Source: Bythopirellula sp. (GTDB lineage: Bacteria; Planctomycetota; Planctomycetia; Pirellulales; Lacipirellulaceae). From it: a DNA stretch of 64,000 nt. This document shows positions 1-64,000 of the stretch, piece after piece. A model generated the notes under the pieces. The model made no database searches and was not told the origin of the DNA. It saw only the letters and a program-made list of their open reading frames with translations. The DNA is taken from NCBI GenBank assembly GCA_965216565.1, contig OZ244170.1, positions 2,944,001-3,008,000 of the forward strand, read 5' to 3'. Each line of letters starts with the position of its first letter. Positions within the stretch are counted from its first letter, which is position 1. A program made the position numbers and the translations under genes.

Positions 1-92
1 TACGTATTGTTCTGATACTACCCGACGCTAGCGCGTTCGGCTCATCGATTTTAAAACTGTCTCTAAAGAACAGATCAGTATTCCTCTACGGC

Positions 93-1103
93 TCACTTTT
101 CCCTGGAAGCAATCAACGGTTGTTTCGCCCGGGGCGAGATGAAGTAGCCCTTCGATAAGAAGCGAACCACATACTGCTGAACTTGCTCGTTCTTGGGCAA
201 GGTTTGGTGGATGCCTTTGACAAGTGCGAAATCACTGGCACCGGCCAGCTTGGTGGTGGCTACCGAGAGCAGCATATCATCGTCGCCGGGAATGGCATCG
301 AGATAGCCTTCGTCGTCGCCCTGACCACCCGCGATAATGCCAAACTCAAAGTTGGGCACGGCCAAACGCTGTTCCAATGAATCCCAGCCTACCCCAGGTG
401 CCAATTGCTTGAGCGGTTCGCCCGCGACTGCCTGGATCAGTTTGCTGTCGGCAAACGAATCTGCGGCACTGGCACCATGATTTGGCGGCGCAATCATCAC
501 CATTCTGCCAAATCCCAGCCGCGGACGTTCCTCTTCGGGAAGCGACTGGATATCTAGCAAGCAATGGCGGATCACGATATTGCCCATGCTGTGCGCGACA
601 AAGTTTACTTTCTCTACGCCGTCTAGGTGCTGGAGCACACTCAGTAACGATTTGGCGTGATCGCCTATTTCGCCCAGAGTCGAAGGGTAACCGACGTTTA
701 CGACCGATAGCTTGCTTTCTTCCTCAATGTATTCCGACAGCTTGTTCATCCATTGCCGACTGGCTCCCAAGCCATGAACGACAATCACCACCTCCTTATC
801 GAGCGGCGGCAGTTTCTCTTCGACCTTCACCTCTTCAAGCTCTTCCAAACAATGTTCGAGCGTACCGAAGGTGTGGCGTCGATCTTGCGGATCCAAGAGA
901 CGATAATGGCCAATCGTAGCGCTGCGCTGCACTCGCCAGTCTTGATAAACGACTTCGTCAGACCAAGTGAATCGGCCACCAAGCGTTCTCGCGCCTAGTC
1001 CGAACAATCCGCGCTCGGCATGCGCGGGCGAGAACAAGAGCGCTGCTAAGAACAGGCTCTCTAGCAAAACAATGATGAACCAAGGGGTGGGTGCGCGTCG
1101 CAT
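93..1103 (-). CDS. Secreted alpha/beta-hydrolase (lipase/esterase-like)
   Basis: Signal peptide; VVHGLG oxyanion motif; AHSMG nucleophile elbow; GDDDMLL Asp region and GIHQ His region. Confidence 0.8.
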   Translation of the reverse strand: MRRAPTPWFIIVLLESLFLAALLFSPAHAERGLFGLGARTLGGRFTWSDEVVYQDWRVQRSATIGHYRLLDPQDRRHTFGTLEHCLEELEEVKVEEKLPPLDKEVVIVVHGLGASRQWMNKLSEYIEEESKLSVVNVGYPSTLGEIGDHAKSLLSVLQHLDGVEKVNFVAHSMGNIVIRHCLLDIQSLPEEERPRLGFGRMVMIAPPNHGASAADSFADSKLIQAVAGEPLKQLAPGVGWDSLEQRLAVPNFEFGIIAGGQGDDEGYLDAIPGDDDMLLSVATTKLAGASDFALVKGIHQTLPKNEQVQQYVVRFLSKGYFISPRAKQPLIASREK

Positions 1104-1172
1104 CTTGAAGTCCTCCGTGTCTGTTCCGCGTCTCTGTTCCAGCGGTGGGATGGGGTCGGTGGTGCCTTTTCT

Positions 1173-1296
1173 GAATCGAGGAAGAAAACTTCCGTCTTCT
1201 TCATTCCCCTCACCTCGCCTTGGCGAGTCGCCTAAGGAGACCTACCTTCTCCCCACAAGGGCGAGGGACCAAAGAGAAGTTTCTCTTCCTCGATTC
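1173..1296. repeat. MITE/REP-like element, family A, copy 1
   Basis: Terminal inverted repeats GAATCGAGGAAGAAAACTT / AAGTTTCTCTTCCTCGATTC around a CCCCTCACC...CTCCCCACAAGGGCGAGGG core. Confidence 0.7.
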
Positions 1297-1510
1297 GCTT
1301 AGATTGTAACGCCCCCGCGACTGGTGCCCAATGTGCATACGGAAGAACGCCTCGGCAAGTTCGAAAAACAACGGAATTTACAACTTTTGCCCGGACATTC
1401 GGGGATCCTGGCACTAGCAAGAACTTGGCAATGCCGCTGGGATACAGACCGCTGATTGTCGCGGATTGCGCCACTGAGCCCAGTTGAAGAAGCTCCCTAC
1501 CGCCCACTCA

Positions 1511-1885
1511 TCATGCTTTGAATCGATAACCGATGTACGGCACGGTTTGCACGTAGTCATGAAACACGCCGAGTTGATCGCGCAACTGAGTGATGTGCCC
1601 ATCTATGTCGTCGGTTGCGACGGCTTGAAAGTCTGATGTCACTGCCGCGGCAATTGTTTGACGGGTGAAGGGATGGTACGGCCGGCTGGCTAAGAATAGG
1701 AGAATGCGAAACTCAACATTCCCTAGCTGCACCGGATCCTGCCCCGCAGCTAAGCGGAACGATTGGGGACCTTCCAGTTTCTTTGTCTCGGTTGGCCAGG
1801 TTTGGTGCGCAGCCGAGTGCAGAAACTCGTCCAAGCTTTCGACCACCAGGTCACGCGAGTGGGAAGAATGATCCGACATGAACAC
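1511..1885 (-). CDS. Stand-alone OmpR/PhoB-type winged-helix DNA-binding protein
   Basis: EFRILLFLA...IDGHITQLRDQL...VQTVPYIGYRF matches the Trans_reg_C pattern; no receiver domain. Confidence 0.75.
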   Translation of the reverse strand: MFMSDHSSHSRDLVVESLDEFLHSAAHQTWPTETKKLEGPQSFRLAAGQDPVQLGNVEFRILLFLASRPYHPFTRQTIAAAVTSDFQAVATDDIDGHITQLRDQLGVFHDYVQTVPYIGYRFKA

Positions 1886-1950
1886 TATTGTAACCGGCGA
1901 TCCGTAGGATCGCGGCTATCTCTGTTCTCTACTGCGCACCAAGACTTAAC

Positions 1951-2048
1951 GGACCGAGGAAATATCATCCGAATTCTGTGTGCCCCCTCTCCTAGCCTCT
2001 CCCCGCGGGGGCGAGGGACTGAAGAAGAAGCTATTTTTCCTCGGATCC
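1951..2048. repeat. MITE/REP-like element, family A, copy 2
   Basis: CCGAGGAAA / TTTCCTCGG arms around CCCCTCTCCTAGCCTCTCCCCGCGGGGGCGAGGG; abuts the prc stop codon. Confidence 0.65.
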
Positions 2049-4268
2049 TCAGCGTGCTACCGCGATGTGGTTCTGGCCGAGCAATTCGAGATAATCGAGC
2101 GCGATTGCCATCAACTCCTTGTTGTAAGGCGTCGATGGAAATACCGGACGATCGTCGTCCTGCATCTTCTCGAACAGTTCTTCCTGGTCTTTCTCGTTGT
2201 TCACTTCTTTCCGCCGCGCCAGGAACTTTTCCTTGTTGAGCGTGACGGTGGGTTTTTCTTTTTGCTCGAGATACCGTTCGATTTTCTTGTGGATGCGAGC
2301 AAAGTAGTCCGAGTTCTCGACCCGTTTCTGCGAACGCTGGCGGAGTTCTTCGATGACTTGGGCCGTTGCATGACGATAGTTCAAATGCTTCTGCGGCATT
2401 ACGCGATCGAACTTCATCGCGTAATCGAGATCACTCTCGCCTACTTCCCAATGCGTTGTGATATTGGGAATTTCGACATCGCTGACAACGCCACGATTCT
2501 GAGTACTATCGCCGCTGGGACGGTAGAATTGTTGGATCGTGAGCTTTAGCGCTCCATAATTTGGCGGTTGGTGGATGGGCAGCAAGATTTGGCCAAGCTC
2601 AAAGAGTTGCTGCACCGTGCCTTTGCCGTGCGTTGCATGGTCGCCCACGATGATGCCTCGGCCGTAATCTTGAATGGCCCCGGCAAAAATCTCGCTGGCA
2701 CTCGCGCTGAACTTGTTGATTACCACAACCAAAGGACCTGACCATACCATGCCGCGGTCGTCGTCGTTGTAAGGCTGAATCCGTCCATCAGGACCCTTCA
2801 CTTGAACGACAGGACCGTGATCGATGAACAGACCGGTGGTCTCGACCGACTCGGGTAGTGAACCGCCACCATTAAGCCGGAGATCCATCACCACGAGATC
2901 GACCTCGCGGTCGTTGAATTCTTCCAACAGTCGGCGGACGTCTCGCGAAGTGCTTTTGTAGTTCGGATTTCCTGAACGACGACCCTCCATATCCATGTAG
3001 AAACTCGGCAGATCGATCACACCAATCTTGTAGAGTTTTCCATCGGGTCCGATTCGCTTTTTGATGACCTTACCAGTAGCTTCTTGCGGAGTTGTATCGG
3101 CAGAAAGCTCGGTCTCCGGAACGTCTAGCTTGCTGAGCTTGGCTTCCTCGGCTGGAGTTTCCAGCCGTTCAGCGGGATCGGTTCCGTCGGGAAGTCTTTC
3201 CAGGATCACGCTGCGTGCTTCGCTGTCTTTTAGCTCGATGCGAGCGCGGACGATGTCGTATTCCTGACGCCCCGACTTGTCCTCTGGCATGACTTGCAAT
3301 CGCACGACACTTCCGGGGGTACCTCGGATAAGCTGCACAACGTCGTTGATCTTCATGTCGAAGATGTCGACCATCTCACCGTCCGCCCCTTGTGCGACAC
3401 CAGTGATGACATCATTGACTTTCAAGCGACCATCCTTATCGGCAGCTCCTCCTCGTACTAATCGGCGAACAATCGTTTCTCCGTATTTCGACTCCAGCGT
3501 AGCGCCGATGCCGTTGAGCTCTAGCCGCATTTGGATCTCGAAGTTCTCCAACGTGCTGGGAGCCATGTACGTGCTATGAGGATCGAAGCTCATTGTAAGT
3601 GCACTAAGAAACATCTCCAACAGTTCGTCGTTGTCCATCTGTTCCCAGTTACGACGAATGCCCCGATAACGTTTGTGCAATGTTTCGACTGCTTCGTCGT
3701 GTTCAATCTCATCAGCAATCTGAAGCAGCAGGTCGTACTTCACCCGCTTCCGCCAACGCTCGGCAGCTTCGGCGGGGGATGTTGCATACTTCATCTCATC
3801 GGGATCCCGAACCATCGATTCGTCTATCGAGAAGTCGTGCTCTTGTTCGACCAACTCCTGGGCAAGCTTAATTCTCTCTTGGACTCGCATCAGAAAACGA
3901 TCGAACACTTCCTTGGCGAATCGAACGTTTCCGCTTTTTACGAAGTCGTCGATTGCCGTCTCATTTTTTGAAAACTCATCGACATCGCTCTGCAAGAAGA
4001 ACAGCTTCAAGGGGTCGAGCGACTTGAAGAACATTTCGAAGGTGCGTTTAGAGATCTCGTCATCAATCCGCATCTCGGAAAGGTGATTGAGATCGAGTCG
4101 CGAGGAGACAAGGATCGCAATTCGGCGATCGTCGCGCGAAGGTTCGTTGGGTCGCGCCGAGACGATGCTGGCAGAAATAATGCCGACGAAACTGCTAGCC
4201 AACAATAATCCCACGGCAAAAATTTGTAGACGCGGGAGGAAAGTTGGACCCTGACAGTTGGCTCTCAT
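2049..4268 (-). CDS. prc: Carboxy-terminal processing (tail-specific) protease, S41 family
   Basis: DPHSTY, PDZ (GIGA), DLRLNGGGSL, catalytic SASASEIFAGAIQDYGR, GKGTVQ, FYRPSGDSTQ. Confidence 0.9.
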   Translation of the reverse strand: MRANCQGPTFLPRLQIFAVGLLLASSFVGIISASIVSARPNEPSRDDRRIAILVSSRLDLNHLSEMRIDDEISKRTFEMFFKSLDPLKLFFLQSDVDEFSKNETAIDDFVKSGNVRFAKEVFDRFLMRVQERIKLAQELVEQEHDFSIDESMVRDPDEMKYATSPAEAAERWRKRVKYDLLLQIADEIEHDEAVETLHKRYRGIRRNWEQMDNDELLEMFLSALTMSFDPHSTYMAPSTLENFEIQMRLELNGIGATLESKYGETIVRRLVRGGAADKDGRLKVNDVITGVAQGADGEMVDIFDMKINDVVQLIRGTPGSVVRLQVMPEDKSGRQEYDIVRARIELKDSEARSVILERLPDGTDPAERLETPAEEAKLSKLDVPETELSADTTPQEATGKVIKKRIGPDGKLYKIGVIDLPSFYMDMEGRRSGNPNYKSTSRDVRRLLEEFNDREVDLVVMDLRLNGGGSLPESVETTGLFIDHGPVVQVKGPDGRIQPYNDDDRGMVWSGPLVVVINKFSASASEIFAGAIQDYGRGIIVGDHATHGKGTVQQLFELGQILLPIHQPPNYGALKLTIQQFYRPSGDSTQNRGVVSDVEIPNITTHWEVGESDLDYAMKFDRVMPQKHLNYRHATAQVIEELRQRSQKRVENSDYFARIHKKIERYLEQKEKPTVTLNKEKFLARRKEVNNEKDQEELFEKMQDDDRPVFPSTPYNKELMAIALDYLELLGQNHIAVAR

Positions 4269-4394
4269 GCTAATTCCCTTCTATGGATGTTTGAGCAGGC
4301 AAACGTGTAGATCAAATGTTCCGGAAGTTGCCTGCCAGCACAGTCAGCGAAGACTCGCCCTTTGCGAGTTGGATTCGAATAACTGGCAATCGAC

Positions 4395-4422
4395 AAACGG
4401 CACGCCTACAGACGTGCCGTCT
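4395..4422 (-). terminator. Putative intrinsic terminator
   Basis: Minus strand AGACGGCACGTC-TGTA-GGCGTGCCGTTT hairpin followed by a short U tract, downstream of the ORF ending at 4589. Confidence 0.5.
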
Positions 4423-4588
4423 GAGAATCTGTGACAATTAGGTGGCTGTCAATGTTAGCGAGGGGTCCCATGCGGGACAAGATCGACGTGAGGCGCAATT
4501 CGCCGTAAGTTTCTGCTGTCACCCAACTTGAAGCAGCATTCAGAGCCCCCACGGAACTCAGACGAACAGAATACTCGGACTGGGGGCC

Positions 4589-5611
4589 TCAGCGATTGCG
4601 GCGGGCACGACGCTTATCGCGGCGAGTGAGAGGCTTCTCGTAACGTGCCTGCTGGCCATAGGCCACAAGAACCTGACTGTTCCAGCGGGTACGTTGTCCC
4701 TCGGAATTGAAATCCGTGGACCAAACGGCAATTTCGCCCCCAGGCACGGTTGGGCTGAGCATAGCAATGCGAACCGTGCTGCCCTTGGTCTCGCGACGAA
4801 CCGTTTGCTGGCATGTGCATAGCACCGTCTTGCCCTGGACCGAATAGGGGATTTCCAGGGCCACGATCGATTCTGTCTGGAGGATCGGCCCAAGCCCCCC
4901 CTCCCCTTGTCCGCTGGCATCGACGCTAGCTGCCGCTGTCTCCCGACGAAGGACGTAAGGAAACTTATTCGGAGCGAAATAGATATGGTCCACTAGGGTG
5001 CTCGAATCTTGCGTGTAAACGATGTCCCACACTTGGCATTCAATTTCGTCGGCAGGCAACATCAGAAGCTCATTCGGCTGGCGGTGCGACTCCAACAATT
5101 GACCTGCCTTATCTGTTGCAGTGTTCAACACGCGAGTAACCCCCTGGCCGATTACCTGCTTGCCAACAACGTTAATTGTGGCCTGCACCTCGAGTGCATA
5201 GCGATCACCTGTAACCGACTTCAGTTTTTCGACCTGGGTGCTCACACTGCGGCTAATGGAGCTACCCTCAAGTCCGGAGGTTTCCGTCGTCACTTGAATT
5301 TCGCGCCAACTCTCGACCGGGAATCTTGTCCAAGCGTGTTGATTGGGTTCGATCAAAAACACTTGATCCGCGATATCAACTTCTACCGTGCTCTCCAACC
5401 TTTCGCGTTCACCACTTTCACCAGCGGGAGTCACTGCGGAGATCGGCTGCAACGGGGTCGAGGTTGACTGGTCTTCGGCATGCACCGGCACGGCAGTCAG
5501 CAGGGAACTACCTAGGAGACATCCGACGCACACCACAATCGATGTCGCTGCGGCAAAAAATGTTCGATGCACCAGATGCACCGAAAACGGATGTCGACAA
5601 TAGTTAGGCAC
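4589..5611 (-). CDS. Hypothetical exported protein (start uncertain; ORF is open to 5680)
   Basis: Long ORF with a hydrophobic signal ending VHA; basic C-terminus. Confidence 0.65.
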   Translation of the reverse strand: MPNYCRHPFSVHLVHRTFFAAATSIVVCVGCLLGSSLLTAVPVHAEDQSTSTPLQPISAVTPAGESGERERLESTVEVDIADQVFLIEPNQHAWTRFPVESWREIQVTTETSGLEGSSISRSVSTQVEKLKSVTGDRYALEVQATINVVGKQVIGQGVTRVLNTATDKAGQLLESHRQPNELLMLPADEIECQVWDIVYTQDSSTLVDHIYFAPNKFPYVLRRETAAASVDASGQGEGGLGPILQTESIVALEIPYSVQGKTVLCTCQQTVRRETKGSTVRIAMLSPTVPGGEIAVWSTDFNSEGQRTRWNSQVLVAYGQQARYEKPLTRRDKRRARRNR

Positions 5612-5827
5612 AGTGTTTTCGAAAAGTGAAGAGTAAAGAGATTGGAATCGCAGTGATTGACAGGTCTTACCCTCAGGCAAAACTCATGCCGACAGCTCCC
5701 CTTGCTGCGTTCGCATGCCCCCCCAACTGAACATGCATGATAATTGAAGATAGCCGACAGTCCAAGCCGCAGCCTCAGAACCGCTGCTGCCTGGGTTCCG
5801 TATTCCCCGTAATCGCTAAGGGCACTG

Positions 5828-6925
5828 TTAAAGTGCTTCGATTCGAGCCACCAATTGCTGGTCCCAGCGAGGAAAGACTGAGCGTAAATCGAGCAGCAAG
5901 CGATCACTTTCTACGCGAATTAGCAATTTCGGAGCGGCCTCGGCCAACTGTTTCATTCGCGCATCACCTGTACCCGAATTGAATTCAATTTCGATTGCCC
6001 AACTCGGGGCTACCAGCGAATCGTCTTCGGTCTGCCACCATGTTGAGTCACACTCAACTGGTTTTGCAGACTGCACCGAATCTACATCGTTTAACAATGC
6101 AGCCAGCCGGTCAGCACGCTGTTGGAGATTTGCGGTCGGCGTAGAAAGCAACTGCAAGACGGGAATCTGATGCTCGACGTGCTGCTCGGTTGCGTAGATT
6201 TGCAGAGTTGCAGCGAGCGCCTCCAAACGCTCCGAGCCGATGGCAGCTACTTCCGAACTCCCAGAATTAGAGAGAGATTCAATCGCGCCACGTTTGCCAA
6301 CAACAATGCCACACGCCGGGCCCCCTAACATGCCCGAACCACAGTTGACCACCGCGTCCGCCTGTTCCAGCAGTTCGCTCAATGTGGCAATCGATTGCAG
6401 ATTCCACTGTTGTGGATTAACGAGCCCTGCATCGCGAGCGACAACCACTTCATAATCCGTGAGTCGCTGGCAAGCTGACTTCGCCTCGGCAAAGCTGTGC
6501 GTCACCCAAGCCGCCTCGGCACCAGCCGTTTTACAAATCAGCTGCGTCACATGTTCGGCCAGCGCCTGGTCGGCACCGTGGTACTCGCCAAGCACTTGGA
6601 TCATGCGGTGCAGGGCTGTCTCCGCCAAAGGTGGTGCCAACTGCGGATTGCCCCCAACGATGCCGGTGGCATTTATCACTTGGCTGCTGGTCGGCTTGGC
6701 TCCCAACAACCGTCGCACCAGTCGCTCAGCAAGTTGCTCAGCTGAGGGAATCACGCCAGTTCCAGCGCGATCTAGCAAATTCTCGCGTAGCTCCTCGATG
6801 AATCCCGTTGCCCGTTGTGCAATCGTAGTTTGGTTGAGCCGTTCGACTGCGCCCTGAACCGTGGGATGGGCCAACAGATCTTCCAGCGAAGGAAGACTCG
6901 GCAATCGTGGATCGATTTTTTTCAT
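5828..6925 (-). CDS. SelA (selenocysteine synthase)-like protein, degenerate
   Basis: LPSLEDLL, VINATG, GAEAA, LGGPACGIVVGK and LLLDLRSV resemble SelA motifs; the Lys of SGDKLLGGP is absent. Confidence 0.7.
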   Translation of the reverse strand: MKKIDPRLPSLPSLEDLLAHPTVQGAVERLNQTTIAQRATGFIEELRENLLDRAGTGVIPSAEQLAERLVRRLLGAKPTSSQVINATGIVGGNPQLAPPLAETALHRMIQVLGEYHGADQALAEHVTQLICKTAGAEAAWVTHSFAEAKSACQRLTDYEVVVARDAGLVNPQQWNLQSIATLSELLEQADAVVNCGSGMLGGPACGIVVGKRGAIESLSNSGSSEVAAIGSERLEALAATLQIYATEQHVEHQIPVLQLLSTPTANLQQRADRLAALLNDVDSVQSAKPVECDSTWWQTEDDSLVAPSWAIEIEFNSGTGDARMKQLAEAAPKLLIRVESDRLLLDLRSVFPRWDQQLVARIEAL

Positions 6926-7145
6926 GGAATACTCAGCGCGAAACCGATAGTTGGGGGCAAACTCAACCCAAATGCAATTATTACGCTACAACCTAAGTAG
7001 CGTCCATGCCCCAAGAACAGGGCGAGAAACTGTATTCAATCAGAACTGAGCCAAAGGCGCTAGTTGCCAATTCGCCATGGCGGGCGGCGGGACCGATGTT
7101 CTAGGTGCAGCTGCAATGCAAGATAATAGCCCGACGCGGAACCCG

Positions 7146-7355
7146 CTATTCTGTCTCGATACCAACTTGCTCGGGCGTGGGGAACGGATCGTTGGCGACG
7201 CGGTCGACGATCTGTTTTTCCTTTTTCGACAAACCCGACCCCGGCAGATGCTCGGAAAGCTGCCACGACTGGCAGCCGCACAAAGCCAGGCACACTACCA
7301 CCAAACCGGTGCGTCGGCCCAGACTGTAGCAGTACGTTTTTAAGATGGGGCTCAA
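7146..7355 (-). CDS. Small putative lipoprotein (start uncertain)
   Basis: Hydrophobic stretch with lipobox-like LALCGC; DPFPTP C-terminus. Confidence 0.5.
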   Translation of the reverse strand: MSPILKTYCYSLGRRTGLVVVCLALCGCQSWQLSEHLPGSGLSKKEKQIVDRVANDPFPTPEQVGIETE

Positions 7356-7381
7356 AACTTTTCTCAGTTTGATCTTTGCGA

Positions 7382-7876
7382 CTAGTGATTCACGCGAGGT
7401 TGAGACATCCACTCGGCAACCGTCTGCGGTCCATCTGGTTCCGGGGGTTTCCCACGCAGTCGATCCCAGACCGAAACTCGATCGCTCTCCGCTCGCCTCG
7501 TTACTTGCTGGTTCTTTTCATCGCCACCAAAAGTGAAAATCTCTTTGGTACCTTGCCAGGCCTTCTTCGTGCCGGAAGATATTTTGCTCATGCCACTGGA
7601 GATTGGCGAGAATGGCGACTTGGCAATGCCATCCTCATTCTTCGGCCAACTCGGCATCGAGATCTTTGGCATGGAGACCTTGGGCATCGTGATTTTCGGC
7701 ATCTTCACGCCCGACCAAAAACCGCCTTCATTCTCGGCAGCGGTCTCTGAACTAACCGCAGTCGATTCAGCGGCCACCGTGTCCGGGCTGAGAACTTGCG
7801 CGTGGAGGCTCATCGCCCCGTGAGTGAACAGTGCTAATCCAACGACAAAACCAAGACGAAATCTAGCGATCGCCAT
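7382..7876 (-). CDS. Hypothetical secreted protein with MPK(I/V)(T/S) repeats
   Basis: GGGAGAG RBS; signal peptide ending LHA; MPKIT-MPKVS-MPKIS repeats. Confidence 0.7.
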   Translation of the reverse strand: MAIARFRLGFVVGLALFTHGAMSLHAQVLSPDTVAAESTAVSSETAAENEGGFWSGVKMPKITMPKVSMPKISMPSWPKNEDGIAKSPFSPISSGMSKISSGTKKAWQGTKEIFTFGGDEKNQQVTRRAESDRVSVWDRLRGKPPEPDGPQTVAEWMSQPRVNH

Positions 7877-8125
7877 GATCGACTCTCCCATCTAAGAACT
7901 AAGCGCTTGTGGTTTCCCATCGCGAATTCCGCACGCAATACCTAGTCTGCGCCTGGTGTTCGCGGTGCGGAGTGTTTCAAATGCGCGAATTCTGGTCCAG
8001 ACTGCTTTTGAGGGCTGCTATCGGTAGGGTTCCGATTTGCCTGATTGTCGGGCGCCCGCCATTACTTTAGGATGACAGCTGAACAACGATCCCAAGTTTG
8101 CTAGCAGTTAGACATCTCAAAATAA

Positions 8126-8947
8126 GTGACAGCATTTTCTCACAGAATCGGTTTCATTGGTGCCGGCCGGATGGCAACCGCGCTGGCGCGGGGCTGCCTG
8201 CAGGCAGGGCTTGTTCCAGCTGAAAATCTCACTGCCGCCGATCCGCTGCCCGTTGCTCTGGAGGCCTTTGCAGGTCAAGTTCCCGGAGCGAGCTCCTCAG
8301 CTTCGAATGCCGAGGTGCTCGACAAATCGGACATCGTCATCCTGGCGGTGAAGCCGCAAATGATGCCCAGCGTACTGGACGATATTAAATCGAACGTCGA
8401 GCAAAAACACATCGTTGTTTCGATTGCTGCAGGGATCACGCTCAAGCAACTAGCCAATGGTCTTTCGTCAGATACTCGCTTAGTGCGCGTGATGCCCAAT
8501 ACACCAAGTTTGGTAGGTCTCGGGGCAAGTTGCTATTGCCGGGGGCAGGCCGCCAGCGCTGACGATGGACATCTGGTGAGCCAGATTCTTGCCAGCGTCG
8601 GCGAATCCTTTGAAGTCGAAGAACCCCTGCTCGATGCGGTAACCGGTCTCTCCGGTTCGGGGCCGGCATTTATCTATCGAGTTATCGAATCTATGGCTGC
8701 CGGTGGCGCTGCCGAAGGTTTAGATGAAAAGCTAGCCCTACGGTTGGCGGCACTCACTGCGCGAGGCGCGGCAGAAATGGTACTCACAACCGGCCAAACA
8801 CCGGCTGAGCTGCGCGAGCAAGTTTCCAGCCCCGGCGGTACAACGCTGGCCGGCCTCGAAGTCTTGGAAGCCAAGCAAGGCCCTCAAGCATTTACCGCTG
8901 CCGTCCAGGCAGCCACCGACCGTTCCAAAGAATTAGCCAAGTCCTAG
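8126..8947 (+). CDS. proC: Pyrroline-5-carboxylate reductase
   Basis: IGFIGAGRMA, LAVKPQ, VRVMPNTP, GLSGSGPAF, VSSPGGTT. Confidence 0.95.
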   Translation: MTAFSHRIGFIGAGRMATALARGCLQAGLVPAENLTAADPLPVALEAFAGQVPGASSSASNAEVLDKSDIVILAVKPQMMPSVLDDIKSNVEQKHIVVSIAAGITLKQLANGLSSDTRLVRVMPNTPSLVGLGASCYCRGQAASADDGHLVSQILASVGESFEVEEPLLDAVTGLSGSGPAFIYRVIESMAAGGAAEGLDEKLALRLAALTARGAAEMVLTTGQTPAELREQVSSPGGTTLAGLEVLEAKQGPQAFTAAVQAATDRSKELAKS

Positions 8948-8959
8948 GAAAACACACAC

Positions 8960-9202
8960 ATGTCCATTCTGTGTCGAGTCGACGACAAACTCGTTCCCTT
9001 GTACCGCGTGATGTGGGTGGCGGCGACTCCCCACTTCTGCGGCGAAGAAGATTGCATGCGCGAAGGTTGCTACGAAGTGCGCTTGGAGCAAGGCGAATCG
9101 GTTTGGGCACGAAACGACGAACGAGACGACATTTGCAAACAACTCGAACGCTGGCAAGGTGGGCTTGGACCAACCGAAGATGGCGAACAAGAGGATTGGT
9201 AA
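8960..9202 (+). CDS. Small hypothetical protein
   Basis: AGGA RBS just after the proC stop; HFCGEEDC motif (possible metal ligands). Confidence 0.7.
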   Translation: MSILCRVDDKLVPLYRVMWVAATPHFCGEEDCMREGCYEVRLEQGESVWARNDERDDICKQLERWQGGLGPTEDGEQEDW

Positions 9203-9210
9203 GGATTTAT

Positions 9211-9320
9211 GAAGTTGGAAGTTTGAATGTTGAAGTTCCAAGTCAACTGAAATAAGTTCCTGACTGCTTGGGGCATTTTCTAAGAAATAATTCAACATTC
9301 AAAATTCAGAATTCAAACTT
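9211..9320. repeat. Gene-less copy of the heptamer inverted-repeat element that flanks the four-helix-bundle gene
   Basis: GAAGTTTGAATGTTGAAGT (9218-9236) is the exact reverse complement of 13416-13434; right arm TTCAACATTCAAAATTCAGAATTC (9291-9314). Confidence 0.8.
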
Positions 9321-9334
9321 TCGAGGCAATAACG

Positions 9335-9877
9335 ATGTCTTCCGACGAATCTGCTAACGACGAGTTGCACTGGCGGGAAACCTATTTCATTATGTTTCCT
9401 AATGATCGCCGTCCGGAACTAAAAGTTGTCGCCACGGCTTTGACCGAGGCAAATCGCCGCTATCGGATTGAAAATCCCGAATCCAATGATGAAGGGCAAT
9501 TCGACTCCCTACTCGTCGAGTCGCGCGAAGACAATGCCGCGGTGGAAATCAGCTACGAAGTCGGTGATGCGGTCATTGAGCAGAACTTGCAGTGGGCCAA
9601 AGAACTGAAAGATCAGCTCACGCCAGATCAATTGCAGCAACTCATCCGATCAGACGCCCGACTCGATGTTGCCCATTTCGAGCGTATGAGTGGCCAAGAA
9701 TCGGACGATGCAGATAAGACCTCAGGCCTCGACAGTGGCACCGTGGAACCATTTATGGAAGATGAGGAACCCTTCGAGATGCTCGACCCCACCTGTCTGC
9801 TGACGGTCGTGGAAACGTTGTGCATGCTTACCGATGGCTTGACACTCGACCCCGCCTCAGGGGAAATTCTCACTTGA
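9335..9877 (+). CDS. Hypothetical acidic protein
   Basis: 180-aa ORF in the proC run; WRETYFI and LDPTCLL...DPASG segments. Confidence 0.75.
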   Translation: MSSDESANDELHWRETYFIMFPNDRRPELKVVATALTEANRRYRIENPESNDEGQFDSLLVESREDNAAVEISYEVGDAVIEQNLQWAKELKDQLTPDQLQQLIRSDARLDVAHFERMSGQESDDADKTSGLDSGTVEPFMEDEEPFEMLDPTCLLTVVETLCMLTDGLTLDPASGEILT

Positions 9878-9878
9878 T

Positions 9879-9976
9879 GAATCGAGGAAAAACAACCTCG
9901 CCTTGGGCTCTTGGCCCCGTGGGGAGAGGCTAGGCGAGGGGGCAAATAGAATACGGAAGTTGTTTTTCGTTGATTC
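9879..9976. repeat. MITE/REP-like element, family A, copy 3
   Basis: GAATCGAGGAAAAACAAC / GTTGTTTTTCGTTGATTC (16/18 inverted) around CCCCGTGGGGAGAGGCTAGGCGAGGGG. Confidence 0.75.
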
Positions 9977-10077
9977 CTTACAGAGAGGTAGAAGAGATTC
10001 CCTTCCCGCCTTGCGTTGCTCGCCTCGGCGAGTAACGCAACGCGGCTAATCCGCATTCCGAAATCAGAAATTAATTT

Positions 10078-10641
10078 ATGTTAGCTAAAGAACTGAAGCC
10101 GGGCGGCATCGTCCTGCACAACGACGCCCCGCATATCGTCGAATCGGTCAAAGTCCAATCGCCCTCAGCCCGCGGCGGCTCGACCCTGTATAAATTCCGC
10201 GCTCGCAATCTGGTGACTCGTCAGAAAGCCGACTTCACCTGCAAAGGGACCGACAATTTGCACGAGGCGGATTTTCAGCGTCGCGAAGTCACCCTGATGT
10301 ATGCCGACGCCGAGCAAGTGCATTTTCTCGATTCAACCGATTACAACCAATACTCGGTGGCAGCCGAGGACGTCGCAGAGGAAATGCCGTTCGTCACCGA
10401 AGCGTTAACAGGCATTCTGGCATTGGTTTACAACTCAGAATGCGTGGGCATCCAGGTGCCACCCTCCGTGGAACTGGAGATCACCGAGTGCGATCCCGGC
10501 GTGAAAGGCAACTCGGCGACCTCACGAACCAAGCCCGCAAAATTAGAAACGGGCCTCTCGATTCAAGTGCCCGAGTACCTGAAGCAGGGGGAGAAGATCA
10601 AAGTCGATACGCGTACCAGCGACTTCCTGGGACGGGCGTGA
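10078..10641 (+). CDS. yeiP: Elongation factor P-like protein (EfpL/YeiP type)
   Basis: EF-P motifs (KPAKLETG, IQVPEYL, KIKVDTR); tip loop SPSARGG with Arg, not PGKG. Confidence 0.85.
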   Translation: MLAKELKPGGIVLHNDAPHIVESVKVQSPSARGGSTLYKFRARNLVTRQKADFTCKGTDNLHEADFQRREVTLMYADAEQVHFLDSTDYNQYSVAAEDVAEEMPFVTEALTGILALVYNSECVGIQVPPSVELEITECDPGVKGNSATSRTKPAKLETGLSIQVPEYLKQGEKIKVDTRTSDFLGRA

Positions 10642-10667
10642 CCGGAGCGATGAGTTTTGGATTAGAA

Positions 10668-10857
10668 AGCCACAGAGAGCACAGAGCACAGAGCAAAGAG
10701 CCAAAAGTAGAGAGCAAGGAACACAGCGCACAGTTGCAATAGTTTGAGAGTAGTGACACGCGGTGCGTTGCGCTTCGCTGCACGCACCCTACAGGACTCT
10801 ATACCCTATGCCCTGTGCTCTCCGCTCTCTGCTCTGTGCTCTAGGCTCTCAGTGGCT
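10668..10857. repeat. Long inverted repeat built of AGAGCAC-type heptamers, enclosing a GTAG-type REP
   Basis: AGCCACAGAGAGCACAGAGCACAGAGCAAAGAGC vs the reverse complement of about 10824-10857; internal GGTGCGTTGCGCTTCGCTGCACGCACCCTAC. Confidence 0.75.
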
Positions 10858-10859
10858 GA

Positions 10860-11225
10860 CTAAAACAGCGACTTCTGCCGCTCGTTAGATTTCTTGGCGC
10901 GTTTCTTCGCCGCAGGTTTCTTTGCCGCCTTCTTCTTAGGAGACTTTTTCGCAGATTTCTTGACCGACTTCTTCGTGGCCTTTTTCTTTGGCGACTTTTT
11001 GGCCGCTTTCTTCTTTGGTTTCTTCGCAGCGGTCTTCTTCTTGGTGCTTTTCGCTGGCTTCTTCTTGGCGGCAGATTTTTTCTTGGTCGCTTTTTTTGCT
11101 GCTTTTTTCGATGGCTTTTTCTTAGCAGCTTTCGTACCCGCCGACTTCTTCGCCTTGCCGCCCGCAAAAACTTTGTCCCAATTGTCTGAAAATTCTTTTG
11201 TCGATCCAACTCGTACTACGCTCAT
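10860..11225 (-). CDS. Lys/Ala-rich histone H1-like protein
   Basis: Short N-terminal head MSVVRVGSTKEFSDNWDKVF followed by KKAAKK/KKSPKK repeats. Confidence 0.8.
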   Translation of the reverse strand: MSVVRVGSTKEFSDNWDKVFAGGKAKKSAGTKAAKKKPSKKAAKKATKKKSAAKKKPAKSTKKKTAAKKPKKKAAKKSPKKKATKKSVKKSAKKSPKKKAAKKPAAKKRAKKSNERQKSLF

Positions 11226-11324
11226 ACTCTCATTACTCCCAGCACATTCGGTTTGTGTTTTCGACCCACAAGCACATAACGGTTCGGCAATCATCTCTTT
11301 GTGCTCGTCCTGTCGGTGTGTATT

Positions 11325-13004
11325 TTAGTTTTGTTGTAGTTTTTTATACCGGAAACGCTGCGGCTCGTCAGCATCCACACCCAAACGTTCGCGACGCTCG
11401 CGCTCGTAGGTCTCAAAGTTGCCGTCGCACCAATGGACGTAGCCATCGCCTTCAAACGCTAAGATGTGCGTTGCCAGGCGATCGAGGAACCAGCGATCAT
11501 GGCTCACCACTACCGCACAGCCAGCGAAATTAGCCACGGCTTCTTCCAGCGCTCGTAGCGTGTCGACATCCAAATCATTCGTCGGCTCATCGAGGAGCAG
11601 TACGTTGGAACCGCGCCGCAAAAGCTTCGCCAAATGCACGCGGTTCCGTTCGCCACCAGACAGCACGCCAACCTTTTTCTGCTGATCGGGACCCGTGAAA
11701 TTGAATCGTGAGACATACGCCCGCGAGTTCATCTTGCGGCCTCCCATTTCCAAGGTATCGTGTCCGCCGGAAATCTCGTCGTACACCGTATTGTCGGCCT
11801 GTAGATCGTCTCGTGACTGATCGACATAGCCCAATTCGACAGTGGGGCCCACCTTCAGCGCTCCCGAGTCGGGCTCCTCCTGCCCCATGAGCATCCGCAA
11901 GAGTGTCGTCTTGCCGGCACCGTTGGGGCCGATGATGCCGACAATGCCTCCCGGCGGCAGACGAAAATCGACGTTCTCGAAGATCAGCCGATCGCCATAA
12001 CTCTTCGTCAGCTTTTCAGACTCGATCACCATATCGCCCAGACGCGGGCCGGGAGGAATTTGAATTTCCAACTCGTCAGGTCGATCCTCAAACTGCTCGG
12101 CAGCCATTTGCTCGTACGCTTTCACGCGGGCCTTGCTCTTGGCCTGACGGGCCTTAGGGGCCATCTTGACCCATTCGAGCTCGCGCTTGAGCGTCCGCTG
12201 GCGGGCCGTTTCCTTTCGCTCTTCCATCGCCAGACGCTTCTGTTTTTGCTCGAGCCACGAGGTGTAATTGCCCTCGTAGGGATGCCCTTCGCCGCGATCG
12301 AGTTCCAGGATCCAACCCGCCACGTTATCGAGAAAATAGCGATCATGCGTCACCGCGACAATCGTGCCGGCGTACTCCGCCAGATGACGTTCGAGCCAAG
12401 CAACACTCTCGGCATCGAGATGGTTCGTCGGTTCGTCGAGGAGCAGCAAGTCGGGCTTCTCTAGCAAGAGCTTGCACAGCGCCACACGACGACGCTCACC
12501 ACCGGAAAGCTTGGTGACATCCGCGTCACCGGGCGGCAAGTTCATCGCACTCATGGCGATTTCCACTTGGCGATCTATTTCCCAGGCATTGGTGGCGTCG
12601 ATCTTATCTTGCAATGCCGCCTGCCGATTCATCAGCTTTTCCATCGCATCGGGATCATCGGCCACCTCGGCATACTTGTCGCCGATCTCCTCAAATTCCT
12701 TGAGCAGCGCTCGCGTATCGGCTACCGCTTCTTCGACGTTGCCTTGCACGTCTTTCTCGGTGTTGAGATTCGGCTCTTGTTCGAGCAACCCCACGGTAAA
12801 GCCTTCGGTGAGCTTGGCTTCACCATCAAAGTCCTTATCGACGCCGGCCATAATCCGCAACAGCGTACTCTTCCCCGAGCCATTCCGCCCCAGCACGCCA
12901 ATCTTGGCCCCCGGATAAAACGCCAGAAAGATGTCCTTTAAAACCTCACGCTGCCCGATCTTCTTGGTGAGGTTGCTGATTTGATAAATGTATTGTTGAC
13001 CCAT
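11325..13004 (-). CDS. ettA: Energy-dependent translational throttle protein (ABC-F)
   Basis: [19 protein letters not shown]; two ABC domains ([16 protein letters not shown]); [19 protein letters not shown]. Confidence 0.95.
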
Positions 13005-13008
13005 AGTG

Positions 13009-13041
13009 GAATTCTGATTTTTGAAGGTTGAATGTTGAAGT
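13009..13041. repeat. Inverted-repeat arm downstream of the four-helix-bundle gene
   Basis: TTTGAAGGTTGAATGTTGAAGT (13020-13041) pairs 21/22 with 13416-13437. Confidence 0.85.
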
Positions 13042-13050
13042 AATCGATTG

Positions 13051-13404
13051 CTACAGTTTCTCTTGTGCCGTCTTAACACTTGCAGTAAGTATGGCAACAA
13101 GCTCGTTGCACTCAGTCATGATATCTGAAAGTAGTTCAGGTTTCACTGTTTCTGATTCTGACAGCAGTTCAAGCCAGTAGAGTGTTTCGTTGGCTTCGCG
13201 TGACGCAATCGACAGAATGGAAGCGAAGTGTTTTTTGCTTGATGCCTTTGCTGCCTCGCGATAGTTGGCGCCGATTGAAGTCCCTGAACGCAATAGCTGC
13301 TTGCCGAGCACCCACGCAACTTGGTTATTAGGAAGTGAATTTACCAAACGAATAATCCGCAAAGCAAATTCCTTAGTTCGTTTTTGCAAATCTCTCGCAG
13401 GCAT
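13051..13404 (-). CDS. Four-helix-bundle protein (23S rRNA-IVS protein / TIGR02436-like)
   Basis: [14 protein letters not shown]...[16 protein letters not shown]...[12 protein letters not shown]...ECNELVAIL signature. Confidence 0.9.
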
Positions 13405-13415
13405 AGTTCCAGAAC

Positions 13416-13450
13416 ACTTCAACATTCAAACTTCAAAGTTCCCACTTCTA
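13416..13450. repeat. Inverted-repeat arm upstream of the four-helix-bundle gene
   Basis: ACTTCAACATTCAAACTTCAAAGTTCCCACTTCTA heptamer-periodic tract. Confidence 0.85.
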
Positions 13451-13451
13451 T

Positions 13452-15035
13452 TTATTCCCACTCAATAGTCGCCGGTGGCTTCGAGCTGATGTCGTATACC
13501 ACGCGGTTGACGCCCGCGACTTCGTTGATGATGCGTGTTGATATGGTCGCCAGTAATTCGTATGGCAGGTGGCTCCAGTCGGCGGTCATGAAATCGTCGG
13601 TGTTCACGCACCGCACAGCCAAGGCGTCGTCGTAGGTGCGGCTGTCGCCCATCACGCCGACGCTTTGCACGGGTAATAGCACCGCAAACGCTTGCGAGGT
13701 CGCCCGATACAGGTCCGCCGCTTTGATTTCGCCGACGACAATCGCATCGGCTGCCCGTAAGGTTTCAAGTCGGCTTTTGGTGACTTCGCCCAAGCAACGC
13801 ACTGCCAGCCCCGGGCCGGGAAACGGATGCCGCCAGACGATGTCCTCGGGCAGGCCCAGTTGCAAACCGAGCCGACGGACTTCGTCTTTGAACAAATCTC
13901 GCAGCGGTTCAATCAACTCGAAGCCCAACTCTTCCGGCAAGCCACCGACGTTGTGGTGCAACTTAATCGTGTCGGCAGGCCCGTCGGGGGCGGCACCACT
14001 TTCGATCACGTCGGGATACAGTGTTCCTTGGGCCAGATATTTGGCCCCCTCGATCTTGTCCGCCTCCTCCTTGAAACACTCGATGAACGTATGCCCAATC
14101 CGACGACGCTTTTCCTGAGGATCCGTCACTCCAGCCAGTTCGTTGAGAAAACGATCTTCGGCCTTCACCACATGAAGATCGGTTTGAAAATGGTCGGAAA
14201 ATTCTTTGATGACCGACGCTTCCTCGTCCTGCCTCAGTAAACCATTGTCGACCAGAATACAGGAAAGTTGAGGGCCAATCGCTTCGGCCAACAGTGCCGC
14301 GACGACGGAGGAATCGACGCCTCCAGACAATCCGCAGATCACGCGATCGGTTCCCACCTGCTCGCGAATGGCGGCAATGGTTTCTTCGGCAAAGTCACCG
14401 AGCTTCCAGGTCCCCGTGGCCCCACAGAGCTTACGCAAGAAATTCCCTAGCAGTTGGCTGCCTTGCGGCGTGTGTGTCACCTCAGGATGAAATTGCAAGC
14501 CATAAATCGGAAGGCTCTTGTGCTTGACCGCGGCGTAGGGACAGGTATCGGTACTAGCCAGCGTTACGAATTCCTCGGCGATGCTGTCGACCTGATCGCC
14601 GTGGCTCATCCACACTTGCGTTTCGGCATCAAGATCTGCAAATAAATCGTCCGGCTGCGATATCTTGCATTGGGCTCGCCCGTATTCCCGACTGGGAACA
14701 TTATTCACCTTGCCACCAAGTGCCTGGCAGGCAAGCTGCATGCCGTAGCAGATGCCCAAGACCGGAATGCCCAACTGAAACAACTCGGCGTCGCACTGCG
14801 GGGCACCGTCGGCATACACACTGTTTGGTCCACCAGAAAGAATAATGCCCAGCGGTGCGAGTTCCCGCAGCCGGTCGGCTGTGATGTCGTGCCGGACGAT
14901 TTCGCAGTAGACGTTTTGCTCGCGAACTCGGCGGGCAATCAGTTGGGCATACTGCGAGCCGAAATCAAGCACCAATACACGCTCGGCAGCGGTGCCACGA
15001 ACCGGGGCAGTGGTAGCAGAAGCCGTCATGGTCAT
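13452..15035 (-). CDS. guaA: GMP synthase (glutamine-hydrolysing)
   Basis: [45 protein letters not shown]. Confidence 0.97.
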
Positions 15036-15206
15036 CGAGACGCTCCAGGGGAGTCGAAGTCGGGCGACCTTACGACGCAGCTCGCCCGAACGCGGTGGGA
15101 AACCCAGCATTATAAGAGGGGCTGGGAGATAGGGGCTAGGGGCTAGTGCGGAATGTCTAGTGGCTCACGAGCCGGGTGGGGAAACGCCGTCCGCGTCCCT
15201 CCACCT

Positions 15207-15234
15207 GTTATTCCGAGGTCTGCCGAGGAATCTG
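15207..15234. repeat. REP-like family B half-site
   Basis: GTTATTCCGAGGTCTGCCGAGGAATCTG; related copies at 37927-37987 and 52141-52170. Confidence 0.7.
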
Positions 15235-15460
15235 GTTGGAACTAGAGCCTCCGTAGATCGATTCATCGCTTCGCTTAGATCGAAAACATTCACCAACTAG
15301 CAGTGTTTCGAAACTACTCGGCTTTCACTGGCTCGGATGCACTTTTCGCCACATTCATGTTGCCCAAACGCCACAGCAAGTTGCTCGTCTGCCCCTGGTA
15401 GGATTATATTGATTGTATCGAGAAGCCACCGCAACCTACTGATATAAGGAGATTTACGTC

Positions 15461-16237
15461 TTGCAGATTCTGCTCACCAACGACGACGGCATCTATGCAC
15501 CGGGTCTGGCGGCGATGGAACGCCAGTTGCTTCAACTAGGAGATGTGACCGTGGCTGCTCCGCTCACTGAGCAGAGTGGCGTGGGGCACTCGATCACTTA
15601 CCTGACGCCTTTGATGGCAAGGGAAGTGTTCGATGACCAAGGCCGCCGACGCGGCTGGGCCGTGGAAGGCAGTCCCGCCGACTGTGTGAAACTGGCCATC
15701 GCAGAATTATGTCCCGAGCGACCCGATTTGGTTGTGAGCGGAATCAATAGCGGACAGAACGCCGGTATCAACGTGCTGTACTCCGGCACGGTAGCGGCAG
15801 CGATTGAAGGCGCGTTTTTCGGCATCACCTCCGTTGCCGTGTCGCTGGAGTTCGACGACGAAGGTCGCTACGACAAGGCAGCCGAACAAGCCGCGGCAAT
15901 TATCCGACAAATTTTGGATCAGAAAGACGCAGAACCACAGCTATACAACTTAAACATCCCACAAGCTGCACTGGGACAACCGGCAGAAGTACGCGTAGTA
16001 CCCGCCGCCACAGAGCCTTGGGGAGAAGACTTCGAGAAACGACGCGACCCCCGAGGTCGAACTTATTACTGGGCCACCGGCCTGCAACCCGACCCGCCCA
16101 GCCACGAAGAAACCGATTTACAAGCATTGCGCGAAGGACACATCACACTTTCGCCTTTGAAGTTCGACATCAACCGACGCGAAAAACTAGCCGACATGCA
16201 GTCGTGGCAACTAGGCCATTTGGAGCAAACACGATGA
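15461..16237 (+). CDS. surE: 5'/3'-nucleotidase SurE
   Basis: ILLTNDDGIYAPGL, GSPADCV, VSGINSGQNAG, YSGTVAAAIEG; AAGGAG RBS before TTG. Confidence 0.95.
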   Translation: MQILLTNDDGIYAPGLAAMERQLLQLGDVTVAAPLTEQSGVGHSITYLTPLMAREVFDDQGRRRGWAVEGSPADCVKLAIAELCPERPDLVVSGINSGQNAGINVLYSGTVAAAIEGAFFGITSVAVSLEFDDEGRYDKAAEQAAAIIRQILDQKDAEPQLYNLNIPQAALGQPAEVRVVPAATEPWGEDFEKRRDPRGRTYYWATGLQPDPPSHEETDLQALREGHITLSPLKFDINRREKLADMQSWQLGHLEQTR

Positions 16238-16824
16238 AGACTTTAGCCTCACTTTCAACGATACTCTGCTTGAGTTTTACCTTCGGCTGCGATGTTCCCG
16301 AAATGGAAGTGGGAGAGCCTAGCCCCACGCCGCCAGCCAGTGCCTCTCAGGACGATGGCAAGCTGTTTGGCAAGGCCGATTGGTATCTGCCCGATGGCCG
16401 CGTCGATATGTCGGGCGTGGCTGGCGAACCACCGATGACCACCGGCACGCCGCGCGAGATAACTTGGAAGGACCCCAAGCAAGGCAAGCTCACACGCCGC
16501 GATGGAGGGGTTCTCGGCAAAGGCGCTTTGAACGCACTCCCCAAAGCGAAGAATCAAGTCACGTTCGACATGATTAAATACAACATGAATATTTACAACG
16601 CGGACAAAGGATATTACCCGCGTTCCCATAAAGAATTTATGGAAGATTACCTGCCCAACTACTATCCCGCCGCTTTGCCGCTTCCCACACTCGAACCGGG
16701 GGATGCGTATTTGTACGACCCTGATGATCACTTGCTCAAGATTTTTCGCCCGGGCGACCCCGGTGCGCCGCAGGTGGAAGGCGTCGTGGCATACGAAAAG
16801 GAAGCAGAATCTGCGGAAGAATAG
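16234..16824 (+). CDS. Hypothetical lipoprotein
   Basis: ATG overlaps the surE TGA (ATGA); signal peptide with FTFGC lipobox-like site. Confidence 0.7.
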   Translation: MKTLASLSTILCLSFTFGCDVPEMEVGEPSPTPPASASQDDGKLFGKADWYLPDGRVDMSGVAGEPPMTTGTPREITWKDPKQGKLTRRDGGVLGKGALNALPKAKNQVTFDMIKYNMNIYNADKGYYPRSHKEFMEDYLPNYYPAALPLPTLEPGDAYLYDPDDHLLKIFRPGDPGAPQVEGVVAYEKEAESAEE

Positions 16825-16926
16825 CGAACATAACTGGAAGCTAACACACTGGCGATGCGGTAGCATCGCGGGTACCTACTCATCTACTCACCTCCTCCTC
16901 CCTCCACTCTTATCCCACCAAATATT

Positions 16927-17622
16927 ATGAAGAATCCTTTCCCCGCCTATGTGTGGCGGCTGCTGTTTGCGGCTGCTTTGATTACAGTCCTACTGTTCAA
17001 TCAGGCCAAGGCTTGCGATTGTCATCAGGTGCTGGCCTATGCCGCTCCTTTGCCGGCACCGCAGGTCGATAGCTGGCTCTTCGCACCGAGCCGTTACACC
17101 CACGATCCCGACTCGGGAGTACGCGTCGCTCAGTATCAAGAGAAAACCCCCGTCGAGCCGCTGCCCGACCAGCGCGCCATCAGTAGTGGCTACGCTCGCA
17201 AGCGAACTGTGCTGCGTGGACCCGATGGCAATATCAGCACGTACTACCAGGTGCAGAACTACGGCAACGGACGCGGTGGGATGGATGCTGAGTGGGAACG
17301 TTTCCACGATGCGTGGCGTGGTTCGACCATCGCCGGCGGCCAGTTCGGCGTGTTCCCTGGCTACGGATATGGCGGTGGCTTTGGCGGATTCCCCGGTTAC
17401 GGCTACCCCGGTGGCGGGTATGGCCCCGGCTATGGCAACGGCTTTCTTCCCGATCGACGATTTGGCCAACCGGGAGTGCCCGACCCGCGGCTGCTGGATC
17501 CCGATGGCGCCGACGGCTTCCGAGACCAGCGCCAACGCACGCCCGATCGACGCTTCTTCGGACCCAACTACGAACTACCCGGCGAACGCGATCGTCGCCG
17601 AGATCGTGACCGCGACAAATAG
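16927..17622 (+). CDS. Hypothetical secreted Gly/Tyr/Pro-rich protein
   Basis: Signal peptide; SWLFAPSRYTHDP motif; GYG-rich low-complexity tail. Confidence 0.7.
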   Translation: MKNPFPAYVWRLLFAAALITVLLFNQAKACDCHQVLAYAAPLPAPQVDSWLFAPSRYTHDPDSGVRVAQYQEKTPVEPLPDQRAISSGYARKRTVLRGPDGNISTYYQVQNYGNGRGGMDAEWERFHDAWRGSTIAGGQFGVFPGYGYGGGFGGFPGYGYPGGGYGPGYGNGFLPDRRFGQPGVPDPRLLDPDGADGFRDQRQRTPDRRFFGPNYELPGERDRRRDRDRDK

Positions 17623-17688
17623 GCCACCGCTCTGCGGTGGGATATTTCCATCACCAAACTGCAATCTATCCTCCGGCGGAGCCGGGGG

Positions 17689-18264
17689 CTATTTGGCCGG
17701 AATTGGGCGATTGCCGCGCATACTGCCGACGGCGTTGATCGGCTTGCCTTTCCAAAATGGCTGGTAGTCTTCCAAGAGCCATCGGTCCCCGCTCTTCGTC
17801 CAGTAGAGTTTCACGACGTCGAAATAAAAGATCCGCGAGCCGCTCTGCTTGTGGACGCCGTCCAACTTGCCTTGGAACCGAGCCTCGGCAGAATCGGGTT
17901 CCGCGCCGCCGTTCATTTCTATTTCTAGCGAAGTGAATCCCGTATCCGTCACATTCGCTGCGGGCATCATCACCTCGATATCGCTCCGCACCTGATTCGC
18001 TGCGGGATCGACCAGTGCGAGCACTCCCGATAAGTCGTTCTGTTCAATTGCCAACATGATCTCGGCAACCGCCTGTTCCACCTGCTCGCGATCGGTTACC
18101 ACCAACCGTTCCAAAACCACGAGTGCCAGCACCCCCAGGCACGCGACAACCAATGCCACCAGCGACACCAGACTGCGCCTATTCAGAAACACCAACCCAC
18201 ACAGCGTAATCAACACTGCACCAACGGCGTAAATGGGGATTGGGTTTTCGAAAAACGAAGACAT
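17689..18264 (-). CDS. Hypothetical membrane protein (2 TM plus NTF2-like C-terminus)
   Basis: Two hydrophobic helices; C-terminal WTKSGDRWLL. Confidence 0.7.
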   Translation of the reverse strand: MSSFFENPIPIYAVGAVLITLCGLVFLNRRSLVSLVALVVACLGVLALVVLERLVVTDREQVEQAVAEIMLAIEQNDLSGVLALVDPAANQVRSDIEVMMPAANVTDTGFTSLEIEMNGGAEPDSAEARFQGKLDGVHKQSGSRIFYFDVVKLYWTKSGDRWLLEDYQPFWKGKPINAVGSMRGNRPIPAK

Positions 18265-18431
18265 AGAGAAATATCCAGCCGCAGTTTTATGAACCACAAA
18301 GTCTCGAAGGACACGAAGAGCGTCAGAAAGGTAGACCAACCGAATGGATTAGCTTAGTCAATTATTTCCTATGGATCGTAATCTTCTAGCTTAAGAATCC
18401 TTTTTCCTGGTACTCTTTGTGTCTTCGTGGT

Positions 18432-18782
18432 TCAAATCTCGTCTTTGGAATCTGCAGTGAGAATAAGTAGCCTTTCGCGCACGAGCATTCCTAGCGAGGC
18501 CAGCATCACAACGCCCACCACCGTAGCTAGCGGGACCAGGCGAATCTTGATCTGCCCCGGTTTGGAATAGTCAGGCGCGTCCTGGACAGTTTTCTTTCCG
18601 GTAGCGTCTTCCTCGACATCGATGCCGGCAATCACCGCTTCGTGTGCCTGGCCCTTGCGCTCGATTTGCGCCTGACGATCGCCAAACTTCCCACCGGTCG
18701 CAAGCAAAGTTGCCAACCCTACCGCCGAGAAGAGCGAAAACCACAGCCAGGGCGAATCGGTGATGGGAGCTTCTTTTGCCAT
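18432..18782 (-). CDS. Hypothetical membrane protein
   Basis: Two hydrophobic segments; 12 nt downstream of the OYE gene. Confidence 0.65.
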   Translation of the reverse strand: MAKEAPITDSPWLWFSLFSAVGLATLLATGGKFGDRQAQIERKGQAHEAVIAGIDVEEDATGKKTVQDAPDYSKPGQIKIRLVPLATVVGVVMLASLGMLVRERLLILTADSKDEI

Positions 18783-18794
18783 CGAGGGGATCCG

Positions 18795-19889
18795 TTAGCT
18801 GGCTTCTTGATAGGTAGGCCAATCGGCATAGCCATCTTCGTCGAAAGAATACCACACACTCATCGGTGCGTCCTCGGCCAACGGCCAATTGTTGGCGAAT
18901 CGTTCAACCAAATCGGGATTGCTGATGTAGGGTCGACCGAAGGCAATCAAATCGGCAACGCCACTGGAAATAGCGGCTTCGGCCGTTTCCTGGGTGTAGC
19001 CCGTATTGCCGATGATCGGTCCCTGAAACACCTCGCGAAACTCGTTGAGCTTCATCGGTTCGCCCAACTCGTGAAAGCCGAACCCGAGTCCGTCCATCAC
19101 ATGCAGATACGCCAGCTTGGCGCTGTCGAGTTGCTTTGCGACATACGTGAACAACTCGCGATACTCGGGCGAGCCCATGTCGTTGTACGCTCCATTGGGT
19201 GACAGACGCACCCCAACGCGATGGTCAGGCCATTGGCCGCACACGGCTTCGACAACTTCACTTAACAAGCGATATCGATTTTCGATCGAACCTCCGTACT
19301 TGTCGTCGCGATGATTTGTCTTCGATTGCAAGAATTGATCAAGCAAATAGCCATTAGCACTGTGAATCTCCACGCCATCAAATCCGGCGGATTTTGCCCG
19401 GGCGGCAGCCTGGCCATAGTCCTTCACCACATCGGCGACTTCGTCGGTTTCCAAAGCCCGCGGGACTTCATGGTCTTTTTTGCCCTCCGGCGTATGTACC
19501 TTGTCGCCTTCGATTTTGATCGCAGAGGGCGCGACGGGCAGATCGCCATTGTGGAAGTCACTATGCGAGGCGCGTCCGCAGTGCCACAGTTGGAGAAACA
19601 TTTTTCCACCCGCCTGATGCACCTCGTCGACGACTTGCTTCCAACCTTCCTCTTGTTCGTCGTTGTAAATCCCAGCCGATTGCTGCCAACCAATTGCCTG
19701 CTGAGAAATAACGGTCGCCTCGGTGAGAATCAGGGCTGATGACGCCCGTTTCGAATAGTACTTTGCCATGAGCTCATTGGGCACACGCGACTTACCTGCC
19801 CGAGCCCGTGTCATTGGGGCCATGACAATCCGATTCGGCAATTCCAAACCATGCAAATTAAAGGGACTCAAAAGCGCAGCGGCACCCAT
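18795..19889 (-). CDS. Old yellow enzyme family alkene reductase (NemA-like)
   Basis: NRIVMAPMTRAR, QLWHCGR, GFDGVEIHSANGYLLDQFL, FGRPYISNPDL. Confidence 0.93.
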   Translation of the reverse strand: MGAAALLSPFNLHGLELPNRIVMAPMTRARAGKSRVPNELMAKYYSKRASSALILTEATVISQQAIGWQQSAGIYNDEQEEGWKQVVDEVHQAGGKMFLQLWHCGRASHSDFHNGDLPVAPSAIKIEGDKVHTPEGKKDHEVPRALETDEVADVVKDYGQAAARAKSAGFDGVEIHSANGYLLDQFLQSKTNHRDDKYGGSIENRYRLLSEVVEAVCGQWPDHRVGVRLSPNGAYNDMGSPEYRELFTYVAKQLDSAKLAYLHVMDGLGFGFHELGEPMKLNEFREVFQGPIIGNTGYTQETAEAAISSGVADLIAFGRPYISNPDLVERFANNWPLAEDAPMSVWYSFDEDGYADWPTYQEAS

Positions 19890-20089
19890 GCTCTTCTCCT
19901 AAAAATAAAGTTATCCGCCTAAATTGCTTGCCAATAATCGGTATTGCTTAACCGTGGAGACTCGGAGGAACTAGGAATTCAAAGTCTAAATGGCTGGGGC
20001 GACTAAGGCTTGGAATAGTCAGTTAGCCATCCAGTCATTGAGCTTTGGTTATTCCTTTTCCAACATCTCCATCGTGGTGTTATAGAAGC

Positions 20090-21508
<1,419 letters not shown>

Positions 21509-21528
21509 CTAAATAGCCGGACCGCCAC

Positions 21529-21604
21529 GCGGTCCGCCGTGGTGAGCGGTCCGCCGTGGTGAGCGGTCCGCCGTGGTGAGCGGTCCGCCGTGGTGGGCGG
21601 CCCG
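21529..21604. repeat. 17-bp tandem repeat, 4 units plus a partial unit
   Basis: GCGGTCCGCCGTGGTGA x3 exact (21529-21579), fourth unit ends in G, then GCGGCCCG. Confidence 0.9.
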
Positions 21605-21612
21605 ACGCACTT

Positions 21613-21635
21613 CGGAGGCAAGTGTGCCTCCGGCT
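21613..21635. repeat. REP-like palindrome, family C
   Basis: CGGAGGCAAGTGTGCCTCCGGCT; related copies at 35705, 55594 and 63711. Confidence 0.75.
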
Positions 21636-21752
21636 AAGGAGTGAGCTTCGAGTATCGCCTCACATCCTCGCAATGGGTTGCGATTCCGCACTGGCTGATT
21701 CAAAATGACCTATCGATTCGCATTCCTTCTGTCTTCTGAAAGGTACACACCT

Positions 21753-22454
21753 GTGAACTCTCGACTGCGTATTGCCTTGGCCCTCGTTCTAACGCTTCTC
21801 TCAACTTCCCCTCTCTTCGCGGTCGAAAAAGATGCCTTCCGCAGCCTCTTCGATGGAGAATCGCTGGAGGGCTGGGTGCAACGCGGTGGCGAGGCGAAAT
21901 ACAAGGTAGAAGACGGAGCGATCGTCGGCACCTCGGTGAAAGGCACCCCCAACTCGTTTCTATGCACGAAGCGGGACTACGCAGACTTTATTCTCGAGGT
22001 GGAACTCAAGGTCGATAACGAATTGAACTCCGGAATTCAAATCCGTAGCCACATGCACGACAAAGAGACAAAATATAAAGAAAAGAAAATCCCGGCTGGT
22101 CGCGTGCATGGGTACCAAGTTGAAATCGACCCCAGCGATCGATCTTTCTCTGGTGGTATTTACGACGAAGCCCGACGGGGCTGGTTGTACGATCTCAAGG
22201 GAGACAAGCACCAAGCGGCCCGTGCGGCTTTTAGGCGAGACGCGTGGAACAAGTATCGCATCGAAGCGCGTGGCAATAATATCAAGACTTGGATCAATGG
22301 GGTGCCCGTCGCCGATTTGACTGACGATGTGGATGACAGTGGTTTCATTGCCCTGCAGGTACACAGCGTTGCTGACGAATTGGCCGGCAAGCAAGTTCGC
22401 TGGCGTAACATCCGCATCCGCGAACTTGAGGCTGCGTCCGGACGCAAGCCTTAG
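21753..22454 (+). CDS. DUF1080 (3-keto-disaccharide hydrolase-like) protein
   Basis: [50 protein letters not shown]. Confidence 0.9.
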
Positions 22455-23572
22455 ACTCGGCTAAGCTTGGTAACCCGCCCCGCGTGGACCCACTCGGCAA
22501 CGAAGATATTGCCTTCGGTGTCGAAACAGGCATCGTGCGGGTGGATGAACTTGCCATCTTGCCACTTCGATTCGTCTTCGCGAATCTGATAACGCTTTCC
22601 TTCTGCGTTTGCATCGGCCTGAATTCGCTGGCTATCGTCGCCAAGATGCGCGATCACATTATTCTCGCCATCCAGCAGCGTGACGCGGCCCACTAGATCG
22701 GGAACCAACATCACCTCACCAGAAACATCAATATTCGCCGGCAGTAAAAAGCCATCGAGTGTCTGCCGATGCTCCCCCGCCATGGTAAACCATTGCAACC
22801 GGGCATTCGCGCGATCGGCTACGACCACCAGCGGCTCTGATTTCTTGCGGTCGTCGATCCAAATTCCGTGCGGGAGGTTGAACTTTCCATCTTCATTTTC
22901 TTCGCTACTCGTGCTGCCAAACTTCTCAACCCAATTGGCATCTTTGTCGTATCGGTGAACGCAGAACGCACCGTATCCGTCTGCCAAGTAAAAACCGCCA
23001 TCAGGATGGAACGCAATGTTGGTGGGCATAAAACGATCGCGTCCCCACGGATTGTCGTCTCGTCCGCGAGGATACTTGTCTTCCCCATCCACATAGAGCC
23101 CCGTATGCATGGGAGCGCCCTTGCGCCACACCTGCTCGCCTTTTACGTTGAGCTTGGCGATCGATCTTTGCTGATGGTACAGACAGAGGTAGAGAAAGTC
23201 CTCTCCGTCTTCGTTACGAATTTCGATGCCGTGGCCGCCACCCTGGAATTCCTTGCCGAAGGAGCGGACATAGTTTCCGTCTGGGTCGAAGACGAAAATC
23301 GAGGGATGATCTTTCTGGTCGAAGCGGCCTTCGTGAATGACGTAGAGTAGGCCTTCGCTATCGAATGCAACGTTGTGTGTGGTTTGCCAAGTAAACTCCG
23401 CCGGCAGCTTCGGCCACCTGTGCTCGACTTGGTATTGGTGATCGCCCGTGCCGACGTGGGTGGCAGAATCTGTCTTGCTAGCGGTCGCAATCGCCGGGGC
23501 ACAAACTACGGACGCGGATACTGCTGCGGCTGACTTAACGAACTGACGACGCGTTTGAGACTTCTTGCTCAT
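22451..23572 (-). CDS. Tat-exported NHL-repeat beta-propeller protein
   Basis: TRRQFVK twin-Arg signal; [17 protein letters not shown] and [10 protein letters not shown] repeats. Confidence 0.85.
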
Positions 23573-23702
23573 AAGTGAAAGTCCACCCTGGGCCGATGAG
23601 TGAGGAGAGATTGAAAACGACCAGCACTGTGTATTGCTTTTTTACTATATCGTTTTTTCAATGGGCGCCGACCCTATAGAGGAATTCGATTGCTGTATCG
23701 AA

Positions 23703-26700
23703 TCAAGATTGGGCCAGCTTACCCGTGGCCGCCAGCCCCTGCTTCACCGATTCCAGCCATTCTTCGGTGGGAGCCTGATAGGGGCGGAATTTTACCTGGG
23801 TCCCTTGGTCGTCGCGATAGAGAATCGCGCGGTGCTCGCCTAAGCGGCCCGCAGCCGGCGAATCGATCAACGTCGTAGAATCAGCTGGGCTCATCTGCAG
23901 TGCTACGCGGAAGTCAATTTCGCGAAGCGTCAATCGATCGATACAGCGTGTGAGACTGTTATACGAGTCGGCCCACACGAACACATGAATCCCAACACCA
24001 GGACCCTCGCGCAGTAGTTCGCGAAACTGTTTGTCGAGCGCAGGGGTATCGCCATTGGTGCCTCTCTTGGAGAAACCGAAATCGTCTTCCTTCATTCGCA
24101 GATCTCGAAACTGAGCCAGATCATGCAGGATCAATACCTGCTTGGGTGCCACCTCATCGGGAGCCTCGGTTCGCTTTTTCAACTCAGCCGATAGCGAGCT
24201 AATTACATGCTTAGCATCTTGCGGACCGTTGACCTCGACACTAGCCCCTAGTGCCTCGGCAACCCGGGCCCAAGTTTTCAGATATTGCGATTCTGGTCGC
24301 GAACCATCGAGCACAGAAATCTGCGGCGAAGAACTCTGATGTTGGTCCTTTCGCTGAGCCACGAGAGCAGTCGCTGCTGTGCAGAATATCCCTAACACCA
24401 GGGCTTCGTCTTGCCCCACTACAAGCAGATTGTTCCCACCCTGGCGGCGTAGTACCAGGTTCGTCGGCGGACCGATTCGCACAGCCGAGCCCAGCCAGAT
24501 TGTTGGTTCGACAACTTCAGATGTATCCTGACTGGCAACCGCAGCCACAAGCGATCCGTTACCCTTCGGATCAGCAGGCACATTGCCTTCAAAAACAATG
24601 GCCGGTTCCTCTTTGTACCCCAGTTGCGGAAGCTGTTCGCGCAATCCAGCCAAATAAACTTGCCGTTGCTCATCGCTCAGCCAAACGACTTGGAACAAGC
24701 TATTACCTTCCACCATCCCATTTTGATCGTTGTAGATCGCTTCGCCGGGACGGCTAAGCAATCGAGCGGCGATATTGTCGTCGCTCAGAATCAGATGAGC
24801 GTCGGCCTCGCTGCATTGCAATGCGATCCGCACAGCCATTTGTCCTAATGTGCTGCGGGCCAGCGAATAAGCACCTGCAAGTGTTTGCGAACCCAAGATC
24901 ACGTGGATGCCAAAAGCTCGACCTTGCCGCACTAGCCGATCCAATAGTAAGGCAGAATCCTGGGCCAGCTTGTCGTCAACGACAAACAGTTCTTGAAATT
25001 CATCGATGATCAAGACAACACGCGGCATCGGCTCTGAGGAGGCTTTGCGCATACCCGCCAAATCCTGGACGCCGTGTTCGCGAAATATCTCGCCGCGGCG
25101 GCGCAGTTCGTCGTCGAGTCGCTCCAGAACGCTCACGCCAAATTCGCGCTCACTCTCCACGGCAATCACACGAGCATGGGGCAATTCGCCCGTAGCATAC
25201 GCCTTGAATTCAACACCCTTTTTGAAGTCGACGAGGTATAGTTCCAATTCCAAGGGGCTATAGTGCAACGCCGCGTTGGTAATGAAAGCATGCAAGAGCG
25301 TCGACTTACCAGAACCCGTTTTCCCAGAAATCAACAAGTGCTGAGAAGTACCACGACCGAGCCGCACCGTCTGTAGTTCATGGGCCCCTGCCCTACCAAT
25401 GGGCACCACCAGTTCGTGAGCTGTGCTACCAGACCAAATGTCTTCTTCTTTGGGTGCGACAACTTCAAATGGCACCTCCACCCGACTAGCCTCACGCGAT
25501 TCCTGCGCAACATGGTGCAATAGTTCGGTGAGCTTCTCCCTGGGTGGCAAAACATCGAGCTGAAGTGGCAGCTTTTCGTAGAGCGGGTAGTTCCAAACCA
25601 ATCGGTCGTTGGCATAGTGCAGGTGGACCGAATCTTGCAGCAGATCCTCTGCCTGGAAATCGCCAGGAAGCTTAGCCCCAGAATCGATGCTCATCAGCGT
25701 GTACACCCCACACCGAGGCCCCGTCTTTGCGATCGTCTTGATCTTTCGCAAGGCCGAATCGCTGAGCCCCGCTGGGAAGTTGGCCACCACCAACACATGG
25801 TAGGGCTCCGCCACTTCGCCAGCCTGCTCGTTGTAGGCTTCCAGTGATTCGAATTCATTCCGCAAATACTTCTGCAATACCTTTTCCAAGTGGTCCGACA
25901 ACACGCCGAGACGCTCGTCAATTTGACGCGAGTCGGTCAGAATTCGACCACCGACGAGTTGTTCGTCAAAATCAGCAAGATGCATAAACGTGGCGAAGTT
26001 CTCGCCTAGGGCAGAAGGATCGATAATGGTGAATCGTAAACGTCCCGCTGGAATCGTGGTGAGGAAGCGTAACATCATCGACTGCAACACACCGACTGCC
26101 GCGGTGCGACCTGCTCCCGCAGTAGTGATCACCATGGAAGGATGCTCACTGAAATTCATCAGGGCGGGAAACTTCAGCTCTGTCTGCTGAGGCACCAGGC
26201 GAGTATCTTCCGACAGTCCCTGTTTGACGGCTGAAAGTGGTAAGCTGTAACTACCAAACTGCATGGCGGGCGGTTTCTGTGTGGGCCTCGTCCAATCGTG
26301 CCACTCGGTGGTTTGCCAGTTGGGGAATAGTTGATTGCAAGACTCTTCGATCTCGCTAAGCTCTGCGACCACCCGATTGAAACCCTCGTGCCAGGTGTCG
26401 GCCATCGATTGCCAGCCGGATTCGTAGCTTTTCTGGGCTTGGGTGATTCTGGCTTGATAGTCGGCTTCGATTTTCTCCAAACCCGTTTTGCATTTGGCTG
26501 CTAAGTTATCCAACTGCGGTGGGTACTTTTCGTCGGCCTCATGCTGAGCGGATGTGCTCTCTTGCTCAGCCTTGTCGATCGTCTCTTGTTTCTCGCGCTC
26601 CGCCAATTCGAGATGCATTTTGGTTTGTTCTTCGAGTGCAGACAAATCGCTCAGGCGTTGTTGTTCGGCCGCCTCCACCTCTTGATCTCTCTGAGCAACC

Positions 26701-27659
26701 AACGCTTCCGATTCCTCATCGCAATGCGTTTGAGCAATGTCCTGGGCAGTTGCCTCCCATTCGTTCGCACGTTCCAGCAATACTCGAATTAGGCCGTACT
26801 GTTCGAGCGATTCCCTTCGCACCCGATCCATGAATAGCCAATACCCAACCGCCGTGAGTGCCCCTCCTGCAGCGATAACCACTAGTGGAGCCCACCAAGT
26901 CAGCCCTAACAAAGGAAGACCTATGATGCCGCAGAGTATGGCCGCCCCCAGCCACCAGAGCGCCCAACGAGAACTTTCGAGCATCAAAGATGGCAAGAGC
27001 TGTGCTTGCATCTCGAGCACTCCGCGATGGGCCTGATCGATGGCTGAGTGAAGTCGGCTCTCGGCGGGCACTTCAGATGTGAGCTGCTCAGAACCCTCCA
27101 CTTCAGAGGGCAATACGGGGTCGAACTCGAACGACTCAGCCAAGTTGCTAAGCTTTCGCATTGCCAGCAAGGTGTCGGCATCGCGAAGTAGTCCCTCAAT
27201 GCGAGAATGGTGGGCGTTTAACCGTTGCCGCGTTTCGTGAAGAGCCATTCCCGGCAAGTCTTTCCCCGCATCATAAACGGCCAGCGCCTGCCATTCACTC
27301 TCCTTCTTACGCCGATCAATTTCCAGAGTTTTTTTCTTCTGAGCTGTTTCGAGGTTGCGGCGTTGTTCGTCGTAAGCCAGTTCCGCCTCGTTCAAGGTCT
27401 TCCGCAACTTGTCCTGAGCCTGCAACTTCGACTGACTATAGAGATTCTCCAATTCACGTCGCCACAATGAATTCTCCTTCACAAACTCATCGACTGAGGT
27501 TTGGCGCTCTTGGTCTGCTTGGGACAGCTCGCGTTCTAGAGATTCCGCCAGATCCTTTTCTCTCGCGGCGCGAGTATCGGCCAGCTGCTGCAATTGCTGC
27601 ATCAGTTCTAGCTGTCGTCGTGTCGATAGTTTTGGGGAATCGGTCAACGGAGATCTCAA
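23703..27659 (-). CDS. EccC/EssC-like FtsK/SpoIIIE ATPase with coiled coils and 2 TM helices (start uncertain)
   Basis: Intact GKTGSGKS / VDFKKG / LIIDEFQE / RQGRAFGIH domain flanked by two degenerate FtsK-like domains; downstream of WXG100-like genes. Confidence 0.85.
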   Translation of the reverse strand: MRSPLTDSPKLSTRRQLELMQQLQQLADTRAAREKDLAESLERELSQADQERQTSVDEFVKENSLWRRELENLYSQSKLQAQDKLRKTLNEAELAYDEQRRNLETAQKKKTLEIDRRKKESEWQALAVYDAGKDLPGMALHETRQRLNAHHSRIEGLLRDADTLLAMRKLSNLAESFEFDPVLPSEVEGSEQLTSEVPAESRLHSAIDQAHRGVLEMQAQLLPSLMLESSRWALWWLGAAILCGIIGLPLLGLTWWAPLVVIAAGGALTAVGYWLFMDRVRRESLEQYGLIRVLLERANEWEATAQDIAQTHCDEESEALVAQRDQEVEAAEQQRLSDLSALEEQTKMHLELAEREKQETIDKAEQESTSAQHEADEKYPPQLDNLAAKCKTGLEKIEADYQARITQAQKSYESGWQSMADTWHEGFNRVVAELSEIEESCNQLFPNWQTTEWHDWTRPTQKPPAMQFGSYSLPLSAVKQGLSEDTRLVPQQTELKFPALMNFSEHPSMVITTAGAGRTAAVGVLQSMMLRFLTTIPAGRLRFTIIDPSALGENFATFMHLADFDEQLVGGRILTDSRQIDERLGVLSDHLEKVLQKYLRNEFESLEAYNEQAGEVAEPYHVLVVANFPAGLSDSALRKIKTIAKTGPRCGVYTLMSIDSGAKLPGDFQAEDLLQDSVHLHYANDRLVWNYPLYEKLPLQLDVLPPREKLTELLHHVAQESREASRVEVPFEVVAPKEEDIWSGSTAHELVVPIGRAGAHELQTVRLGRGTSQHLLISGKTGSGKSTLLHAFITNAALHYSPLELELYLVDFKKGVEFKAYATGELPHARVIAVESEREFGVSVLERLDDELRRRGEIFREHGVQDLAGMRKASSEPMPRVVLIIDEFQELFVVDDKLAQDSALLLDRLVRQGRAFGIHVILGSQTLAGAYSLARSTLGQMAVRIALQCSEADAHLILSDDNIAARLLSRPGEAIYNDQNGMVEGNSLFQVVWLSDEQRQVYLAGLREQLPQLGYKEEPAIVFEGNVPADPKGNGSLVAAVASQDTSEVVEPTIWLGSAVRIGPPTNLVLRRQGGNNLLVVGQDEALVLGIFCTAATALVAQRKDQHQSSSPQISVLDGSRPESQYLKTWARVAEALGASVEVNGPQDAKHVISSLSAELKKRTEAPDEVAPKQVLILHDLAQFRDLRMKEDDFGFSKRGTNGDTPALDKQFRELLREGPGVGIHVFVWADSYNSLTRCIDRLTLREIDFRVALQMSPADSTTLIDSPAAGRLGEHRAILYRDDQGTQVKFRPYQAPTEEWLESVKQGLAATGKLAQS

Positions 27660-27667
27660 GAAAACAA

Positions 27668-27892
27668 TTAACTTTCACAGTCGCGGTAAACGTGATCCAG
27701 CAATTGTTGCATACGGGCAACCGCCTCCTGCGTCTTCTTAATTGCCGGTCCCATGGGTTCTAAATAGGTTTCGCAAAAACTTTGGCTCACAGAATCTTCC
27801 CAATGATCGCCCGTATCGCGCCAAGCCATTTGCAACTCTTCCAGCGCATCGCGTAGTTGAGCGCTGCTAGTTTCCAGGTCCCATTTTCTCAT
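27668..27892 (-). CDS. Small WXG100-like helical-hairpin protein
   Basis: 74 aa; central W-E-D; C-terminal YRDCE (YxxxE). Confidence 0.65.
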   Translation of the reverse strand: MRKWDLETSSAQLRDALEELQMAWRDTGDHWEDSVSQSFCETYLEPMGPAIKKTQEAVARMQQLLDHVYRDCES

Positions 27893-28116
27893 TTCGTAAT
27901 TCCAACAAAATTAACTAGCAGCCCACAGCGATTCGGCATGTGTCACGATGTTCAGACTTTCTTCGTGCAACTCCTTCGCCTCGATGGAGAGAGAGCTGCG
28001 AGTGTTCGCACTCACACAAGTTTCTTATATCAATTGGGGCTAATCTTTCTGTTTCTCTGGCAAATTTCTGGCATCACCACTCTCGCTAGCAGAATTAGCC
28101 GCAGGACGGTTGTCTG

Positions 28117-28605
28117 CTAGGGGCGGTTTTCAATTTTATAGTTGTCGAGCGCGCGAACAATCTTCTTCAGTCGACCTTTTGCTTGTGGCATTTCTTCCTC
28201 GAGAAGTTGCCTCAACACGGAGAGGCGACCTTCGAACTCGAATAGTTCGTGACTCAATTCTCGCCGCCAACGTTTCACCAACTCAGTCTTGTCTTCGCAA
28301 TAACCGAGACGCGTCTGCGCTTTTTTCAATAGCTCGCGCTCTTCACGGCAGGAGGGGCGTTCATCGACCACCGGATACATGAGACACCGATTCAGATCGA
28401 CTTTCGCCTGATGCACTTGCTCAGAAGCCAAGCGAACTTGTTCTTTCCAGTGCGGAGGCCGATCTGAGCGCAACCAATCGTCAGCCTTGCGAACTTCGCC
28501 AGCAAGTGTCTCCAGAGCATCTTTGGCTCGCTGCTCGAAACGCGCGATTGCCACCTGGAAAGACTCTATCGCATCGATTGATCTGACTTGAGCCGATTCA
28601 CTCAT
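28117..28605 (-). CDS. Helical hypothetical protein in the WXG100 operon
   Basis: 162-aa amphipathic helical ORF between the two WXG-like genes. Confidence 0.75.
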   Translation of the reverse strand: MSESAQVRSIDAIESFQVAIARFEQRAKDALETLAGEVRKADDWLRSDRPPHWKEQVRLASEQVHQAKVDLNRCLMYPVVDERPSCREERELLKKAQTRLGYCEDKTELVKRWRRELSHELFEFEGRLSVLRQLLEEEMPQAKGRLKKIVRALDNYKIENRP

Positions 28606-28656
28606 GCGATGATGTCCACGTAAGGAAGAAATTCTCTGTTTGCTGACTGCGACCAA

Positions 28657-28929
28657 TCACTTCTGCTGCAAGTACTCTTCAATCCGCTCTGCTTTGCGGA
28701 GCAAGAATGGCCCGTACTCTTTCGATTCCTCCATCGATCGGGCGATTAGCTTGAGGTGGTGCTCAAACTGTTCGACAAATTTTGCGTGCTCTTGATCGCG
28801 CCACGTTCCATTTAGATTATGCATCTGATTGGCCAGCGTGGACAAACGCTCTTCCAACTCGCTATTGAATGTGCTTAGCTGATGCGCAAATCGCCTGAGT
28901 TCAGCAGGATCGACTACTGCTTGTGACAT
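28657..28929 (-). CDS. WXG100 family type VII secretion target
   Basis: 90 aa; VDPAELRRFA N-terminus; central W-R-D; GAGG RBS. Confidence 0.85.
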   Translation of the reverse strand: MSQAVVDPAELRRFAHQLSTFNSELEERLSTLANQMHNLNGTWRDQEHAKFVEQFEHHLKLIARSMEESKEYGPFLLRKAERIEEYLQQK

Positions 28930-29224
28930 AACGTGCCTCTCGAGTCTTCTCCGTCATATTTAGCGCATTGCAGCGCCCGGAAAGTAATGTTCGAACTGTT
29001 CCCCAGCAATCGGCCTGATTCTCTTGGCCAAGCCGCTTCGCCACTCGAAATGAATCGCGGTCCCTGGAAGTGATAAGTAGGTAAAAGCGGCCCATGGCGT
29101 GCAAATCACCTATAATTCTATAGTATCTACGCTAGGGGGAAGCGTAAAGCAAACGCCGTAGAATACCCCCGGTTGCTCCTACTCTAGCGATTATACCTGC
29201 TGGCTTGCGAGCCTTTGCCCGACT

Positions 29225-32200
29225 CTACAGCGTTTCGCTCATTGAGCTCGATCGCAGATGCGGTGTCGATACTTTGCCGTTCTTCCATTCTTGATCGATG
29301 CGTGTCATCTCTTCGGCAACCGCTTCCACGGTTCGCTTAATCTGCTCTTCAGTATGCGTGCTGGTGATGAAGAACCGCAATCGTGCTGCGCTCTCCTCAA
29401 CAGCTGGGTACAAGATCGGCTGAACATTGATGCCACGTTCAAACAACGCGTGCGACAGCTTGACCGCGTTCGCTGAGTTGCCAGTGATCACCGGTACCAC
29501 GGGCGTGTTGTTACTTAACCCCGTGTTGAGCCCAGCTTGCTTGGCCAAGTTCAGGAACAATCGCGAATTCTCTGAAAGCTTCGCCACCCGATCTGGCTCT
29601 TCTTGCAGCAGCCGGATCGCGGCCAATGCGGCTGCGGTATTTGGCGGACTCAAACCAACGCTATACACAAAGCCCGGTGCGGTAAATTTCAAATACTCCA
29701 CAAGTGCATTGCTGCCGGCGATGTATCCGCCGCAACTGCCAAACGACTTGCTGAGCGTCCCCATCCAAATGTCGACGTCGCTGGGGTTCATGTCGAAGTG
29801 TTCGCTCATTCCGCGACCATGCAAGCCCATGGTCCCGATGGAGTGAGCTTCGTCGACCATCAAGAATGTCTTATGCTTTTTCTTGATTTCAACGAACTTG
29901 GGCAACTTCGGATAGTCGCCGTCCATGCTGTATACACCCTCGACCACAATGAGTACACGACGGTACTCGTGCCGAACGTCTTCGAGAATCCGATTACAAT
30001 CTTGCCAATCGTTATGAGGGAATGGACGCCGCCGTGCGCCAGAGAGCATGGCACCTTGGACAATGCTGTTGTGCGATAGTGCGTCGTGCAGAATCAGGTC
30101 GCCGGCACCAAACAGGTGACCGATAGTCGTTTCGTTGGTGGAATGGCCGCCCACGAAAACAACCGACGACTCGGTGCCAATGAAATCGGCTATTGCGCGT
30201 TCTAGCTCAAGATGAATAGTCTTCTGTCCCGAAACCACTCGGCTGGCAGAAACACTGGTGCCGTACTTGCCCACAGCCTGCTGGGCAGCTTCGATAACTG
30301 CCGGATCGCCGGACATGCCCAGATAGTTGTAGCTGCAGAAATTAATGTATTCCTTGCCGTCAATCGAAGTACGATCGTTGGTGATGCCTTGATGGACGTT
30401 GAAAAAGGGATTCGGCAAGCCTGTGGCTTCCACAGATCTCAGATTGTCTTGTAGACGACAATACTCGGCCCCCTTCTCGAATACATAGTCCTCTTCGGGA
30501 ACGATGCAGCTCGCGGGGCGGGGCGGCTTGCCCTTAATCTCGCCACCCATATGCTCTTCGATGGCTTCCACCACTTCGCCGCAGGTCTCCATGATGGGCA
30601 GGACCTGTTCGGGGAAACGTCCCCCAAAGGTTTCTTCGAGCGCCGCGATGATCTCAACTCTCTCTAACGAATCAAGGCCCAACTCGACAATATTGGTATC
30701 CCAATTCAACTCACCAACCCGTTCACGCCCGATTTCGCGAACCTTCTCGTAAACGATCTCCGCAATTTCCAGCGAACGACCGCTTCGGTGCGACGTGGGT
30801 TGTGGTGCTGACTGAGCCGACTCGACGGAGGCGGGGATCGTGCCGTTAACTTCTTCCAGCTCGGTGAGAGATTCAATGTCTGTGTCATCAACCTCTGCAA
30901 CATCGCCTTCTTCGACCCAGGTAATTTCATCTGCCGAGGCTCGTTGACGGCGAACAGAGGGAGTAATTTCCACCTCACCCGTCTCCAGCGACCAGCTTGC
31001 CAATACCGATAGTGTGCCGGCCAAGTAGCAATCGCGGGCGGCATGACGTTGGATTTTGCCGCTAGACGTTTTGGGGATGCTGCGTGCTTTGATTAGCACC
31101 ACGCCAGCAACCGATATCTCGTGCACGATGGCAACCTTCTTGCGAATTGCCTCGATAATGGATGCGTAGTCTAAATGGCGCTGTCGAATCGTCTCCTGAA
31201 TAATAACAAGCCGTTCCTGCCCCTCTTCGCCAACCACCACTGCGGCGCCGGCGCCAGACTCCACGTGTTCGTGGGCATCTTGGACAGTGTGCTCGATATC
31301 CTGAGGGTAGTGATTCACTCCACGAAGGATGATCAAGTCTTTCAAACGTCCGGTTACGAAAAGCTCGCCGTCGGATAAGAACCCAAGATCGCCCGTTCGC
31401 AAGAAAGGCCCCCGACCATCGCTCAACCGCGCCTGGAATGTTTCCTGCGTGAGTTCTGGTCGTTTCCAATAACCACGGGCCACGCTAGGGCCAGCCACCC
31501 AAATTTCGCCTACCTGATTTTCACCCAGGTGCTGACACGAGTCTGGATTGGCAATCACAATCTGCTGATCGAGTAGATTGCCGCCACTACCGACGAGACT
31601 GCGGTAGTTCTCCTCATCGGGCCCCGCCTCGACGATTTCGTTTTTCTCTAGGGCTTCGGTGGTCACCTTCTTGATCGTGGGTTCGGCCTGCTTAAAGCCC
31701 CCCGTCACAATGAGTGTGGCTTCCGCTAATCCATAACAGGGATAGAACGCTTCTTTGCGGAACCCGCACTCGGCAAACGCTTCGCTAAAACGTTGCATCG
31801 TGTCGGCACGCACAGGTTCTGCCCCATTGAAGGCCAGCGACCAGCGGCTGAGGTCCAAGGTCTTCTTTTGTTCTGCCGTGACTTTGTCGACGCACAGATC
31901 GTATGCAAAGTTGGGACCACCACTAATTGTTGATCCGCTTTGAGTGAGCATTTGCAGCCAACGCACAGGTTTCTGCAGAAAGTGGGTGGGGGAGAAAAGC
32001 GTATTCGGCCGACCCATGTACAGTGGCTGCAGGATTCCTCCGATAAGCCCCATGTCGTGGTACAACGGCAACCAAAAACAACCGGTACCCGAACGCGTAT
32101 GCTCAAATGCATAGGAGATCATCGCCGAGTTGTGCATCAGATTCGCATGCGACAGCATCACTCCCTTGGGAGTCCCCGTCGAACCCGAGGTGTATTGCAA

Positions 32201-32782
32201 AAAAGCGAGCGTATCGCCATGCACTTCGGGGCGACGCCATTGGTCGGCCAGCGAGCTCTCCCACTGATCGGACGCACGCCAACGCAATTGCTGAAGGGCC
32301 GGCGTATCGCCAATCATGGTCCGCACGCGCTCCAGAACTTCAAAGGTTGTGAGCGCTACCTTGGCTTCGGCATCGTTGGCGATCGCATCGATACGGGCCA
32401 TGTTTCTGTTGCGGCGCGGGGGATATGCGGGAACCGCTGTCACCCCTGCATACAAACAGCCAAAGAACGCGGCAACAAAATCAAGGCCCGAGGGATATAG
32501 CAGTAGCGCACGCTCCCCCTCTAAATCCATCGCTTGCAAACCGGCCGCTATGGCACGGGCCTTGCGATCGAGGTCGGCGTACGACCATTCGATTTTTTCT
32601 CGTTCGCCGTCGACGAGAAAACGAAAACCCACGTCATCGCCTTGGTGCAACGCGCGGTGTTGCAACAATTCGATAAGGTTGGATGGACCAAAGAAAGAAC
32701 CGGGAAGATGGTCGAGATGCACTGTTGTCTTTTTCCTGAAGGCAGGCTTAGGCGGGGATTTGACCAAGGTCACTGAGTGCAA
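29225..32782 (-). CDS. Fatty acyl-AMP ligase-ACP-alpha-oxoamine synthase fusion (start may be GTG 32722)
   Basis: LQYTSGSTGTPKG, PCYGLAEATL, LRTGDLGF, PKTSSGKIQR; ACP LGLDSL; SYNYLG, DEAHS, GTLSKSFG (PLP Lys). Confidence 0.9.
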   Translation of the reverse strand: MHSVTLVKSPPKPAFRKKTTVHLDHLPGSFFGPSNLIELLQHRALHQGDDVGFRFLVDGEREKIEWSYADLDRKARAIAAGLQAMDLEGERALLLYPSGLDFVAAFFGCLYAGVTAVPAYPPRRNRNMARIDAIANDAEAKVALTTFEVLERVRTMIGDTPALQQLRWRASDQWESSLADQWRRPEVHGDTLAFLQYTSGSTGTPKGVMLSHANLMHNSAMISYAFEHTRSGTGCFWLPLYHDMGLIGGILQPLYMGRPNTLFSPTHFLQKPVRWLQMLTQSGSTISGGPNFAYDLCVDKVTAEQKKTLDLSRWSLAFNGAEPVRADTMQRFSEAFAECGFRKEAFYPCYGLAEATLIVTGGFKQAEPTIKKVTTEALEKNEIVEAGPDEENYRSLVGSGGNLLDQQIVIANPDSCQHLGENQVGEIWVAGPSVARGYWKRPELTQETFQARLSDGRGPFLRTGDLGFLSDGELFVTGRLKDLIILRGVNHYPQDIEHTVQDAHEHVESGAGAAVVVGEEGQERLVIIQETIRQRHLDYASIIEAIRKKVAIVHEISVAGVVLIKARSIPKTSSGKIQRHAARDCYLAGTLSVLASWSLETGEVEITPSVRRQRASADEITWVEEGDVAEVDDTDIESLTELEEVNGTIPASVESAQSAPQPTSHRSGRSLEIAEIVYEKVREIGRERVGELNWDTNIVELGLDSLERVEIIAALEETFGGRFPEQVLPIMETCGEVVEAIEEHMGGEIKGKPPRPASCIVPEEDYVFEKGAEYCRLQDNLRSVEATGLPNPFFNVHQGITNDRTSIDGKEYINFCSYNYLGMSGDPAVIEAAQQAVGKYGTSVSASRVVSGQKTIHLELERAIADFIGTESSVVFVGGHSTNETTIGHLFGAGDLILHDALSHNSIVQGAMLSGARRRPFPHNDWQDCNRILEDVRHEYRRVLIVVEGVYSMDGDYPKLPKFVEIKKKHKTFLMVDEAHSIGTMGLHGRGMSEHFDMNPSDVDIWMGTLSKSFGSCGGYIAGSNALVEYLKFTAPGFVYSVGLSPPNTAAALAAIRLLQEEPDRVAKLSENSRLFLNLAKQAGLNTGLSNNTPVVPVITGNSANAVKLSHALFERGINVQPILYPAVEESAARLRFFITSTHTEEQIKRTVEAVAEEMTRIDQEWKNGKVSTPHLRSSSMSETL

Positions 32783-33392
32783 TCACTCACTCTCTTGGCC
32801 AGCTACTGAACAAGTCCGTCCCTGGAAATAACTTTCTGCGTTTTTCGGTGCTGTTTGACTTCGCGATGCGCAATCCTTGATTGTAAATAGCAGTCGACTC
32901 AGAAGCACCCCCTGCAGGAGGGATTTCACACATTATACCTCAACAAAAGAAGCCGACAAATGACGCTACCACCCTAACTGGCCACAAGCAAATCACTTAC
33001 CTACCTATGTAAAAGATTTCCATCAATTCAGAAATGCAATGCACAAAGAACATCTACAGTGCTTTCACATTAGCTAGCCATTCCATTTACCGTGGCCGCT
33101 ACCGCAAGGTTAACCCGCATATTTTAGTGTCAATCGACCCTTGTATAAGAGCGATCGCCTCTGTAGCGACAGCAACGTCTGCGAACTTCGCGGCTACTAC
33201 TCAGCTACTCAGCTAAGGCGGTGCTGTGGGTGGAGCTTGATCGCGAGCTTACGATGAGAATGATCTCATTAGTCAATCTAGTTGGACAAAGCAGCACCGA
33301 TTGGCTTGCTGTATACGCGTATTGCGTAAATAATAGAGACACCACAAGGTAATCCATAATTCCATCTCACATCCTATTGAAGGAGAAGAGCC

Positions 33393-33581
33393 TTGCTGAC
33401 GGAAAACGAAGTTTCACGTAGCTGGAACAGACTGTTCAAAGATGGCACGTTTTCGAGTGATGCTTTCGATAGCGCCGAAGAAATGCTCGATGAGCTGCGT
33501 GCCGAAAGTCCACTAAGACATCGATTGAGCAACGAACTGGAGGAATTAAAAAAACTCCACGCCGCGCGTCTGGAAGCATAG
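33393..33581 (+). CDS. Small hypothetical protein
   Basis: AAGGAG RBS before TTG; LRAESPLRHRL motif; followed by a terminator. Confidence 0.7.
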   Translation: MLTENEVSRSWNRLFKDGTFSSDAFDSAEEMLDELRAESPLRHRLSNELEELKKLHAARLEA

Positions 33582-33662
33582 CCTGCCATTGCTTGGCTTC
33601 GCTATTGAAGACAACCAGCAATCTACGAAACTAGAGGGCAGACGTAACTATCTATTCATTAC

Positions 33663-33704
33663 AAAACGACGGTGAGCTTCATGAGAAGCTCACCGTCGTT
33701 TTTT
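33663..33704. terminator. Bidirectional intrinsic terminator
   Basis: AAAACGACGGTGAGCTTC-ATGA-GAAGCTCACCGTCGTTTTTT perfect stem between convergent genes. Confidence 0.85.
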
Positions 33705-33750
33705 GTGCGCTAGTGACTCAGCTTAATTGTCGAGGCTTAATAGACAACGC

Positions 33751-35277
33751 TTAGTAGACAACATCAAAGCCAAACGTCACGCCGTTGATTAATATCTCTT
33801 GCGTGCCGCCATCGATGAAACCCATATTCGGCAACGTGTAATCGACCTGTTGCGAGGCTCGACGGACGTTATCGATAAACAGCGCGTTATAACCTAGCTT
33901 CGCTGAGATTGAATTCGTGACCTGATAGCTCGCCTGAACTCGCATCTCAACCGTCGGCGAAAAATCTTCGTCGCGGCGGCCATGATTGGAATATGTGGGT
34001 GGAAAATAGAGAGGGTGATTATGCTGACCTGTAATCAAGTCCTCTCCCAGTGCAGCGGTCTGTTCCCAATTTTGAATATTGTACCCAAACAAAAACCGAC
34101 CACCCCAATCCAGCCGAATGCGATTGTGTTGGTGCAACCATCGCAACGCCACCTGAGGACCTATCAAGTTATTGTCGATTCTAGTATCCCAAAAGCTTCG
34201 CCCCAGGACACCACCTTCAGCATCCACTAGAAAGTCGTCTCGCAGTCGCAAGTAACGCACGCCATAGCTCATCTCTAGCTCGTTATCTTGATGTTTCACC
34301 ATGTGATGACGATTGGTCAATCGGTGTGTTCGCATAAACTCAATGCCCGAAGTGGTTGTTGAGTTACGGACAAAAACAGATTGAAATGAAGTCGGAAGTA
34401 AGACAAGGTCGTCTAGGTCCGCAGGCGTTCCGCCGACCAGGAAACTATCAGGAATTTCTCCTGGATCCTCGAGATCGAAGCCATCTGGACCAAACTGCCC
34501 GTCTCGATCGATATCATCAGCGAACCCATCGCCGTCTAATACGCCATCGCCATTATCGTCTGTTTCCAAAGCACCACCCGGTATTCCAGAGAATGTGCCA
34601 TCGACCAAATCCAGGTAACCCACCATAAGGTTTTGAGGGTCATTAAATACGATTAGCACAGAGCCGAGCGGACTCAGGAGTTGGTTGGGGGCACCCGGGA
34701 ACCGACTTGGCAAACCAAGTGGAGCTCCAGTGACAGTATCATCTTGACCCGTAAGACCAAAACCATAAATCTCTTCTTGAATCGCGACCGGCCCATCAAG
34801 GATACCGACCAGCCAGCCTGAGTTCTTATGGAAGTGCCCGAACTCATAGCGTTCTCCCCAGCCGAATGTAGCCCGCGGAGGTGAGTTTTGAATTCCACTA
34901 GGTAACATCGGTGGAGCGATGAAATTAGGATCGTTCAGATTGAAGAATACATCTTCATCATCGCCATTTGGATCGACTTCAAAGGGACGACCACCTACAA
35001 AGTTTCTCCACGGGTTTGTGGATGCATTACTCAAATTGGTCGTACCTAACACAGACCGCTCGCCCGTGACCGCCCAGTTCAGCTTGTCGTAGTGGAAGAA
35101 GTATCCACTCGACCGGCGAATTGGGGTCCCATCGAAGTCGATGTCGACCGGCGAGAAGAACTGTAGCTCGTGGTCGGGTGTATCCACCCAGTCATGAAGC
35201 TGCGCACTTGCTGTTGCCGCGCCGAAGGAAATCATCAGGCCGACAAGCAGCCACGTTTTGAATCTGTAGACAGTCAT
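33751..35277 (-). CDS. Outer-membrane beta-barrel protein (BBP7-like)
   Basis: Signal peptide; GVRYLRLRDDF, NNLIGPQ; alternating beta-strand C-terminus ending in aromatic Y. Confidence 0.75.
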   Translation of the reverse strand: MTVYRFKTWLLVGLMISFGAATASAQLHDWVDTPDHELQFFSPVDIDFDGTPIRRSSGYFFHYDKLNWAVTGERSVLGTTNLSNASTNPWRNFVGGRPFEVDPNGDDEDVFFNLNDPNFIAPPMLPSGIQNSPPRATFGWGERYEFGHFHKNSGWLVGILDGPVAIQEEIYGFGLTGQDDTVTGAPLGLPSRFPGAPNQLLSPLGSVLIVFNDPQNLMVGYLDLVDGTFSGIPGGALETDDNGDGVLDGDGFADDIDRDGQFGPDGFDLEDPGEIPDSFLVGGTPADLDDLVLLPTSFQSVFVRNSTTTSGIEFMRTHRLTNRHHMVKHQDNELEMSYGVRYLRLRDDFLVDAEGGVLGRSFWDTRIDNNLIGPQVALRWLHQHNRIRLDWGGRFLFGYNIQNWEQTAALGEDLITGQHNHPLYFPPTYSNHGRRDEDFSPTVEMRVQASYQVTNSISAKLGYNALFIDNVRRASQQVDYTLPNMGFIDGGTQEILINGVTFGFDVVY

Positions 35278-35704
35278 AGGTTCCAACTATCCTTGTTGGA
35301 GCACCAGCCAGTGGCTGATGCAATTCAAATGGTCAATGCCCTCGCACTCATCGATTGAGGACTCTCCGTGCCGGTAGTATCGGATTTGTGAGTCGTGCCG
35401 GTTGAGTAAGATCGGTAAAGTCTGACGAAAATACCGGCAAACCAACGCGAGGTGCTAGCAACAGAGCGTTCCTGACGGCGTGGTTTCAACCGACCGCTAG
35501 TCAGGCGAAACGCTACCAGCGAAGCGTATTTCTGCTTTCGCAGGCACCGTTCGTTTGTTCCCCTCGGAGCCAAGGGATATACTTCTGCTGGACCATTGCT
35601 AGCGACGTTGCCGGAGTCTTTGAGCCGTCTGCGGCCGCTAGCGAATGCCGACAGTTAATTCATGGGGTTTGCTTCGAGTCGGACCGCTAAGCGGTGCGTT
35701 GAAT

Positions 35705-35726
35705 CCGGAGGCAGGTGTGCCTCCGG
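35705..35726. repeat. REP-like palindrome, family C
   Basis: CCGGAGGCAGGTGTGCCTCCGGCT followed by GAGTGAGCT, as in the 21613 copy. Confidence 0.75.
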
Positions 35727-35796
35727 CTCGAGAGTGAGCTCCAACCCTTTGAAATATCGCTATACCAGCAAGCACGAGAATTCATCCGAGGCCAAC

Positions 35797-36759
35797 ATGT
35801 CTAGTTCTTTTCCCATCAGCGTCCGCCTTTTTCAATTGTCCTTGGCTACAGTTTTTAGCTGCTGGTCGGCAAGTGCGTACGCCCAAGCGGCCGTCCTAGA
35901 ACAGCCTCAAGAAAAGGAACAAGCCGAAGCGACTCAGGATGCCCTGGGCGAACATTGGGTCCGACTCAGGCAGGACGACAACAAAACTCCCGTGGCGCTG
36001 GAAATAGCCATTGTTCGCTACACAAAACCAGAACTTGCCGAGCAGCCTCCTGGGAAACTAAGAGAGTATGTCGACCTGGTCGGAGCCGTCCATATTGGCG
36101 ATCGCCAATATTATAGAACGTTGAACCGTCGGTTTCCCCAGTACGACGCCCTGCTCTACGAACTCGTCGCCCCGGAAGGTACGGTTGTCGAGAAGGGACG
36201 TGGCACGTCGAACATTCATCCCCTCGGGGCCATGCAGAATGCAATGAAAAATCTGCTCGAGATCGAGCATCAACTCGAGCAGATTGACTACACGAAACGA
36301 AATTTTGTGCACGCCGACTTTTCGCCCGACGAATTCGCCCAATCGATGAAAGACCGCGACGAGGGCTGGGTGCAGCTCTATTTTCGTCTCGTGGGTCAGG
36401 CACTGGCTCAGCAAAGCGAACAAGCCGCCCAGGGGAACTCAACCGACCTCGATATTCTCTCCGCACTGATGTCCAACGATCGAGCGCGGCAACTGAAAAT
36501 TGCGCTGGCCAAGCAATTTGAATCGATGGAACTCATGCTCAGCAGCTTTGCAGGTCCCGAAGGCTCGACGATTATTACTGAGCGCAACAAACGCGCCCTG
36601 GAAGTTTTGAAAAGAGAACAGAAAGCTGGCAAACGCCGGCTGGGGGTTTTCTACGGGGCGGGACATCTTTCGGACATGCATAAACGGCTCATTGACGAAT
36701 TTGGCCTGACACCTGTCAGTATCGAATGGGTCGAAGCCTGGGACCTACGGGCCAGATAG
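35797..36759 (+). CDS. Secreted TraB/GumN-like protein
   Basis: VGAVHIGD, LLYELV, ERNKRAL and FYGAGHL motifs. Confidence 0.65.
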   Translation: MSSSFPISVRLFQLSLATVFSCWSASAYAQAAVLEQPQEKEQAEATQDALGEHWVRLRQDDNKTPVALEIAIVRYTKPELAEQPPGKLREYVDLVGAVHIGDRQYYRTLNRRFPQYDALLYELVAPEGTVVEKGRGTSNIHPLGAMQNAMKNLLEIEHQLEQIDYTKRNFVHADFSPDEFAQSMKDRDEGWVQLYFRLVGQALAQQSEQAAQGNSTDLDILSALMSNDRARQLKIALAKQFESMELMLSSFAGPEGSTIITERNKRALEVLKREQKAGKRRLGVFYGAGHLSDMHKRLIDEFGLTPVSIEWVEAWDLRAR

Positions 36760-37080
36760 TCGGTGGTAATGCAAATCTCCGCCTGAATTATTAAGCGCTG
36801 AGCACGAAGTGTCGCAGCGTGCCGCAGAGAAACTATCGCGAGCCGTGTCGTCCCCGACCACGGCTCACTCAGGATTTTCCCGAGACAAAGACTCGGGCAA
36901 ACAACTCATTTCCCTCGCTATCTTGAACGAACTGCAGATCCACTTAGCTCAGATCCGTGCTATTCGTGGGCAAAAGACGCGGCTGCTGAGCCGTTCCATA
37001 CCGGCTTCACGCCGAGCCCTTAAATTGCTAGAATTGAGCGATTACATAAGCAATTTTTCTCAGTTCAGGAGAACCCAGCC

Positions 37081-37179
37081 ATGGCGAAGCCAGGTCGAAA
37101 AGTTAAGAAAGCCAACCACGGCAAGCGCCCCGCGTGTAGCCGCCCTCGTAAAAATCGCCGTCAAAAGGTGAAGACCTAG
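37081..37179 (+). CDS. Putative 50S ribosomal protein bL37-like, 32 aa
   Basis: AGGAG RBS; MAKPGRKVKKANHGKRPACSRPRKNRRQKVKT contains KANHGKRP. Confidence 0.8.
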   Translation: MAKPGRKVKKANHGKRPACSRPRKNRRQKVKT

Positions 37180-37189
37180 AGCGACTTGC

Positions 37190-37285
37190 GAGTCGAGGAA
37201 AAACTTTTTCCTCGGGTTCCTCGCCCATTTAGGGAGAGGCTAGGTGAGGGAATCTAAGACGCAGGAAGCCATTCTTGCTTGATTC
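37190..37285. repeat. MITE/REP-like element, family A, copy 4
   Basis: GAGTCGAGGAAAAAC ... GGGAGAGGCTAGGTGAGGG ... TTCTTGCTTGATTC. Confidence 0.65.
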
Positions 37286-37363
37286 CCAACTCGAAATCTG
37301 CTCCTTGCCAAGGCCGATCTTGGGCAGCAGGCCCGTCTTGAATCTAGTGAGTGAGTTTGTTTG

Positions 37364-37876
37364 GTGGCAGGCAAAGAATTCATTGTTGATCCGAGTACGT
37401 TCGACTTCTCCAAAGTCGTCGCGGACATAGAAGAAATCCGTCGCTACAATCGGCAACGCGACGAGATGGAACAGCTCACCGCCATCATCCATGACGATCC
37501 CGAGACCGGCACCGTCATTGGCTACAAGGACAACACCGACCAAGAGTTTTGGTGCAAGGGTCACATGCCCGACTTCCCGTTGATGCCGGGAGTGATCATG
37601 TGCGAGACTGCCGCCCAAGTTTGCTCCTACCATTCTTGCAAACACGATTTGCTCGGCTGCGAAGTCGTTGGGTTTGGCGGGCTGGACAACATCAAATTCC
37701 GTGGCGTGGTGCTACCCGGCGATCGGCTTACCATTGTCTGCAAGATGACCAACTTGCGACGCGGACGCATGATTACTTGCCGCTTCGAAGGATTCGTAAA
37801 AGAAAACTTAGTCTGCGGCGGAGAAATTCGCGGCATCCCGCTCCCCGTCGACGAGCTCAAAACCGAAGCGAATTAG
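37364..37876 (+). CDS. 3-hydroxyacyl-ACP dehydratase, FabA/FabZ family
   Basis: FWCKGHMPDFPLMPGVIMCE, IKFRGVVLPGD. Confidence 0.85.
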   Translation: MAGKEFIVDPSTFDFSKVVADIEEIRRYNRQRDEMEQLTAIIHDDPETGTVIGYKDNTDQEFWCKGHMPDFPLMPGVIMCETAAQVCSYHSCKHDLLGCEVVGFGGLDNIKFRGVVLPGDRLTIVCKMTNLRRGRMITCRFEGFVKENLVCGGEIRGIPLPVDELKTEAN

Positions 37877-37926
37877 CTGAACCTTTTTTGGGTCTTCAGG
37901 TCATCTTTTTCAGCCATACAAGTGGC

Positions 37927-37987
37927 TGTGATCCCGAGGTCTGCCGAGGGATCTGGCCAGATTCCTCGGCAGACCTCGGAATGACAT
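37927..37987. repeat. REP-like family B, full palindrome
   Basis: TGTGATCCCGAGGTCTGCCGAGGGATCTGG-CCAGATTCCTCGGCAGACCTCGGAATGACA long hairpin. Confidence 0.8.
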
Positions 37988-38161
37988 TAAGCTTCGCGCT
38001 TGAGTACTTATCCTTGAATACTCGAAAGGGTTCAACTAGCATTCAGCGGTAAGCTGTTCGTTGTCGAAAATCGAAAACATCAGAAAGTTATTTCTCCTCG
38101 ATTCTCCCACCACTCAGCGTTTCCCAACTCTGAAATCCACATTCCGAATTGCACAATCACA

Positions 38162-38806
38162 ATGGGTCGACGCGCTCTCCCAAAAATCGACACCCGCCTG
38201 GATCTTTCGCGTCACTTCACCACGGTCGACGAACTGCCGGAGCCTTGGGATGCGGCGTCGCTGTTTCCGCGCTCGGCCCCGTTAGAAATCGAAGTCGGTA
38301 CCGGCAAAGGGCTCTTCTTACAGAATGCCACCATCGCGAATCCTGCGCACAACTTCCTGGGTATCGAAGTCTCGCGTAAGTACGCGAAATTCGCCGCCGC
38401 CCGACTCGCCAAACGGGATATCGACAACGGAGTGATGGCCCACGGCGATGGGCTGCGGGTGTTCCGCGAGTTGCTTCCCGACAATTCGCTCGCCGCCGTG
38501 CATGTCTACTTCCCCGACCCCTGGTGGAAAGCTCGGCATCACAAACGCCGTGTGCTAAATGAGGCCTTTTTGAAAGACGTCGTCCGTACCCTGCAGCCCA
38601 AGGGCAAGCTCCACTTTTGGACCGACGTCAAAGAATACTACGATGCCACGTTGGAACTAATCGCCGCGCACACGCCTTTGGAAGGCCCACTTGAAGTGAG
38701 CGAAAGTACGCCGGAGCACGACCTCGACTACCTAACCCACTTCGAACGCCGCACCCGGCTGAATAACGAGCCGGTGTATCGCTCGGAGTTTCTCAAGAAC
38801 ACCTAG
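38162..38806 (+). CDS. trmB: tRNA (guanine-N7)-methyltransferase
   Basis: LEIEVGTGKG, NFLGIE, YFPDPWWKARHHKRR, THFERR. Confidence 0.93.
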   Translation: MGRRALPKIDTRLDLSRHFTTVDELPEPWDAASLFPRSAPLEIEVGTGKGLFLQNATIANPAHNFLGIEVSRKYAKFAAARLAKRDIDNGVMAHGDGLRVFRELLPDNSLAAVHVYFPDPWWKARHHKRRVLNEAFLKDVVRTLQPKGKLHFWTDVKEYYDATLELIAAHTPLEGPLEVSESTPEHDLDYLTHFERRTRLNNEPVYRSEFLKNT

Positions 38807-39170
38807 TCCGCTTAAGGCAGGTGTCGCACCTAACGCAGTCTGAAAAGAATTAGGTGGGTGCCATAGCAACGCGGCGGCACACCGATTGGATCGATGTAAT
38901 ATCCTCACTCTCGGTGGGCCTGACGGCGCCACCCTACTTGTGATGCCCAAGGACCTCGGCTTTATCGCCCCGAAGCAACGATCTCTGTGCCCTCGGTGTT
39001 CTCTGTGGCTATCAATCACCATCCGCTCGATGGTCTGATGTTTATCGGTCGCGGCGGTTGCGAGGTGATGCAATGCTTACGCATTCTGCATCACCTGGTG
39101 GAATCCCTCACCGAGTGCAAAACAAAATGCCTGAGCCGATGGCGCTAGCCACGGGTAAATGCATTTGGCT

Positions 39171-40751
39171 CTACCCGGGCAACGTCTCATAGGTCCGCGT
39201 AGAGCTTTGCGAGTCGCCGCCTTGAGAGTTTTCCAGCGCGATGTCGTAGAGTTTTTGGCCCCAATGCGTGGGGTACTCGCCGGTGACGCACGCCTGGCAA
39301 AGTTGGTCGGCCGGTTTGTCGACGGCCAGGGCCAACGACTCCACCGGCAGATAGCGCACGGAGTCGGCCCCCAGTTCCTTGGCCATCGCGGCAAACATTT
39401 CCTCTTGGCTCTGATCTTGTTTTTGAAACTCTGGGGCGAACAACTCGCCAATGGTCGACATGTCGATCCCGTAAAAGCACGGCGCGGCAATAGGCGGGCA
39501 GGCTACGCGAACATGAATTTCCTTGGCACGTCCGATCTCGCGAATCTTCGAGATCAAAACTCGCATGGTTGTCGACCTAACGATCGAGTCTTCTACTAGC
39601 AAGACCCGTTTGCCCTCGAGCACCTCGGGAAGCGCGGTATATTTGGCCGCGGCTTTGGCTTTGCGATTTTCGCCCCCTTCGATGAAGGTTCGACCGGAGT
39701 AGCGGTTGCGTATAAGACCTTCGATACTAGGCACGCCTAAGCGGAACGCCATCGCATCGGCAGCGGCTTTGCTGGTATCCGGCACGGGCACAACTACAGT
39801 ATTTTCGTCGCAGTCCAAGTCCTCGAGCCGAGCCAGTTCTTCGCCAAGGGTTTTTCGGGCCAGGTACACACTGCGATCGTCCAAGGAACTGGCGACATTG
39901 GAGAAATAAATCCACTCGAAAAAACAGTGGGCCCGACGGGGATTTTCGCTAAATCGCTCGATCTCGATTTTGCCATCGGAAATGGTAATCGCGGTGCCCG
40001 CTTCCAACGACTTTACCGACGAGGCGGGAATGCCCAGATTCACCAGTGCCACACTTTCGCTCGCCGCAGCGAACAGCGGACCTTCGATGGCGTAGCACAT
40101 CGGTTTGATCCCCAGTGGATCACGGGCAATCAGCATTTCGCCCTGGGCATTGAGCATTGCCAGGCAATACGCACCATCGAGCCGCGTCGCCAGGTGACGC
40201 ATCACGTCGATCAACGGCAAGCGACGATCGCCGGAAAGCTCGCGACTGATCTCGTGCATGATGATTTCTGTATCGTTGGCGCGGGCCAAGTGATGATCGT
40301 CCTCGGCGAGCAGCTTGTCCCGCAACAGCGCGAAATTGGCGAGTTGTCCGTTGTAGGAAAAGCTGAACCACTTGTGTTTCTGCAAATGGTGCCGTTCGAA
40401 GGGCTGTGCGTAACTGCAGTCCTCCTCGCCACAAGTGGCGTAACGAACGTGCCCGATGGCGGCGCAACCGGCGTACTCCCGCATGAGGCTTTCCGCTTTG
40501 CCGCGATGGTTCAAGCGAAATGCCTGATTGACGGTGCCGAGCTCGCGGTAAGTGTCGATCAATTGTTGACGGTGCGGATTGTAAGACGTCATGCCCGCGG
40601 ATAGCTGGCCGCGATTTTGGATGTCGAGCAACATCCGCGGCATCAGCCGCGACACTTCCTCCGGCCCCTGCGGAGGACAGAGCGGAGAGGTCTCGCCAGT
40701 TGGCAAGTGATAGACGGCAGCCACACCGCACTCGTGATGCAATTCGCTCAT
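39171..40751 (-). CDS. purF: Amidophosphoribosyltransferase
   Basis: HHECGV (Ntn Cys), [34 protein letters not shown]. Confidence 0.95.
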
Positions 40752-40920
40752 GGGGGCAGGATTCAGGTAAGGGTGGGGAGAGCGTTGGTCGCGACATCCG
40801 AGTCGCGCTGTTCACACGCTCGATTCTACGCCCGACACGGATTTCCCTCAACGGGCCCACGCAGAAAGGCAGATTCTGGCAACTTGCCGATTATGGAGGC
40901 AGTTGTGGTATAATCCTCAT

Positions 40921-41508
40921 ATGGCAACTACAGGCCCATCCTCCGCAAGCTTTCCCGATGTCCAGTCGCTCCATCGCTTCAGTTCCAGCGACTATCTGCA
41001 AATGGTCGAGGCTGGGGTACTCGGTCCAGACGACCATGTCGAACTTATAGGGGGGATGATTGTCGAAATGTCACCTTCTGGTACGAAACACAATCATTTT
41101 TTGATTAGACTAATCGAGGCTTTTGCTCCATTAGTCGGCACGCATCAACTCTCTGTTCAGGGTACTTTGAGGGTTTCCGATGGAAATGTCTTTGATCCAG
41201 ACTTGATGCTGTTGAGGTATAGGGCAGATGGCTACAAAACAAATTTGCCGACAGCGGAAGATGTATTGCTGGTAGTCGAAGCAGCGGAATCTTCACTGAA
41301 AAAGGATTCGTCTCAAAAGCTTTCGGTATACGCGACTGTAGGAATCAGCGAATATTGGATTGCTGATCTAAAGGAAGAACAGCTATTGGTCCACCGCGAT
41401 CCCCACCAGACGAAGTATCGTTCGATGGAAACTTTGCCTAAGGAGGGTAGCCTGAGTCCACTGGCTGTCCCCGACTTCACTGTTGATTTGGCCAAGATCT
41501 TCGATTAG
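40921..41508 (+). CDS. Uma2 (DUF820) family endonuclease-fold protein
   Basis: VELIGGMIVEMSP...H, PDLML, LLVVEAAESS, YATVGISEYWIADL. Confidence 0.88.
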   Translation: MATTGPSSASFPDVQSLHRFSSSDYLQMVEAGVLGPDDHVELIGGMIVEMSPSGTKHNHFLIRLIEAFAPLVGTHQLSVQGTLRVSDGNVFDPDLMLLRYRADGYKTNLPTAEDVLLVVEAAESSLKKDSSQKLSVYATVGISEYWIADLKEEQLLVHRDPHQTKYRSMETLPKEGSLSPLAVPDFTVDLAKIFD

Positions 41509-43792
41509 CTCTTGTGAAGAACGTTACCAAATCGCGCAGGTCTTCGACCGTCAGCGACTTCTCCAGGCCTGCCGGCATAAGTGAAATAGGACTGGGCTGC
41601 CGGAGCACGACTGACTTGCTCTCCAGCTCGAATCTTCGGCCTGCCGAGTCGGCGTAGTATTCTTTGCCATCGTCGCCGCCCTTGGGCAATCTAAGACCTA
41701 CGTGCGTTTTGCCATCGTCGATTTGGAGAATCATCGGTTGGTAGTGCGGCGCGACTTCGCGGCTGGGATCGAGGATCGATTCGATAATCTTCGCTCGACT
41801 GCTGCCGTCCGCGAGGTTAGTTAGATCGGGCCCCACCTGCCCTCCCCTGCCGCCGTGCCGATGGCAGGCACTGCACTGGGGGCCGACCGGGCTGAAAAAA
41901 AGTCGCCGTCCCGAGGCAGCGTCACCTGATTCCGCAAGCAACTTTTCCCAAGCGTTCAAGTCAGATGCAGGCGGAATCTCCTCGTCGACCGGTCGCGTTT
42001 GGCCAGCTAGTCGGAGCACGCGCTTTGCCTCCTGCTGCAATGCACCGGCACCGTCTTTGGATAGTTGCTCAAATAGTTGGCGATGCTCCTGCCAAGCGGC
42101 AGACAGCCCAACGACCGCTTCGACGCGCATTTCCTCAGCAAGCGATTCGTAACCCACAATCTCGCGAAGCAAGCCAAACCGCTCCGCGTCCGAACGGGCA
42201 GCGAGAGTTCGCACTGCTTCCAAGCGGAGCTCCGCTGATTTAGATGCAAGAAACTTTCGCAATCGGTCCAACGTCAGATCTTTGTAATCAGGCGATATTA
42301 GCCGGAGTGCCAAGGCCTTCGACGAATCTGAGCGGTTGCTGTTACGAAGCTCTCTGGCCAGCAGCCCATCGTTGATGCCGCTGTGGCGCGGTTTCTTCTC
42401 GCCCTCGAGCCAGTCGATCGCCCCCAGGATCGCCATGTAGTAGCGTTCACTGGGCGGTGAATCCCGTAGTAGTGACTTCACTTCGTCGGTTAGTTCCGTG
42501 ACTCGCTCCTCCGCAATCCAGCGTACCCCGAACAAGCGGACGTCTGGGTCGCTGGACTGGAGTGCCTTGCGGAGCAACTCGATCAATTGCTCGGCCTCCG
42601 TCTGACGGAGCCAACGTTTCTCAACGAGTTCTTCCAGTGCTGGGTTGATTGCCGGAGTTTGGACGGGTCCCGTCGGTATTCCAGCGTTCATATCGGCGGG
42701 CAGGGTCAGCTTCCAAATGCGTCCTTTGCCATGCACGGGATAGCTGCGGTCGACCCAATCGCCGAAGACCAGGGAACCGTCTGGAGCGATGGCCATGCCC
42801 GTGGGTCGAAAGTCAGATTCACCCTGCACAACAACTGTCATCGCCGCTGCGAGCTGGCCATCGGCTTGTTTACTCAACTCGTAGCGCTCGATACGATGAT
42901 CGCCCCAACTCGTCACCCACAAGTAGCCCCGATGAGCGATCACCGCGGTAGGAGCTTCGCCCGTCCCGCAAACCATGGGGAGAGTCCCAGGCAGTTCCCC
43001 ATCCCAGGCCAACAGTGGATGCACCCCGGCACGTCCGTACTCAAATCGAAAACCGTAATCGGCCCGTTCGACCACATCAATCAGTCGGCAGGGAGGCATA
43101 GCATCGGGATCGTTGTCTACGGCAAACAGTCGCTCCTTCGCCAGACATAGACTAAACGGATTCCAAAAGCCGGTGGCATAGGGCTCGATCTGCTCGCCCT
43201 TCCAACCGCAGCGAAAAACACGGCCCGCTCCCCCGTGATCGGAGAATGAACTTCCGTCCGACCCCACCAAGCGGTAAGCAACACCGAAGTTTTCACCCAA
43301 ACCCAAGTAAAGTCCGTCGTCACTAAGGGCAATGCCACTTAGCGCGTTGTGAGGATACTCTTCCTTCGTTTCGAGTCGAACGATTACCTCATCCTCGTCA
43401 GCCACACCGTCGTTATTAGTATCCTGAAGCAAATGCACTTCGCCCCGGGTGACGACATACACCGCCCCATCGGGCCGCACGGCGATATTCAGTGCGTGGC
43501 GATAGCCTTCGGCAAAGGTGCTCCAGGCGTCGAGCGTGCCATCACCATTCGAGTCCGCAAGCATCCGGATGCGGTCGCCACCGGGACCTTTGTAATCGTC
43601 CGTGCGCTTGTGCGTATGCGACTCGACAATCAGCAGCCGACCCTCGCTGTCAAAAGCGACGCCCACCGGGGTGACGATTTCTGGCTCCCTGGCGACCCGT
43701 TCCAGCACACACCCTTCGACGAGGACGCGCGGTTCCGCAGCGTGGGTCGAAAGCGCAATTGTTAGCGGCAACAGCCCGAGCCAGTATTTCAT
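41477..43792 (-). CDS. PVC-type heme-binding CxxCH protein (beta-propeller, HEAT-like region, cytochrome c)
   Basis: GFWNPF propeller region; CSACH heme motif; VGPDLT; SLMPAGLE. Confidence 0.88.
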   Translation of the reverse strand: MKYWLGLLPLTIALSTHAAEPRVLVEGCVLERVAREPEIVTPVGVAFDSEGRLLIVESHTHKRTDDYKGPGGDRIRMLADSNGDGTLDAWSTFAEGYRHALNIAVRPDGAVYVVTRGEVHLLQDTNNDGVADEDEVIVRLETKEEYPHNALSGIALSDDGLYLGLGENFGVAYRLVGSDGSSFSDHGGAGRVFRCGWKGEQIEPYATGFWNPFSLCLAKERLFAVDNDPDAMPPCRLIDVVERADYGFRFEYGRAGVHPLLAWDGELPGTLPMVCGTGEAPTAVIAHRGYLWVTSWGDHRIERYELSKQADGQLAAAMTVVVQGESDFRPTGMAIAPDGSLVFGDWVDRSYPVHGKGRIWKLTLPADMNAGIPTGPVQTPAINPALEELVEKRWLRQTEAEQLIELLRKALQSSDPDVRLFGVRWIAEERVTELTDEVKSLLRDSPPSERYYMAILGAIDWLEGEKKPRHSGINDGLLARELRNSNRSDSSKALALRLISPDYKDLTLDRLRKFLASKSAELRLEAVRTLAARSDAERFGLLREIVGYESLAEEMRVEAVVGLSAAWQEHRQLFEQLSKDGAGALQQEAKRVLRLAGQTRPVDEEIPPASDLNAWEKLLAESGDAASGRRLFFSPVGPQCSACHRHGGRGGQVGPDLTNLADGSSRAKIIESILDPSREVAPHYQPMILQIDDGKTHVGLRLPKGGDDGKEYYADSAGRRFELESKSVVLRQPSPISLMPAGLEKSLTVEDLRDLVTFFTRANRRSWPNQQ

Positions 43793-44361
43793 AAAGTGGG
43801 GCCTGTGGGCCACAGCCAGGCGAAGATAGCACCGGCGATCGATGCTTGGATGACGCCTTCGATAACGTGGCCGACAATTCGGTTTTTAAACCAAATTGCA
43901 TGAGGCACGATTGCTGCTGTGAATGTTAAGAATGCGGCTGTTGATATGAATCGAAAGACGGGCGTAAACCCAGCGTCAATGGGCAGTGCAAGTGTGGCCA
44001 GATACGCCAAGCAGAAGTTGACGACGAGCAAATATCCAACTTGGCAACCGAGGTTGGCTCCCATATTTGGAGGACCGTTCCACACTTGGATGGCGCCGAA
44101 GGTGTTGTTCTCCAGCGCCTTCTTGTACTCGGCACTCTTCGTAGCCTCGGCGTCGGGAGCGTGAGGAACCATGAAGTTACCACTCGGCAACTTCATTTCA
44201 GCCATCTTGTCGAGGAATTCACTTTCGTTAGGCAACTTTTGCCAATCTGCTTTGTGTAGTGGAATGATCATCCAGCAAACGAAACCAGAAAAGAACAAAG
44301 CGGCTGTCGTTAGCAGAATTGGCAGCCATAGCGAAAAGGTACTTACCGTTGATTCGAGCAT
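43789..44361 (-). CDS. Hypothetical membrane protein
   Basis: Four hydrophobic segments; stop overlaps the next ATG. Confidence 0.75.
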   Translation of the reverse strand: MLESTVSTFSLWLPILLTTAALFFSGFVCWMIIPLHKADWQKLPNESEFLDKMAEMKLPSGNFMVPHAPDAEATKSAEYKKALENNTFGAIQVWNGPPNMGANLGCQVGYLLVVNFCLAYLATLALPIDAGFTPVFRFISTAAFLTFTAAIVPHAIWFKNRIVGHVIEGVIQASIAGAIFAWLWPTGPTL

Positions 44362-44380
44362 TGTCCACTCTCCTTTGAAA

Positions 44381-44755
44381 TTAGGATGGCGTTTCGATTG
44401 CGTGCTGTTGTAAATCCTCGAGGTCGACGAATTCTAGGGTTGAGATATGGGTAGCCTCCAGATCCACGGGCGGTGCGAAACCAGCCTCCAACGCCTGCTT
44501 CCAACGTTGGGCGCACAAGCACCATCGGTTGCCAGCTACCAAGCCAGGAAACGAGTACATCGGGTTGGGCGTGCTCAGGTCGTTCCCCACATGCTGCGAG
44601 AACGCCAGAAACTCATCACTCACCTGAACGCAAACCAGATGTAGCCCGACATCTTCCTTGCCGGTGCGGCAACAGCCGTCCCGGTAGAAGCCGGTCATCG
44701 GATCGGTGCTACACGTCTGCAATTCGGTGCCGAGGACATTTTTTGGTTGAGACAT
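44381..44755 (-). CDS. DUF2237 family protein
   Basis: NVLG...CSTDPMTGFYRDGCC...GNDLSTP...WCLCAQRW...ATH. Confidence 0.9.
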   Translation of the reverse strand: MSQPKNVLGTELQTCSTDPMTGFYRDGCCRTGKEDVGLHLVCVQVSDEFLAFSQHVGNDLSTPNPMYSFPGLVAGNRWCLCAQRWKQALEAGFAPPVDLEATHISTLEFVDLEDLQQHAIETPS

Positions 44756-44977
44756 GCTTTTAATCGAACGTTGAAATTCTAAGAGATGGGGCCAACCGCA
44801 ATGTTAACCGCAGGGAACGGGAACCTGCAATCCTTTCGCGGTGTCCAAAACGCCCTCGCCTACTGCAATAGCTTGCCAAGCAGATATCTATCTGTAAACC
44901 TAAGCATTAGCCCCGCAATAGGCACAGCCAGCCGAGCGAACCGGACCGATTCACCCAAAATAAATCAGGAATTCTCC

Positions 44978-45259
44978 ATGTTCACTGTTAACGAATACTT
45001 CGATGGCAAGGTCAAATCGATTGCTTTTCAAACCGCCACCTTGCCCGCCACGATCGGCGTCATGGCAATCGGCGAATACGAATTTTCCACCGACAAACAC
45101 GAAACCATCACCGTCGTGAGTGGCAAACTCACCGTGAAGCTTCCCGGCAGCGACGCTTGGCAGGACTACCCCGCCGGCAAAGTTTTTGAGGTCGCGGCGA
45201 ATCAGAAATTCCAACTACAGGTCGAGGAAGCTACTGCTTACCTCTGCACCTATGCGTAA
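44978..45259 (+). CDS. ppnP: Pyrimidine/purine nucleoside phosphorylase (YaiE/DUF1255)
   Basis: [17 protein letters not shown]...YLCTY; AGGA RBS. Confidence 0.9.
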
Positions 45260-45307
45260 ATACGGATCTAACTGATCCTAACTTCTGTCCATGAGTGGAG
45301 ATCACCA

Positions 45308-46969
45308 ATGTCTATTCGCTCGCTACGAAAATCCATCGTCTTGCTAGTTGTTCTCAGCGTCAGTACTTACCTGGCTGCTGAATGCGCCTCTGCCGAGACT
45401 GAAGACTACTACGACATCGGAGACTTTCAATACCAGGTATCAACCGATTCGCCCGAAGCTCAACTGTGGTTCGATCGTGGGCTGGCCATGTGTTATGGAT
45501 TCAATCACGAGGAGGCGATCCGCTGCTTTGAAAAAGCTCTGCAGCACGATCCCGGTTTGGCCATGGCCTACTGGGGCATGGCTTACGCATGGGGGCCGAA
45601 CTTCAACAACATGTTGATCGAACCCCCACAAATGGCCCAGGCCGACTTGGCAATTCGCATAGCCAGCCTGCACACCGCTAAAGCAACGGACAAAGAAAAG
45701 GCCCTCATCGAAGCACTAGCCAGCCGATACCAAACGCCATTGCCCGCAGATCGCGACGCACTCAATCAGGCCTACGCCGACGCCATGAGACAGGTTTACC
45801 AGAATCATGGCAACGACCCGCTCGTGATTACGCTCTTTGCCGAATCACTAATGAATCTTCAGCCTTGGAAGCACTGGAGCGCCGCGGGCGAACCGGGACC
45901 ACACACGGAAGAGATCACCGCAGTGCTAGAGAAGGGCCTGGAAAAACACCCCGGCTACCCCGGCATGGCGCATCTTTATATCCACGCTATGGAAGCCTCG
46001 CCAACGCCTGAAAAGGCATTGCCCATTGCCGACGAACTCCGCTACGCCATGCCAGGCCTGGGCCACATGGTCCACATGCCGACGCACATCGACATTTGGC
46101 TAGGCGACTACGAGCAGGTCGTCGACTCGAATCTCGAGGCCATTGATGCCGACACTGCATTTCTCGAGCGCGAAGGCCCCTACAACTTCTACTCGCTGTA
46201 CCGAATTCACAATTATCACTTTGTGGTGTACGGCGCGATGTTCGATGGCCAAAGCGAACTGGCGCTCCAGACGGCCCGGGAACTCAACGAGCAAATCCCA
46301 GAAGACATGCTCCGCGCCCAGGTCGACTTTCTCGATGCCTTTATGCCCACCGCCATCCATGTTCTCGTGCGGTTTGGCCAGTGGGACGAAATTCTCGAAG
46401 AGCCGCAGCCCCCCGAGTATCTACCGATGTCGCGTTCTGTTTGGCGCTACGCCCGGGCGCTCGCCTATGCCGCCACCGGCCGCGTCGACGATGCCGAGAT
46501 CGAACAGCAGGAATTTATCGAACAACGAGAACAAGTGCCCGACACAAGTTTTCTTTTCCAAAACCCATCGCAAAATATTCTAGGCATCGCTGAGGAAATG
46601 ATCGCCGGCGAGATCGCCTATCGCCGGGGCGAATTCGACGAAGCGTTCGAACATCTCCGCGAAGCAATCCGGCTGGACGATGGCCTTAACTACGACGAAC
46701 CGTGGGGCTGGATGCAACCGGCACGCCATGCACTGGGGGCATTACTTCTCGAACAAGGCAACTTCAAAGAAAGCGAAGCCGTCTACCGCGAAGACCTCCG
46801 GCGCCACCCCAAGAACCCTTGGGCCCTGCACGGCCTGAGCGAAGCACTCCGCAAACAAGGCAAGACCGACGAAGCCGCCCAGTGCCGAAAGCAGTTTGCG
46901 GAAGCCTCTGAGCGCACGGATGTAAAGATTGATCGGTCTTGCTATTGCCGGTTGGAGGCGGAGGAGTGA
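45308..46969 (+). CDS. Secreted TPR-repeat protein
   Basis: AQLWFDRGL..YGFNHEEA, HLYIHAME, HMVHMPTHI, YDEPWGW. Confidence 0.85.
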   Translation: MSIRSLRKSIVLLVVLSVSTYLAAECASAETEDYYDIGDFQYQVSTDSPEAQLWFDRGLAMCYGFNHEEAIRCFEKALQHDPGLAMAYWGMAYAWGPNFNNMLIEPPQMAQADLAIRIASLHTAKATDKEKALIEALASRYQTPLPADRDALNQAYADAMRQVYQNHGNDPLVITLFAESLMNLQPWKHWSAAGEPGPHTEEITAVLEKGLEKHPGYPGMAHLYIHAMEASPTPEKALPIADELRYAMPGLGHMVHMPTHIDIWLGDYEQVVDSNLEAIDADTAFLEREGPYNFYSLYRIHNYHFVVYGAMFDGQSELALQTARELNEQIPEDMLRAQVDFLDAFMPTAIHVLVRFGQWDEILEEPQPPEYLPMSRSVWRYARALAYAATGRVDDAEIEQQEFIEQREQVPDTSFLFQNPSQNILGIAEEMIAGEIAYRRGEFDEAFEHLREAIRLDDGLNYDEPWGWMQPARHALGALLLEQGNFKESEAVYREDLRRHPKNPWALHGLSEALRKQGKTDEAAQCRKQFAEASERTDVKIDRSCYCRLEAEE

Positions 46970-47087
46970 TGCTGTTCAACGCAGAGTGCGCTGAGGAGCA
47001 GAGGGCCGCGGAGAACGATTGGTTCCTTCCCTAGATGGGGAGGGTTAGAAAGGGGTGCCATGAGAAAGTACATTTTGAGAGCTTGGC

Positions 47088-47750
47088 ATGACTGACAATC
47101 CATCTGATGATCACACCAGGATCAGCCTAAGCTGGTTACTTAAACTGGTGGCTATCTTCTGTGTTATTTTCGGTATATGGAAACTTAATGAGCCAGTCCC
47201 CGAGCCTCCTCCGGTTAAACCAGAGGGCTGGGACAATTTTAGACTGATCCACAGTCAGCAGGCGCTCGACATCATCTCCTCACCGGATCGAGTTATTGCC
47301 TATCAGCTACGGCAATTGCGGGGATTCAATGACGATCCAGAAAAAGACTTTGAGTCTCTGTCAAATCCTATAGAACTCGATAACGCGTCGGTCAGCCGGT
47401 TGTCTTCTTGCCTAAAGAAATTGGGAATGACTGAATCAGACAAACAACTTTACTATTTGTGGGCACCTCAATATAGTCTCAGGCTAGAGTTCATGAAGAA
47501 TGGGAATATTGTAAATGTGTATTTCGATTTAGAAAGTAAATTATCGAGAGTAAGAGTTTTCCATAAGAACAGATCGGTCGGTGGTTTTTATGGGAATGAT
47601 AAAGTTTTTACAACTGACCAGTCTTTGCAGATAGAGTTGGCGGTCTTATTCAGTCTAGCAGACAAGATTCGTTTACAACTTCTCGAGGCAGAACAATCCG
47701 ACTCAAAGGAACTAAAAGAGAGATCTATGTTTAGTGGAAATCTCAAGTAA
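47088..47750 (+). CDS. Hypothetical membrane-anchored protein, AT-rich
   Basis: 220-aa ORF with an N-terminal TM; visibly lower GC than flanking genes. Confidence 0.6.
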   Translation: MTDNPSDDHTRISLSWLLKLVAIFCVIFGIWKLNEPVPEPPPVKPEGWDNFRLIHSQQALDIISSPDRVIAYQLRQLRGFNDDPEKDFESLSNPIELDNASVSRLSSCLKKLGMTESDKQLYYLWAPQYSLRLEFMKNGNIVNVYFDLESKLSRVRVFHKNRSVGGFYGNDKVFTTDQSLQIELAVLFSLADKIRLQLLEAEQSDSKELKERSMFSGNLK

Positions 47751-47817
47751 CTTATTTGCATGCACTGATGCTCCTCATCAAATGCATCTAACTCGCTCTT
47801 AGTCGTGAGACACTCTG

Positions 47818-48210
47818 CTACATCCTGCCCCATCTTGCATTCCAAGCAATGTCAGCAAAGATAATAGGGATTAGGACAAGGAGAAAAAAGCCAAACAGTA
47901 AAAGTAGCCCTCGCCAGCCTCGGGTCCAAATTAGGTAACCGGGGAGAGCCAAAAACCAACCCAGATAGACCATCAGCCCAAAATCATAGCAAGGGGTGCA
48001 ACGGCGGCTTTGGGCATCCCATACGACCCAAAATAAAATGGCGAAGGGAACCGCATAGACCGAGAAGAATTCAGCCACAGGTGAGAACGGCACGCCGAAG
48101 TACACATAAATACAATTGAAGGCAGTTACGGCTAGAGTCAAAAAGAGGAGCCAAGCGTAAGGTTGCCGAAAAGGCCAAACGCCATTCGAAGAAGAGCTGC
48201 GCATTTGCAT
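47818..48210 (-). CDS. Hypothetical membrane protein
   Basis: Four hydrophobic segments; PGYLIWTRGWRG. Confidence 0.65.
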   Translation of the reverse strand: MQMRSSSSNGVWPFRQPYAWLLFLTLAVTAFNCIYVYFGVPFSPVAEFFSVYAVPFAILFWVVWDAQSRRCTPCYDFGLMVYLGWFLALPGYLIWTRGWRGLLLLFGFFLLVLIPIIFADIAWNARWGRM

Positions 48211-48334
48211 TTCCGCTAAGGTGCCAGTTGCTCCTCAGTGTACCAGAATTCACTCAAGAGCCAATCTCTGACGCATAATCAAATTCTCTGTGCCCTCCGT
48301 GTCCTCTGTGGCAAATCAAATTGCCAACGTGATT

Positions 48335-49066
48335 TTACAACCGCCGCCCTTCATAGACCGTCACCGGCGAGCCCTCGGCTACAAACGCCGAGCTGGGGGG
48401 GCCGCTGAGTGGTTCGATGAACTGCTGGCCGTAGAGCGCTGCGACGTTGCACTCGAATTCCGAATGACTCACCTGCCACACTCGCCAGGGCTTGTGGCTG
48501 ACGTGGTATTCACTGGTCGTGCCGTCACGGCGAGCCGTGTAGCCCCAATAGTGCTCGGCAATGAATTCTTCTTCGCTACCGGCAACCAGGGGCTGAGCTT
48601 CCCCCGTGGTTTCCGCCCTGAGACGCTGCCAGCTTCCGGCGGACTTCCACTCGTATTCGACGCGGCCCGGCACCCCGGGTTCTTCTGGACGGGGCGTGAT
48701 CGCGTACCGCATTGGGGCGTAACAGAACTTCTCGTCATAAAACGTACGCGCCACAAACGCTACCATCCGCCGCGGCACGAGCTCTTTCACAAACACCACC
48801 CCCCGCCGCCAACCATCCTGCTCGTGGTGATAGCGCACGTAAAAACGCAAATTGAGCTCGGCGAAATGTCGGTAGAATGGAAATCCGATGCCCAACACGC
48901 GCGTATCGTGATACAGAAACCCCACCATGCTGGCCATTGTGCGACCTGCAAACGTATCCAACTCCGTCCCCGCCGGGACATACGGCAGGAGGATCGCTGG
49001 ATCCATTTCGTAGTTAAGCATCGCCAGATGCGACCAGCGTGATGTGAGAAACGACTTGCCTGCCAT
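48335..49066 (-). CDS. YqjF/DUF2071 family protein
   Basis: WSHLAMLNYE, ELNLRFYV, FIAEHYWGY, HKPW. Confidence 0.85.
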   Translation of the reverse strand: MAGKSFLTSRWSHLAMLNYEMDPAILLPYVPAGTELDTFAGRTMASMVGFLYHDTRVLGIGFPFYRHFAELNLRFYVRYHHEQDGWRRGVVFVKELVPRRMVAFVARTFYDEKFCYAPMRYAITPRPEEPGVPGRVEYEWKSAGSWQRLRAETTGEAQPLVAGSEEEFIAEHYWGYTARRDGTTSEYHVSHKPWRVWQVSHSEFECNVAALYGQQFIEPLSGPPSSAFVAEGSPVTVYEGRRL

Positions 49067-49196
49067 ATTTCATCTCGGTTACATATTGTTCCGCCAGACC
49101 AACCGCAGCAGTGGCTGGATTGTAACCGAATCGAGAGAGCTTCAGCCATGCGACTCGTGCAGTCGCGGCTGTACCAAGCATTCACGTCGATCCGCG

Positions 49197-49715
49197 CTAG
49201 TCGCGGGCAGCATCTTCCTGCAATTGACGTCGCACCTGGGCGTAATGCGCGGCGGCGCGGACGATTTCCAGATTCTGAAAATCGTATTGCTGACGGGTGC
49301 TACGCATCAGTGCGATCCGATCGTCCTTGAGTTGCCGCAGCCGGGACTCAGCCGCGCGGAGCGAAAGCAGATGACTCTCCGCCGCAGTGCGAACGGGAGA
49401 GTACTCGCCCACGCGTAGGAAGGGTCGGTAGTCGCGAAGTCGGCGGTGCAGGATCGCGATTTCCGTCTCAGCCAGTCGAACTTGCTCGTCCAATCTTCGC
49501 CGCGTATTGGGAAGCACTACGTGCTGGTAGTTCCGAACCCGCGCCTGTGCCGCTTTGTAGGCGATATGGGCCTCGACCAATTCGGGAGTAATAACAACGC
49601 GGCCTTGAACAGGCTCCGCAGTCGGCTCAGCCGTTTGTTCCTTGGCATTGGCACCAGCAGTGCTGACAAAGGTGAGCAAGAGCAGAAGACTAGGGACAGC
49701 AATAAAAATTCGCAT
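49197..49715 (-). CDS. Hypothetical secreted coiled-coil protein
   Basis: Signal peptide; helical heptad pattern. Confidence 0.65.
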   Translation of the reverse strand: MRIFIAVPSLLLLLTFVSTAGANAKEQTAEPTAEPVQGRVVITPELVEAHIAYKAAQARVRNYQHVVLPNTRRRLDEQVRLAETEIAILHRRLRDYRPFLRVGEYSPVRTAAESHLLSLRAAESRLRQLKDDRIALMRSTRQQYDFQNLEIVRAAAHYAQVRRQLQEDAARD

Positions 49716-49938
49716 GAGATACCAACTCCGGAAGAGAGAAGAAAAGCTGTGCGGCTAACTTCCAGAGTAATTGGGCTGCCCGAGGAATTCCAATCTGGGC
49801 TCGCTATGTCGCGTTTTCGCCACATGCAACGCGAGCAATCGTTACAACGCGTAGACGAAGATCGATGGTTAATCACGGATGGACGCGAATGAGCTGGAAT
49901 CAGTAGGGTCCCGTCGCTGACGCTCCGGGCTGGCCCGA

Positions 49939-50000
49939 TGCCCCTTGCCCCTTGCCCCTTGCCCCTTGCCCCTTGCTCCTTGCTCCTTGCTCCTTGCTCC
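49939..50000. repeat. Heptamer tandem repeat: TGCCCCT x5, then TGCTCCT x about 4
   Basis: Directly visible immediately after the proB stop. Confidence 0.9.
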
Positions 50001-50001
50001 G

Positions 50002-51150
50002 CTACAGCACGATAAGATTATTACGGTGCACGACTTCCTTGTAGGGGCAATGGCCCAGTAGTTCCGCGATGCGTTCGGTGGGTTGGCCGGCAATCGTTTG
50101 CATTTCCTTGGCAGTGTAATTAGTTAATCCTCGCGCTAACTCATTCCCGCTAGAATCGCAAAGCGAAACCACGTCGCCTTTGGAAAAATCGCCCTCCGTG
50201 GAGGTCACCCCAATCGCCAACAAACTACGCCCCCCGTTTTCGATGGCAGAGACGGCCCCCTGATCGAGAACCAACTTCCCCGCTGCGTTTGCGCTCCAGC
50301 CAATCCAGCGTTTACGGGAATCGATCGACTTGCCTTCAGCAATGATCAGTGTGCCGACGTCTTCGCCTGCCAGGATACGGTCGAGAATATCATCGCAACG
50401 TCCATTGGCGATCACTACGTTTTCGCCCGCAGCGGTGGCAATACGTGCCGCCTGCAGTTTGCTTTTCATTCCACCCAGGCTGAGTTGCACAGACCCTTGG
50501 TGATTTCCATCGTACACGGCATGTTCGCCGGAGGCATCGACATCAGTTACAACCGGGATGACTTTCGAATTGGGGTCAGCAGGATCGCCTTCGTAGAGGC
50601 CGTCAATGTCCGAGAGCAACACCAGCAACGGGGCGCGAATCAGATTCGTCACCTGCGCGGCCAGACGATCGTTGTCTCCAAAGCTGGTTTGGAATTCTTC
50701 GACGCTGACAGTGTCGTTCTCATTGATGATCGGCACGGCGTCGCATTGAAACAATGCAAGCAACGTGTTCCGCACATTGAGATAGCGTCGACGATCTTGC
50801 AAATCTTCCGCGGTGAGCAGGACTTGAGCCGCGTGAAGTTGATGTGGCTCCAGCGCCTGGTTGTACGATTCAATCAACAGGCTTTGCCCAATGGCGGCGG
50901 TGGCCTGCAACTGAGCCATATCGGTCGGGCGCTGTTTGATCTCCAGACGACCTAAGCCCGCGCCCACAGCCCCACTGCTGACTAGTACCACGCGCCGTCC
51001 CGCCTGCCACAGCCGCGCGAGCTGTGCCGAAATGGCAGCGACTCGCTGGCCGTCGAGCGTACCATCACTGGCAGTCAGCACGCGTGTGCCCACCTTAACG
51101 ACCACCAGGTCGGCTTCAGACATGATTTCTTGACGAACGAGTTCGGGCAT
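50002..51150 (-). CDS. proB: Glutamate 5-kinase
   Basis: VVKVGT, VSSGAVGAG, PIINENDTV, FGDNDRLAA, GGMKSKL, PUA domain. Confidence 0.95.
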   Translation of the reverse strand: MPELVRQEIMSEADLVVVKVGTRVLTASDGTLDGQRVAAISAQLARLWQAGRRVVLVSSGAVGAGLGRLEIKQRPTDMAQLQATAAIGQSLLIESYNQALEPHQLHAAQVLLTAEDLQDRRRYLNVRNTLLALFQCDAVPIINENDTVSVEEFQTSFGDNDRLAAQVTNLIRAPLLVLLSDIDGLYEGDPADPNSKVIPVVTDVDASGEHAVYDGNHQGSVQLSLGGMKSKLQAARIATAAGENVVIANGRCDDILDRILAGEDVGTLIIAEGKSIDSRKRWIGWSANAAGKLVLDQGAVSAIENGGRSLLAIGVTSTEGDFSKGDVVSLCDSSGNELARGLTNYTAKEMQTIAGQPTERIAELLGHCPYKEVVHRNNLIVL

Positions 51151-51287
51151 TTGATTTAGGGATGCGGATTTCGGATTGCGGATAGGAGTTTTTGGCTATG
51201 ATTTGCCCCGTCTGTCCCTACTTCTCCCGCGTAGGTAACCAAACCTCCAGCCTACCCCCTCCTGCCTTCAGCCTCTAGCCAGGAAAT

Positions 51288-51332
51288 ACTGTACATATGC
51301 TCTTGCGAACATGTACGGACGTATATTATGAT
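51288..51332 (+). promoter_or_regulatory. Candidate lexA promoter with putative operator
   Basis: TTGCGA-N18-TATGAT with TGTAC-GGAC-GTATA in the spacer; second TGTAC half-site at 51290. Confidence 0.5.
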
Positions 51333-51443
51333 GGCCACAGCACTTGCAGCGAGCTACGTCCCGCGCCCATGAAGTCCCGCACTCGTGAATCTCCCTCCTG
51401 CATTTCGCTGCTTACCCGTGACTCACCTACGCAAGGCCGACCC

Positions 51444-52040
51444 ATGAGCATCGACCAACTGACCCGGCGCCAAAAAGATGTGTTTCTCTTTATCCGGGAG
51501 AAAATTGAGAATCGGGGCTACGGCCCGACGGTCCGCGAAATTGGCGAAGAGTTTGAAATCAGTTCACCCAATGGCGTGATGTGCCATCTCAAGGCGCTCG
51601 AGAAAAAAGGCCTCATCACCCGCGAACCCAACATGTCGCGGGCCATTCAGCTTACCGAGGCTGCCTGCGAAGATCGTGGCATGCCGCTGGTGGGTCAGAT
51701 CGCTGCCGGCAGTTTAAGTGAAGCCATCGAACAAGCCGAACGTTTTGAATTTGAAGATTGGTTCGGCCAGAAAAACCTGTTCGCCCTCAAGGTGAAAGGC
51801 GACTCCATGATCGAGGCCGCCATTGCCGACGGCGACCTGGTAATTTGCCGCAAGGCCCGCACCGCCGACCGCGGCGACATTGTGGTAGCACTCACCGACG
51901 ACGGTGAGGCAACACTTAAATATTGGTACCCCGAAGCCAACCGCGTCCGTCTCCAACCGGCCAACTCAGAGATGAAACCCATCTACAGCCGCAACGTGAA
52001 AGTCTTGGGCGTTTGCACCGGCGTGGTGCGGAAAGTGTAG
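51444..52040 (+). CDS. lexA: LexA repressor
   Basis: PTVREIG, HLKALEKKG, AAG cleavage site, VKGDSM (Ser), EATLK (Lys). Confidence 0.95.
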   Translation: MSIDQLTRRQKDVFLFIREKIENRGYGPTVREIGEEFEISSPNGVMCHLKALEKKGLITREPNMSRAIQLTEAACEDRGMPLVGQIAAGSLSEAIEQAERFEFEDWFGQKNLFALKVKGDSMIEAAIADGDLVICRKARTADRGDIVVALTDDGEATLKYWYPEANRVRLQPANSEMKPIYSRNVKVLGVCTGVVRKV

Positions 52041-52397
52041 CGATGAGAGTCGGTGCCCGCGAATAACGCTAATCTTCGTGGATGTTGGTTAGCTGTTACT
52101 CTCAGGGATTTCGATAGCTTTTCTCAGCTACGTAGTTAGTTGTCTTTCCGAGGTCCGCCGAGGAATCTAGCCAGCCCCCTCGGGTCTACTTCGTTAGACG
52201 ACTAGCTGGGGCGAGGTGACAGATAGCTTCACGTCTGTGAATCGTTATCCGATTCTCCGGACAGCATCACATAGTCTGCTCACCTGAATGCAACACAACC
52301 AAGTATTGCGATCGCTCTTAGTGCGATTCGGTTCCATTCCATCGCACCCTACACTTCACAACACGATTTCGTTCTATTTGCCCAATTCGTGGTAAAC

Positions 52398-53744
52398 CTA
52401 AGCCGACTGTTCCAAATTCGTCGCTTGGTTCAGCTTGTTGTAGAGCGTCTTGAGGCTAATGCCCAATTGCTCGGCGGCCTGTGGTTTGTTGCCATCGTTG
52501 CGCTCGAGTGCTTCGTGGATGGCTTCCATTTCCAAATCGCGGAGCGAGATGGCACCCCGCCGTTGCTTTGCGGCCCCTTGCAGTTGCCGGCTATCGAAGT
52601 GCTTCGGTAAATGTTCGTGCCGAATCGGTCCGCTGTCGCAGAGAATGGTCGCGTGCTCGATTACGTTGGCCAATTCCCGGACATTTCCTGGCCAGATGTG
52701 GCCCAAAAGGGCCTCCACCGCGTCGGGGGCAAACTCCGCTTCGCTACCGCGTCGATGACGAGAAAGCAAATACCTAGCCAGATCGGGAACATCTTGAATA
52801 CGTTCCCGCAGTGCCGGCAGGTTGATTTCGAATGTGTTGATGCGATACATCAAGTCTTCTCGGAATTCCTCCTCGGAGACCATCGTTGGCAGGTCGCGAT
52901 GCGTCGCGCAAATTACCCGTACGTCGACAGTGGTTGACTTGTTTTCGCCAACGCGGCGAATCTCGCCGCTTTCCAGCACTCGCAGCAGTTTCGCCTGCAT
53001 TGCTTTGGGAAGCTCACCGATTTCATCCAAGAAAATCGTCCCACCGTGGGCGACTTCGAACAGACCAACCCGATGCTCGTCGGCTCCCGTGAACGCACCC
53101 TTCTTATGTCCAAACAATTCGCTTTCGATCAGCGTTTCGGGCAGCGCTCCACAATTGACCGCCACAAAAGGATTTTCTGCACGGGCGCTCTGCTCGTGGA
53201 GAGACCGTGCGACCAGTTCCTTACCGGTACCAGTTTCGCCCAAAATCAACACGGTAGAATTGGTGGGAGCCACCTTCTCGATCAACAGTCGCACCTTCTG
53301 CATTGCCGGCGTCTTGCCAACAAGTTGCGGTGAACCTTCCAATCGCTGCACACGGTGCGTTAGCGCGCGGCACTTCTGCTCCAATTGACGTTTCTCGGCC
53401 ACGCGCTGCAAGAGCGCCTGGATCTCGATTAGTTTGCAAGGCTTAGTAAGGTAATCAAATGCGCCATGACGTAGCGCAGCAATAGCCGTGTCCATCGAGC
53501 TCTTGCCGGTCAGCACCACGGCTTCCGTTTCCGGCGCGTGCTCCTTGCAGTGCGCAATCACGCCGATGCCATCTTTGCCAGGCATGTCCAAGTCGACAAT
53601 GATGCAGTCGTACGTATTTTTCTCGAGTGCCGCGACGGCTGTCAGTCCGTCTGGGCAGACCGTCACCTTATGACCCAACCGCGGCAGTTCGAGCTTCATA
53701 AGCTCCTGCAGCGACTGTTCGTCGTCGGCAAACAACAAAGTCAA
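52398..53744 (-). CDS. Sigma-54-dependent response regulator (NtrC family); start may lie about 30 nt upstream
   Basis: Receiver ADDE/DLDMP; GETGTGKE; GAFTGA; FLDEIGE; WPGNVREL; Fis-type HTH. Confidence 0.95.
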   Translation of the reverse strand: MTLLFADDEQSLQELMKLELPRLGHKVTVCPDGLTAVAALEKNTYDCIIVDLDMPGKDGIGVIAHCKEHAPETEAVVLTGKSSMDTAIAALRHGAFDYLTKPCKLIEIQALLQRVAEKRQLEQKCRALTHRVQRLEGSPQLVGKTPAMQKVRLLIEKVAPTNSTVLILGETGTGKELVARSLHEQSARAENPFVAVNCGALPETLIESELFGHKKGAFTGADEHRVGLFEVAHGGTIFLDEIGELPKAMQAKLLRVLESGEIRRVGENKSTTVDVRVICATHRDLPTMVSEEEFREDLMYRINTFEINLPALRERIQDVPDLARYLLSRHRRGSEAEFAPDAVEALLGHIWPGNVRELANVIEHATILCDSGPIRHEHLPKHFDSRQLQGAAKQRRGAISLRDLEMEAIHEALERNDGNKPQAAEQLGISLKTLYNKLNQATNLEQSA

Positions 53745-53754
53745 TCCTTGACCT

Positions 53755-55413
53755 TTAGGCTGCTTGGTAGTGATGATGACTCTCCTTCGTTGAAAATTCG
53801 GTTGGCAAAGTCACGACAAACCGCGATCCCTTGCCCACGCCTGCACTGGTGGCTTCGATGTTTCCTTGATGCTCTTCCACAATTCTGTAGGTAATCGACA
53901 GACCCAAGCCGGTTCCCTGCCCGCTACGTCGTCGTGTGAAGAATGGCTCGAACAAATGTTTGAGTACTTCCTCATTCATCCCGCAACCATTGTCTTCGAC
54001 AACTAGTTGTGCTCGTTGGTTATTCTTCTCAATCGAGACGCTCACCTTACCGCCGGAGTCCACGCTCTCCAGACCGTTGGTGATAAGATTCAGCATCACT
54101 TGCTTGATTTCCTGCGCGTTCACCTGCACGATCGCTGGGTCGCCGGACTTAAGCTCGATTTGCTTGTCTTGGTATTTGCCGAGGTGCTGCACCATATCGA
54201 TCACACCATCGACCAGTTCTCGCAAGTCGGTGCTATGTCGCTGGGAATCGCCCATACGGGCAAAGTCGAGCAGTTTTTCGGTGATTTGTTTGCAGCGAAA
54301 CGCCTCGCGTTGGATCATTTGCAGGTAGTCGTGGGCCACTTTCACATCTTCGGCGTGATCGTCTTCGACTTGCTCTAGAAGCTCGGTCAACCGGCTCTCC
54401 AACGACTCGCTGCACAAAGCGATCGAAGCCAGTGGATTGTTAATCTCGTGGGAAACCCCAGCCGCCAAAAAGCCCACGCTGGCCAATTGTTCGCTACGAA
54501 CAACCTGGTTGGTCCGCAGTCGCACTTGTCGATCGAGGTCGTCGCGAATTTCCTGGAAGCGGGCCGTCATGTCGTTCATGGCCAGTGCCAGTTCGCCCAT
54601 TTCGTCGTCAGTACCGAGTTCGATGCGGTGATTGAAATTCCCCTGAGCTACTTCGCGGGAACCTCTTACGAGTGTTTCCAGCGGATTGGCAAACCATGTG
54701 TAGAACAGTCGAACGGCAGAAACCATCAACAACAGTGCGACACCCGCATTCACCCAGGCGGCAATAATCGCTGTGCGGTAATGCGCCCGTACATCGTCGG
54801 AGAGTTCTTTCAAGCGTGTGTGCAAATGGCTGGGCAAGTCGGCCGCCAAATGGGCGAGTTGATCGATCTCTTCACGTAGCACACCGATTTGTGATTGATC
54901 GAGCAACCAATCTTCTTCGAGCTGATCATGATACTTTTGCGTGCCAAGTCGGCCGAGCACTTCGAAAATCTGCGATAGAGTTTGCCGTTCGTGCGAATCG
55001 TCGCCCAATCGGAAGTCGGCTTCGGATGCCACGCGGTCGAGCTGTCGACTGTATTGGTCGACGGCATCCACCAGATTCAACAATGCCTCGCGATATTGTT
55101 CACGCGTCCACTGAGCATCCCAGGGATAGGTGGCAATGGAACTCTCTAGTTCGGAATCGCTCGACAAAGCTTCCACGGCCGCGGGGAATTCCAGACGTTC
55201 TTTTGCTTGACTCAAGATGACGCGGATGTCGCTCACATGCTGACGAATTTCACCAGCCAGAGGCAACTCAGCCGAGCGCGCACTCAAACCTTTTACCAAT
55301 CCGCGGTAAGCGTACAGCCCATAGTACGCACTAGCAAACAGCGCAAGCACTGTAACCAGCAAGAGACCCAAGCCTAGCTTGAGTTTAGTTCGAATGGGCC
55401 AATGGGACAGCAC
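53755..55413 (-). CDS. Membrane sensor histidine kinase with HAMP domain
   Basis: 2 TM; HAMP (DEMGELA); GVSHEINNPL H-box; DNGCGM, FEPFFT, GTGLGL. Confidence 0.95.
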   Translation of the reverse strand: MLSHWPIRTKLKLGLGLLLVTVLALFASAYYGLYAYRGLVKGLSARSAELPLAGEIRQHVSDIRVILSQAKERLEFPAAVEALSSDSELESSIATYPWDAQWTREQYREALLNLVDAVDQYSRQLDRVASEADFRLGDDSHERQTLSQIFEVLGRLGTQKYHDQLEEDWLLDQSQIGVLREEIDQLAHLAADLPSHLHTRLKELSDDVRAHYRTAIIAAWVNAGVALLLMVSAVRLFYTWFANPLETLVRGSREVAQGNFNHRIELGTDDEMGELALAMNDMTARFQEIRDDLDRQVRLRTNQVVRSEQLASVGFLAAGVSHEINNPLASIALCSESLESRLTELLEQVEDDHAEDVKVAHDYLQMIQREAFRCKQITEKLLDFARMGDSQRHSTDLRELVDGVIDMVQHLGKYQDKQIELKSGDPAIVQVNAQEIKQVMLNLITNGLESVDSGGKVSVSIEKNNQRAQLVVEDNGCGMNEEVLKHLFEPFFTRRRSGQGTGLGLSITYRIVEEHQGNIEATSAGVGKGSRFVVTLPTEFSTKESHHHYQAA

Positions 55414-55679
55414 CGACGACCTCCTTGTCGCACACGGTCGCTTCCAGATTTACTATAACGAGTGTCTTCATGACACCCGACGGGAAAGGCAGTCTATCAG
55501 CCCAGTCGGAAATCGAACAAGAACAGTTCTCGCCTGCGATACTCGATGCCAGCGTCCGCGGCAAAGTGCTAGCAATCTGTATGCACGATTTTATCCGGAG
55601 GCATACTTGCCTCCAAAGTGCGTCGGAGCGCGTGGCGGTCCGCCTATTGGCAAACGGACGAGTTTATTCTCAAGACAAT

Positions 55680-56906
55680 CTAAAAAGAGAGCTTCAGCAT
55701 TCGCCAGCCGCTCCAATTGAATTGGTCAAACCGAATGACCTTTTTCAATAGCCAATAACCAACCAGAGCTAGCACCAGATTCCCCGTCCAGACGGCGATG
55801 GGATGCACCATGCCGCTTTTGGCGAAGTCGACCGTCACGACCAGCATGGGATAGTACAGCAACAAGATAGGCAGAAAACAAGCAAAGAAACTGCCCCAAA
55901 ATTCGCCCCGCCGCAACAAGATGGCCACCGGCGCGCCGACCAATACAAAGCACAGACAACTCAACCCACCCGACCAACGACGGTGTGGTTCGGTATACAG
56001 GCGTTGCAATCGTTCTTGAGAACCACGCAGTTGGCCCTCGCGTGCGCGCCATACTGGCTCAGCAACCTCATAGCTGCGGCCCGTCATCAAGGCATAGCCC
56101 ATATCAGCAGTCATTTCCTGCTGGAGCTGGTCGATTCTGTCGATCGTCTCCGACTTGGCAGGTCCGATTTCCCAGAGCGCTAAGTTGGAAGGGCTTTGCG
56201 AACGACTCATTTCGCCGGTAAACATCTCGATCGGCCACGACTCTTCGAACACGCCGGGATAAGTTCCCGATCCCCCCAGCAGATCACCCTCCGCATTGAG
56301 CAATCTTACTTTCACTGCATTCTGAACCCGATCGACGGAAACCTCCGCTTCGTCCGCAGTGATCAGTACCGGTTTGCCTTTGGTAGAAGTGATTTTGATG
56401 ATTGGCTGCAAGAGCGTGCTGCCAGAAACGCCGCGAACGTTGATTTCTAGATTTCCTAGCCGCAAGGCACGTTTGGTCTTGAGACGCCCGTACACAATCT
56501 CTTCGAACGATTCCAAGAATACGGCCTGCACCCCGCCACGGCCCCAGGATACCGCTTTGTCATTGATCCAAACCGCCAGCACACTCACGGCCAGCGCCAC
56601 AATCAGCGTTGGCCAAACCATTGCCATGGGTGAAATCCCAAGCGATTTCACGGCGATGACTTCGTTCGAGGCCGCTATTCTGCCGTATACAATCGTGCCA
56701 GCCAGCAACATAGTTCCCGGCACCGTGAGCGCGAGCGATTGGGGTATGAAATAGGGAATCGTCCGCAAGACACCAACTAGTCCGTAACCTTTGTCGACAG
56801 CTTCCTCACCCACCAAAATCAGCATCACAAACACCGTCATCGTGGTCAGCGTGACCATAAAGACGGTGAGCAGCTCAAAAATCACATAGCGGGTTAGAAG
56901 TCGCAT
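55680..56906 (-). CDS. LptF/LptG family LPS export permease
   Basis: MRLLTRYV, YGRIAASNEVIAVKSLGISP, multiple TM, EPHRRW..LVGAPVA. Confidence 0.85.
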   Translation of the reverse strand: MRLLTRYVIFELLTVFMVTLTTMTVFVMLILVGEEAVDKGYGLVGVLRTIPYFIPQSLALTVPGTMLLAGTIVYGRIAASNEVIAVKSLGISPMAMVWPTLIVALAVSVLAVWINDKAVSWGRGGVQAVFLESFEEIVYGRLKTKRALRLGNLEINVRGVSGSTLLQPIIKITSTKGKPVLITADEAEVSVDRVQNAVKVRLLNAEGDLLGGSGTYPGVFEESWPIEMFTGEMSRSQSPSNLALWEIGPAKSETIDRIDQLQQEMTADMGYALMTGRSYEVAEPVWRAREGQLRGSQERLQRLYTEPHRRWSGGLSCLCFVLVGAPVAILLRRGEFWGSFFACFLPILLLYYPMLVVTVDFAKSGMVHPIAVWTGNLVLALVGYWLLKKVIRFDQFNWSGWRMLKLSF

Positions 56907-57110
56907 GAATCAATGGATGGCCAAGTTGAATGGCTTTTACGAAATCGAATTGAGGGGTACGGTTATCGCTAGGCAAACTAGCTTGTAGAGAGCGGGCATA
57001 CTGTAGCAAGCTATCGCCGTTATGCGACAGACCAGAAAAATGCTAGCAGCGAATAGCCGCGATGCGATGCATCGCCGGAGATATGCATCGCCGGAAACTT
57101 GGCGTGGGGC

Positions 57111-58445
57111 TCAGTCGTCATTCATTAAATCGACCGATGAGTCGCTAGGCCGTCCCATTTTCGACTGCCGGAGCGCTTCCATCAGTCCCCGCACCGCACT
57201 GCAATAAGCAACGAGTGCAGCTTGGTAGTCGCCCCGATGCATCGCCTGATGGGCAACTTCGCGATCTTTGTGAATTTTCTTGAGATCAAATTCCCAATCG
57301 CCCTGCGCTTCTAAATCTTCCAATTGCCTGACTATATCCGTTAGTGGCTCGATGCGGCTGGCATTGGGGGCACACGTGTGGCGGCGATAAGGTGCTTTGC
57401 CCCGCAAGCCAATCTCTTCGAGCAACCCACCTGAATTCCCCGAACCGATGTGCTGCATCCAGGCAAACATCGCCGACAAAGCAAGCCCCACACCGCCCAG
57501 GATAGCGGGAATTCCGTAATCCAATAGCGCACAGCAAACAAGCACAATCCCGCTGAGCGTAACTGCCGCCCAAGTGAGCGGATGAACATTCCCGCGCGAA
57601 CTACGCGGCTGAATAATGGTGCTGTGCGAGAGCTTCTGCGGAGCGGGCTGCCCTAACTGGTCGGGATCCACCACTTCGACAACGATTCCAGTGATGTTAT
57701 CTGGTCCACCCAGCAGATTGGCCAAATCGAGTAAAGTTTGGGTCGCGTCACCGGGCGGCAACGATCCCATCACCATGCCAATTAGTTCCGGGTTGAGGGG
57801 ACCCGTCAAACCATCGCTGCAAAGCAAAAAGCGATCGCCCTTTTCCAATCGAAACGGTCCCTCGACATCCACAGCCACCGTTGGGTTGGGACCGAGGGAT
57901 CGGGTAATGACATTCTTGGGGACGTAAGCAGGAATTTCATCCTCGCTGGCGTGGCCCGCGGCAGCCATCTCCCAAACGAGACTGTGATCGAATGTGAGTT
58001 GCTCCAGCAGATCTCCGCGCAGTCGATAGACACGGCTATCGCCAATGTGGGCGGCGATTGCTCCACAGGGCAACACTAGCAAGCAACTACAGGTTGTTCC
58101 CATCCCCTGAAAATCGACGCTGTTCTGTCCTTTGTTGTAAACCACCCCATTGGTATGGCGAACGGCCTCGACAATTGCCTCGCTCGGCGAAAGATCGCGA
58201 AGCTTGTGATAACTGTGCGGGATATTGTCAGTTGCCAGTTTGCTGGCAAGCTCGCCTGCGGCGTGTGCTCCCATGCCATCGGCGACGACAAACAAATGAC
58301 CGTGACTCTTGAATTGTTGCTGAGAATCGGCCAACGCCACGGCCAGTGAATCTTGATTGCTGGAACGACGCATGCCCACATCGCTAGCAGCCGCACAGCG
58401 TAGGCCACCTGAGATTTGTTCCAGCTTGACGTTGGGATTAGCCAT
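57111..58445 (-). CDS. PP2C-family Ser/Thr phosphatase with C-terminal TM segments
   Basis: SDVGMRRSSNQD, VADGMG, GMGTT, HIGDSRVY, LLCSDGL, GGPDNIT. Confidence 0.92.
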   Translation of the reverse strand: MANPNVKLEQISGGLRCAAASDVGMRRSSNQDSLAVALADSQQQFKSHGHLFVVADGMGAHAAGELASKLATDNIPHSYHKLRDLSPSEAIVEAVRHTNGVVYNKGQNSVDFQGMGTTCSCLLVLPCGAIAAHIGDSRVYRLRGDLLEQLTFDHSLVWEMAAAGHASEDEIPAYVPKNVITRSLGPNPTVAVDVEGPFRLEKGDRFLLCSDGLTGPLNPELIGMVMGSLPPGDATQTLLDLANLLGGPDNITGIVVEVVDPDQLGQPAPQKLSHSTIIQPRSSRGNVHPLTWAAVTLSGIVLVCCALLDYGIPAILGGVGLALSAMFAWMQHIGSGNSGGLLEEIGLRGKAPYRRHTCAPNASRIEPLTDIVRQLEDLEAQGDWEFDLKKIHKDREVAHQAMHRGDYQAALVAYCSAVRGLMEALRQSKMGRPSDSSVDLMNDD

Positions 58446-58695
58446 ACAGCGAAGAAAGACGTTTGCCAGGGAGTGGTGAAAGATGCCGCGGATTGGCCAT
58501 AGGCAAGCGTCTGGTTTGCCAAGCTCGAATCAATGCAAGCTAGCTATTTTAACCGTTAAGCAAGCAGTGTGATAGTCGGCCAGTTTTTTTGGAAGGAGTC
58601 TCCCACCAGCCGCAAGTCGGCATGGTCAGCATCGAAACGGGCACCTATACTCCTGCCCCCGTATTCTGCAAGCATGTCTGGTCCCTCAGCAATTG

Positions 58696-59286
58696 ATGAA
58701 GCATTTCACACCACAGCCGATTCACCTCGCCACATGCCTGGCCTTAGTCTGTTGCACGCTGCTACCTGGCTGCGTTCGCCGACGGCTGATGGTCCGCAGC
58801 AATCCGCCGGGGGCGATGGTCTATGTCGACAACCAACCTGTTGGCACGACCCCCTGCGCCACCGATTTCATTTACTACGGCACGCGCGAAATTCGACTGA
58901 TCAAGCCCGGCTACGAAACCCTGACAGTCAACCAGCCCATTCCTGCACCGTGGTACGAGATTCCACCGTTAGATTTTGTCAGCGAGAATCTAGCACCTCA
59001 GAAAATACAAGACTATCGCACCGTCTCGTTCAATCTGGTGCCGCAAGTGATTGTGCCCACCGAGCAACTCCTAGGGCGTGCCGAGCAACTCCGCCAGAAC
59101 ACACAGCAAGGCGCCGTCTTGCCGGCCGCGGCAACGAGTGTCCCGGGAATCACCACTCCGGTAATCCCCGCACTGCCAACCATCCCCACCGACTCTCCAG
59201 CGGGTCCAGAATTCATTCCGCCGGGCGCGCAAACTCTGCCCCCGTCGGGTCAGATACTTCAACCGTTGCCGGCGCCGGCGCAGTAA
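58696..59286 (+). CDS. PEGA-domain lipoprotein
   Basis: LLPGC lipobox; VRSNPPGAMVYVD..VGTTP..KPGYET; Pro-rich tail. Confidence 0.85.
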   Translation: MKHFTPQPIHLATCLALVCCTLLPGCVRRRLMVRSNPPGAMVYVDNQPVGTTPCATDFIYYGTREIRLIKPGYETLTVNQPIPAPWYEIPPLDFVSENLAPQKIQDYRTVSFNLVPQVIVPTEQLLGRAEQLRQNTQQGAVLPAAATSVPGITTPVIPALPTIPTDSPAGPEFIPPGAQTLPPSGQILQPLPAPAQ

Positions 59287-59563
59287 GGCAATGGGCAATC
59301 GTCTTTCGAAGTAGCTGAATTCGTAAGAACTCAGATTGTGTGCTGGCTGAATTCTTGCGAATCCAGCTACGTACGATCGCATGCACAAACGCAACAAAGC
59401 CCACGGACAATGAATGTCGCGAGGGCTCTGCTACGGTGAATGTGAATTGTAATAGGCTGGAGGGGGGAGACAGTAGGCTGTAGGTAGTGGACCTCTAGCC
59501 TCGATTCTTGCTTCAACCTCTTAGTGTCTGAAGCCTCCAGCCTTCAGCCTCAAAGCCTTCTAC

Positions 59564-61183
59564 CTACCAGGTAAATCCACTACCGATCGAGAAACCGACG
59601 AAGTCGACGATCAAGCCTGGTGCGGAAGAACTAGCAGCCACCTGGGAGGCAGTACCAGCCCCGCCGTCCGCAACTCCTGCGAATGAACCGGAAGCGGCTC
59701 CGCCCAACGAGGCATCCCAATACTGATATTCAAAGGCGGTGCGGAAGAAAGCCTTGGCAGGCAAGCAACGCAGGGCAAAGTCCCATTGCAAACCTGCTTG
59801 GATTTCACCGATGAACAGGTCATCGTTCACCCGGGCAATAGCCCCATCGATTGATCCCGCCGCGGCAACAGCGGCTCCTGCACCCAGCGAGTCAACTCGG
59901 GCTTCCGACTCCACTTCGTTGTGGCTACAACCCCACAGCACCGAACCACGGGCGCTGTAGTACCAATGGACACAAGAGCAAGGGAACAGCGGCTTACGAC
60001 CATTGAGGCCAAATGTCAGCCCTGTGCCGTGTGCCTGACGATTTCGTCGAGCATAAGCAGCCAGTAAACCATCAATCGTATTGGACCGAGCGTAGATCGA
60101 TTCATGATGTTCGATCAGAGCATAACGAACACCAAAGGCGAACTGGTTCTTGCAGCCATGCAAACAGAAGTTGCGAGTTAGCTCGATATCGGTGTAATAC
60201 GCTTCCAGAATACTATTCACATCGTAGCTGTGTTCTGCAGGTGGCGGAACAGCGGTGATATCGTAGAAGTCGTGATCGTGTTCACCGGCTCGCAGATGGA
60301 AGTAACGACCAACGATACCCCACTTGCAACCTTGGCACCCGATCGAGATCCGAGGTGCACCGTAGATGTCGTCCAACGACGCTTGACCGTTGGCAGGGCC
60401 AAACTGAGCGGCAGTCACTAGAGGATCGCCCTCAGAGAAAACATAATTAACCGGTGCGCCGTTGATGTCTGGATTCAGAAACACAGCTTCGACGCCCACT
60501 ACCAGGATCTTTGGTGGGCAGCAAGGTTGGCAACCGCAACAGCCATCGCAGCAGCCGGTGGTGCAAGAGTCGCAGCAGCCAGCTCCGCCATAGTTCATCA
60601 CGGGCGAACCCCATTCCACCGCGCCTTCGCTCTGGACGTATTCTTCTGTAACAGGTGGTGCCGCGGCTTGACCGGCAGACTCTTCTGCCATGTAAGCCTG
60701 CGTGGCGAAGGCCACACGAGGATTGACTTGGCTGCTGGCGAGCTGCGTTGAATCAGACGGTTCGACAACTGGCAATGAGATCAGCTCAGCCCCTTGATCA
60801 AACCGTTGCGAATGGACAATGGTCTCTGAAGTTTGCTCTGTGGCAGATTTGCTACCCGAGACCGTTACGCCAACTACTTCTGGTTCAACAGCAGGCGAAA
60901 TCGCCTCTTTGGTAGGTGCCACAGAGGCCGTTGCCTTCTCCTTCACGGGAGGAAATACCGTGAGGTCCTCACCGCGATCAACACCGAAGACACGTACGGT
61001 GGTTCCCTTCTCCGCATTCTCCTCTTCTTCTGAGGCTCCAATGCGTAGAACGTTCAGTGGCGCGAAGGCTCGCTTAGCTTCCCGCCAAGCGGACGATTCT
61101 TCGCCAGCTACGTTATGCGTAACGCAGCTACTTACGAGGGTCAGCGTTGCTAATGCAACTGCCAGGGTATGGTTCGATTTCAT
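59564..61183 (-). CDS. Putative outer-membrane beta-barrel protein with Cys-rich linker
   Basis: Signal peptide; low-complexity region; CCDSC..CC tract; beta-strand C-terminus ending in W. Confidence 0.7.
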   Translation of the reverse strand: MKSNHTLAVALATLTLVSSCVTHNVAGEESSAWREAKRAFAPLNVLRIGASEEEENAEKGTTVRVFGVDRGEDLTVFPPVKEKATASVAPTKEAISPAVEPEVVGVTVSGSKSATEQTSETIVHSQRFDQGAELISLPVVEPSDSTQLASSQVNPRVAFATQAYMAEESAGQAAAPPVTEEYVQSEGAVEWGSPVMNYGGAGCCDSCTTGCCDGCCGCQPCCPPKILVVGVEAVFLNPDINGAPVNYVFSEGDPLVTAAQFGPANGQASLDDIYGAPRISIGCQGCKWGIVGRYFHLRAGEHDHDFYDITAVPPPAEHSYDVNSILEAYYTDIELTRNFCLHGCKNQFAFGVRYALIEHHESIYARSNTIDGLLAAYARRNRQAHGTGLTFGLNGRKPLFPCSCVHWYYSARGSVLWGCSHNEVESEARVDSLGAGAAVAAAGSIDGAIARVNDDLFIGEIQAGLQWDFALRCLPAKAFFRTAFEYQYWDASLGGAASGSFAGVADGGAGTASQVAASSSAPGLIVDFVGFSIGSGFTW

Positions 61184-61914
61184 GATAGCAATGGCCTCCA
61201 CGGTGCCATGGTGATCGTGCGCTGTGTCAAGCAAGGCGAATCGCTCAATTCGTTGAGCCGTCCTGCTATTGCAGCGTCACAACACTCTGGGGAAGGTTAA
61301 GTTCTATGGTGGGATGGTGATTGCGTGCTAACGGCACTCAATCGGTGGGTACAACACTTGTCATTCCACTCGCCCCTACTCATCACTGGGGCCTAGCAGG
61401 GCACTGCTCACAATCGGCCTGCTCCTCACAGGAGTTGCCAATGGCAGATACGGTGGGTCCCTGCTAAGTGGACTAACACACAGAAGGCGATCGACCCGCA
61501 GTTCCCCAACAATCAAGGAAATTGGTCCTCAGCCACACGACTGGCAAAAGCGTTAAAGTTCAACATAGGGCAAATAGGGACCCTCAGGAATTTTTTCCGC
61601 AGTCACGATCAGCACTAGAAAAGCAGATATCTGAGAGCCCTAGGGGAGGAGGTGAACTGGGCAATTTGTGACGTAGTTTCAAACGACCCTTCAAGTGGAG
61701 CGACCCGAACAGTCGATCCCAGCGGTACCGTCGGTAGATTTGGCACAGCGTGCTTCTGCCGGCTCAACCCGAGAAAACCCACCGAGCGTTCCTATCCCAC
61801 TACCCGCACGGGTAGGAAGACTCGCCCAAGATTCTCCGACCGCTAGCATGCGTAAGCTGCCGCGATACTCGCCAATCCGCACCAAGGATTGTCGCAACGG
61901 ATAAAGACCCACCT

Positions 61915-63672
61915 ATGAAATCATCCAGCACTTTAGAGACTGGTCAGACTTCCGCAGAGCGATCCATTCACGCTTTGCCGGGATCGCGCTTAGCCGCGGC
62001 CGTCTGCTTCCTAGTTCTCTGCACATTAGCGTTTGCTTCCGAACGTTCCGGCGCTGCTGAGAATGTGCCTATTTGGATGAAGCCCCTGGCTTGGTCCAAT
62101 CCCGAATCTAAGAAACCTGCCGCTCCAGAGTTGCAGGAGCGTTCGCCCTGGCTCAAGCCGATGCAACTTCGCTCAGACGCTTATGTTGAGTATCGCGAAG
62201 ATGAATACCGCACCAACGAGCCAAAGTTCGAGACAGCAAAGAAACCGTTCCACTGGAGCAATCCGGCCGATTCCGTAGCCAGCGCTCCCCAGCGTAAGTT
62301 GACGGACGCTGAACAAGTCGAGTTCGAAAAGCAAAACTATGTCTGGATTCGACCCTTTTATTGGAACAATAAGGAAGAGTACCAGCAAGTTTTGCCTTGG
62401 GATTCCCTCGAAGGCACTGAAATAGGTACGCGGTACGCCGGGCAGAAACCATCTGGGTGGCTGGCTCCGTTCAATTGGACTAACAGCCCGCCTCGGATGG
62501 CTAAGCGATCGAGTTCCGCAACGGCCAACACGCAAGTCGCCCAAGGCGCAGCAGTGCTTAGGCATTTGCCGCCCGTCGACGGGACGTCCTCGCGAGCAGC
62601 AAGCTCTCGGACTGTGGCATTTATGATGCAAGAGGGGGAGCAGGCCGCCGAGACTATCACCGGCGATCAAGGAACTGAGACAATCCCGCCAGGCACAGCC
62701 GAAGGGCCCCTGGAAGGCGAACTACCGTTTGAGAACTGGGCCGGTGGAGATACGGAAGAAATCGGCACGCCTGGCGAAGGTCTAACTGGCGACGAAGGTG
62801 AGGGAATCATTGCCGAAGCGGAAACGCTGGGCGAAGAGCCCGACGACAGCAACAACTTGCAATTTCTCCGCGCGGATACCGTACTGCTCGATCCGGGCGA
62901 AATGCAATTCGATTATGGATTGACCTACTCACTGTTCGACATTGAACTTCCTTCGATTAATAGTTCTACCGAACTTGAGCACGCTCGATTCCGCCAAAGA
63001 GAATTGCTCACCCCGCTAGAGATTCGTTACGGATTCACGCGTCGACTGCAATTATTCGCCAATGCCCCCTTTGGGTGGTCGAACGTCGAATTCTCTAGAA
63101 GCGATCTCGACTTATTCGAAAACGACGGCGGTTTTGGCGACCTAACCTTTGGCGGAACGTTCCTGGTTCGGCAAGGCAACCAGTGCTGTTCCGACATTGT
63201 ATGGACCAACTCGTGCACCGCGCCTACTGGGATCGATCCCTTCGGTCCCTCCCCAGCAGGTTTGCCACAGGCACCTTCGCTAGGTAACGGCACTTGGAAC
63301 CTGGCTTCGAACCTACTATTTATTCGCACCTATGATCCGCTCGTCGTTTTCTACGGCTTCGGCACACGTCAGCACTTTACTCGCGACCTGAATGGCCAGA
63401 GCTTCCGTCCGGGACAAGAGTACAACTACAACATGGGCGTTGGCTTTGCCGTCAACAGCAAGGTCACATTTAGCACGCGCTTCAATGGTGCCTACGTGAC
63501 CGAGGCGCGACTCGCCAGTCAGCGTATTCAAGGATCGATCCAAGAACCAATGGTCGTCTCATTTGCCCTAACCATTGCCCAATGCAATGGCCTCGTCGAG
63601 CCCTTTATCGACTTCGGCCTGACAGACGAATCGCTTGAATCAAGATTCGGCGTCATCTGGACGCGCTTCTAA
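61915..63672 (+). CDS. Putative outer-membrane transporter-like beta-barrel with N-terminal Trp-Pro repeats
   Basis: EIRYG...GFGDL...APTG...SLGNG pattern; C-terminal F. Confidence 0.65.
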   Translation: MKSSSTLETGQTSAERSIHALPGSRLAAAVCFLVLCTLAFASERSGAAENVPIWMKPLAWSNPESKKPAAPELQERSPWLKPMQLRSDAYVEYREDEYRTNEPKFETAKKPFHWSNPADSVASAPQRKLTDAEQVEFEKQNYVWIRPFYWNNKEEYQQVLPWDSLEGTEIGTRYAGQKPSGWLAPFNWTNSPPRMAKRSSSATANTQVAQGAAVLRHLPPVDGTSSRAASSRTVAFMMQEGEQAAETITGDQGTETIPPGTAEGPLEGELPFENWAGGDTEEIGTPGEGLTGDEGEGIIAEAETLGEEPDDSNNLQFLRADTVLLDPGEMQFDYGLTYSLFDIELPSINSSTELEHARFRQRELLTPLEIRYGFTRRLQLFANAPFGWSNVEFSRSDLDLFENDGGFGDLTFGGTFLVRQGNQCCSDIVWTNSCTAPTGIDPFGPSPAGLPQAPSLGNGTWNLASNLLFIRTYDPLVVFYGFGTRQHFTRDLNGQSFRPGQEYNYNMGVGFAVNSKVTFSTRFNGAYVTEARLASQRIQGSIQEPMVVSFALTIAQCNGLVEPFIDFGLTDESLESRFGVIWTRF

Positions 63673-63710
63673 ACTAGTAAGCCGCGCCACAGAATTGCTG
63701 GGGTAAAAAC

Positions 63711-63735
63711 AGCCGGAGGCACACCTGCCTCCGGA
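63711..63735. repeat. REP-like palindrome, family C (reverse orientation)
   Basis: AGCCGGAGGCACACCTGCCTCCGGA is the reverse complement of the 35705 copy. Confidence 0.75.
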
Positions 63736-63791
63736 GTCCCGCTGGGTAAAACGCCTTTAACAAGCAAACGACACGCGTCTACGCGGAAGCG

Positions 63792-64000
63792 TTACTTGAT
63801 CGGCAACTCGCGATTCTTGGGGATGATGCCCCGGGCGATACGCGAAGGATCGCGTGCAATCTTGTCAGTAAACACGCGCACGTCGTCCAAGATGGGTCGG
63901 ATGCGGCGGCTCATGATTTCCACCGTGGCAATCAGATGGTTCACCTGGTGAATCGTCGATCTCAGGTCGTCGTATAGTTCGCGATCCTGAGTCAGTTTAC
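63792..64000 (-). CDS. C-terminal fragment of a probable MlaD/MCE-family protein (truncated by the window edge)
   Basis: Manual translation KLTQDRELYDDL...RPILDDVRVFTDKIARDPSRIARGIIPKNRELPIK*. Confidence 0.6.
   Translation of the reverse strand, partial: KLTQDRELYDDLRSTIHQVNHLIATVEIMSRRIRPILDDVRVFTDKIARDPSRIARGIIPKNRELPIK

Follow-up and report, generated by a model that had tools for sequence, protein, structure and literature searches.

A WXG100 gene set with a three-module EccC-like ATPase in Planctomycetia, a candidate minimal type VII-like exporter

Four minus-strand genes of Bythopirellula sp. encode a WXG100 protein (wxgA), a long helical hairpin (mid), a second WXG100-like hairpin (wxgB) and a membrane-anchored ATPase related to EccC and EssC. 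They are located in the window, the 64,000-nt stretch of contig OZ244170.1 (positions 2,944,001 to 3,008,000) that was analyzed as a whole. We read the set as a 'solo-WXG plus three-module YueA/EccC-like ATPase' system that is carried on the chromosome and inherited vertically. It likely functions as a minimal type VII-like exporter and would carry the small proteins across the cytoplasmic (inner) membrane; the probability of this reading as a whole is about 0.5.

Sets of this kind have been noted before. Zhang et al. (2012; Biol Direct 7:18, Table 1 footnote 6, PMC3482391) described the same kind of set by comparative genomics, with planctomycetes named among the lineages: a three-module ATPase in which only the middle module is active, encoded beside a WXG protein in Gram-negative lineages. 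The present genes belong to this solo-WXG plus three-module YueA-like ATPase class, and the remark in the original prediction that WXG100 genes had already been noted outside monoderms agrees with that source. A 162-aa long hairpin and a second WXG-like gene go unmentioned in the footnote. Added here are the class-wide, single-copy occurrence of wxgA, the retention of the genes despite scattering, the lack of conservation of YxxxE, and the Imm33-like relatives of mid. No proteomic or genetic study of such a planctomycete set was found in the literature. The set and its context are as follows:

wxgA, 28657..28929, minus strand: HP0062-type WXG100 protein, 90 aa, containing TWRDQEH
mid, 28117..28605, minus strand: 162 aa from ATG, predicted long antiparallel two-helix hairpin
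mid-wxgB gap, 27893..28116, minus strand: 224 nt, non-coding
wxgB, 27668..27892, minus strand: 74-aa WXG100-like hairpin, containing HWEDSVS and ending in VYRDCES
ATPase, whole gene, 23703..27659, minus strand: 1318 aa from TTG, membrane-anchored, EccC/EssC-like
BBP7 beta-barrel porin, 33751-35286
LptF/LptG permease, 55680-56906, 150 bits

All four open reading frames were found, co-oriented, where they had been placed beforehand. The longest frame for mid starts from TTG at 28656 and would encode 179 aa, and the 162-aa form is identical to database protein P0132; the database form of the ATPase, P0001, has 1314 aa, compared with 1318 aa from TTG. That these are true genes and not chance reading frames follows from protein-level relatives of all four, found in the same order in all 17 related loci with enough upstream flank. 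The outer-membrane context proposed for the host was borne out by the LptF/LptG permease and the beta-barrel, but an MlaD-like protein, also proposed, was not found by Pfam in the 44 of 50 window ORFs of at least 120 aa that were scanned.

The three small helical proteins

The 90-aa protein had been called WXG100-like on the basis of a central WRD, and it scores above the Pfam WXG100 (PF06013) cut-off (34.0 vs 27.3 bits) and under that of NCBIfam TIGR03930 (30 vs 44.85 bits). Its membership in the WXG100 family is supported by the Pfam score, the length of 90 aa and the W-R-D hairpin turn (W43-R-D45) as in Helicobacter pylori HP0062. The latter (3fx7/2gts) is the closest solved relative and is matched by the wxgA profile over its full length at E 4e-11. 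HP0062 is a homodimeric four-helix bundle whose gene is clustered with an FtsK/SpoIIIE gene (PMC3397514); it shares with wxgA the W-R-D turn and the lack of a signal peptide (maximum KD19 hydropathy of wxgA, -0.08), but comes from an epsilonproteobacterium rather than a planctomycete. In an alignment of 17 sequences W43, D45, and E47 are invariant, and the conserved C-terminus of wxgA is PFLLRKAERIEEYLQQK. Identity to wxgA is 78-86% in Lacipirellulaceae, 62-64% in other Pirellulales, 52-54% in Gemmata and Isosphaeraceae, and 40% in a MAG labeled Phycisphaera. This conservation appears unusually high for an exported effector; a structural or regulatory partner would also fit.

wxgB falls below the Pfam WXG100 cut-off (19.2 vs 27.3 bits). 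Comparison of the wxgB and wxgA profiles by hhalign gave a probability of 43% (E 2.4e-4) with the W-x-D motifs aligned, and the best solved match, Staphylococcus aureus EsxA, is weak (E 0.07). The turn is W31-E-D33 and the C-terminus R-D-C-E; W31, D33, and P46 are invariant among 16 sequences.

The AlphaFold2 model of mid (pLDDT 87.9) is a two-helix hairpin with about 70 residues per arm (helices 10-76 and 87-159). With this model Foldseek returned no specific match, only generic coiled-coil hairpins (best E 0.08), and by sequence only chance helical matches to solved structures were obtained. No Pfam match was found for mid at E <= 0.01, and none to LXG, PE or PPE at E <= 1. Neither sequence nor fold placed it with LXG (Pfam PF04740), PE or PPE, and mid is assigned to no named family. 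The family comprises 2960 cluster representatives at E <= 0.001; among the matches listed, all 120 mid relatives lack a Pfam family. The other 16 aligned sequences bear a low-complexity tail of 20-80 residues that is missing from the window's mid, and the mid-wxgB gap, in which no minus-strand terminator-like site was found, corresponds to the stretch that encodes this tail in relatives.

Among the best 150 representatives, all 12 mid relatives of at least 328 aa carry a C-terminal Imm33-like domain, whose family was initially reported as one of the immunity protein families in polymorphic toxin systems (PMC3482391). An Atlas cluster of mid relatives, commonest in Planctomycetota, has 433 members, 64% of them with the Imm33-like domain. 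By analogy, these longer relatives would have an LXG-like "carrier plus cargo" layout; alignment showed the cargo domain to be absent from the window's own mid. In T7SSb, the LXG domain and two small Lap hairpins together make up a three-part helical secretion signal (Klein et al. 2024, PMC10801868). The present set resembles LXG-Lap1/Lap2 and PE-PPE in that a long helical hairpin and two small hairpin proteins are encoded beside the ATPase, and relatives of mid resemble LXG proteins in carrying a linker and then a globular domain at the C-terminus. Because mid matches LXG, PE, and PPE neither in sequence nor in fold, the analogy is only one of shape and gene context.

KD19 hydropathy showed no hydrophobic N-terminus in any of the three small proteins, which suggests that they are Sec-independent. 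The C-terminal YRDCE of wxgB had been proposed as a YxxxD/E (Daleke-type) secretion signal, a proposal that the alignment did not sustain: YxxxD/E occurs in 0 of 17 wxgA and 1 of 16 wxgB sequences, and the single tyrosine is that of the window's own wxgB. An alternative WXG100 signal, HxxxD/ExxhxxxH, has been described (Poulsen et al. 2014, PMC3935865), and a loose form of this extended pattern is found at residue 52 in 13 of 17 wxgA sequences, away from the C-terminal end. The loose pattern also matches mid at shifting positions and is given little weight.

The ATPase and the search for type VII partners

The 1318-aa protein, predicted to be an FtsK-like ATPase, scores 114.7 bits on Pfam FtsK_SpoIIIE, and its best solved sequence relatives are Thermomonospora curvata EccC (4nh0), EccC5, and YukB. 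Scores on NCBIfam TIGR03924, TIGR03925, and TIGR03928 (103.4, 99.2, and 105.6 bits) are far below the EccC/EssC equivalog cut-offs (509, 347, and 778). The best fold match of the AlphaFold2 model of residues 440-1318 (pLDDT 80.4) is the cytoplasmic domain of T. curvata EccC with its three ATPases (4nh0; E 1.2e-29, about 985 columns), followed by EssC and only then by FtsK. The protein has the EccC/EssC layout, in which membrane helices at the N-terminus precede three FtsK-like P-loop domains in tandem:

Residues 1-231, 26967..27659, minus strand: charged, poorly conserved; coiled coil as read from composition
Residues 232-277, 26829..26966, minus strand: 46 hydrophobic residues, taken to form a two-helix membrane hairpin whose outer loop is very short
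Residues 278-469, 26253..26828, minus strand: second charged linker or stalk, column identity 26-34%
Module 1, residues 470-735, 25455..26252, minus strand: degenerate P-loop-like module lacking the Walker A lysine
Module 2, residues 736-1000, 24660..25454, minus strand: the sole module with intact motifs
Module 2 Walker A, nt 25299-25325: G779-KTGSGKS-T787
Module 2 Walker B, nt 24999-25019: hhhhDE at 881-887
Module 3, residues 1001-1318, 23706..24659, minus strand: degenerate FtsK-like module in which VGQDE replaces Walker A

Column identity in residues 1-231 is 24-40% among 17 sequences. The stretch at 232-277 (KD19 maximum 2.08) is the sole one of its kind besides a buried strand in module 3, and its hydrophobicity, not the sequence itself, is kept across the 17 sequences. 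Module 1 contains a second, weak FtsK_SpoIIIE stretch (22.3 bits) and folds as an alpha/beta module in the AlphaFold2 model; G-x-G-R replaces GK[ST] in the alignment, and hhalign relates it to module 3 at 74% and to module 2 at only 3%. Module 3 is related to module 2 with 96.6% probability (E 5.5e-10), and the sequence matches to EccC D1, D2, and D3 fall on module 2. All 17 ATPase sequences share GKTGSGKS and DEFQ unchanged, and in the same 17 the Walker A lysine is missing from modules 1 and 3. The intact nucleotide-binding motifs expected of EccC/EssC ATPase domains are thus confined to module 2, and the "one ATPase" of the original prediction holds as one gene, but for a three-module protein with a single module predicted from its motifs to be active.

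The planctomycete ATPase resembles EccC, EssC, and YukB in its N-terminal two-helix anchor, tandem FtsK-like modules and WXG100 partner genes. It differs from EccC (T7SSa, Actinomycetota) and EssC/YukB (T7SSb, Bacillota) in having a single competent module, as judged by motifs, and a 231-residue charged N-terminal extension instead of FHA domains; its host, unlike theirs, is an LPS diderm.

That no canonical partner accompanies the WXG100 and EccC/EssC-like core was upheld by a search of the whole genome (94.3% complete, one contig). The T7SSa components EccB, EccD, and EccE had no match at E <= 0.1, and the T7SSb components EssA, EssB/YukC, and EsaA had none. The search for mycosin returned only generic subtilases far from the set (best 116.9 bits vs a cut-off of 278.75). 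The one YukD (EsaB) candidate, of 33 bits, is a 124-aa ubiquitin-like protein adjoining a ThiF-type E1 at 1.05 Mb from the set and was not counted as a partner.

Inheritance across the class

Twenty-three related loci were compared, of which five are truncated by a contig end and one more (L021) is truncated inside the set. The 17 with the four genes in the same order span Lacipirellulaceae to Gemmata, Isosphaeraceae, and the MAG labeled Phycisphaera; wxgB in two loci (L024 and L028) was seen only by reading the frames. No further neighbor is common to the related loci. In a sample of 151 Planctomycetia genomes, each at least 90% complete, wxgA is present in 112, always as one copy (112/112), and was not found in 39, whole genera among them. 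mid is likewise present in 112 genomes, the same as for wxgA except two, and the two genes adjoin in 99 of 111 genomes.

The expected synteny was seen in most relatives but is not universal, because in one family the genes are dispersed and yet all retained. In the complete genome G043, wxgA is at 2.50 Mb, mid and wxgB at 4.30 Mb, and the ATPase gene at 5.92 Mb; mid and wxgB are still adjacent both there and in G137. That all four genes persist even in genomes where they lie apart speaks for vertical, housekeeping-like inheritance and against a mobile element. From these comparisons the four genes are co-inherited and appear to be functionally linked. A genome with wxgA and a split ATPase gene (G008) has no mid or wxgB nearby. 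Genomes of family f89 have a second mid-wxgB-ATPase set, without wxgA, in 5/5 examined loci, and one of these loci sits on a contig titled Isosphaeraceae.

Proposed export and alternative readings

In a type VII-like exporter of this composition, the ATPase would oligomerize into a ring, as EccC does, with the membrane hairpins lining the pore, and the single active module would drive transport. wxgA would be a homodimeric WXG100 substrate or co-factor, like HP0062 and firmicute EsxA, and mid and wxgB may form a paired, elongated bundle of helices for delivery to the ATPase, comparable to LXG-Lap or PE-PPE. Comparison of neighbors across related loci gave no outer-membrane partner linked to the set; export would therefore end in the periplasm, and the set itself offers no route beyond it. 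Its single-copy inheritance throughout the class favors a task in the envelope or in housekeeping over one in warfare. Counted against the exporter reading were the distance of the ATPase from the NCBIfam EssC/EccC cut-offs, the near-loopless two-helix membrane part, the failure to find EccB, EccD, EccE, EssA, EssB or EsaA, the lack of a linked outer-membrane partner, the near absence of YxxxD/E, the high conservation of wxgA, and the lack of an LXG, PE or PPE match for mid.

A possible but doubtful alternative is that the set operates wholly at the cytoplasmic face, where a membrane-tethered ATPase would remodel or assemble structures at the inner face, for example in FtsZ-less division, budding or invagination, and the hairpin proteins would be adaptors or regulators that never cross the membrane. 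The single-copy, class-wide occurrence, like that of housekeeping genes, the very high conservation of wxgA, the lack of any linked outer-membrane partner, and an ATPase whose minimal anchor is flanked by long charged regions and which has no periplasmic domain are all consistent with such a machine, and a chaperone or adaptor role was also considered by the authors of the HP0062 structure (PMC3397514). However, according to PMC10765036 all characterized WXG100 and EccC/EssC relatives act in protein export, and the 39 genomes in which wxgA was not found indicate that it is not essential to the planctomycete cell plan.

We regard as improbable a conflict system in which a 'mobile version of T7SS' would export toxins or immunity-related cargo and mid would be the targeting domain of polymorphic effectors. 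Zhang et al. (2012; PMC3482391) wrote in their footnote that such sets 'appear to be mobile versions of T7SS', and the Imm33-like domain on longer mid relatives and the second cassette in some f89 genomes, including the one titled Isosphaeraceae, point the same way. In contrast to that description, the present set is single-copy, class-wide, and kept when dispersed; with wxgA identity declining with taxonomic distance (78-86% down to 40%) and no toxin, immunity or mobile-element gene common to the loci, it appears not to be mobile in this sense. The window's mid has no cargo domain, and the genes that flank the set in the window, among them those for enolase and a FAAL-ACP-aminotransferase fusion, serve ordinary metabolism.

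It is very improbable that the set is a DNA translocase, or a coupling protein of the conjugation type, together with its accessory proteins: although the ATPase lies within the FtsK/SpoIIIE-HerA superfamily and has weaker sequence and fold matches to FtsK, TcpA, and TrwB, EccC and EssC surpass FtsK and the coupling proteins in both, neither a relaxase nor any further gene for conjugation is linked in the window or related loci, a separate bona fide FtsK (217 bits) is encoded elsewhere in the genome, and the partner genes encode WXG100 proteins.

The four-gene set and its WXG100-type proteins

Four co-oriented open reading frames had been predicted, and all four were found at the predicted positions, on the minus strand.

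Genes of the set (position in the window, strand, product)
28657-28929, minus, wxgA, 90 aa
28117-28605 (from ATG), minus, mid, 162 aa
27668-27892, minus, wxgB, 74 aa
23703-27659, minus, ATPase, 1318 aa

wxgA and mid are separated by 51 nt, mid and wxgB by 224 nt, and wxgB and the ATPase by 8 nt. A TTG start 17 codons upstream would lengthen mid to 179 aa; public gene calls give the 162-aa form (database protein P0132). The motifs read in the original prediction, TWRDQEH in wxgA and HWEDSVS and the C-terminal VYRDCES in wxgB, are present in the sequence. A promoter and terminator scan returned one promoter-like and six terminator-like sites (shuffle expectation 2.8 and 6.0) and was uninformative on operon structure. 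Directly upstream of the set (29225-32782, minus) lies the gene for a 1185-aa protein in which a fatty-acyl-AMP ligase, an acyl carrier domain and an AONS-like aminotransferase of class I/II are fused; the product of this fusion may be an amino- or sphingolipid-like lipid. The fusion occupies the same position in about nine related loci (eight at 74-78% identity, others at 54% and 58%), and this position is not kept in Gemmata, Isosphaeraceae or Pirellulaceae.

The predicted family assignments were supported for wxgA, which scores 34.0 bits against Pfam WXG100 (cut-off 27.3), and for the ATPase, which matches FtsK_SpoIIIE at 114.7 bits; wxgB, at 19.2 bits, lies under the WXG100 cut-off. In a profile search built on wxgA and 16 of its relatives, the best solved relative was Helicobacter pylori HP0062 (E 4e-11, full length, with the W-R-D turn common to both), followed by Bacillus anthracis EsxB and firmicute EsxA. 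For wxgB the top solved match was Staphylococcus aureus EsxA (E 0.07), and hhalign placed it against wxgA at 43% probability with the W-x-D motifs aligned; these sequence comparisons tie wxgB weakly to the WXG100 family. The proposed C-terminal YxxxD/E signal did not hold up: the tyrosine is present in one of 16 wxgB sequences, the window's own, and the motif in none of 17 wxgA sequences. The conserved C-terminus of wxgA and its 16 relatives is instead PFLLRKAERIEEYLQQ, and most wxgB sequences carry R-[DE]-C-E close to the C-terminal end.

ATPase architecture and the search for type VII partners

The NCBIfam families nearest to the ATPase are EssC, EccCa and EccCb, at 99-106 bits and far beneath their cut-offs. 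Its sole membrane anchor is a 46-residue hydrophobic stretch (residues 232-277), which we read as two helices joined into a hairpin by a loop of few residues; on this predicted topology, the charged N-terminal 231 residues and the ~1040 residues past the anchor should therefore both face the cytoplasm. The region past the anchor was divided into module 1 (residues 470-735), module 2 (736-1000) and module 3 (1001-1318). Walker A (GKTGSGKS) and Walker B (DEFQ) motifs occur in module 2 only and are identical in all 17 full-length relatives aligned, and the Walker A lysine is missing from the flanking modules throughout that alignment. Module 3 is by sequence clearly homologous to module 2 (hhalign 96.6%). 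Module 1 aligned to module 3 at 74% and to module 2 at 3%, with 22.3 bits in Pfam, and may be a further P-loop homologue, as is weakly suggested, mainly by the fold model. When residues 440-1318 were modelled with AlphaFold2 (pLDDT 80.4), the best fold match was the entire three-ATPase cytoplasmic domain of Thermomonospora curvata EccC (4nh0, E 1.2e-29); EccC D2-D3 and EssC, and then FtsK motors, ranked lower. This three-module architecture is that of a class described in one footnote of Zhang et al. (2012; PMC3482391), which places it in planctomycetes, verrucomicrobia, some proteobacteria, cyanobacteria and bacteroidetes.

The window's genome is a single contig of 5.21 Mb, 94.3% complete, in which wxgA and wxgB are the only two WXG100 matches and a separate true FtsK scores 217 bits. 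Type VII partners had been reported as not visible beside the set, and the genome-wide search agreed: EccB, EccD, YukC/EssB, EccE, EsaA and EssA had no match in this assembly, and the mycosin search returned generic subtilases only. The single YukD match was rejected as a type VII part: the gene is of ubiquitin-like type, has a ThiF-type E1 as its neighbour and lies 1.05 Mb from the set. At this locus (L007, G000:C1:4022372-4025584) the 124-aa YukD/ubiquitin-like protein adjoins the 416-aa E1, and the next frame resembles a JAB/MPN peptidase, with no Pfam match. The locus appears to be a bacterial set for ubiquitin-like conjugation, with no connection to type VII secretion.

The prediction of an LPS outer membrane fits an LptF/LptG permease and a BBP7 porin encoded in the window, but the MlaD-like protein also cited for it was not found by Pfam among the 44 of 50 window ORFs of at least 120 aa that were searched.

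The long hairpin protein mid and possible functions of the set

AlphaFold2 models mid as one long antiparallel hairpin (helices 10-76 and 87-159, pLDDT 87.9). No Pfam family matched it, and Foldseek returned generic coiled-coil hairpins only (best E 0.08). Its family is large, with 2960 cluster representatives (E <= 0.001); Pfam assigns no family to any of the 120 relatives listed, and their source names are mostly "hypothetical protein". A relationship of mid to WXG100 or LXG proteins was rejected on sequence (hhalign 7% to wxgA and 1.6% to wxgB, no Pfam match), and matches of the mid profile to MHC class I helices among solved structures (E ~1e-3 to 0.1) were taken as chance helical matches. 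In mid relatives a low-complexity tail prolongs the hairpin; the window's mid has none. The 224-nt stretch between mid and wxgB (27893-28116) is non-coding in the window, and relatives encode a Pro/Ala/Ser-rich tail there, which the window's mid seems to have lost.

Among the best 150 of the 2960 representatives, all 12 relatives of at least 328 aa end in an Imm33-like domain, in 11 cases over the Pfam cut-off.

Long mid relatives (328-380 aa) with a C-terminal Imm33-like domain (PF24719), by database protein
P0248, P0259, P0264, P0279
P0331, P0334, P0337, P0339
P0346, P0366, P0371, P0387

In the ESM Atlas, a 353-aa cluster of 433 members carries the Imm33-like domain in 64% and is commonest in Planctomycetota; a word-based search with the Imm33-like part of a mid fusion returned the query itself only. 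LXG effectors with their Lap targeting factors, as outlined in PMC10801868, have a comparable layout of long helical hairpin, linker and globular domain with two small hairpin proteins beside. The likeness of mid to them is one of shape and gene context, because no sequence or fold match was obtained.

The set is well supported as a homologue of the type VII core, and we put the odds at about even that the set carries out minimal type VII-like export over the cytoplasmic membrane. A ring of the ATPase would form the translocon, with module 2 as its motor; the proposed role of wxgA is that of a homodimeric substrate or co-factor, and mid would pair with wxgB into an elongated substrate of carrier type. 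What we infer is that transport takes place and ends in the periplasm, together with the pairings and the oligomeric state. The main rival is an adaptor or remodelling role at the cytoplasmic face, for which the very high conservation of wxgA and the lack of any periplasmic or outer-membrane part speak. A role in conflict is kept alive by the Imm33-like fusions. DNA translocation by the ATPase is unlikely.

If the planctomycete set does export hairpin proteins, it would define the minimal type VII translocon and provide a route to the diderm periplasm independent of Sec and Tat. Since genetically manipulable planctomycetes exist, the export question is testable. Work on type VII secretion has been confined almost wholly to Actinomycetota and Bacillota, where the ATPase acts within a large membrane complex. 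Full-text literature searches found no experimental study of the module in Planctomycetota, and Gram-negative sets of this kind lack functional confirmation according to a statement in a 2023 review (PMC10765036). The module as a class is already known: Zhang et al. (2012) published it as a comparative-genomics note, and the HP0062 module was remarked earlier by Pallen (2002), as cited in PMC3397514. What is added here is that the set is single-copy across the class and is kept when dispersed, that it has two sub-modules, that long relatives of mid are fused to Imm33-like domains, and that YxxxD/E is not conserved.

Distribution, dispersal and sub-modules in Planctomycetia

Most relatives show synteny of the set. 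Twenty-three related loci were fetched, and in all 17 with enough upstream DNA to judge, the genes follow in the order wxgA, mid, wxgB, ATPase. By record labels the loci belong to Bythopirellula, Aeoliella, other Pirellulales, Pirellulaceae, Isosphaeraceae, Gemmata and a MAG labelled Phycisphaera. Beyond the four genes, none was common to all loci when each was compared with every other. Of 151 genomes sampled evenly over the phylum, 14 had the ATPase and 15 had wxgA, namely these 14 and one fragmented assembly. In the window's own class (Planctomycetia; 151 genomes, completeness 90% or higher), wxgA occurred as a single copy in each of 112 genomes, covering 71 of 89 genera, and mid was also found in 112, matching the wxgA genomes except for two. 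By hand count, 111 class-sample genomes have both wxgA and mid, and in 99 of these the two genes are no more than ~1 kb apart. Eleven of the 12 exceptions come from one family (f2). In a complete genome of this family (G043), wxgA sits at 2.50 Mb and the ATPase at 5.92 Mb, with mid and wxgB next to each other in between, at 4.30 Mb; in another (G118), the four genes are on four contigs. In these, in G137 and in other f2 genomes the genes are scattered and all retained: the operon has broken up without gene loss.

Because all four genes are retained after dispersal, there is good evidence that they work together. The set behaves as two sub-modules, wxgA and mid plus wxgB, each able to accompany an ATPase, because variants with either one occur. 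A second mid-wxgB-ATPase set without wxgA was found in all five second-copy loci examined (L036-L040, from the family f89 genomes G200, G236, G288, G192 and G224); this second cassette lies far from the first, and the G236 contig is titled Isosphaeraceae. Conversely, a 9.3-Mb genome (L042, G008:C1:1426000-1436000) encodes, in order, wxgA, a 124-aa protein with two membrane helices and a soluble ATPase of 960 aa that lacks its own anchor, and mid and wxgB are absent near this split set.

The wide single-copy distribution makes a housekeeping role worth testing. In a bolder reading, which we consider unlikely, the set is a type VII-like exporter of Planctomycetia, ancestral and of housekeeping kind. 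The long hairpin and the small WXG-like hairpins would form a tripartite helical bundle, and an EccC-like ring with one active site, as the sole membrane component, would carry this bundle to the periplasm of an LPS-diderm cell. The logic, a carrier with its targeting factors, would be that of LXG/Lap and PE/PPE. If true, this logic would predate the split of the monoderm type VII systems, and the ATPase alone would be a sufficient translocon.

Identity of wxgA drops with taxonomic distance; together with single-copy inheritance and retention after dispersal, this argues against applying the label "mobile" to the set in the Planctomycetia lineage. One locus (L026) comes from a record titled uncultured Granulosicoccus sp. 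MAG, its contig having been binned with a gammaproteobacterium, and its ATPase is 74% identical to the window's. It is probably a mis-binned planctomycete contig, because this ATPase is closer to the window's than are those of most named planctomycete relatives.
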